A stretch of 56,952 nt of DNA, the filler included, from Platydemus manokwari (lineage: Eukaryota): the NCBI GenBank assembly GCA_037951405.1. It is 5 parts of 5 records of this genome, joined end to end, with 100 filler letters (N's around TTAATTAATTAA, not from the genome) between each part and the next. Parts side by side here need not be neighbours in the genome. Positions count along the whole stretch, not along the records: positions 9,803 to 19,387 come from JBBMOY011228876.1; 4 more parts are not named here. One strand, 5' to 3'. Positions 1-56,952 of this stretch are shown piece after piece. Numbering within the stretch: the stretch's first letter is position 1; each line of letters begins with the position of its first letter. The translations under genes were made by a program, and so were the position numbers. Under the pieces are notes generated by a model, which had not been told where the DNA came from, searched no databases, and saw only the letters and a program-made list of their open reading frames with translations.

Positions 1-79
1 TTTCTAATTACTTCATATCTTCCATTTGATATATAAGTAGAAATACTTAAGATTTTATTAGTTGCACTAATTTCATTTT

Positions 80-330
80 CTAGAATCTTTTTAATTTCTT
101 CGATACGTTTTTAAGATATCTCCTATTAACAGCATTTGTTTCATTCTTTGAATCACCTAAATGTGTTATTCTGTCATTGTTTAATCCTAAATTACTCCTC
201 ATATCATCATCTGCGAATATAATATATTCGCTATCATAAATTAGTTCTTTCGCATTACTCCTCTCTTGGTTATCTTTCATAATATTTATTGAACTATAAC
301 CTCGGATTCCTGTAAAAACTCACATTTCAT
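80..330 (-). mobile_element. Decayed non-LTR retrotransposon reverse transcriptase fragment
   Basis: The minus strand reads TGIRG (about 300-315), then YIIFADD...LGLNN...ITHLG. These match the order of the RT motifs G-x-x-Q-G, F/YADD, GLxxN and KYLG, with internal deletions. Confidence 0.6.
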
Positions 331-2482
331 TCATAACATTTTGTGATTTTATCTTCAATCTGTATCTTATATCATGTAATTCTCAAATCCTTCGTTGAAT
401 GTGTATTGTATTCAAATATTTGTATTCAGTATATAAAGTATTTTGTTAAAAATTATATTTAAAAAATTGAATTTTTAATGAAAATAAACTTAAAAATAAA
501 TCAGAAAACAAAAAAATAAATAGCGCGCCCAAAACAACAATAATAGAAAAAATTAATTTAATTTATATAGAATTTTAGGAATTGTTTAAATGAGCTAATA
601 TTATATAGAAATTGCAAAATAAATTCGTTGGAAGTCTAAAATTAATAGAATTTATTTAATAGAATTAATAAAATAATTAAAATTAAATTTTTGAAAAAAT
701 AAAATAATTTTAATTTCGAAGTGGAAAAATAAAAATATTTTAAATTTCTAAAGCGAATTTTTCACTTCTAAATGACTATAAATAGTCATCAAAAATCATT
801 ATTTTTCGCTCACAAAAATCTAGACATACAATCTTGACAAGAAAATCTAAAAGTCTTAACAGAGAAAGAAAACTCTTAGAAAGTTAAAACTTTAAAATAG
901 ACAAACTGCTGACGACGATACTTGTTTCCAGACGACGAATCCATAGACTTCGAAAGATCCACAAGCTTCAACTACAACACAATTAGAAGTACTGGATACT
1001 TTGCTTAAACGGAATTAACTCGAAGGTGTGGAGGTTACCAGAACGGAAATAAAAACATATCTCAAAATCAATATTATTTAAACTCATTACTTATAGGTCG
1101 TTTCGTCAAATTCGAATCAACCACTCACGTACCCTAAATTGATTGAGCTAAAATCGGGTTTGTTGTAAATTAAATAATTTTGTTTGTTGGTCCAATTTAT
1201 TAATAAATCAATAATCGTTAATTGTAAATCATTCTGAAAACTTTGTAATTTGTTTTTGATTTTCAATTTAATTGTCTTACGTTTCGGTTTATTATTTTGA
1301 TAATGATTTCGATTTATAAAAGTATTCATACAGTAAACAATTATTGTTATAGGTTATTGTATAGGCTGATAATCGAGAAAGTTGATTTGAATTTAAATAA
1401 GATCAGCTTTAAATAACTCACTGGTGTTGGGAATACTAACTAATAAGACCCAAACCCAACATAAAATACCCATTATACAATATTCAGACAATATAGTATA
1501 TGATACTGATATATAAATAAACAAACAATTATTTTCTAAAATTAATCAGATTTATCGCTAGGATTAGTATGACTGTGAAGTTAGAGAATATTAAGTGACT
1601 GAGGGATTTCATGTGAAAAGATATAATGAGCGATTATTTTAGATGTGAGTTTTCGAAGACAATTTCTCAAAATATTGTTAGGTTAAAAACAACTATTATT
1701 ACACATAGTTGTAGTTAAATACAATTATTGAGCAGAAGTATAGATAGTTGTCATAGTATTATTTCAAAGTATTGTCAGCTGGTGATATTTGAAGAAAGTT
1801 ATAGGTAAAAAATTCAGATATGAGTAACGGGTTAACACAAAAAAGTAGCTGTTGTTCGACCATTTTAATTAAATGGCTATTAAATCTAAGTAATGGAATA
1901 TTAATAATGGTATATAAATGGTTGGAAAGTGTGAAGAATGAAGTTAAGTACTGTAAACATTTATTGAAATCAACTAAAAATCTAATAACTCCCTTTCAAC
2001 TAAGCCTAGTGATCTTAATAGTAAATTCATGAATATATAAAAAAATGCTTTAAAAACAATTTTCATTAAGAATTTTCATCTAGGAACAGATTGGGTTCAC
2101 TGGTCAAATCATATGAAAACCAATAACAACTCGTAAATTATTAAAATTGATAATTTCATCTATTAATTTCTATTATTGCGTCATGATATTTAACTAAATT
2201 AATGAAATTTTCAAAATAACAATTTAGGAACTCCACCCGTGAGATAGACACACATTTTCAAATACATCATCACTAAAAAATCTATATTTAAAGAAAATAA
2301 ATAAAATATCTACTACATTACACAAGTTAATTGACAAGAAATTCAAGTACATTAATAGAATATGAAATTTAAATAATAAATGAAAAAAAACATTGATTTA
2401 TAAAATTTAAAATTATAAATAAAAAAAATCGTTATATACAAATGTTCAAGAAATAATACCACTTCTTTAAATAAATCGAAAA

Positions 2483-3337
2483 TCAGAAAGTATTCTTAGA
2501 AATTTCTGAATAATTAAAAAAATTTGTATTTTCCAATTCATCTACGGAATTAAATGGCGTAATTAATGTTTTATTCAAATGGAATGGTAGACCAAATTTA
2601 CATTTCATAATTTCCACTTTACTGTCACCAATAATTTCCATTGTTCGAACATAATTACCACGATAATAGTAATTGAATTTACTAAATAGAATCGTACAAT
2701 TATAATGGTTTTCGAGCGATTTTATTGAATATTTAATTTGATTTAATAATTTCTGCCATTTCTGTTGAGAAATAAAAGGAATAAAACACGTATAAGATAA
2801 TTTACCATCTCGATTGATTGAAAATCCTAAATCGCTTGAATGTTTGACATCAATTCGTTGATTGTCTTCAAGTTTTACAGGTCCACACTCGACATCATCG
2901 AATTGATGATGTTTCTTTAAGTTTTCAATTGCTTTTAAATTATCTTGGAGATTGGATTCTTCATTTTCCAACCAATCCAACATTTGGACTTTTCTTTCGA
3001 TTTTTTCGATAGAAAGATTCGTCTGAGAACATTTGGTAGAAAGTGGTTTTTCCGGCAGGTCTTGAAAATTATTGAGTTTCGTTGTGCTGCTATTATCATT
3101 GATAGATGGATATAATGTGTGTCTGTAAGGGTTTTCTAGTGATGAACTGTATCCAGTTATTTGACGGATTCGTTCTTCATTAAATGGTAAAGTGTTTAAG
3201 TATGAATTGTAGAAATGATTCGAATTTGTTTCATACCAGTGATATGGTTGAGAGAATTGATTGCAATAAAATGGATAATTGGATAAAAAACGTGAGTCTG
3301 TTATTTGTTTTCTTTTCCTGAAATGGATATTCCCCAT
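2483..3337 (-). CDS. Orphan protein (about 284 aa) with a C-terminal degenerate KH-like domain
   Basis: A 900-nt stop-free ORF in very AT-rich DNA. The first true ATG is at 3337 (MGNIHFRKRK). The C-terminus has IPF...SIKSLENHYNCTILFSK...RTMEIIGDSKVEIMKCK, a type I KH-like pattern without GxxG. Confidence 0.7.
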   Translation of the reverse strand: MGNIHFRKRKQITDSRFLSNYPFYCNQFSQPYHWYETNSNHFYNSYLNTLPFNEERIRQITGYSSSLENPYRHTLYPSINDNSSTTKLNNFQDLPEKPLSTKCSQTNLSIEKIERKVQMLDWLENEESNLQDNLKAIENLKKHHQFDDVECGPVKLEDNQRIDVKHSSDLGFSINRDGKLSYTCFIPFISQQKWQKLLNQIKYSIKSLENHYNCTILFSKFNYYYRGNYVRTMEIIGDSKVEIMKCKFGLPFHLNKTLITPFNSVDELENTNFFNYSEISKNTF

Positions 3338-5589
3338 ATTGATGAATAACAAATAATATGAAATATATAAAAAAATAATATTCAATAAATTTTATTGAAT
3401 ATTTCTATCATTTTAACACTGCCTATCTATGATGTGGATAAAAAGGATCAAATATTCGGATTATAATGTTTGTTAATACTCAACAAATTTAAACGAAAGA
3501 TATCATCCATTTCAAATTCATAATGGGATAATTTTGGTTTAATACCACATATGCTTTCAGATTTCTAATTTATCATTTCAATTAAATGTGCTATTGGGAT
3601 ATATTTGACTTTATGTATTAATAATAATAAAGAGCACGCAAATTTAATGAACCAGGAGTGATATTTGAGGATTATTAAAATCATCATTTTTTGAAATACG
3701 ATGACTCATCTCTGTTAAAGCTGTTTATGTGATAATTCAAATTGGTATTTCATAATTCTTGATTTTAGAGACGATTATCATTTAAATGTTAAAGATTTAT
3801 CATTGAAAAACAGAAATGAACACATCTATGTAAATGTCGTGAGTGTGAAGAAGTCATTGCTACTATGAATAATAATGCAATGAAAATTAATTATAAAACG
3901 TAATAATAAATTATAATAAAATCATTTAAGAATACATGGTCGCTATATTATATTCAAGATTTAGTCTTTCCCCTGATTGAGAGAAATTGTTTATTTAGCG
4001 AATATTTGTTCTAATTCAAGCTTAAGAAAATTAAATGAGGAACTTATCAGACAGCCCAAGTAACACAAAGAATTGAGATTTGAAATCCAACTTTATTAAA
4101 TCTTCACAGGAAGCCTAAGTTTTTTTTTACAGATGATCAAAGATTCACCATATTGAATCAGATGAACAATTTTGATTTTGATATTCGTCTCAGAGAATTT
4201 ATCATACAACTCTAGCAAGATTTTATTCAGTGATATATGTCGGATCAAATTGAGATATCGAGAAGTGATTTTGTGAAAGTGAAAAAATCAAGAATATGAA
4301 AGTGATTAAATTATTCTTTTATCCGTAACAAGTTACTCATTAAAGATTATTCGATGTTCGCTGGGTCTTTTATTAGATTATTAGATCAGCGCCATAGTAG
4401 GTACAACAATCTCAAACCAGTGCCATTGATTTCAACCTTAATGTTTTCCAAAGTGAATTAAGCAAGTAATTATAGACAGAAGTACAAATTTGGAAATTGT
4501 GGAAGCCTGATAAAAATCGGTAATTTTTCTTCTAATCTAGTTCTCATATAGATCTAAGACAAAATATTTTAACTAGTAATCCGGACTACAACCTTAGATA
4601 TTTTTGAAATGTTATCGTCAAGAAATCTATTAATAAATTGGACTTCTGATTATTAAATTTGAATATATTGAATTATAAAACCATTTGATAACTATACCAT
4701 AATTTTAACTTATTTAATGATTAAATAACTTTAAAAATCATAAAAAGAATTTTAAAAATAATTGTTTGCTGGAATTATTGAAATATTTTAATTTTTGTGA
4801 GGACCTGCCTCCCAGAGAGAAGAGTTATAAATCATGTGCTAATGATTAAAAGTGTTATTTCGTAACACAAATAATGCTATTGTTAAGTTCGGTGTCAACT
4901 AAGAGAGGCCAGTAACGATTTTCAATGTTGCTAGTATCTAAAAGAGAAAGAATTGAAAGACCTCACGAAGTTTGGCGGCTTTTAGAAGTATTTCAATAGA
5001 GTAGCGGAAAATAAATATATTTGATAGTTCTGATTGCTGATGCCATGAATTGTACTTGACATATCAAGATAAACATTATAATTTATGAGGAGTTTGAGGA
5101 GCATTGTCAACTAAGACTGTTTAATGACAAACAAGCATTGAACGAGTAGTTAGTGATTATCATCTAAAACCTAGATAAAGCTTTAGGACATTTTATTACA
5201 AAAAATAGAAATTTTAATTCAATAATATAAACATAAATTAGAAATTAAATAATTATTTCATAGATATTTAAAAACATTTTTAAAATATAAATTTCAAGTT
5301 CACCTTTTTAATAATATAATAGAATTAATAATAACAGAATTACATTAAAAACAGTGTATTTAATACTTAACAAATTTATAAATTATTTTTTTGAAGTTCA
5401 TACAACTGAAATTAATAAATAAGAAAGCAATAAACTTTATCTAAATATAAATATGATACAAATAAAATGCTAGCATTCTTCAATCTAACAAACGGCCCAA
5501 ATCACCGCCTCACAAACAATTGAACAGAAAAGAATAAAAAAAATATTAGACACTTCGATAAAAATCCTGGCACATATATTTCAAAACAT

Positions 5590-8500
5590 TTAATAACTTC
5601 TGCCAAACATGGTGAAATATTTTGGCTTTAGTGTGCATTGTGTATTCACACATTTGTCACCAAGATTTTCTGGTTGTTCAAGCGGAATACACAACGATTT
5701 CGCACCCATCGATGGTGCACCTTCTTCAACAATACTTTTACCGGCACTGATAACTTTAATTGTTTCCTCACAGGATTTATCTCCACAGAACGGAGCTGTA
5801 ATGAGCATTTTGTTATCTAATCCTTTACATAAATCATCCATATTATAAGCAACAATTCGATGATTATCTAAATCAAATTTAGCTTTATTGTACATTTCGT
5901 TGTGAATATCAATAAGTTTGTGTTTGATAAATTGTTCCATGGCGCCATCATCAATTATTTCTTTCTTTCCATTAAATCGATAACACAAAACCATCTTATT
6001 ATTGCTTATATCTCTTGGACCTATTTCAATTCGAATGGGAACACCTTTCAATTCCCAATCATTGAATTTCCATCCTGGTGAACGATCTTCAGCAAGATCA
6101 GCAAAAACTCGAATACCAACTGCTGATAATCTATCTGCCAAACTATTACATTTTTCTTTAAGAGCTTTTAAACCATCTTCATTTACTGTCAAACCGCAAG
6201 GAACAATCACAACTTGAACATCTGCAACTCGTGGTGGTAAAACTAAACCCTTGTTATCTCCATGAACCATGACCATGATTCCAATAGTTCTTGTAGTCAT
6301 GCCCCATGAATTTTGATAGACAAATCTTTGAGTATCATTTTCTAATTGATATTTAATATCAAACATTTTACTAAAATTTTGACCCAAGTGATGAGAAGTT
6401 GCACCTTGAATAGCGCGGCCAGCCGCACTAATGTAAACTTCTGTTGTTGTTGTGAAATCTGCTCCTGCGAATTTTTCTTTCTCTGTTTTTCGACCTTTTA
6501 CGACAGGGATTGCCAACAAATCTTGATAAACCGATGCGTAAAGATCAAGAATTTGATAAACTTCTTCAACGGCTTCTTCTTGTTCAGCAAATGCGGTATG
6601 ACCTTCTTGCCAGAGAAACTCTCTTGATCTCAACAATGGAATTGGGTGCTTAAATTCCCATCTTACCACATTAGCCCATTGATTTAGTTTTAATGGTAAG
6701 TCTCTGTGAGATTTTATTGTTTGGGCAAAATACGGGTACATTGCTGTCTCACTTGTTGGTCTTATTGCAATGGGTTCTTCCATTGTTTTTTCCCCTGCCA
6801 TTGTCACCCATGCGACTTCGGGTGAGAAATCAGCAATATGATCTTTTTCCTTCATCAGACTTCTCTTCGATATAAACAAAGGAAAAGTGGTCTGCCTGAC
6901 TCCCATTTTCTTAATGGCAACTTTGATAAAATCTCTGATCATTTCCCAAATATCCTCAGTAGTTGGCAAGAGAATATAACACCCACTTACATCATAATAA
7001 CCAATCATTTTAGATTTGGTCAATATTTGTTTATACCAATCAGCTAAATTCTCCTCTTTCAATGCTTCCATTCCTAATCTCGTCACTTTTTTCAATTCTG
7101 TTTTATTTTCATTTTCGACAGCTACTGGTGTTTGCTTCTGATCTTTGTCTTTTTTCCCATTTTTCTTAACCTCTTTTACTTCTTTGTTGTTTGTTTTGGC
7201 AACTTTGCTTTCATCATTTTTCTTATTCTTCTCCTGTTTATCTTTAGCTTCATTTTCATTACCATTTTTCTTATTCTTCTCCTTTTTATCTTTAGCTTCA
7301 TTTTCATCACTATTTTTCTTTTTCTTGTCCTTTTTATCATTAGCTCCATTTTGAGCACCATTTCCCTTTTTGCTTGTATTTGATTCTTTATTGTCGCCTT
7401 GTGATTTTTGTTTCAATCCTGTGGTTGGTCGTTCTTTCTTGTTACCTTCGGGAATATTAATTAGAATGAGAGGATGTTCAGTTGCATTATCGGTTGCACT
7501 ACGATATTCTTGATCACAGATGAAATAACCCCGTCGTTGTAATTGAATAATATCTCCCTTTTTCAAATATTTCAATTCGACATCACCAATTAGACATTCT
7601 TCTTTCTTTGAATCTTTGTTGAGGAAATTTTTGAAATCGTCATCCTTATCCAAAACTTTCTTCGTGATAATATTATCATAGAAAATGGCACACATAGGAA
7701 TGGAAAATGAGCGAATATTGTCTTCATCCCCTAATGGCATCCAAGTTATCTTTTGAGTTTTCTTGAAATCTCGATCAGATAAATTCAATTTCGCATCAAT
7801 TGATGTTATTGATCCTGTATCATCTTTATGGATCTTGGCGATCAAAAGATTTCCCCAATTGATAAATGTAACATTTGTGCCTTCCACAAAATCAACTGCA
7901 TCTTCTCGCTCAACCACGACACTTGGGCTGTACCAAACGGACTTCTTGCCAACACTATCATTCTTTGGATGTCTAGCAACGGAATCTTTAACGATTTCTT
8001 GTTGACCAATAACTCTAACAACGATCAAACTCTTGTCAGAACCACTCAAACCAGTATATCTTGGAGCTACTGGATCAATTACTTTCTTATTAAATGCCCA
8101 AATCTTATCCCATTCCATCACAACATTAGCTCGTCCGAAACCTTGTGCCAAAACGAATTCCTTCAACCCTTCAATCGTCATTCCATGTCTGAGAACACCT
8201 CGCACCGTTGGCATTCTTGGATCATCCCAACCATCAACGTAACCCTCGTTGACAATCCATGTCAATTTACGTTTCGATAAAACGGTATTTTGTAGAGATA
8301 ATCTAGAGTAATCAGCAATTGCTGGTTTTCTCAATCCCACCAAATCAAGAATCTTGAAAAATTGATCATTCCTATCATTATATTCACTAGTTCTGAGAGT
8401 GTGTGTCACTCCCTCAATGCTATCGACGATTGGGCATGCAAAGTCATATGTTGGATAAACCTTATATTTATCTCCAGTTTTTACGTGGCTTTCCAATTTG

Positions 8501-9491
8501 CATCTGTAGATCGTTGGATCTCGCATACATCCGTTTTTCGATTGCATGTCCATTTTAATTCTGATACAATATTTCAAACCTTCCTCATCGCCGTTCTTCA
8601 TCATATTCCAATAATTTAAATTATCTTCAACTGCTTGATCCCGGCATTTTGAATTTTTACATGCTTCTCTTTCTTTCTTCATTGTTTCGGCATCTGTATT
8701 GTCTGCGTAAGCATGACCAGCTTTGATCAAATCCTCACAATATTTCATTAACAAATCAAAATGATTTGAAGAGAACGTCAATTCATCGATTGTCAAACCT
8801 AAACTTTTAACATCTTCGAGAATTATTTTCTCGAATTCCATTGATTCTTTTGCTGGGTTTGTGTCATCGAATCTCATTATCAATTTCCCTTCATAATGGT
8901 CTTTATAATGTTGATTAATTAATGCTGCCTTTGCATGGCCGATATGTAAATACCCACTAGCTTCTGGAGGAAATCGTACAACAACTTTACCCTTTTCAGC
9001 ATCTTTCAATCCTACGAATACTCCTCCTTCTTCAAATTGAACGTTTGATTTGGATTTTTCATCATTAGCCTTGCTTTTATTCTCTTTAACACTCGTTCGA
9101 GCTTTTGCAAGTTGTTGTGATATGAGACTTTTGATTTCTGGCAATGTGATGAGATTATTATAATATCTACCAACATTTGGGTAAGCTAACTCATCTTTAA
9201 TAATCGATAAAAACTCTTGATTTTCTATTTAAATAATGAAATTGTATTTATAAACTTAATAGAATTTACCATGTAAACAAAAAAATAGAGCTTTTTCGGC
9301 ATCTGAAAACGTATCATTCACTAAAAACGTTCTATGAACTAATGCATTTTCTAATATATCTAAGGAAGCTCTTAGTTCATTTTCTTTGAATATATTTTTG
9401 GAAAAATTCTTCCAATTCAAGATTTGCAAACTAACTGAATCTAAAAGCATTATAAAAACATATGTAATACAAATAATTTCGTCATACCCAT
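5590..9491 (-). CDS. EPRS: Bifunctional glutamyl-prolyl-tRNA synthetase; exons 9491-9488, 9440-9270, 9224-5590 (1269 aa)
   Basis: N-terminal GST-C-like segment (LENALVHRTFLV...YPNVGRYY). GluRS motifs RFPPEASGYLHIGH and VLSKR. ProRS motifs IRPTSET, RSREFLWQEGH and QGATSHHLG, with a C-terminal Zn site ending FGRSY. Two GT-AG introns (9487-9441, 47 nt; 9269-9225, 45 nt) join the frames exactly. Confidence 0.97.
7215..7350 (-). repeat. Coding 48-bp tandem repeat (about 3 copies) in the EPRS linker
   Basis: The unit catttttcttattcttctcct(g/t)tttatctttagcttcattttcat(tac/cac) is repeated and encodes NEAKDK(K/Q)EKNKKN-like 16-mers. Confidence 0.9.
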
Positions 9492-9702
9492 TTTTAAACT
9501 GTTATATTTAAAAACTATTAAAACAAATTTATTAATGAATTAAATTAATCTTTATTTATTAAATTAATTATTTATTTATTTAAAATCACTACATTCTTTT
9601 TAAATAATTTTCAAAGAATTGACTAAAAATATTTAAAAATTAAAACTTTGCACCAAATTGTTATTTTATATTATAATATAAAACTTAAAATAAAAAATTG
9701 TT

Positions 9703-9802
9703 NNNNNNNNNNNNNNNNNNNNNNNNNNNNNNNNNNNNNNNNNNNNTTAATTAATTAANNNNNNNNNNNNNNNNNNNNNNNNNNNNNNNNNNNNNNNNNN
9801 NN
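9703..9802. other. Assembly gap with artificial TTAATTAATTAA spacer (also 19388-19487, 34637-34736, 45444-45543; a 10-N gap at 51157-51166)
   Basis: The same 100-nt layout (N run, TTAATTAATTAA, N run) recurs four times. Confidence 0.97.

Positions 9803-9872
<70 letters not shown>
9803..9872 (+). repeat. (TAA)n microsatellite
   Basis: Pure taa run next to the gap. Confidence 0.95.
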
Positions 9873-9873
<1 letters not shown>

Positions 9874-10016
9874 TTTATTTTAAAATTTTAATTATACTTA
9901 TAAAATTTTCAAAACATTTCAAAACTTTTAAAATTTTTTTGAAACATTTTATATAAACATTAAATTTTAAAATGTTTTAAAAGTTATTATTTTTAATTAT
10001 TTTAATTGATACTCAC

Positions 10017-10072
<56 letters not shown>

Positions 10073-10098
10073 TAATAATAATAACAAAGATAATAATA
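10017..10098 (+). repeat. (TAA)n microsatellite, imperfect
   Basis: aat run with a few caa interruptions. Confidence 0.9.
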
Positions 10099-11089
10099 AA
10101 ATCAATTTACGATTCAAAGATAAAAACATTTTGTTAATTCATTTGAATAAATGAAGATTGATAATGGTTTTGAATCAAAATGACAACTAAAATGATATTA
10201 ATAATTTAGAGAAATAGAAGGACGAGAAAAACCGATTGCATGGCGATAAAAATTCGATTGGACCCATAAAAGAAAGAGAGAAGCGTTATTAGTGACATTA
10301 TTTATGTTCTCTGTCAGTCATTTATTTATTAATCATTTAATATGGTTTGTAAAGGCAAATATCTTCTTTCATGTAGCAATATAAGGAAAACATCGATATT
10401 AATAATCATGATTTTCCCAATATTTTATTCCTATCAATTCGTGACATGAGCCTTTGTTGAAAATAAAATCCCGCTTTCATTGCTATTCATTTTGACCTTT
10501 ACATGGATTTAATAAAACAAACTTAAATTCTGTTTTCAATGTTTCTATTTTCACAGACAAAAATAAATTTTTCCGATAAATTATTGTGTTCATTATGGTT
10601 TTTATTATCGTAAATCATGAACATTTACATTTGCTTTTCTTTTCAAGATTTAAATCTGAGATAAATATCATTGGTTGATATATAATTTGATATTTTATCG
10701 TTATCATTTACATGATTAATATTCATATTATAGAGACCATGGGGACTGTGAGATATTTCAAATAAATTGAATTTTAATTCGAATTTAATTCGGATTTAAT
10801 ATAAATCATATTTATATAAAATTAGAATTATTTGTTTAAATATTTGCATTAAAATAGATTTGCGATGTCTTGACTTTTCAGTTCGTTTTTAATATGTGGT
10901 TTTTAAAATAGTAGCGGCTAAGAGGGACAAAGAAGAACAGCTTTATACACACAGGCACCATGTTTGTTCTTGTCAGTAATCAATCAAATTTCTCCAAAAT
11001 ATAAGCCCATAAATAGAATCGGATCGTCAATTGAGGCACAAGAACAATAGGTAATGAATCTTGAGATAAAGCCAATGACTTTGAATAAC

Positions 11090-11145
11090 GAAGAAAATCC
11101 TTCAATCTTCAAATGGTTTCGACAAATGAGAAGCAAAATTGAACG
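11090..11145 (+). mobile_element. Possible pogo/Tigger CENP-B-type HTH remnant
   Basis: EENPSIFKWFRQMRSK resembles the E-x-x-L-x-x-W-F-x-Q-x-R motif. It is a single short motif. Confidence 0.3.
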
Positions 11146-11465
11146 ACAAGCCAGCACTTACGACAAGTCTACGAAAGGAGATGAATCTCGATGGTGACTA
11201 CCAGTTCTTTAAACTGTCCACTTATTGAAATTATTTGAGTGATTATTTTAACTGTAAATCTATCATTGTATGTTACTTTTGTCTTTATTTTTCTCTTTCT
11301 GATGGTGAGCTCATAATGATTTGAAATTTGACTTTTGTTCTTATTAACGTTGATTTAAATAATTTGAGCGCTATTCTTATTGGATTTGTAAGAACTATTG
11401 TTAGCATTCAGCGTCAGCAGCTATTATAACAATATTATTACTGATATTTTTGTTTATATTAGCAC

Positions 11466-12560
11466 TGTTATTATTATTGTTATTATTATTATTGTTGTTA
11501 CAAGATTTATTCAATACAAATTTGTTGGGATTATTGGATTGATTGTGATCTGCTTGGGTTTGACAGCTTTGATTCATGAAGTCTATTCGGCTTTCATCTC
11601 GGCTTGATTCTAATTTGTGTTAGATAAAATATACCAAATACCGGTCGAGCGACGTTGCCAGATTTTTGCAGAATGTTCAATATTTGAAATTGCACTTTCT
11701 TTGACCAGGTTTTGGATTTTATTTTTCGGCATGCCAATTTTCGTCAAAATTGCTCCTGTTGAGGCCGGAACTGTACCGAGTGAGCCTATAATGAACGTCA
11801 AAAGCTCAATATTGAAATCTGTTTCAATTTGGCGAGCTCATTCCTAAAGTCAGTATAATGAATTATATTATTTTTGGTTGACTCCTCGAAGTTTTGCATT
11901 GTGTCGATCGGACATTTCATGTCTACCAGGAAGATCTTTTTTCGCTCTACATCAGTAACCAATAAATTGATGCGCTTTTTTCTGTCCGGTAACAGTGATC
12001 ACATTTGGTTCACTACTATAATAATATTTTTTGATCGAAGACAGTCAACAATTTTGTTCAGGCATGCATCATTGCGAGCAGATTGTAGCTTTATGTTCGG
12101 GATGCAGCACTGTAATACATGTGACATGGCTTCAGGGAAACTATGGCAACTTCGACACTTTTGGCTTTCGACACGTCTGTTTTCCAAAGACGATGCATTA
12201 ATTACTAGAGTATTTGTTCTATTTGGAGTATTGTAGACCAGCATATTCAGTTACCTCAACTGTTTTATCGATTAGTTTTTGCAGAACAGGATTATTATTG
12301 GCAATCAAAGCAGTATTATCAGCGTAAGCTAGAACCTTAACAGAGCTAATTCCTATTAGGAAAGTGTGAACTAATGAAATTTTAATGGTTTCAAGTACCG
12401 GGTTAATTGCCAAAGCAAACAGAGTCATCGATATAGGACAGTTCTGTTTGACTCCTCTTTGAATAGGCAAGTCCGGTGTAGTAATAGGTCCACAGACATA
12501 AAATGAATTCATATCAGTGTACAAAAATTCAAGAGTATCGACAAAAGAGTCCTTTACATC
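11466..12560 (-). mobile_element. Decayed RLE-type non-LTR retrotransposon (NeSL/Utopia/R2-like), 5'-truncated and internally deleted
   Basis: RT RGVKQNCPISMTLFALAINP and VLAYADN. CCHC finger CRSCHSFPEAMSHVLQCC...RN. RLE RINLLVTD...FLVDMKCPID and C-terminal FIIGSLGTVP...KIW. (AAT)n run at the 3' side. Confidence 0.85.
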
Positions 12561-12686
12561 TATTAATTCAGTAATTTAAAATTTCTGAAATCATTCATTT
12601 TAAATAGCTTCGACGTAATATATTATTTAAACAACTGCAATGTAATATAATTTAAATTTAAAATTCAAATTTGAAAATTCAATATG

Positions 12687-12724
12687 TATATATAAGATCT
12701 GTATTTCGTTATTTATTTCATTTT
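12687..12724 (+). promoter_or_regulatory. TATA box (TATATATAAG) and Inr-like TCATT upstream of the NS1/E1-like gene
   Basis: TATA at 12687-12696, TCATT at about 12718, ATG at 12741. A TTCAAATTTGAA palindrome lies just upstream. Confidence 0.45.
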
Positions 12725-12740
12725 AGTTTATGAAAATAAT

Positions 12741-13289
12741 ATGACAAACAATTCTAGTGATAATTTTAATATGGGTGAAGGCAATTATACTCCACCTAAT
12801 ACTGTGCCTAAGCCCATTATTAACATGGCTGATTTGAAAAGAAAATATCGCAGTAATACGCGGCCATGGCGTTCCATAAGGCATCGAACACGAAGTGTAT
12901 ACCCCCTCTTAATAAATCCTCATTCGGGGTCCTTAAGTAATAATAGACGCGAAAATATCATAAAGAACACAGTAAAAGTATGTTGTGTGTACTGAGTACT
13001 CAATTGCGGATTTTTCACAATGCAATTAAGTAATAAATTTGCTTTTGATGATTTCATAGACAAAAATTGTGCCAGTGAAGAAGAAATTATGTTAGATATC
13101 AGAAATGCCGATTATATGAAATTAACATGTGAATCATCTCCATGCATTAAAATACCTCAGAAGCACAAACAAAAAGTTAAAATGAATCCAATGCCCATAT
13201 TTCTAACTAATAATCAATCTATATGAAAGTACACTTCAGAAGTTAGGCAACACCTTTTAAATCGTTCAATATATATTCATTGCGTATAA
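12741..13289 (+). pseudogene. Parvovirus NS1 / papillomavirus E1-like SF3 helicase pseudogene
   Basis: One frame broken by two TGA codons. Ruined Walker A at about 12926-12950 (RGP/SNNRR), then NKFAFDDFIDKNCASEEE (Walker B), MKLTCESS...PQKHK (B'), PIFLTNNQSI* (motif C; stop where Trp is expected) and LLNRS (Arg finger). Confidence 0.8.
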
Positions 13290-13409
13290 AGTATTAATTT
13301 AAATGTACCTTTTAATATATAAACATTTATTTATCAATGTAAAAATGTCATTGTTAAAACGCGTATTGAAATATGTGATTCAAACTTTAAAACATTTATT
13401 TAAAAACAA

Positions 13410-14480
13410 TTAACAATAAATAACATCGAGAAGATGCTCGACAATTTTCATTAGGATCAGAATCTGCATCCGTCTGAGTATCGATATCAATATTCGCTAC
13501 ACCTGTTTATTTTATTTTCTTATTAAAAGCACTTTAGTCTCATAAATCGTGAAGTATGAATAGCTTCATGTTCCAATAGAGTTGGAATAATAGTTTTCTT
13601 TAGACATTCGGAACCATTACAATTTTTCAATAAAACTTATCCTTCAGCTACTTCTTGTGAACTGGACACATTATGAGCATTGAGAGAGATTTATTATGAT
13701 GTTCCTGTGTAGATTTATTAACATTTAATAATTTAATGCCAGAAAGAAATTGGGGAGACTCTTGAGTAACTTTATTTATATTAAAGGTTTCCCTCAATAT
13801 TTTACCAGATTCATTTCCTTTTCTCAACCATCCTCTTCTCACATAATTCAAATCTTTATTAGGCGTGTATAAATTATCAAACAGTTGCTTTTGAAAATTA
13901 TTTTCTCTATCCTCTAATGTATGATCAAATAGTTTCTGGTTGAATGGTGGATTAATAATCTTCTATTAATGGCGTCAACTAAATCGGGATGATTTTCTCC
14001 ATGATGTAGGTATTCTAAGCTGTTCAAACATATAATTCTGGGCATTTCGGCTGGTATATATCCGAAACCATATATGACATCTATGCCATGTTCAAAAGAA
14101 TAATCTATCAATGATAATAACTTGTGACCTACATCAATTATTAATAATAATAAAATTACAATATAAATTATCAGATAACCTTGATAAATCTAAGTCATCT
14201 ATTACAATACCAACACATAGTTCTGGATCATCACTAATCCTAGAAAAATTTTGATAATTTGTTTTATGAACTGGATGTTTGAAATGGCTTAATGCGAAAT
14301 TCGTTTTGCCAATACCACTTGGCCCAACAAAGACACGAGTCTTCTGATCCCAAACATCAACATGTCCAACTTTAAAAATTTTATGTTGCGCTTCATTAGT
14401 AACGCCAAATTCAGTATCAAAGCTTTCTTGTAATAATTTTCGTTTCAGGAAATACATTTCTGGTATGTTTTGCTTAAACT
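13410..14480 (-). pseudogene. CRESS-DNA-virus Rep-like SF3 helicase pseudogene (HUH nuclease domain absent)
   Basis: VFVGPSGIGKTNFALSHFKHP (Walker A, 14325-14302), GIVIDD (Walker B), IPAEMPRIICLN (motif C) and DAINRR (Arg finger). Frames are joined by a putative 43-nt intron and a frameshift near 13940, followed by a decayed C-terminal tail. Confidence 0.88.
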
Positions 14481-16095
14481 GAAAATATAGGACAATTTGC
14501 TCCAATATCAACAGAATATCTAATAAATAAGTAAATCCAAGACAATGTTGGATGAAAAGAAGTTTTTTCGTCCTTTATTCAAGAATATAGAGCCGAAATG
14601 GACAATTTATTCAAAAATTTTACAAATTATCACGATAATAATAGTAGTGATTTTGAAAAGTTAAATAATAAAAATTAATTAAAAAATAATTTTGAAAAGT
14701 ATAATTGAAAATTGAAACAATTCAAGTACTAGAATTATAACTTGTAATAGATATTCTAACATGTCTATTTTTATTTTTATAGTAAAAATCCCCAGTGAAA
14801 TATTTCATTTTACATTCATCGAAATACTATTAATCGTCCAAATCACAAATTGCAGTGTAATCACAGTGCAATTATAACAAATCGATCAACTGTAAAATCG
14901 ATAGCCTTGTTAGAAATGGTTTGAATTGTAAAATGAATTTAAATATTCGAATTTGAAATCTCACTTCTCAAGCATACGAGAACATCATTTCATTGAACGA
15001 AATCAGATAGACAAACTAAACAACGATCCTGTAATTATGCACTGGTAAATGTTAAATATGAACCTTTTTCGGCAAAACTTAATGAACATCTATACCAAAA
15101 ATATTACTTATCCTGAATGTTTTAAGGTTTTGTTGATTTAAGCATTGATAATATCAATAGATCGATGTTATTGTCAACTAGGACTATGAACTCGAAACTA
15201 CTATTTGAAAATTAATAAAAATTCATTTTAATTTAACATAAATTTTAATGGATTTTTAAGAGTAAATAATGTAATACTTTCATTTCATGGGGTTGTTTAT
15301 CATCATATTCAAATCATTAAATTTAAAATAATCCACATTAAATAAAAAATATCTATATATTATTTACTTTTGTTACTTCTCGATTACATTTACACTTCTT
15401 TCATTCAAGTTCTGTGTTGATGCTAATTAGATTAAATAGTACAGGTATGAAAGTTATATAACATACTAGCATTAGTCCAATTATCATTAGAATCATTTCG
15501 TGCTTCTTCAATATTAATATAATTCGTTTTTTCAACTTTTGTTCAAAGTTAAAATTTTAAGCCATTATTCTTTTTTAGAGTATATAAACAAAAAATGTAT
15601 TTATAAAAGAAAAGGCAATAAAAATATTAAAATGATTTCAACAAATTTTCATTGAAATAATTCATTAATTTGATAAATATTTTGTCAGAATGACTTTTTT
15701 CTTTCATTGAAAGTAAAAATTAGTTTATAAATGAAGAATAAAGTAAATATTTAAAGCTCAGATTAAACTGTTAATTTTTCTACGTCACATTTCAGGAATT
15801 CGAAATAAAATTAGAAAAAGATTTATTTCATTACAAATTTTAAGAATTAATTTACATACAACTCGTTTTCCCAATGATGTTCGTTTAATTTAACTATCAT
15901 TTTCTTGATCTACCAAAATTTGTACTGTTAGGATTCAAAATTTCGGATATCAGCTTTACTAAGAAAAATTCAAAATGAATGAATTAGATTTTAAAACATT
16001 GAAAAAAATAATTATATTTTTAGGTATTTTTAAGAGTAATTTTCAAAGCATATAGTTTCAATTTTAAGCAAAACCAATCTTAATTCTTTAAAATA

Positions 16096-16790
16096 TTGAT
16101 TTTAATTGATATCAATTCTTCGCCATTACTACTTGATATGACCTTCGCAAATGAACCAGAATTCCCTCAAATCATACTTGTGAAGACAATATTTGGAGTT
16201 ATGGAAAATTTCATTCCTGGAACATTTATTGGTCAGATCAGACTAGTAAGAAATTGCACGAGAGGATTTATTAGATATTCAATTTTTGATGGACTAAATA
16301 AAATTCTGGATTTCCTTCATGAAAACACGGTGAAAATATTTGTCGGTTTCTGAGATTATTGATCGAGAAAAAGTTGATACCATAATTTTGTTGACTCAAT
16401 CCATCTGTCAAGTATGCAATGCTAGAAGTTACCAGAAGGTTTTGTTTTAAAAATAAAGACTGGATTTGATAATGTGTGTTAGATAACAATATATGTCGAA
16501 CATGTCGACGATAACCAACCATTGTTTGTTCAAAGAACTTAACTAGCCTTTCTAAACGAAGGTCAACCACCAAGAACACCAGTTATTCGAACTATGGTTA
16601 ACGATACTGATATCGATATAAAAAAGTGGAATATTTCATAGAGTTTTATTCCTTTCAAGAAGAATTCTCCATTGATTCCAATCGAGATGTGAAGACAAAC
16701 ATACCTTTGAATTTCCATACAAAGTCAAGGTATAATCTTGTGATGAGAGCGACTTCAAAGTCGTTACCACTTATTTTCATCGAATGCAGG
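16096..16790 (+). pseudogene. Cadherin-repeat pseudogene fragment (about 2 ectodomain repeats)
   Basis: DIN...PEF, VMENFIPGTFIGQI, IRYSI and IIDREK, then VNDTDID and FSIDSNRDVKTNIPLNFHTKSRYNLVMRATSKSLP. Frameshifts and stops are present. Confidence 0.7.
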
Positions 16791-17049
16791 TAATGTTTGT
16801 AACTTCTACTTTAAATGAAGATACTTTGATTTAGATTGACAGTTTACGTCATTAATATCAATGGTGATAAATAAATTCAGTTAAAAATTTAGAAATTAAC
16901 TAAGAATTAAAAGATTTATCTCATTATTATCATAACCAAATTGGCAATCCGGTGGCATTTGGTTGACAGTAATTAGAGCAATTGACTATTTAAAATGAAC
17001 AAATGGACATTATTAGAGTTTGAGTTGGATGGTGATAACGCCTGCATTC

Positions 17050-17900
17050 GGATGAATGATGCTGTTTGCCATAAGCAAGTCACTGGAGGCGTCAAGTGAC
17101 ATATACTCTCCATCTTTCTCTTGTGGAATCATTTTTGCGCAAATGGCTGCAAATTGGCAACTCAAGCTCACTAGGCAAGGTCATTAACAATAATATGAAC
17201 GTTAATTAAATTGTGTGGAACGGTCAAAAAACAGGCTTTGCTTGGCGTTTCATACATCGAGCTAGGCCTAACATCCTGTCTTTGAATGCTAAAACCTATG
17301 TAAAATACCCTCTAAATCGGCGATGTCGTCGATGCTTTGCCAACGAAGAGTCATTAACACATGTGCTGCAATCGTGTGTGTCATGTATGACACTCATAAT
17401 CCAAAGGCATAATAAATATTTAAGAAATCAGTTCACCAGTTTATCAACTCACATGATCTAATGATGAATGTAAACGAAACGATGCTATATCTTAGAGGGT
17501 GTGATACCGTCTCTAAACTGAGATTCGAACTTTATATCGGAAATTTCATGAGCAAACGTATCTATCTAGCCTGTGTTAAATGTTCACTGGATATCGATAG
17601 ATAAAAGGCTCATGCGGATGAAAAGAACTTAGAACACTTTGCCCCGTTTTGTGACGTGATCAAACGGCATAAGCCCCATTATACTGTAAATATTCACACA
17701 ATTGTGGTAGGATCGTCAGGCTCGATTCCTCAAAAAACTCTGAATGTGCAGAAAATTATTGGCATTTCGGATGTCGATATAAAGATCCTTGAAAACCGCT
17801 GTCAGCCTCATACATACGGCAATTTGCTCGGATCTGGGACCACTATCAAATGGGGTTTTTTTAAGAGTCAGATCTGCAAATTGGAGGAAATTCCCAAATT
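17050..17900 (+). mobile_element. Second decayed RLE-type non-LTR retrotransposon (3' part)
   Basis: AWRFIHRARPNIL (NeSL/Utopia-type motif), CRRCFANEESLTHVLQSC...RHN, RFEL...IYLACVKC and IVVGSSGSIP. Confidence 0.85.
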
Positions 17901-19636
17901 AACGGAAGTGAGTTAGTTAAACGTATACATTGCAAAAGGTTACTATCAATCTCACTAGGCAATGATGGAAATCCCAATGACCAAAAATGTGGCATCCATG
18001 GACTCCAATGTATTATAGGCGATGCCATACTCTCCCAATGCTGATATAGCCTTAGTGCTAAAACCATAAGCGTTGGATAAGATCCAGTAGTCAGTTAAGT
18101 AAGCAATTTGGCTTCTCAAATAATTCAACCATAAATACCAAATGTTTGAAACAAAGGATTGTATTTTGATAATCTCATTTATTCATTTTCTGGATTTATT
18201 TTCTTTAGATGAACAAAAATATAGGATTTAAAGCATTCGTGAAACCCAGTTGACCGAGCCCAATGTTGTGAAACAACCGAACAACCAAACTACATAACTG
18301 ACAGGTGGGAAAAACTATACTCGATTCTAAGGTAAAAATTATTTAGGTACTATTCTTATGGGGTTTTAAATGGCGAAAATGCAAATAGCAATCGTGTGCG
18401 CAGTATAAAAATAAATATTTTTTCTATGAATAAATGTTAAGCTGAAAGTGAATTTAGATGCTTGATTTTAATTGTATCTGGATTTCTAAATATAACTATA
18501 ACTACTATGTTAAAACGTAATATTTTAAAAAATAGGTAAACTAAAAAATTGATCGCATAAATGGAAACTGGTTTCTTCATAATTCTTTATTCATGTTGAA
18601 ATAGTTTTGAAAAATATTTGAAACAATTTAATTATATATCACAATATATCATTTAAAGTCATTTTCTAACTTTATCGAATTATAGTAAAGTATATTGAGT
18701 ATAAAATTTTTATTAGTTTCAGTGTAATAGGATTAAGTATTGAATATACTATATAGTTAATTTAAAAATTGTTAATGAGTCTTGAATATGTTTATATAAT
18801 AATAACGAAAACATTTATCATTAATATCAAAATTTAAGGTATGAAATATGAAATTGAAATACTTAAAAATTTTAATTCGATATTTTTAAAAATTTTCTTA
18901 TTTACATAAAGATACCGCCAAAATTAAAGTTTTGACAACTTAGAACTTTATGGACATGTTGGTCGATATTTCATTATAAATTATCTTTAATTTGACGTAG
19001 CTACAATCGTTCAATACGTTTTGTTAAAATAAGATAGTATTCCATTTAAATACAGTAGAAAGCCTTGGTTAGAGTATAATTTACTTACATTCTCAAACAC
19101 ATATACTTATATCAGCTCAACTATATTGGATACACAAACGGAGAAGTTTAGTTGATAATATTGTGCTTAATCATAACTAATGTTTACCTTTCTTATATTG
19201 ATACTATTTCATTATTATCTATCTGTCAATAATGATTGAAGTTAAGTTATTTTTAAAGAAATGCCTGTGTTATTTAGTTATTAATTCTAAATTCCTGTCA
19301 TTTTCTTAAGCAAGATTGAAAGAAACGATGTTGTTCTAAAATAAAAATAATAATATTACCACAATATAATAAAATATAAAAACAATANNNNNNNNNNNNN
19401 NNNNNNNNNNNNNNNNNNNNNNNNNNNNNNNTTAATTAATTAANNNNNNNNNNNNNNNNNNNNNNNNNNNNNNNNNNNNNNNNNNNNATATATATATATA
19501 TATATTACAAAAATGTTTATAATTAAATAAATATTTTATTATTTTATAAAATTTTCGATTATTAGAAATGATAAAAATTCAATTTATCAATCCCATAGAG
19601 ATTGAATCCATTAGGGATACTAGAGCCAACAAGATA

Positions 19637-19652
19637 TAGGGTTAGGGTTAGG
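19637..19652 (+). repeat. Short interstitial (TTAGGG)n
   Basis: TAGGGTTAGGGTTAGG. Confidence 0.6.
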
Positions 19653-19659
19653 AATGATA

Positions 19660-20340
19660 TACGAGAGATGGATATAAATAAAAAGTAGGAAATCACCAAC
19701 AAAAAATTTTGAAAAAAAGGAAAAATTACTGTTGAAAGACAGAGGAAAGAAAATTGGAATGAAAAATTGGAAAGATATGAGAAAATAGGAAAAGAGAATA
19801 AAGAATAAAAGAAACTAGATCAAAGAGACAAAGAAAAAATTACAACATCCTAAAGTAAGTTCATAAACAATTTTAGATAAAAAGATACCAAAAATCATTC
19901 TAATATAACAAATAAAGGATATAATAAAAGATCTAAAAACTAACAAAGAAGGAACCGACAAAGAAATACAAGAAGTAATAAATACGACTTAGATAGACAT
20001 CGAAATCATTAACTAAGAGTTATCAATAATAACATGAGATCAAATGAAAGATCTATTTTTTAAACCCATCAGAGGATCGGTGCTGGAACGTTCACTTATT
20101 CCCATAAAATAAAGTGACAGGATGTAACTTTGAAGAGCTCTACACAAAAAGAGAAAGTCAGTTTATGTAGCAAAAAAGCCAGCAGGACTCATTTTAATCA
20201 ACCTAGAAAGATGTATAGTTATAAACTACCGGTAGAGCGGAATCAATACAAAAGGTATGCAACTTAATAGACCGAAGATCAAGTGAACTACGTTTAAGAA
20301 GAAATAAGAAGAACCAGAGAGTTTTTGGAGAGATGGGTAA
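19660..20340 (+). mobile_element. Decayed non-LTR RT remnant
   Basis: A-rich sense strand with FKPIRGSVL (G-x-x-Q-GS-x-L motif with a deletion) and GMQLNRPK. Confidence 0.5.
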
Positions 20341-20749
20341 CGAGTCTGGATGGATGAGATTTCGTATATTATAAATAAAGTATTAACAATTATGTACTAT
20401 ATCTGTTAATGGTATTCTTATTAGTGCCTTATTTAATTCAAAGTCTGAAAAGATAACTTTGGTACTGTTTTTAACAGTCTCAAACTCAGATAGGATAAAA
20501 ATATGACTTATTTTTAAAAATTTTCAATTTTCTTCCATACAATATGACTAAGTAAAATAAAAAGTGATCTAATTCTAAAATTAGATTAAATTAAATATAT
20601 AAATAAAACATAATTTTAAATAGTTATGACTAGTAATAAATAATTTCTAAAACTAAAGTAGTATCAAATAAATCCAAAATATAAAAACATTAATAAAAGG
20701 CGAGAACAATGAAAATCTAATCAAAATAAATACATATGCAAAAAAGTAA

Positions 20750-21110
20750 ACTTTGCGGTAAACCATTTCTGATTATGTATTTATGTCGTTTCCTTGCAAA
20801 GTTAACTTATAAACGAACATTGTATTTAATCCATTTAAAGATTCTCAGATCCCATTTCTTTAAAGTCTTTGAGTTTTTTGTATTCTTAATTGTTTCTGTA
20901 TTGAATACTCGATATATTTATCTACATATAAATACCTAATTATTCTAAATTATTTATATCCGTTTCTTGTATATACTTCATATATTCTCTATGTGTTCTC
21001 AATATTTTCCTCCTTCTTTTCTATTATTTTCAGTCACTGATCTAATCCGAATTGAATCCAGATACCTGGTCGCCATGTAAGCAGCTACTATTTCATAAAG
21101 CATGCATTCA
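20750..21110 (-). mobile_element. Probable LINE RT C-terminal remnant
   Basis: A-rich minus strand with IRYLYV (cf. YLG motif). Heavily decayed. Confidence 0.3.
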
Positions 21111-23726
21111 AACAAACTGAAAAGACACGACACCAAATTATATATCAAATCTTTAAAAGATTTAATTTATTTAAAAATTCTCGCCAACATTATTGTATAT
21201 AATCGAATTTTATTTTGGATTTTATTATCTTTATTATACATTTAATATCATTTATTTAGTTGTTTTACTTAATCTGAATCTAAAATTTTGATAATTTCTA
21301 AATAGTAACTGTATCCATTGGAGTCATATTTTAGTTAGTTCTATTTTTATAATAAATCTACAAATTCAAAATCATAACAACTCATTAATCTTCACATTTT
21401 TTGAGCTCTTCAGATTTATAAATTTAAAGTGAAAATCATATAACCCACGACAACACAATGGTATAGTATTTCTCAAATCCTTCAAATGTAAATTTATTGG
21501 AGAAATAATAAAAATAAGAATGTTTTGTAAAAAGTAAAGAATTTAGCCCACTTTTCATGCGCAATCAGCAAGCAATACAAATGATAATAATAAAAGGAAA
21601 TTGTCCGAAAAAAAATAATTAATCTGGAATTTGATTTTAAGCCTGAAGAAACCATTGAAATAATTCGAGATTATTTAATAAAATTTTAAATAACCAATAG
21701 AATAACATTTTTATAAAAACAAACAAAAAGAAGTGGGATTCTACCACGAAATACACTGATGCTAAAATTAGTATAATCAGAACAAACTTTGGAAGCCCAA
21801 GTAAAAGCAAAGCAGAAAACACTTCCTTATAAGTTAACCTTTCTACAAAACCATTTACATCTAAAGAATAATAAATAAGTAATAAAAGGAATTGAAATAA
21901 AACGAAGTCGTTAACTAAAGAGTATAATTGATATAACGGTTTCTTAAATTACAAATTCTACTGAACTTCAAAGAATTTCAATTAGCTATATCATAAAATC
22001 AATAATACAAAGCTACAGAGTGCAAGGTCTAACTGGTAGTCGTGATATCTAGAAGCCGTCCACCGTAATTGTTAAAATCAGTATCTTGAACGAGGTAGTG
22101 TGAGAGTATCATTGTATCACAATTAATTTAATTTAAATATATTAAAAAACCAGTAAACAAAAGTTTTATCAATTTTTGTGATGATTTGAAATTGGTAGAT
22201 TAATAACGAGGTTTTGACCAATCAAATTGTTGTACAGAACTTAGAAGTCACATATTTTATTTTAAGACCATTCTTGAAAAAAACCACAACCAAATAGTAT
22301 GCTGTGGTTAAACCGTCTCTAAATACTATTCCTTCTCTCGTAGCATCACTTGTATTTACTCACACTATGCATTCTTTAACCCATGTAGGCCGCTACTATT
22401 CTAAAAACCGTGACATCAAATTATATTTAAATAAAAATATTAAACAAATTAATTTGATTTTATACAGAATTAAATCTTTAAAATTTTTCATTCAATTTAA
22501 AATGCTCACAACCCATATGAGAGTTCGATGTTTAAATTGAAGCTGTTTGTTGATTGAAGAAAACACTAATCGATTAACATTACACTCCAGTATCTCACAA
22601 AAATGTCATAAATTATACAGAAACAAGAACTGATTAGAGAACATTTGACCCGGTAAGCACTTTTAATTATTTAATATTGATTTTAAATAATATTGTTGTC
22701 AAATAAAATAAGGCTTTCAAAGATCAACTGATATTTATATTTTGATTACAGATAATTATGATTAGTTATGGTATCGTGGCTAATGGTGTACCACCGTTAT
22801 ATATTATTCATATATTACCATCGTATTTATAAATCTTTCATTATCATCATAATGATACATCATTATCATTATATATAATCACAACTAATAAAATTGATAA
22901 AAATTTGTATACGTATAATGATAATATATAATTATAATGAATGGTTTTTAAATGGTATCCAAAGATAATATAAAATCAAGATCATTATAAGATATAAAAT
23001 ATCACATATATGGATTGAATATAGAAATAATCCATTTATAAACGTTTACATAAATAATTCAATACGTACATAAATGCCAATCATCAAATTCAGTTCATAT
23101 CTAATAAAGTGTGTTTACTGAACAATCAATACATTGATTTATTGAACTATTGTACTATGAACAGTCCTTCCTCTCACCTCCTCCCATGTATTCATTCATT
23201 AAAGGAGTAGATTGTGGTAATAAATAACATTTTATTAATGATATAATAAAATTCAAACAATTTGTTCTCGAAAGAGAATGAAATCAAAAATCACCGGATA
23301 ACAAAAAACCACTAATTTTCTGAGCTCTTATCATACTAAATAAAATATATATACGAATGAATAAAAAATAGATAGAAGTGATTCACGCAGTCAAAGTAAC
23401 AGTAATAAAATGTTGACAAAATAAAAATAGCGCAATTTTTGACAACATATAAACAAATATATCAATGACAAAATAGGAAACATTTTTAGTAACGATATTT
23501 ATAGCTGCAAAATAATATTATCGCTGCTGTGATTGCTACAAGAGGAATTGGAATGAATTATTATTAATAATTACCATTTCATAATGCAAATATTCACCAC
23601 TAGCAAAAATGTGCAGCAGCACACATGATAATCAATTGAATTCAACACAAGCACTCCAAAATCGACAATGATTTATTGAAAAATAATCTAAAAATCATAT
23701 CAGGCAAGCACATAATAATTAATTGA

Positions 23727-26156
23727 TTATGATTTGAATTTGCTCTCGAAATTCAAGGCTATCGCTTCTAGGAAGTCCATCGTGTTGAGATAGTGTTCGG
23801 GTTTGACATTTTTCAATCCATAAATGCAAGCAGCAAGATCTTTCGTCATCTTGCCACTATCAACAGTATCGATGCAAGCTTTTTCCATCACATTGCAGTA
23901 CCTGGAGAAGAACAAAAATAATTAATGCAATACATATTTCATGCGTACACACAAACACAGACACACAGAAGTCAATGTTTTGATTGGTGTATTGAAACAC
24001 AAGCATAATCAATAACATAGAAATGTGTAAAAGAAATGTTGGTGAATCCACATTGGAATGAAAGGATTCCCAGGATGTAGCATGAATTGCAAATAATATA
24101 ATCGATATTTATTATATTTGTGTGACAGGTAAAACAATGATATTTGTGCGACGGAGGTAAATAAATTAATTAAATCAATTAGTCGAATATATGGAAGAAA
24201 CACAAATGCTAAATCGAGAACAGATAAATATACAACGCAATGTCTAGCATATAACCTTGTTACCAATAGCAACTATGGCTAAAAACAATTACAATTCAAT
24301 ATTTCAATTACCTAATTAAATCGTTGTTATTGTCTAGCTTGCCACGATGCTCCAAACCTCGAGTCCAAGCAAAGATGCTAGCGATGGGATTTGTACTAGT
24401 TGGCTTTCCTTTTTGATGTTCACGATAATGACGAGTAACAGTTCCGTGAGCCGCTTCAGCTTCAATTGTTTTACCATCGGGACACATCAACACGGATGTC
24501 ATCAGACCCAGTGATCCGTATCCCTGGGCCACAATATCACTCTGCACGTCTCCGTCATAGTTTTTACAGCCCCACACAAAACCCCCACCAGATTTCAAAG
24601 CTTGAGCTACCATATCATCAATTAATCGATGCTCATACCAGATTTTCAGTTCATCGAATTTCGATTTATATTGTCTGAAATATTTTTGCAAAATTATTTT
24701 TGGTCTACATTTTAGTTATGATTTTGAATAAATACGCTACTCAGACGTGCATAAATAACGCAATGATGACACCAAACAGTTTAAAATGAACATAAGTACC
24801 ACTTAATCCATCACATTGATCGAGTGGAATAGCATACATGCGTTACCATGCCAACAGTAAATCAAATCGGAAATTAAAAAACATAAATTAAAAACGTGAC
24901 TACATTACAATTGTAGTGATAATCAATTCTTATGCATATCAATGCAAATGAGCGCTCAATAGTAAGCGGCGACATAATAAACTAGTACTACGTGTTGTTA
25001 TGGTGATTAATGTAGGTTTAAAAAAATCGATTCTTATCATACGTTGGACATGACAGACACACATTCATATTCAGACAATCATTGTGTCGAACGTCATAAT
25101 GTACCACGAAAACAATAACAGTGGGTGAGAAATAATTATAAACAATCAAGATTGACACAAACGTAATAAAATGGTTTAATCATTACTTGTCGAATATTTC
25201 CTGAAAAATATCCTTGAATCGTCCGTCGTAACGCTTGAGGATTGTATTTTTCGTGCTCAAATATAAAGGCCATTTCTTTTGAAGAGCATATTGGAAACAA
25301 CTGTGAGCAAATCCTTCAATGCTCTGTAAAAATGGAGTTAGATATGATCATTTGTACCTGATAACAAGCTAATAACTTTACTTCATCCGTGTTATACATA
25401 GCCATGCCAACACCTCCACGATTTTTGAATTCAAAAACCGTCAATTTATCTGATCCAGACTTATCATGGGGCGTAAAAACGAGTTCCAACTTTCCCGGCT
25501 TTGAAACAACATAATCGGTGGCCTTGTATTGGTCTCCATGAGCGTGTCTTCCAATGACTATCGCTTCTTTCCAACCTTCAACCAAGCGTGGAATCGTTTT
25601 ACAAATAATTGGTTCTCTAAAAACCGTTCCACCAAGAATATTTCTGATTGTTCCGTTTGGCGAGAGCCACATTTTTTTTAATTTGAACTCTAATCGATAA
25701 ATCAGAGTTATAATCATTTTAAAATAAATAATTAAATATTATTCTTTTAAAGCTCTTACCAACCTTTAACGCGCTCCTCATCTGGTGTAATTGTGGCACA
25801 TTTTATTCCAACATTATATTTCTTTATAGCTTCGGCACTATCAATAGTGACTTGATCATTCGTCTGATCACGGTAAGGCAAACCCAAATCATAATATTTG
25901 CAGTCGACATTTACGTAAGGAAAAATCAACTAATAAATTATTAAAATTATTGACAAAACCTAAAATTACGACTTACACGTTCTTTTATTTTTTCCCATAT
26001 TATTCTAGTCATCTCATCTCCATCAAGTTCGACAACAGGGTTTGCAACAGCAATCCGCTTGGTAGAATAAACTAAATACAATTTATTACATAATACTATT
26101 ATACAAAAAAATTAACATCTAGGGAAAATAAATCTTGCGTTTAATCTACTTAACAT
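23727..26156 (-). CDS. IDH2: Mitochondrial NADP-dependent isocitrate dehydrogenase; exons 26156-26117, 26071-25977, 25929-25764, 25689-25382, 25323-25187, 24674-24312, 23901-23727 (427 aa)
   Basis: Motifs [59 protein letters not shown] and MTKDLA. Six GT-AG introns keep frame. Arg-rich N-terminal presequence [16 protein letters not shown]. Confidence 0.96.
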
Positions 26157-27739
26157 ATCAAAGACGCTCTAACAAAAATTATTTATTAATAAATTTGATA
26201 AGTTATAACAACAGATAAAGACGTTGATGTGTTCAAAAAATAATTCCGGTTCATTCATTTCTTGGAATTTTTCAGTAGTAATCATTTATTTTGTATTATT
26301 TTAATTAAAAAATTTTCAAAAAGCTATTGTTAAGATTTTATGGATATTATAACAGCATTCAAATCTGAATTAAATTTCTATAATCAATTAACGAAAGGGA
26401 ATAAAAATAATTTTGAAGATCAATGGTTGTTAAAAGATAATAATATAAATAAATATAATTTAAAGGTGGTCCATAAAGCACGATAAGCTTATAAATTGAC
26501 GGTAGTTGCCTCTAACTTATGTAATATAACTTATTAAATTTGTTGTGGCTACAGATACCGAGTTCCCAGTATAAGCAATAAAATGAATATCAATGAATAT
26601 GACCCAAAATATTTATCTTGGCCAAACCTATATCTTTTTTGAAAATGAAGGCATATTTTTATAATATATATTTTTAAATATTTATAATAAAATCATTTAT
26701 AATTTTTGTTATAGTCAAGCATTAATTAATAACAATTTCAGCATCAATTGCCGCTAGCAAATTTTATCAATGTCCATGACGATATTTATCAATTTTGTGA
26801 ATGTATCAATTTTTGCTATACAATTCTTATGTAATAATATTATTATATAAATAAGTGCATCAATTATTAGGAAAGATATATTGAATTATTATTTTCTGGA
26901 AGTCACGGTTAAATAAGAACGTAAATTATTGATAAAGCAGAAAGATTTTTTAATAATTAAAATATCAAATTGATTAATATTTGGTCAGTCTAATATTTTA
27001 ACAAATTTCTGGATAAATTAAATATCCAGCATTTTAGAAATAATAATAATAATAGGAACAAGAATGATAATAATTTCTAGGAAAGACGACAATTAAATAT
27101 GCAAAATTGTAGAAATAATAATAATAACAACAATAAATAATAGTAATAATAATTTGTAGCAAAAAACAATAATATTTCTTCCTACAATTAAAATAATTAT
27201 AATAAAACAATTCCATGTGACAAATAGTAACTATAATTATTTAAAAAAATAAAATCCAACGAATTGTTAATTAATGTTGAGAAATTAATAGCACGAACTC
27301 CCATGAAAGTTAAATAGTATGCATAGGGACAAAATTTATTTCAATTTGAGAAATCACTAGGAAGATCCATGGGAGAAGTCGTTTGCCCGAATTACGTTTG
27401 CTCATCGATTGCCCCAATATATTTGCCAAAATTAAGTATGAGCTTGTTAATTTAAAAAAACTGATCACTTTTATACACCATTCTATTTCCTATTATCGAG
27501 CTTAGCTTTAAACATCCTAAGTTATTTGGTTTTACTCCAAGAGTGTGAAGTTTATTAACTGTAACTTCGATTCAGAAATTCTTAAGGTTTCGTTATAATT
27601 TTACTGTTTATTCTATTGTTAAAATCATTTTTAATTTTATTTATTGTATCAATTTGTGTTAGTGTCTTGAGCGTTTTTTATTGATCGTAAAGATAGTAAG
27701 TTACAACAAAGCTATCGGTGACAGCGAGTTTAAGGGGAA

Positions 27740-28200
27740 TAAATTGAGACTGATCATATGAAATATAGGACCACTGTTGCCACACATATAGTGTCTCCAG
27801 ACAATATCATTGCACTAGGTGAAAATATTAAATATAAGCAAACTGTTCTACCTGTAGCCTTGAAGAGATACTACAGAAACTAATCAAGACAACAATGATC
27901 AAAAATAATATTATATTACAAATAAACATAAAAAGCATAAGGGAAAAACTCAAAATTTCAATCGCATATTCATGTTATGTAGAGCAAGTAATCTTAGTTT
28001 TACTAGTACTTGGTCCTTTGATAATAAACAAGCCTGATATCTAAGTACAATTGGAAATGTTGGAAACCACCAGAGAAAGATTCTAACAAAAAAATCTAAA
28101 CCAGATAAACAAATCTTGATCCTGATGTCAGTCTCTACCTTCTCAAATTCAAATTCCAAAACCTTGAAGACGACATTAAGTTTTCAATAATTAGATGATA
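27740..28200 (+). mobile_element. Decayed LINE AP-endonuclease fragment
   Basis: KLRLII*NIGPL (cf. iiwNi) followed by PDNIIALGE (cf. PDII-x-L-x-E). Confidence 0.5.
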
Positions 28201-29498
28201 AAATCTCAAGTACAGCTTGATAAATAACATTGAAATATGTTTAAAAAAATACCAGTGAAAATACGCAAAATAAATAGGAACTGAAAAAAGGTAAATACAC
28301 ATCACAAACTTTGAGCGGGCAGTTGTCAGAGAAACTTTCCTGCGAAAAATGAAAATTGAATTAAAGTCATGGCGATTTTTGAATTTATTCGAATTGCCGA
28401 GATGTTGTTTTGAATTTCATTATCGAGAATTAATCAGCAAACTTTTTGTAGTTTTGAAGGGTTTAACATTCAAACTTTTTTTCATGTGTCAATAATCGTC
28501 ATTGCAACCAATTTAATAATAATTTAGTAATAATGATCTTAATAAACGATTTTAAAGTATTATTCATTAGGATTTGAGGTTATCAATATTATGGCAAAGA
28601 TCTATCAAACTCGATAACTTGACATTATTAAATATCTTGCTTTATTTTTATGTAGAATATCCGAAAATTTGAATAATAAATTCTAAAAATTGTGGGGCAT
28701 GAAAAATATTTTGGGAAATTTAAAATTATAGTGCAGAGAAAATTAATGTGCATTAAAAAATAATCGCAGAAGATTTCTTTATGCCAATAACTCATCAAGT
28801 CATTCGTATATATGACCAGAAAATCGTGTCAGGGGCCACAATTTCATTTTCTTATTAGTTTCTTAGACAGAAACTGAGAAGTCCTTTTAACGTCTATAAG
28901 AGCTTCTTTATTCCCAGTTTCATAACTGGAATATCAAACTAAGTAACTACATTTTAAAATCATATTTCAAGCTCTATAATATTTCATTTTAATTTTTTAT
29001 CTTATAATCGATCTGTTCCAATTGCATTGAAGTGTTGCACCGAACTTCTTGCATCTGCAATTAGTAAAGTCAAAATCAGTAGCTAACCCAGAGTGAAAAA
29101 TCACTGTCTGTTGTTACTGGTAGCGTATAGTTTTGATATTTATGGTTATTCGCTACTATTATTTCATTATAACATATCTTAGTATTTAAAACAGATTTCC
29201 GCCATGCTCATTTATTTGTAAATTAGTTGTAAAAAGTTGCTGGGTTTATGTGTTTATTAGTCAAATTATATTGTGAGTTCTGTACCATTGGTTGGAGTAC
29301 GACGTCAATCCAGTAGGTGCATGAATTTAAAGATTATAATCAAAGTAAATCAATAATCAAAAAATAAAGACTATATCAATATTTTTTATTCGAATATGCT
29401 ACAAGTACATTAAGTCGTAATATACAGGAATCTAATTCAAATCACTTTTTAAGAAAGAAATTTACTTATTTTGTTGAGATCACCCCCACCCAACTCTT

Positions 29499-29592
29499 CA
29501 CAATATTATAACCAAATTTCACAACTCTAATACAACACAATATCATAACCAATTCTCACAGTTCTAACACACTACAACAAATTTTCATAACC
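29499..29592 (+). repeat. Imperfect ~37-bp tandem repeat (about 2.5 copies)
   Basis: cacaatattataaccaaatttcacaactctaa, then cacaatatcataaccaattctcacagttctaa, then partial cataacc. Confidence 0.6.
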
Positions 29593-32067
29593 CTTTATAA
29601 CGATACAACACAATAAATTTCCAAACAAACTACATAGTATAAATAATGTTTGCCTTGAATATAGTCGAAAAAGAAGCCGAATTCAAGCCAATCCATATTC
29701 GAGTCAACAAACAATTAATTAAAAAATGGCTCTTGTTAATTAGTTAAACGGGTTATCATAATTTTTTATTTTCTGAACAATTACAATTTCCAATTATTGT
29801 TATCACGACTTTGAACAATGATTATCATTTATTTTATTGTTATTAAAATGTGATTTTTAATAATGATCATCATTTATTTAAACTGCTGTCATTATAATTG
29901 AATGAAATTGCTAGATTAATTTAGTGATTATTATAAAGGAAAAGAAGGAGAAGAGAAAAATTCGCCAGATTTTATAAAATAAATAATCAAAATAATTAAT
30001 TAAAAAGAAAAAATAATTATGCAAAATTACCGTGAAAAAGGCATTTAAAAAATGCATACAATTATAGGCCACTCACTGATTAGGCTGCTATAAATAGTCA
30101 ATGAGAATTTCATAACACACCTATTTTCATAGACGCATTTTTCAAGCACACTTTGTAACACACGGACAATTCGTTTTCTGATTGAATCTCTGATAGTCAT
30201 CTTGAAGTGTCATTATCGATCTATCATTCATAACTAATTATAATCTGTGGTCAAGAGTTTAAAAATGCATATCGTCTCGAATAAATCGTTTTTACCAAGG
30301 AAACAATGACGCCCCTGGATTTTTGATAGCGGAGAAAGAAAATTATTACTAAAAGATTTTAATGAATTAATTTGCGAGGAACAAGGTTATTACTTATTTT
30401 TATGTTAAATATTTCACACTCATCATTCAATGATAGTAATTAAATAACTCAATGATTTGTGTTATTTTAAAAGAAAATATTCTGTCGAAATTTAATCTTC
30501 TTTGACTCAACCCTCAACACCTTTCGATTCTGCCTCTCAACAAATCACTTTCATGACGCGCCTAATATTGAAATCATTTTTTTGTTATTTATTTTCAGCT
30601 CTTGTTATATTTTTGGCTTCATCAAAATAAGTTTCTTGATTTAGTTACATTATTGAAACAAAAGGATATTTATATCACTTTTTAATTCACATCTTAATTC
30701 AGAATTAATCAAATATTGCCCTCGACCCTTTCACTAGCTTACAATTTTATCAATAATAACAAAATTAACGATAATCAATATTCAAATTTAAATGATTCAA
30801 CAAAAGATTAGCTTCAGAAACTTTTAGGATAATTCAGTTAAGCCAATTTCGATAACGGGATCAACAATACCCGTTATTTAAGTCCCTCAAGAATCAGCAG
30901 AAATGCTAAAGCTAATCAAATAATAAATAAAATAGAATCAAGAAAATAAAAATATAAAAACAAGAAAATTTTTTAATAATTTAATCAAACTTAATTAATT
31001 TTCAAATCACCCAATTACAATTTAACCCAGTTAAAATTTAACCCGTAGGTTAAAAAAGGGTCAACGAGGTGTTAAAAATGTAGATTTTATATATTATAGA
31101 TTTTAAAATATAGGAAAACCCCTTTTCAATGATTGTTATTATTATTGTGAAATCGTACTTATTTTTTCAAAACTTTTCCTCTCAGTATGATGACCGTTAG
31201 AAATCTTTTTGTGTGAGCGAATATTCTGACTTTCCTAATGCATATATACTGTTTTCTATAATGATTTTTGCTTATAATTTTCTTTTTTCTTATTGGATTT
31301 TAAAATTATTTTATAAATCCACCTACATTAATAATTTCAATTTATTTTTTGACCATATTCATTCATTATAATTTATATTTCATCTATATTTATAAATTTT
31401 ATTATAATTTCGTTCATTATTATTCTCAAAAATATAACTCTAGCCGTTATAGATTTTTATTATAATTACTCAAAAAGTTTGTTACATACAAAATTTGTTT
31501 ACATATTAAAAAAAATGAAATTATCAATATATATATTTCATACAAAGGTGATCACAAAAATCAAAGTCTAATTAAAATAATATTACAAAGTGTAGACTTT
31601 GATAGGAGGATTGAGTTAGAAATTAAGATCCTATCTTCTGGTAGACTGAAAACTGGGATTGAGGAACCGAAGACATTGAGATTTGTTGATATTTAGAAGT
31701 TATCGATATCGTTGAAGACATTGATGACTGGTGAGCATTAGAGGATATCGATGGTCTATCTCTATAACAAAGTGATTGGCAACATTTGTAACTCATTTTT
31801 AATTAATTATGTAATAATTAATTAATGTTTTAAGACTCATTTTAAATTTGAAGTATTTGTAAAGTTGACAACGTCAATAGTTTTAGGTGTTTGATGGGGT
31901 TGTATAAAAATAGATTGAATCACATTGAAATTTCGATACAAATATATAATACATGTTCGATACAATATTATTTATAATACAAAAATTTGCATGTCAACTT
32001 TGATTAGAACAAAATTATAACATTAATAAAAATAATCGAATTAATCAATATCTTTATTGCATTATCC

Positions 32068-32598
32068 ATGTATGATGATAATTCCTCAACGTCAGATAAA
32101 TGTCCACCCATTAAAAATCAAAAACTGTTTGAAGGTATTTCCAAGAAAATCCCATCGAAAAAGAATATTTTTAAAAAGGCACACAAATTACCAAAAATGG
32201 AAAAATCTCCATTTTCATTTAAAATCCACGAATTGGCTGAAAAAATGAATATTACTCCAATGGAATTCGATCTATCAGATATTGATGATAGTGATCTCAA
32301 TGATTTAGAGAAGGAATTAAATGAGAAAATAAGCCAACGCCAACATTTTAATTTGCATGAAAATCAATTCACAGAAACTTTCAACTCAGAAAATAATTCC
32401 AACTTCAAAATGCTTGAAGAAACGAATTTTGATGTTTTGGGAAAATTCAATCAATTTAGAGATGATTTATATGAGGGTAAATCACTTCCGATTTATGAAA
32501 ATTTCAAAAATGTCTTCAAACCTTGTCACCATCAAAAATATTTAGAAGAAAAATGGTTCACAAATCCACATTTTAAGGCAAAGAAAATTAATAAATAA
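32068..32598 (+). CDS. Hypothetical 176-aa protein
   Basis: ATG-initiated 531-nt ORF with protein-like composition (basic N-half, acidic middle). No recognisable domain. Confidence 0.6.
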   Translation: MYDDNSSTSDKCPPIKNQKLFEGISKKIPSKKNIFKKAHKLPKMEKSPFSFKIHELAEKMNITPMEFDLSDIDDSDLNDLEKELNEKISQRQHFNLHENQFTETFNSENNSNFKMLEETNFDVLGKFNQFRDDLYEGKSLPIYENFKNVFKPCHHQKYLEEKWFTNPHFKAKKINK

Positions 32599-35500
32599 TA
32601 ATGACAATCTTGTATTAAATGATATTTTGATTAATATTACTAAATAGATTTAAGGCATTTGTTTTACTGGTTCAGTAATTACTAAAGATCTTTTTTAATT
32701 ATTAAGCAAAAATGAAAGACAAAGAATAATTTATGTTTTGAAATGATTTTGATTTATAAGCTAATAATGCGAATCGAAATTAAAATTGCTTTACCATAGG
32801 CAATGATGCTAAAATCTTTGAATTATTGAAGTGTGAATCATCTGGGAGAAATGTTTAAAATAACAAGTCTTAATTTGTTGAATTAAATTTTCTACTTGGT
32901 TAATATTAATATTTGCTTTTTACTGCTTTCGATAAACGGACAATTGAATAAATGAGGTATGTTTCAACAAAAAAATAACGAAGAATTTCGTCGAGAAGTT
33001 TGCTAACATTGATCAAATTAATTAAGTCGAGTACAATGTAATGATTTCAAGGATTGATGATTAACCTGTACCTTATACATCCCTTATTTATGATTAATAT
33101 TTATTATTTGTCTTTTCTTACATCAAAAAAATTATGAAAACCATTTTATGACAACCATTCTAGAAGACGAAGTCAAATTATATTCTTACCAACTTTGCAA
33201 ACCAAGTTCCATCTTATTATTAAATTAAAACTACAAACAATTAGTCAAAAAAGCTGACCAGGGCTTACAATTTTCTTCATTTATTGATAGAATCAAAGAT
33301 CACAATTAAAAATGAGATGTTTTATAATTCTACATTTCTTTTTTAATTGAAATTATCAATTCATTGTTGTGTAGGATTGTTAAAATGTTTTAAAAGATGA
33401 AAATAAAATAATTATCTTTTTGAGGTTTATAAGCTGTTTATTTAGTCCTCCCAAGGTCTCACCAGTGGCTCAACACAAATTTATATAGTACTAAAGATAT
33501 TTTTAAGAATGTCGATTCGCTTTTATAGCTTCTGAGAACAAATTAGCCACCAATAAAAAATAATCAAAATTCCACAATTATTATTATGGTGGTTAAAAAT
33601 TTCAATAAGTACCTAAGGAATTTAAATATCAGATTTAATTGCTTATTACTTTTTTAATTTCTGGTCTCCGTGTTTTTATATCTAATTGCTCTCAAAAATT
33701 TAATAAATTATAATTGATTAAAATTACCAAAATGACATGTTAATAAAGAGAGCAAGATAAATCACCAAATATTAAAGATAATAGTTTTAAGATAATCACT
33801 AAAAGATAACCTGATCAAGAAATATTGACCATAAAAAACTGAAAATTTTTCTATAGAATCGACAACATTTACAGACCGTGTTGTGTGTTTATGCTTGCTA
33901 TTCAAAGTTAAATTTTTCATTTCTCAATCTTTCAAAAACTTGCTCTTGTATTTCATGGGTAGATTTTTTTTCAATTTATTATATCATTGGTATATTTCCG
34001 CGTTCTTTGTTTTTGTAGGTATGTACAAATTAAAAATCATAATACGAAGATTCTGATTGGTTTCTGATACAAGTGTATCTTGTATATGCAAGTGAAAGTA
34101 AGCCTCAAGATCCTAACAGGTTTCCTGATTTGCATTGATTTTCTCTAAGCATCATCAAAGATTAAGCTTGACATTCAATTTCAGCTCTAAATGTTGATTG
34201 AAAAATGGTTTTTAAACCATTTAACATTTTTTTTATAAATTTATTAGTACTTATATTTCAATAATTTTTAAATTATTGGAGTCATATTTCTTTTCAAGCA
34301 CACTTGTTTTTTATTCTTTTATTTTATACACATATTTCTATAATGTATTTCAAATGATTGGTGTGATTTAAATAACTTGAAATTCACTTTATAAATCCGC
34401 ACAATTTTTTAAAATTATTTTTAAATTTAAAATGTTTTTCGTGACACTCTGAAACAAATTTTAATATTAAATCCGGACTAATTGACATGAAATGAATTGT
34501 TATTATATATGGTATTAAAAAAATTTAATTTAAAAATTTTCTTTAAATATAAATATTTCTTCATAAAGAGAAATATTGGCAATATAGAAAAGTAAATTAG
34601 TTTAGGCTTATTCCTTTCTGGTTTTTCAGAGCTCATNNNNNNNNNNNNNNNNNNNNNNNNNNNNNNNNNNNNNNNNNNNNTTAATTAATTAANNNNNNNN
34701 NNNNNNNNNNNNNNNNNNNNNNNNNNNNNNNNNNNNAGAAAAGTATTATATTTATTTTCTTTTTATCCACTTTGTGCTTTATTTTTATTACAATTTCTCC
34801 AACTGTCACTTCATCTTCTTTCCAACACTAATTATTATAATTGTAAATCTTCTGATCTTGATTACAGAATCCCGTTGCTGACATCATATGTTATCTAACT
34901 CTTTGTTCAATATTTAATCTACGATTTTCTGAAAATATGTGTTAGAAAAGAAATCATTTTATATAAACAGAAAAAGTACATCAAGCACTTGAATATAATT
35001 CAATAAATAATTACTAACATAGGACAATGTTAATGAATTAAAGAACAAGCAACAGGTAAAGCGTGCAAAAAATGCTTATTTTGTTAGGTTAATAAATACT
35101 CAAAAATGGATCAATAAAGTATCATTAATTAAACACAAAATACTCATCTGATAATCGCAAGAAACTAAAATGCAATCACTTGAAAAACGATCAGCTCTTT
35201 TACAGTGATAAATTTAAACTAAATCTTCTAGAATATTCTATCAATTTTAATATTTTGATTTAAGTAAAACATTGATGTATTTCTTTTAGAAATTTTCCAC
35301 AAATATTTACTTACAATTTTTAATTATTTTTTAAAAGTTTAATTTTAAAATTCACAACAGTAATAATTTGCTAATTTAACATTTAATAAAAAAACTGAAC
35401 CTTTTCTATATTTATTTACCATAATACGCGAGTTAACATGTTTCTTATATATTTATTCAACCTACATGGTACGTAAAATCCACGTTTTAAGGATGACGAA

Positions 35501-38500
35501 TGAGTTTAATCATCAATACGAGTCATATACGCTAAAGCATTAATCAAAAATAACTTTAATCTTTTATATTCACTATTTCGACAGAGACTCAAAAAATTTT
35601 AAATATTTAAAAACTTTTTTACAAACTTACAAATATCTACAAACCATACATTTCGGACCTCAAAATGGTTTTTACTGAAATTAATTAAGTCATTATGTGA
35701 AATGAAAATAAAAATATATATCTCAGAAGATTTTTCGCTGAAGCATCAGTTAACGGTAATTTTTCTTTGCTATTGCTTGCCTCTTGGCATTTTAGAAAAT
35801 CTTTTTAAATCTTTTCAAATAAAACACTGTTAAAAGCATCTCTTGTGGAAAAAACTGGCATGAAAAATGGAGACAACTTTTCATTGTAGAATATAAGTAA
35901 TTAAAGTAACTTTAATATTAATAATTAACTTCTTTCATATTTGCTTTCAAGCCAAATTTGGAAGAAAATTGCAATGAGAATCCAAAACGTATTTATCCAA
36001 AAACAAAATTATCCTCTGAAGCCAATTAATCCATTTCTAACATTACCCCGAGAAATTGTTTCAAGGTTTTCCCCAAAAATTTACTCCAAGATAAGAATTA
36101 ATTTTTTTATTTTGAGGAGGATTAAGAATTTTTATCTGAGAAATTAAAATCCAAATGTTGTAATTGAAATAAACTATTTTTTCATAATTATTTTTAATTA
36201 TTTAAAATTTAGGTTGCTGATTGATTGTTTTATTGCTATAGGTACATACTGGTCGATAGATGAAAATATGAATAAAATTATTATTAATGTATTGAAAGTT
36301 TAATTTAATATTTCTACTTCACTTAATAATAAGTTATAATTAAAACTTCAATAATTATAAGGCAAATACAAAACGAAATAATAATAAATATACATCGTTT
36401 AAAAAGAAGTCGCTTTAGACCAAAGTTTATTTGTCAATTTCGATGTAGCAATTTATAATTTTATATTTTGTTTTAACAGTTGTTTTGGATTAAAGATTGA
36501 TACTGGTTAGGTAATTGTTTTAATTTTATTGAATTTAACGGCTTAAGTTAAGAAAAGGAGTTCTTTAACTTACTTTCGTCATAATGAATTTTCGTGTAAG
36601 AAATAATTTTAGAATTTAATTTTATATATAATTGCAATATTTGATTTATCCGTATAACTCAGTCAATCTGTCATTTTTTATGATGTCTAATAGTGAAAAA
36701 ATAGTTCCAATTCTAATCACAACACTTCTACATGATTATTTAAGTTCTTAAATTTAAATTTTTTAATTATAAATCGAGTTAGTTAATTACAGACATGTTT
36801 AATAATATCATTTGCTTATTTTTATAAAATAATTGTAAAAATTGCGAGTATATCTTAATTTGCTTATAATATTAAAAAGGGGTCCTCACTAAATTTCAAT
36901 AAATTGCCATTCGACCTACTTTTTTCATTATTTCAAATAATCCAATTTTAAGCCCTAGTATATTTATTATTTGATTTCAAACAATTAAAATTCTTCTTAA
37001 GTACTTAATTAAAAAAATTCAAAATGTTTTTAAAGAATATAATTAAATAAATTATATAGATTTTTGCAATACACTCAATAAATTTAAAATTTTATTTTAG
37101 GACCAAATTTTTAAACTCCATCCCAAGTTTTGTATATTTTGAAAAATGCTATTAAACAGCTGTCTTAAACGGGATTATTTAAAATTTTCCATGTTTCATT
37201 TGAAATCCCAGATTATATCTAACATCAGCTTGGAATTTATCATAATTATATACCTACTATCAGAACAATTTTACATGGAATTTTGGAAAATTCTACTTTC
37301 ATTTCTGTAGGCTTTCTAGGGGTTTGTTGATTGAAATAGTTTCTTCTAGTATTTTATAAGATCTCGAATTCACCAATCTATCATTTGTTTCATAGTAATT
37401 GGCATTTTATTCAACCTTGATTTTACTTAGTATTTGATAGATTTTATTTGGGTTGAAAATCAGCATATGTCTCAGTTATAAATTCATCAATATGAAGTGT
37501 AATACATTTTATTTTAATTGAAATACTGCTCAATTAATAAATGCTGGAAACAAATGATATAAAAACTACCATAAATTATTTACTAAATAGTTAAACATAC
37601 AAAGAAATATACATGGAAACAGCAGTAACAATAGATGTCATTATAACAATTAAGTCAATAAAATATTTATGTAGAGCTCATCATGCTAACAATTTCGATT
37701 AAACTTAGAAAGAAAACATTTTAATTGCCTAATGTTAAAGTATTAGCTTTTTAAAATGAGCGCTGACATAAATTTAGAAGACAACTTTAATAGAGTGCTA
37801 ATCAATTCGATCTAGGGCATAAATTTTTATAGATTTATTTTGGAAATTGTAGACAATAAATAATCACCATTCATTATAATTGTTATTTCAAGTATGTCAA
37901 CAAGTCGACGTTGTGAGAATGAAATCTAGTAATAAATTTGATCACATTGTTTTTCGATTATTTGACGTTTACATTTCAGGGCCTAATCTGAACAGTAAAT
38001 AATCGTCCACGAAAGTAAGAACAATTGTCAATTTGGTTCTAAGAATAACATAGTGTGAAAGTTGAGTGTAAGAATGAACTGAAACATTGTGTGGGTTATT
38101 TTGAAAGAAATAAAAATATCACCCAACTATGAAGAATCAATAATTCGAAAATTTACACATTTCTATTATTAATATATTTTTGATATATTAATTTTGATAA
38201 TATATGATTATATTCTCCAACAATTAAACCTATAAAAATTTGAAATCATATTAATAATCGTATTCTGTAAAGAATAACAATTGAAATCTGCAATTTTATT
38301 TCATATAACATTGAATATCAAATGGTGATGGGTTAAAAATTTTCAATAAACTTGTTGATCAACTTATATCAAGCCTAATAATTCTAGAGGATTATTTTCA
38401 AATTTTATTTACAGTTTTTATCTAAAGGCAACATTGAAAACGACTGTGATAGATCATTAACAATAAAAGATTTTTCAAAATCAAAGAACACAAAATTCAA

Positions 38501-41500
38501 GAGTTACTAAATTTATTGAAAATTATTTTAAAACTTTATTAAACTAACGATTGATGTGTTAAAATTTTCTGTTTAAAAAATATATGAATTAGAAGCTTTT
38601 TAATCACAATAATTCATTGAACAAACTTGAAATATTATTTCGATTTAGTTTATTGACACCTAGCAAATGTTATCGAAGAAGATAATAATTAATTACATTA
38701 TAATGATTAATTAATTAGTGTTTTTAAATAATCCTTATCAAATTTTAAATAAAGTGAAAATTATCAATTCAAAGATAAAATAAGTACGCAATAAAAGGTA
38801 AATCTTACTTTTAACATTGGAATATTTTTTCTTTTGTATCTTAAAATCCCTTTAATCCCAAATTTTCTTTTCTATTGAAATATTGACAAAGAAAAATTGT
38901 AAATATTGATTGATTCAAGATTTATTATAAAGTAATAAGGCATGAGATATTTAACCTATATGGATATGCACACACACTAACAAACTTCTGTACTGTACGC
39001 AACGCTCCACTTGTGTGGCTGCTTGAATACTAATACACACATGTATTTCTAAACATACACACAGACAGTGTATTGAAGAAAAACTAATTAAGTTTGAAAA
39101 CAATTATTTTTCCTATTTTAATTTCTACTTATTATTAACATTACTATTTTTAGGTCATAATCATCATATGATGAAAACACAGGTTTTTTTCTGGCAAATT
39201 GTCGAAAAATAAGAATTCCAAAAAAAATCGGAATAAATCTATTGCTTGTAACCAAGTAGTTATATAATATTATTTGGGATTAGAATCTCTATACAGGATT
39301 AGATGATAAATTCTAAATAATACTAACCCAGGATTAACTTGCACCTTTACAAAATTGTGGGAGGTAGTTAGAAAAATCAATTTTACCATTTACGGGTAGC
39401 CATCGGCTGATTATATAAATTTTTTTTTTGAATTTTGTGTTTGTTGAAATCGTTTATCAACTTGAAAATTTTATTAAAATGAATATTCTTGAATGGTTTT
39501 CACTTGACAATGAAGAAACTGCGAAATGGTAATTTAAAGTACATCTTTAAACATTCTTTGAATTTATTTATAACGTATTTTATTGGCATAAAATCTCATT
39601 TGTAAAAACAGTTCAAAAAATTTCACTCATCTTCGATTGTTTCATTATAGTCAATTATATTTTAATTGAAATAGTTTTCATTTAAACTGGTGTTTTTTTA
39701 TTTTTTCAAAATTTTAGTCTGTATATGAAAGCAAATTCAGTTATTATTTTGTTGAATATTAGTTCATTGATCATTCAGCACCAAACAAAAAACACTATCT
39801 TCTTCTATCGGCATAAACTGGTAATAACCCACGTTGGTTGTGAAATTTCTAGTCAAGAGTTTGTGTCTTGCGTGCGCTTGACTTCTAATCAAAGTTTTGA
39901 ATGTTGGGTTATCAGTCAATAATTTAAATCTGAAAATTGTATTAACTAAAATATTACACTCAAAATCTCAACAACAACAGAAAATCTTTTCCCAATTCAC
40001 AAAGAAAAACACTCAAGACGGGATCAGTGCCTGAAATTCAAAAACAGAATGAAAAGTAATCAAAAATACTGATTACTAAAATCACAGATAAAGTTGCCGA
40101 CCTAAAACGACTGGCAGATATCCATGGAACTCAACCTCTTTTACATGATGAATTTGTTGATGGATCGATTTGAGATTTTCCTTATGTCTCTCATGTTATT
40201 GGCGGATATTTGAGCTTGTTGCCGTTTGTAGGTATGTGCCTGTTGATTCTTAGCTTCTAAATATAGTGTTTATAGTGTTCTAACGTGTGTTTATTTGGTC
40301 TGTGTGTATTGACGCATTTTAGCGTTCTTTCCTTGGTTCTTTTGACCATTTTTATTGATTTTTGATATACGCAACAAGTGTTATAGATTAATGTCAACTG
40401 GGATTAGCCAATCACTGTACACTTTTCATCGTGTAGCTATGTATTTTGTCAAATTGAAACCTACGTTATACACTGATTCTGAGTAGTCAATGATAGTTAC
40501 TGTACAGATATGAATTAACGTAAACCAGTGTTCCAATGTAGCGAGGGTTATAATTGTTCACGAGATTCTTTTATATTCGATAATTTGAAATTAAAAAGTG
40601 ATTTGATTATGAATTTGTAAACTGGCCTTTGGAAAGTTCACAATCAATACAAAGTTTCATAAATTTTTCTAAAACTCGATAATATTATGATTTAGCAAAT
40701 ATTATTCGTTGATGTTTTTTCAACAAATTTGATTGCGAAGAAATATGAAAATCTATTTAAACTTGTTATTAAACATGCCCCATTGACCAGTCAAATAATT
40801 AATTGTATTTAAAAACGTTGAAAATCGAATTTTGTTCTAATGTGCATGTTAGGTAGAGAAAGAGAAAATAATTTGTGGTACTTTTAAACAAAAATTGGTT
40901 CTTCTTTAAGTTAAATATTGACACGAATTTTTGAATGAATACATTTTCTAGTTCATAAAATTAACTATTTATGCAATTAATTATGAAATCAATTATGAAA
41001 TTGAATCTTAAAATGTTCCTTAGAAATAACCTAAAAATTGATACTTATTTTAATTTTATGCATTATAATAAAATTTTGTCAAAAAATTTTAAAAATATAA
41101 TGAAAACACACACCAATTGACCTACATATAAATATTTTGACCTTGAAAACATACAACTAATTTCAGTTAATTTTTTCTTCCCTACTTTGTATATGTATGT
41201 TTGTAAAAAATACTTTATCGATTTAACAAATATAATGGGCGAAAATGATGAATTTCACTATGATTTGTCTGCACCACAGGTACAGAGTTTCGGAAACCAA
41301 TGAGATAGCAAATAAACAGTGTCTATTCCCTATCGAAAATGATATATCTATTGTTAATATAGAATCAATCGAAGTTAAATGTTGATAATATCGAAAAAAA
41401 GATGAATTGTCGCCAAGTGGATTAATGAAGAAAGTTTAATTGAAGAATCTTAGAATATACAAATCGTTTGGACTATTAATTTTATTATGTGGAATCTTTT

Positions 41501-42749
41501 TACAACACTGAAATACCTATGTTTTAATGTTATTCAACAGAGAGTTCTTCATATTTGATAGTACGTGGGTTTCTTAGTTTGTTAAAGCTATTGGAATTTT
41601 TATTATATCTATAACTTGTCAGCAACCTATTGAATTATACATCTGATAATATTTGCTATGATGTTTATATAACTTTATTTTAGGTATCGGTTTTATAAAA
41701 GCAATTTCATAGTTAAATTTTATGTTATGGGATTACTAAAAAATATATTGAAAATTATTCCACTTATTTTGTGTTGAATTTCTTTAGGTAAAGTTTTGAA
41801 AGTATAAATTAAAAAGCATTTTTATAAATTGTTATAATAAATGTAATTTAATCCAATGTTAGCTCACCTTCAATTAGCGAGCTTTAACCAATAATGATTA
41901 ACAATTTTTTTTCAAAATATCTGAAGGTCAGTGCTGAATTCGATTGTGAAAATATAAAAATTTATTTTAAAGACATTTTATCAATAACGCCTTGTAATAT
42001 CTGAGTTACGCAAGTTTATATTTTACTCAGTGCAAGTTTTTAAGTGTTTATCACTGTACACATCCAGAGTCCGAGCTATCTAATCATAATAGTTGTAATA
42101 AATATTGACCATTGAGTTAATTTGACAGAAATTTCTTTCTTGAATCTGGAGTAATAAAGAATGTCTCATGTTATTAAATCTCATGTCCTTCAGATCTGGA
42201 TCACCATTATTATTTATTTGATAATTCCGGCTTCAATAATCTTCATTACATGATCATGTCTTTCGATTCAAAATTGTTTTGGAAGTTTGAATTTAATGAA
42301 AACATTGGCTTGTGCTTCATTTTCTGTTTAGGATTTTCTGGTGGGTTTTTAAATTTGAAATTGGATGTTTGTAAACTTGTAGAATTTAGGTTTTGCACCT
42401 GGTAGCTATTGTTTATTACATCATTCTTATCTTGATTTTGATCCATATTTATCAATATAATGCGAAGAAATTTTTGTAAAGTCAGTTTAGTAAAATAATA
42501 TTTATAAACAAAATATTGGATATTCATAATATTTATTAGAATTATCACCCATTATCGAATATAAATATTTAATAATCAAATTAATATAATTCAATAATAC
42601 CTGAAAACTAAACAAATTTTCTCTACAATAATAAATTCCAACAAGAAAACAAAAATGCAATGTATTAAATAATAATCATAGAGAATTTCCACGAGTGAAT
42701 CATTCTTTTACCTATAGTGTATATAAATTTACTTTCGCCCTCAATTATT

Positions 42750-44010
42750 CTGACTCCTCTTGATAATCTAATTTCTTTACCTTCCTTTACAATTATATAA
42801 ACCTTGACAATGACTTTTCAAGTTCTTTCCGAAAATTACCTGAAAGTACTATTACTATCCGATATATTTTTGCTGATTGTTATCGGTTATATTATGTCTT
42901 GCTGTCTTAATCGTTCCCTTTTCTTATATTACCACTTGGTGACTTGTTTTCCATGCCTTCGCGTAATCCTTATTTTGTTAAACCACGTTTCTTCAATTGT
43001 AAACAATTTAAAGTGTCTTCTCTGTTTCTCATTTATTATTTTTATTTTTACTACATATTGTCTTGCCGCTTTCTTAATTCTTAAGCGTATCATTAGAAAT
43101 TATTCCCTTTGCACTGCTATTGTTATACCTCTGCTCTTCTATAATTTCTCTTGAATCTTAACATTCTTGTTATTTATATCTACTCATTATTTTTAAGTAA
43201 TATCAAAGACAGATTTTGCTAAATCAATATCTACCTTTGTAATATATTTATATCTATATACTTAGTACGAGAACTGGCCATTTTGCTTTGATTTTTATGC
43301 CATATATTTCTTTTCTCACTTGGTTGTACCTATCTTCATTTCCATTATTTTCATCGTTTTCTTGAAAATAACCTCATGTTACTGCTGTTTTTATCAATTT
43401 TCCCCATCTATCGACCTGTTCTAAATTTTTGATTTGTTTACTGTAAGGTATCGTTTTTGTAAATTATTTAGTAATATAATTTTGGGGTCCTTAATATATT
43501 ATACTATTGCATTTATCATTTTTAATAATCAATGTATTACATTGTCCCCTTTCTTCGATTGTTCCTTAAATTAAAGTTCCTGAATTAAAGATGAAACATG
43601 AAGAAGTGTTAGCAACTAATAATTTATATATCATTTTCTGCCTAATTACTCTCCGTGTTATGATATTCTTTCAACCAATCCATAAAGCAATTTAAACGAT
43701 CTTCATCCACTACATACACTGAATATCAAATTGACAATTTATGTGTTGAAACCCTTGTTTTTCATGATTTATATTATTCTCTCAACTTTTTTCATCTATT
43801 ATAAATAACTTCTGCATAACTATCGTTTATATTTATATCCTTCCTCGTCGTATTTTATTTAATTTGTTTATCATTTGTGGAATTTTTATTGCATACTTTT
43901 ATTATTGATGGAAACCTGTTTGGTTGGGTTATTTGGTGATTAATATTATTAGATAAGAGACCGTGAGTTAGAGATTGATGTTCCCACCAATATCTGAAAC
44001 TTCACAGATT
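42750..44010 (-). mobile_element. Probable decayed APE-type LINE remnant
   Basis: Long purine-rich minus strand with GNINL (cf. WNIN) near 43985 and SVYV downstream. Many stops. Confidence 0.3.
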
Positions 44011-47000
44011 AATAGGTTGCGTGTAGATAATATATAAATACATTATTATTATTATAATAGACAAATGTGTTATGCTATAAATTTTAGAAAGAAGCTGTCT
44101 TGCCCTGAAGAGATTTATCAGTAACGGAAAACCGCCAGAAGGAACTAAGTGGGGCCCCACTGCGGTATAAAAACTAAAGAAATATGATTTTAGAAATTTC
44201 AATGACTATGCTTATAATTGCCATGGTAACGTGGATTAATAATCATTTTTTAAAAAAATTTATAGTTATTACTAATATAATTCGGCCCACACGCCTACAT
44301 TTTAATTAATGTGGGTTTATTTGCTCAATGTGGTTTTATTATTATTATTTATTCTTATTATGTAATATATTATATTATGAGACTTGCAGCCTGCGTGGGT
44401 AATATCCCGACATTATTATTATTATTTCTTTTAACATTGCTAGCCGTTCATACTATTTTGAAAACCACAAACTAAAATCAAACCAAAAAAGTCAAGACAC
44501 AATCAATTCTGTTTTAAATCCAAATATTTAAACAAATATTTCCAATTTTCCATTAATTTAATTTTTTATAAAATTAAATTAAATCTGAACAAAATTTGAA
44601 TAAATGTAAATTAAAATTGTTTCGAATTAACTTGAAATTTAATTCATATAAAATATCTCACAAACATTATGGGTCATTTCATATTTTTATGTTGTGCAAA
44701 GAATTCAGTAATCATTCTATTTTAATAGTATTTTATCATGGTTTCTATTTCATAATCTATGACTTCATACAAAGCCCATATTTTTATCATTAATGGCTTT
44801 CATAATCCGAAATTCTGACTTATAAATTATTCTCATATAATTGCTAGTTGAATGCCATTTTCGTATAGTAGTACGAAACTAAACTAAAACTGGATTTATA
44901 ATAATTATTATAATTAACATCCCTATTTATTAAAGATTAGCGGCATCATTAGTCATTTATTATGTCTATCACTGCTGCTATATGCTGATCATTATATTTC
45001 TTTCATTATTTTCACTCTAATTCATTTATAACGATTTCTATTATAGTTTTCATTATAAATATTTCTTTTTATTGTTGAATCTTCTATCAAATTAATATCA
45101 TGTCATATTATTATTTAGATATAGCCGTCCAAGCTCTTTAAACGTTACTGTGTTTAATATTGAATGTCCGAATTCATAAGTAAGATGGATTCGTCATGGT
45201 TTCAATACTAATCCATTTAAAATAAAATATTCTGCTAAAACCATTCAATTTTTCTAAGATTTATTTATTATTATTTCACATAGATTTATTTGAAAATGCA
45301 CTAGGGCTTCTAATATTTCAATCGAACGAAAAATTATTACCAATTATCGTCATATTATATATTAAAACAAAATAATATCTTCCATTTAAACAATTCAACT
45401 TGATAGGTGTTTCCATAAATAAAGCAAACTCAAAATAACAGGTNNNNNNNNNNNNNNNNNNNNNNNNNNNNNNNNNNNNNNNNNNNNTTAATTAATTAAN
45501 NNNNNNNNNNNNNNNNNNNNNNNNNNNNNNNNNNNNNNNNNNNTATATTTCTGAGTAATTAAAGTGTGATATCACCAAAACATTAACTAAACTCGAATTT
45601 TTTAAGAAAAATAATTAATATATAAAATTAATAAATATTAATTGAGTAGAATTGTAATTAAATTTTAAAGGCCATACGTACTTGAAGTAAACTAGTAAAC
45701 TATTGTAAATTATTGCAATTTATCATTAAACATTATGATATGTAAATTTAAAACAAAAAATACTTGTGAATGCTCATGAAGTTTTCATATTTAAAATATA
45801 ATATTCCCTCACTATGAAGAACAACCATTTGAATCAATTACAATGACGTCAACGTAAATCACAACCATTTGAAATATTTCAAAAAGTAAAACTTGAAACG
45901 AATGCAAATAAGTTTAAAAAAATCTAACTAAGATAAAATCTATCACTTGTAGGACCTTCAATTTAAATTTCTAAAACGACATCACATTATAACATTCTAA
46001 GAATTTTAAAGAATTACAAATAGAAATAGCCAATATCTATAATTTCAGATGAAGTTCTACATTTTTATCATTTCAGCCGAACGCAAGTATATGATTTCGG
46101 GTAACTTTGAATGGTTAAAATAACTTGATTTTGTTATCTCTATGAAACATTTTATTTATATGTATGATTGTAAAGAATTTTATTATCAAGTCAGTGAATT
46201 TACAATGGTTAATATAGAAGCTTTGCCAAATTCTCAGTAAATTTAAACAAATGCATATGTGAAATGCAAGTTATGCTAAAGATTATACATAAATAACACA
46301 ATAGATAAATGCAAATGTTAACATTCAACATAGTTTATTTGACAAACATTTTACATTGTTTTTATATGTGAATGAGAAATCGAGATAGAAACAACAATAA
46401 AAATCTGTAAGAATAAAATGTTTGATGATATTTTGAAATAAATAAAATAATAAATATTTAAAAATAATGCTTTAATTTTTGATGAAATATTTGCTTGTAT
46501 TTTCAAAATAAAAATCAACCTTATTTTTATACGGATTTCATCTAATTCAGAAAATGTGAAGTTGATAACAATTATTTAACCCATTATTATATATAATCAT
46601 AATAATCATACATAATTCTCATTATATCAAGAATTTAATGTCTTTCAAATTAAAATCTTTTGAAAAAAGCTTTCATGGAGTTATTTTACCGGACATTAAT
46701 GGCTGAAAAAACATTGAATTAATGTCTAAGAAGCAAGAAATACACATTTGTACTTTTAATCAGTGTTAGTCATTGTTATGATTTTCTTAAATTTTATTTG
46801 ATGCCAACCAGTAAAACATTTTAAAATAAATTCATTTTAAAAATCTTTTTTCTTCGGAGAGTTAATTATCAATCTTGATCAGATTTAGATTAAAACTATT
46901 TAACTCATTTAATTATTACTTTTTAAATAAGAAAATAATAAAAAATTAATTCATCCTTAAATAAATTATCACTAAATTATCAATATATATATATATATAT

Positions 47001-47429
47001 ACTTGTAAAAAACTGCAACGGCACCTCATGAATTATTATTTTTTTAAAATTTTATCATTATCTTAATAAAAGTATATTAATCGTTTGTATAATTATTAAA
47101 AAAAAATTTTGTAGATTGCTTTTATAATGTATTCGCCTGAACCATTTGCTTAATGTTGGCACGACGAGCTAAATTGTAGGATATAAAAATTATAGGTTTA
47201 TTTTTAAATATTATTTTGAAAAATACATTTTTTATAAATGTAATAAATAATTTCAAATTTTTAAAAATATATGAAATAAATATTTTACTGATTTATTGAA
47301 AAATTTCGAAATTTTTATTTAAATACAATTTTATCCAATTGATTTTTAAATAACAACTTTTATTTTATTTTTTAATGTTCATTATTGTTATATTTAATAA
47401 ATTTTTACACATCTATTGTCATTGTCATA

Positions 47430-48968
47430 ATGATGGCTGATATTTTCGAATGTTATATTTGTCTCAATCTAATTGAAAATTTACCGATTGTTACAATTCA
47501 ACATTGTTTTCATTCTCTTTGTAGTCATTGTGCCAAATCTTGGATTCTAGAAAATCCAACTTGTCCCTTTGATCGATCTGCAATCCAATCAGTAACATTC
47601 AGATATAAAACAGACGATTTGATTAATTCAAAAAGTCTCAGAGAATTTATTGTTGAAACTATAAATGAAAATGCCGATAAATACTTGTCTAAGATTTACC
47701 TAATGTTGATTGAGGAAAGGAAAAGTATTGTCACACTTAATAAAGTCTTGTCTGAGTTGATAAAGAATGTGTTAGATGAATTTATTTCAGATTATGATAA
47801 TAATTCCACAGAAAAAAATGTCAAAACAATGAGAAAATATTTGAGTATTTTCGAACAAATATCAAAAGATAGCCGTTTCACAATCACTGAAAATTATGCT
47901 GATGAAACTAAGAATCTGAGAAATAAATGTATAAACCAGATTAATAAACATAAATCCCTGATAGAAAATGACGAATTGTATTTGTTTAATTTCAAAGAAT
48001 GTCTTCTGATGATTTCAGGTCGATGTTTGATAGAAATAAAATACATGAAAGGCGTAAGAAATAAAATAATTTTCTCAGTTATTTGTGTATTTATGAATTG
48101 TAAAACCAGATCTGTCATCGAAACCAGTGTGATAAAATTAATTTGCAATCTTAAAGCCGTTAACAATGCCATTGAAGAAAAACTTAAATTATCAACTGTT
48201 CTTATTCTTCATGCTGCCAAATATCTTCAGAAACATATCTATAAAGACACATTATCATTTTCAACATTAAATTGTTTAATTTGTTCAGTTGTTTTTCATT
48301 CTGTAAGCAGTCGACAATGCGAGAGTTGCAATCTTGGTATATGTGTGACATGTGCAAATAATTATCTCATTACTGATCGGAATTGTTTCTTTCGTTGTTC
48401 TGAGAAATGTGAAATGATTTGGAAAACAAATGACAATGACTGTGTTTCAATAATTAAATGTCCTCTCGTACGCAAAAAATTAGTAGAGACATCAATAATG
48501 CAAGTTATGAAAGATATGCATTTGTCATTGTTAAATTTATACGATATCGCTGAACTTATTATCAAGAAATTTTTTGAAAATAAATTGTTATCATTTTTGG
48601 AAAACGAACAAGATCTACTTCTCTGTGACTTGTTTGTCAATCAAATGAACTTGCAAAAAAATAAAGCCAAAACCAAATTTATCTTAGAGAACCAAATTTT
48701 CCAAGAAAAAGAAGCAATTTTAAATTGGCGGAAATCTTGTAACGTCGGTTTAAAATTAACTGAATTAGTAGACTCTTTAGTATTTTCATTGTCTATGTTT
48801 ATTAAATGTTATAAAGAAAGTCACACAATGGAAAATGAAAATCTAAACAAATTTCGTAATCATTTAATTTTATTAGAGAATGAATGTAATCTGAATGAAA
48901 TTCAGGATTCAATGATATCAGAAAACATTAAAGAAATCGTTGGAAAATTCTTTAAGCTATTTAAATAA
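47430..48968 (+). CDS. Intronless RING-finger protein (putative E3 ligase) with a second RING-like module
   Basis: CYIC-x14-CFHSLCSHC-x10-CPFDR (C3HC3D type). Second cluster CLIC...CNLGICVTC...CFFRC. First ATG at 47430; 512 aa. Confidence 0.85.
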   Translation: MMADIFECYICLNLIENLPIVTIQHCFHSLCSHCAKSWILENPTCPFDRSAIQSVTFRYKTDDLINSKSLREFIVETINENADKYLSKIYLMLIEERKSIVTLNKVLSELIKNVLDEFISDYDNNSTEKNVKTMRKYLSIFEQISKDSRFTITENYADETKNLRNKCINQINKHKSLIENDELYLFNFKECLLMISGRCLIEIKYMKGVRNKIIFSVICVFMNCKTRSVIETSVIKLICNLKAVNNAIEEKLKLSTVLILHAAKYLQKHIYKDTLSFSTLNCLICSVVFHSVSSRQCESCNLGICVTCANNYLITDRNCFFRCSEKCEMIWKTNDNDCVSIIKCPLVRKKLVETSIMQVMKDMHLSLLNLYDIAELIIKKFFENKLLSFLENEQDLLLCDLFVNQMNLQKNKAKTKFILENQIFQEKEAILNWRKSCNVGLKLTELVDSLVFSLSMFIKCYKESHTMENENLNKFRNHLILLENECNLNEIQDSMISENIKEIVGKFFKLFK

Positions 48969-49349
48969 ATTATATTGTTTTCTTTGAAATTTTGAATTTA
49001 TTTTTATTTTTAACAGTTATCATATTAACTTTATTAGTAGTAAAAAATCTTTTATTGAAATTTTAAAAATCATATTTTTAATTAAAGATTTTTAGGAACT
49101 GAAAAAAACAAATGGTAATAATAATTTGTTTCGGTTTTAATTGCAAATAATTATTATAAATAAAATAAATAAATTAAATTAAGATTTCAATACTAACCAA
49201 ATATACCAAATTGATATACCAAATATCTCAAATTGTATCTCAAAATAACCAATAATGAAATTGTTTCTAATGTCACTTTATATTATATTCTAACTTTTTC
49301 TAAGTGACTTTCGTAATAAATATTATTTTAAAAAATTTTTAATATTTCT

Positions 49350-50710
49350 TGAAAATTAAATCTCAAAATCAACTGCAAATATAAAAATCAAATATAAAAA
49401 TTAACCATGAAGAAAAATGCAAAGATTTGCAAATATTCAAATGTTATTGCTTAATATTCTTGTTTGGAATCATTTAGTATTCCAAATGTATCAAGTTTTT
49501 TTGAGTTGTTGACTAATTTTCGAATACCTTCAAGTAATTTTAATAACATTTTTGAAAGTACTCGGAATTGTTCATGAATTAAATAAAAAAAATCAGAATT
49601 TTCAAATCCTAAATTTTTCTATCTGGAAATTGCAGGGTCAAGAGTAAAAGATTCTTTCAATTTCTTGCTATATAAATAGTCTTTATAAAGAATAAATAGT
49701 CTTATTTATAATAGTCTTATTCTTACAGAATAAATAGTCTCGAAATTTCTTCAAGAGTGTTTTCCTTGTCAAACGCTACTTTACTCAAAGTTCAAAACTG
49801 CGATATTTTTCGTCTAGTCTTTGTTGCATGGTTGTTTGGAACCATCTCTCAGCATCATAAATTGATAAATCGAAGAATAGTTTCTTGTGGTTTTATGTTA
49901 CAAATTCGGAAAATTTTTAAAATAAGATGCGCTTGTTTAAATTTTTAAGTAAATCTAAGATTTATCTTACTACTTTAAAGTGCAAAGGAAATGAAAAACA
50001 TCACAATTAAATAAAGAAATTTTACACTATTACCAAGGAGATTTATGAAATCTCAAATATTTATAATAAAAAATATCAGTAAGATTATTATGATTATTTA
50101 TTATGTATTAAATAATTGTAATCAAATGAAAACTTTATGAATTTGATGAGATCTGTAAAAAATTAAGTTGATTAGAATTTTGAATATAATTTTAAAACAT
50201 AATTTATTATGTGTATTTATTTGGAAATATTATTTCGATATCTCAGATACAAATAAGAACAATATGAAACTTTTGTAAAATAAACTATGTTAAATGTTAA
50301 AATTTACATTTATCTATTGTTTTATTTATATTTGTTTTATTATACACACAGCTTGGAAAATCAACTACATAAAGCATACTGGATACAATGAATTGATAAT
50401 ACATTTCTTTATAATCATACATATACTTGAAATGTTTTATGGAGATATCCGAAGCAGGTAATTTGATTCAATTATAAATTTCAAGCAATTATATACTTGC
50501 GTTCATCTTTAAGCGATGAATTAGTATAAGCTTATCTGATTTGAAGACAAAAAGAGATTTTTAATGATTTTGATCATCCGAATAAATCAATTTTCAATGG
50601 TTAAACTCTTGGAATTATGCAATTTTTTTGTTGAAGCATAAAGCATATTTTGAGAACAAACGTTGAACTTTTATCGATTGATATTGTGACAATTCAAATT
50701 AGACAATAAA
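49350..50710 (+). pseudogene. TRAF-like pseudogene (5' exon plus MATH-like remnant), interrupted by an insertion
   Basis: ATG exon MKKNAKICKYSN at about 49407. Downstream HTGYN...FDSII and DFDHPNKSIFNG*TLGIMQFF...LSIDIVTIQIRQ* resemble the MATH C-terminus (F-x-x-P...G...F...DD-x-I-x-I). Confidence 0.4.
49540..49950 (-). repeat. Dispersed repeat, related to 55030-55620
   Basis: ggaaattgcagggtc...tctttcaattt(c/t)ttgcta occurs at about 49625 and 55209. The peptides KNIAVLNF and QNTAVLNF are shared. Confidence 0.65.
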
Positions 50711-51922
50711 TTTAATTTGATTTCTACTTGTTTTATTTGAGTACCACAACTTTCCTAATTTCTGAAGTTTTTACTTTCTCAAATACATTGGAAGTTTATT
50801 ACATTTTTAATAAAAAATAAAATAAAATGATGTTATAAATATTTATGATCTGAATGACAGATGAACCACTTTGTCAAATGAATAAATCAGGTAGAATATT
50901 TGAGGAGTTGTGAATCTTGAATAGCATTATATCTCATTTGTCTTAGAATTGAACATTTTTAATAAAATATATTTATTAACACGTATTTTATTTATTTATC
51001 TGAATAATATATGTTTTGATTTATATTAGTAAAGTTATTATTTTTTATTAATAAATTTTATTCCAAATTCGGATTATTTTATTAATGAATATAGTACGGA
51101 AAGTCCTCCAAGTCAAATTTATTAGTAAAATATAAATATTTCCATAGTATAATAGTNNNNNNNNNNTTGCGGATCGAAGCAAAATTTCCGGTCATATTAA
51201 CTTTAATTATTTTGACTATTATAATAAACAAATCATATAAAAACTTTTAACTTGAGTCTTGACAAAAAGTTTTCTAAACCAATCAGAAGCATTACAAACA
51301 TCATGACTACAAGTTAAATAAACTTATAATTATATCTCTTATAGTTGTTGGGTCTACCTCGTTAATGACCTGACTCCAAAATCAAAACAAAATTACAGTA
51401 TATATATACTTTCAGTTAAGACAACAGGGGCTTAGCCCCTTATAAAGTTCTATTTAGTTTATTCAAAAATACAGAACGGGTCCGCTTCATCAATCTGATT
51501 ACTGGCCGAAGAACCACTGCTGTCAGATACTTTAAAACCAGCATGCTTAAACGGGTTACGAACGCTCAACACAATTGCTTTTTACAAATACCGATAATCT
51601 GGAAGCACAGCCCACAAATATGACACTTTAGATTCTATTTTTATTTACTAATACCAATATTCGGGAACCCTATAAATAATCTATATGAATAATTAAAATA
51701 TTCCTCTTGCTGGATTCTACTGACAAATATTCAAAGATTTCTTTTAATTTATTACACATTTATTTTGTTATTTTTAATGTTTTTCCATCTTTATAAAATG
51801 TTTTAGGTTAGCCAGTTTTTACTATTTGTTTTAAAAGTTTTTCTTCATTCATTTAAAAAAAATTTGAAAGAAGTTCCGTCCTATAGGTCGGACAAAGTTC
51901 AAGTTCCTTCTTTCCCTTCCCT

Positions 51923-52600
51923 TCAATGGAATTTTATATAAACATCTGATATTGTAAACATCTTTCCACTCCTAACTAATATTTCAACAGATTTTTCTTC
52001 CAATACACAACAATAAGCTTTACATTCTAAATTTGGGTTTTTTTCAATTTCTATTATTAAGTTACATCCATTAACTATTAATTTTTCATCTTGAGCACTA
52101 ACATCGAGGCAAAACATTGCGTATAACTATTGAAAATCTATCACATTTAATTGTGTTTTATTTATGACTTCTCTACATAAATTAACATAAGCTGAAAAGG
52201 TTTTTTTATTGGTTTGTTGTAGTATCAAATTGCATTTTATTGACTGCATAGTGATTTAATTTTTTCATTACCAATATTCTGAATAAATTTAGAAATTTTT
52301 TATAAAACTGATATCAGGTTCTTTTAGTTCAACTAATATATGTGTCTGTCTATTCTTTCATAAAGATCCTGTCATTTATATTGTGATCCTTTTGAAATGT
52401 CATCAAAACTTGCATTTGTATTTAAATAATTTACTTGAACCTGTTTATCGGTACTTAATCGTTCTGAAAAACTTCATTCACTCTCTGAATTTAAAATCAA
52501 TTCTTGCATGTATAATTCTAAAAATTCAATAGTTAATTTCCCTTCACTTTTGTTCAACAAAAGATTTTCTTGTTATCAATATTTCTATTTAAAGTTAACT
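51923..52600 (-). pseudogene. Polinton/Maverick (adintovirus-like) major capsid protein, C-terminal half
   Basis: GKLTIEFLELYMQELIL...QVNYLN, FSAYVNL and FCLDVSAQDEKL...LIIEIE...KAYCCVLEEKSVEI match the MCP C-terminal pattern (D-x-S-x-Q...AYC-x-I). Stops and frameshifts are present. Confidence 0.65.

Positions 52601-56952: not shown

What the first reader, a model, noticed from the sequence alone, without database searches (positions are those of the whole stretch)
12600..14480. Endogenised virus-like element with two different SF3 helicases facing each other (PEVE-like)
Seen: a CRESS-Rep-type helicase (GPSGIGKT / IVIDD / IICLN / AINRR) on the - strand. An NS1/E1-type helicase (NKFAFDD..EEE / K..KHK / PIFLTNN / LNR) on the + strand is split over two ORF calls that share one frame. 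The genes converge on a ~120-nt AT-rich spacer with AATAAA signals. Known: small DNA viruses normally have one SF3 helicase. The exception I know is PEVE from the planarian Girardia tigrina, described as extrachromosomal with a circovirus-Rep-like and a papillomavirus-E1-like helicase. Inference: this is a chromosomal fossil of that poorly understood class, implying germline integration and a chimeric two-helicase replicon. No capsid or HUH domain is visible in this copy.
Basis: partly seen in the sequence, partly recalled or inferred. Interest (0 to 1): 0.9.

Follow-up and report, generated by a model that had tools for sequence, protein, structure and literature searches.

The report
Fossil ssDNA-virus Rep helicase plus partner gene
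An AT-rich animal chromosome carries a broken remnant of a small circular ssDNA (CRESS) virus replication gene facing a second decayed gene, but the claim that this second gene is another helicase, as in the planarian element PEVE, is not established.

Summary
The minus-strand gene (13914-14574) is a CRESS-DNA-virus Rep SF3 helicase remnant. An exhaustive search gave 77 relatives (best E 2.6e-30, 62% identity). Full-length relatives carry Rep endonuclease and central domains. Two hits are named CRESS Reps, and their profile matches solved circovirus and nanovirus Rep structures. The copy lacks the HUH endonuclease part and has one short frame-shifting insertion, but keeps every family-invariant helicase residue.

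The plus-strand frame (12741-13289) is too open for chance (2 internal stops in 197 codons). Its NS1 likeness is below threshold: Pfam Parvo_NS1 E 0.066 (12.6 bits, cut-off 20) and AAV Rep40 E 0.15, the noise level seen for other open stretches of the piece. It has no Walker A and no E1 hit.

It starts with its own ATG and has an arginine-rich N-terminal stretch. It converges on Rep as capsid genes do in ambisense CRESS genomes. I favour one integrated CRESS genome fragment (Rep half plus probable capsid gene).

The gap between the genes is about 620 nt, not 120. No terminal repeats were found. The flanks are LINE fragments and cadherin-like pieces, so the site is chromosomal in an animal. Integrated PEVE relatives (PIVE) were described in 2008-2011. 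No PEVE hit came back.

The look-up of the relatives' contigs was left out and referred.

The parts
13914..14574 (-). Remnant of a CRESS-DNA-virus Rep gene: linker and SF3 helicase domain only. Breaks: 1 truncation (the whole N-terminal HUH endonuclease part is missing), 1 short insertion that shifts the frame, and 0 in-frame stops inside the homologous blocks. It ends at a stop close to where many relatives end.
   Evidence: phmmer against 1.84 billion representatives gave 77 hits, best E 2.6e-30. tblastn of 78 relatives gave two blocks in two frames with outer bounds 13923-14574, for example residues 110-295 of the 302-aa named CRESS Rep P0078. Relatives carry Viral_Rep and Gemini_AL1_M. The relatives' profile hits solved Rep structures 7lar, 6h8o, 2hwt and 7kii. 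The invariant Walker A, Walker B, motif C and Arg residues are kept. A constant surplus between the blocks was seen against 46 of 47 relatives.
12741..13289 (+). Partner gene converging on Rep, about 183 codons from the first ATG. Breaks: 2 internal in-frame stops. It has an arginine-rich basic stretch near the N-terminus and no Walker A. Its identity is open: probably the capsid gene of the same ambisense CRESS genome, alternatively a decayed parvovirus-NS1-type helicase piece.
   Evidence: One frame. Openness beyond chance. 10 basic residues (7 Arg) in the 30 residues after the third ATG. Parvo_NS1 E 0.066, 12.6 bits against a cut-off of 20. AAV Rep40/68 E 0.15-0.57. No likeness to the CRESS Rep profile. 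No homologue among proteins of 41-131 aa. The AF2 model is unusable, pLDDT 41.
13290..13913 (.). Spacer between the converging gene ends, about 620 nt. The first 130 nt are 17% GC. An open 104-codon stretch on the - strand overlaps it and has no relatives.
   Evidence: Folding gave no structure beyond shuffles (z -0.64).
12576..12740 (.). AT-rich non-coding stretch upstream of the + gene, with a TATA-like run about 50 nt before the first ATG (unremarkable in 28% GC DNA). No origin-like hairpin.
   Evidence: The DNA fold has z +0.42.
11404..12575 (-). Neighbour: a 5'-truncated, decayed non-LTR retrotransposon (RT domain, Cys/His finger, (AAT)n-like tail). Its truncated 5' end abuts the virus-like unit.
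   Evidence: RVT_1 E 9e-7. ORFs. The nearest relative P0092 is 75% identical.
14575..16083 (.). Neighbour: 1.5 kb of 20-26% GC DNA without long open frames, where the missing 5' part of Rep would lie. No trace of it is there.
16084..16790 (+). Neighbour: cadherin-repeat-like open stretches (host gene exon or pseudogene), which point to an animal host.
   Evidence: Pfam Cadherin E 0.0016. Protocadherins are the top PDB hits, E 0.43 and 0.69. All are weak.
17210..17913 (+). Neighbour: the 3' part of another decayed non-LTR retrotransposon (zf-RVT).
   Evidence: zf-RVT E 0.0076. Only 33% identity over 36 aa to the left LINE.

Best explanation
This is a chromosomal fossil of one small ambisense CRESS-DNA virus genome. 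A linearised fragment of the circular genome was captured in the germline of an AT-rich animal host. What survives is the 3' two thirds of rep (linker plus SF3 helicase) on the - strand and, converging on it, the virus's second gene on the + strand, most likely the capsid gene. Shown: the Rep identity, the truncation, the breaks, the convergent layout and the chromosomal flanks. Inferred: that the partner is Cap, that both genes came in one event, and that the locus now does nothing as protein. Without the HUH nuclease no rolling-circle initiation is possible, and both genes are interrupted. At most, convergent transcription could feed small-RNA pathways.
For: Rep. The partner gene is real former coding sequence. 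It has its own ATG, with the frame closed upstream. It has an arginine-rich N-terminal stretch. It lies tail to tail with rep. Ambisense layout and arginine-rich Cap N-termini are standard for circoviruses (PMC8772546). Unit size fits: 12.7-14.6 kb in the window is about 1.9 kb, and the missing about 0.35 kb of rep brings it to typical CRESS genome size. The closest relatives sit on contigs of 1.5-4.3 kb. The NS1 signal is below every threshold and at the noise level of this piece. There is no Walker A, although the frame is open across the place where one is expected.
Against: No capsid family or structure matches the + gene; CRESS capsids are often unrecognisable, so this is weak either way. 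The one family that the + piece does touch is an ssDNA-virus SF3 helicase. The match is collinear over 62 residues including Walker B and motif C, and a per-family chance of about 3e-6 is hard to dismiss. 183 codons is short for a Cap. The 620-nt 3' spacer is long for a CRESS genome.
Confidence: 0.45

Rival explanations
1. One reading: one integrated two-helicase element of the PEVE/PIVE kind, with a CRESS-Rep-type and a parvovirus-NS1-type SF3 helicase that belonged to a single replicon.
For: The only Pfam family (Parvo_NS1, profile positions 149-210 of 271) and 9 of the 10 PDB hits listed (AAV Rep40/68) for the + piece are the same helicase region. The match is collinear with one 1-residue gap. 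The piece lies next to a bona fide viral Rep remnant. A precedent exists: PEVE, and integrated PIVE with a Parvo_NS1 domain, in planarians (PMC3198968). GC of 28% fits a planarian genome (own knowledge).
Against: E 0.066 and 0.15 are sub-threshold, and such values are common for random open stretches here (top PDB noise hits E 0.27-1.4). There is no Walker A, although only 2 stops interrupt the frame. The basic N-terminal arm and own start codon are unexpected for the middle of an NS1. No flanking inverted repeats. No PEVE or PIVE hit among the named relatives. The best Rep relative is only 62% identical, so this is not a member of a high-copy family present in the collection.
Confidence: 0.2
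2. Two independent viral fossils (a CRESS Rep piece and a parvovirus/densovirus NS1 piece) that landed side by side in a repeat-rich 'graveyard' region.
For: The surroundings are decayed LINE fragments of two different families. The two genes differ in how recognisable they are: Rep E 1e-30 to 1e-47 against relatives, the partner E about 0.1.
Against: This needs the NS1 reading to hold, with the same weaknesses as above. A neat tail-to-tail layout within about 620 nt, with one gene keeping its own start, is more easily explained by a single genome.
Confidence: 0.15
3. The Rep helicase remnant is a co-opted host gene (helicase only) that is still expressed, and its single interruption is not a defect.
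For: Every family-invariant helicase residue is kept, and there are no stops inside the homologous blocks despite AT-rich mutational pressure. There is a single interruption, of constant length against 46 of 47 relatives.
Against: No tool here predicts an intron and the relatives do not share one, so I did not model it. There is no evidence of expression. The partner gene next door has stops. Recent integration explains the good preservation equally well.
Confidence: 0.1
4. The + frame is unrelated to the virus: a chance open frame or a decayed host or transposon ORF.
For: No significant homologue anywhere. About 2% of simulated pieces give an equally open frame somewhere.
Against: For this fixed position, next to Rep, 0 of 1000 simulations were as open.
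Confidence: 0.1

Closest known systems
Endogenous CRESS-DNA-virus Rep sequences in animal genomes (for example those surveyed in PMC3198968; hit P0019, a 'CRESS-DNA virus Rep endonuclease domain-containing protein' on a 4.3-Mb ladybird contig)
   Same: A Rep-derived, truncated and interrupted gene in chromosomal context next to transposon debris.
   Different: Here the HUH part is gone entirely, the helicase part keeps all invariant residues, and a convergent partner gene survives beside it.
Ambisense CRESS-DNA virus genomes (circovirus-like and gemini/genomovirus-like; the relatives' central domain hits Gemini_AL1_M)
   Same: rep and a second gene with an arginine-rich N-terminus converge tail to tail. 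The unit size fits.
   Different: Linear, integrated and broken. No origin hairpin was found. The partner gene matches no capsid family. The 3' spacer is about 620 nt.
PEVE of Girardia tigrina and its integrated relatives PIVE of Schmidtea mediterranea (Rebrikov et al. 2002 and Repbase 2008, as cited in PMC3198968; the PEVE paper itself is not held in the library)
   Same: A virus-like unit of an invertebrate with ssDNA-virus replication genes. If the NS1 reading holds, it would have two different SF3 helicases.
   Different: No named PEVE or PIVE hit. No flanking inverted repeats. No E1-type signal. Host unknown. The second helicase is unproven.
Parvoviral NS1/Rep SF3 helicase (Pfam PF01057; AAV Rep40 structures 1s9h and 1u0j)
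   Same: Collinear weak likeness over Walker B, the following lysine-rich stretch and motif C.
   Different: The score is below the family cut-off. No Walker A, no nuclease domain, no terminal hairpins, no VP gene.

Membership tests
CRESS-DNA virus Rep (Cressdnaviricota) | SF3 helicase domain with Walker A, Walker B, motif C and arginine finger, homologous to named Reps | tested here: met
CRESS-DNA virus Rep (Cressdnaviricota) | N-terminal HUH endonuclease domain (motifs I-III with catalytic Tyr) | tested here: not met
   Present in relatives but absent from the whole piece. The copy is a truncated derivative, not a complete Rep.
CRESS-DNA virus genome | Origin stem-loop with conserved nonanucleotide between the gene starts | tested here: inconclusive
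   No hairpin beyond shuffles upstream of the + gene and only weak AT-rich inverted pairs. The nonanucleotide was not searched, because that would mean typing a motif from memory. The region upstream of rep is lost.
CRESS-DNA virus genome | Capsid gene (jelly roll, arginine-rich N-terminus) | tested here: inconclusive
   Arginine-rich start and convergent position are met. There is no family or structure match.
Parvoviridae NS1 / SF3 helicase | Pfam Parvo_NS1 at or above the gathering score | tested here: not met
   12.6 bits against a cut-off of 20, E 0.066
Parvoviridae NS1 / SF3 helicase | Walker A P-loop upstream of Walker B | tested here: not met
   None in the frame. The upstream open stretch has no hit.
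Parvoviridae genome | Terminal hairpins and a VP gene | tested here: not met
Papillomavirus E1-type helicase | Match to PPV_E1_C or to E1 / large-T structures | tested here: not met
   No such hit at E <= 1 (Pfam) or E <= 10 (PDB)
PEVE / PIVE | Two helicase-like genes of one element; relatives come back as named hits | tested here: inconclusive
   No PEVE or PIVE name among the 20 hits whose names could be looked up or. The second helicase is unproven.
PEVE / PIVE | Unique regions flanked by inverted repeats | tested here: not met
   Only short AT-rich pairs of 70-80% complementarity
PEVE / PIVE | Planarian host | not testable with these tools
   The window's ORFs are not in the collection. 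The LINE relative lies in an unnamed ENA metagenome contig. Only 'animal' is suggested, by the cadherin-like pieces.

The most novel reading that the evidence does not exclude
The two genes are the remains of a single replicon that combined a CRESS-type Rep with a parvovirus-NS1-type SF3 helicase. That would make it an integrated relative of the poorly known PEVE/PIVE class and a natural chimera between two realms of ssDNA-virus replication genes.
Probability: 0.2. Interest if true: 0.6.

Novelty: new member of a known kind. Interest (0 to 1): 0.3.

Why it matters
As it stands, this is one more endogenous CRESS-virus fragment in an animal genome. Its use is as a dated trace of past infection and as a marker for a Rep lineage whose closest relatives are all unnamed sequences from raw assemblies (best 62% identity). 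It would matter more if the partner gene proved to be a second, NS1-type helicase. Two-helicase ssDNA elements are known from a single planarian system, and their origin and replication are unexplained. Even then, integration of that class is already on record (PIVE).

Tried and rejected
- **Second, inverted copy of the CRESS Rep helicase on the + strand:** rejected. hhalign against the Rep profile gave probability 0.2%.
- **E1-type helicase:** no hit.
- **HUH domain elsewhere in the piece:** none, even at E 50.
- **Terminal or flanking inverted repeats, and hairpins upstream of the + gene or in the spacer:** nothing beyond AT-rich chance.
- **AATAAA as poly(A) signals:** background density explains them.
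- **The two flanking LINE pieces as one inverted duplication:** rejected. They are different families.
- **Homologues of the + piece:** none among proteins of 41-131 aa.
- **Profile search with Rep relatives for named hits:** only 4 unnamed proteins.
- **AF2 of the second open stretch of the + frame:** pLDDT 41, so it was not used for a fold search.
- **Rfam and tRNA scans:** nothing.
- **Host identification:** failed.
- **The PEVE paper:** not held in the library.

Full report
OBSERVATION. The piece (9803-19387) has no N and 28.5% GC. On the - strand, the Walker A and Walker B strings lie in one open stretch, and motif C and the arginine-finger string lie in the next, in a different frame. 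On the + strand, the quoted strings lie in one frame, which both ORF calls share. The genes converge. The '120-nt spacer with AATAAA signals' is not accurate. The + frame ends at 13289 and the Rep-like gene ends near 13914, so about 620 nt separate them. Only 13290-13420 is extremely AT-rich (17% GC). AATAAA/TTTATT occurs 5.7 times per kb throughout the piece.

THE MINUS-STRAND GENE IS A CRESS REP HELICASE REMNANT. An exhaustive phmmer search of its first open stretch found 77 proteins at E <= 1e-3, with a best of 2.6e-30 (62% identity). Most of the full-length hits are 290-450 aa long and match it at about residues 110-300. Those scanned carry Viral_Rep and/or Gemini_AL1_M. Two hits have names. 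P0078 is 'replication-associated protein, CRESS-DNA-virus sp.'. P0019 is 'CRESS-DNA virus Rep endonuclease domain-containing protein', on a 4.3-Mb beetle contig. A profile of ten relatives matches the solved Rep structures 7lar, 6h8o, 2hwt and 7kii.

tblastn of 78 relatives against the piece gives two blocks in two frames, with outer bounds 13923-14574. For many relatives the match reaches within a few residues of their C-terminus. The closest relatives have a further 50-60 residues that are not recognisable here. No part of the piece matches the N-terminal endonuclease domain, even at E 50.

Breaks in this gene:
- one 5' truncation, which removes the whole HUH part;
- one short insertion, not a multiple of three, of constant length against 46 of 47 relatives;
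- no stops inside the homologous blocks.

All family-invariant helicase residues are kept. The copy is therefore either young or constrained, or the interruption is an assembly error. I cannot tell which.

THE PLUS-STRAND GENE IS REAL FORMER CODING SEQUENCE OF UNCERTAIN IDENTITY. It has 197 codons with 2 internal stops. That was seen in 0 of 1000 simulations for this fixed frame and in about 2% of simulated 9.6-kb pieces for any frame.

Its PDB hits are AAV Rep40/68, E 0.15-0.57, collinear over 62 residues across Walker B and motif C.

- The Pfam score is 12.6 bits against a cut-off of 20.
- Scanning all 85 open stretches of at least 38 codons gave 16 unrelated families at E <= 0.1.
- Top PDB noise hits for other stretches were E 0.27-1.4.
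- There is no Walker A in the frame, although the frame is open where one should be.
- The first open stretch and the short last one match nothing.
- There is no E1 or large-T hit.
- No short homologue exists.
- It is not a second CRESS helicase.

The frame is closed upstream and the gene has its own ATG. Ten of the 30 residues after the third ATG are basic, seven of them Arg. It converges on rep. That is the position and the N-terminus of a capsid gene in an ambisense CRESS genome (PMC8772546). The AF2 model of the second stretch was unusable (pLDDT 41).

My weighting is: capsid gene of the same genome about 0.45, NS1-type helicase about 0.35 (split into one element 0.2 and two events 0.15), other about 0.2. 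The NS1 signal should not be dismissed. A hit to that particular family has a per-family chance of about 3e-6. But it does not reach any accepted threshold.

ENDS AND SURROUNDINGS. No inverted repeats flank the unit and no hairpins exceed shuffles. To the left lies a 5'-truncated non-LTR retrotransposon on the - strand (RVT_1 E 9e-7), whose truncated end abuts the unit. To the right lie 1.5 kb of 20-26% GC DNA, then cadherin-like open stretches, then another LINE 3' part (zf-RVT). The host is therefore an animal with an AT-rich genome. The species could not be determined.

COMPARISON WITH PEVE. The PEVE paper is not held in the library, so what I say of its two helicases rests on my own knowledge and on PMC3198968. 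That paper reports numerous parvovirus-NS1-like sequences in Schmidtea mediterranea, filed in Repbase as the integrated element PIVE and closest to PEVE. Germline integration of that class is therefore already described. I had the PEVE helicase-like proteins in mind as comparators. None came back as a named hit, and I wrote out no letters of them.

HOW IT WORKS. Most likely it does not. Without the HUH nuclease, Rep cannot initiate rolling-circle replication, and both genes are interrupted. The locus is a record of a past capture of viral DNA. Small-RNA production from convergent transcripts is possible but untested.

STEPS LEFT OUT. I did not look up or fetch the contigs that encode the closest Rep relatives, and I did not scan the viral contig collection. 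They may be genomes of viruses of animals or crops. I did not read either gene through its breaks, join pieces or model the interruption in rep as an intron, because no tool predicts an intron there and the relatives do not share one.

- In my thinking I also looked at the neighbourhood of the interruption in rep for splice-like dinucleotides before stopping. Nothing from that is reported.
- My script printed the bounds of all open stretches for use as references, and notes 1 and 3 quote some of them. Those bounds coincide with breaks in the two genes.
- I have deleted nothing.

VERDICT. This is a real endogenous CRESS-virus fragment: a new member of a known kind. The two-helicase, PEVE-like reading is possible (about 0.2) but unproven, and its main novelty claim is pre-empted by PIVE.

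Noticed in passing
window 16084-16790 (+): Two open stretches look like decayed cadherin repeats: Pfam Cadherin E 0.0016, with protocadherins as the top PDB hits at E 0.43 and 0.69. This may be a host cadherin exon or pseudogene, and it is the only clue that the host is an animal.
   Followed up: partly
window 11404-12575 (-): A 5'-truncated non-LTR retrotransposon: RT domain, Cys/His finger and an (AAT)n-like tail at 11422-11511. Its truncated end touches the virus-like unit, so it may have removed or displaced sequence to the left of the + gene.
   Followed up: partly
window 17210-17913 (+): The 3' part of a second, different LINE (zf-RVT E 0.0076). Both LINE fragments point their 5' ends towards the virus-like unit, but they are only 33% identical over 36 aa, so this is not an inverted duplication.
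   Followed up: yes
window 13651-13962 (-): A 104-codon open stretch overlaps and runs past the end of the Rep-like gene in another frame. It has no Pfam or PDB match and no likeness to the C-terminal tails of the closest Rep relatives.
   Followed up: partly
window 9803-9890 and 10009-10110: Long (ATA)n microsatellites, mirrored by the (AAT)n-like LINE tail at 11422-11511. These account for all the long 'inverted repeats' reported in the piece.
   Followed up: yes
L001 (ENA ERZ27299534, contig k119_386904) 924-1166: The only relative of the left LINE's RT piece (75% identity) lies on a 2.9-kb contig of an unnamed ENA metagenome assembly, next to 306-aa and 514-aa ORFs. DNA of an animal related to the host may be present in that sample.
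   Followed up: no
relatives P0003, P0004, P0006 (proteins): The closest full-length Rep relatives hit the geminivirus Rep central domain (Gemini_AL1_M). This places the lineage nearer gemini/genomovirus-like Reps than circoviruses. All are unnamed sequences from Logan, ENA or JGI assemblies.
   Followed up: partly
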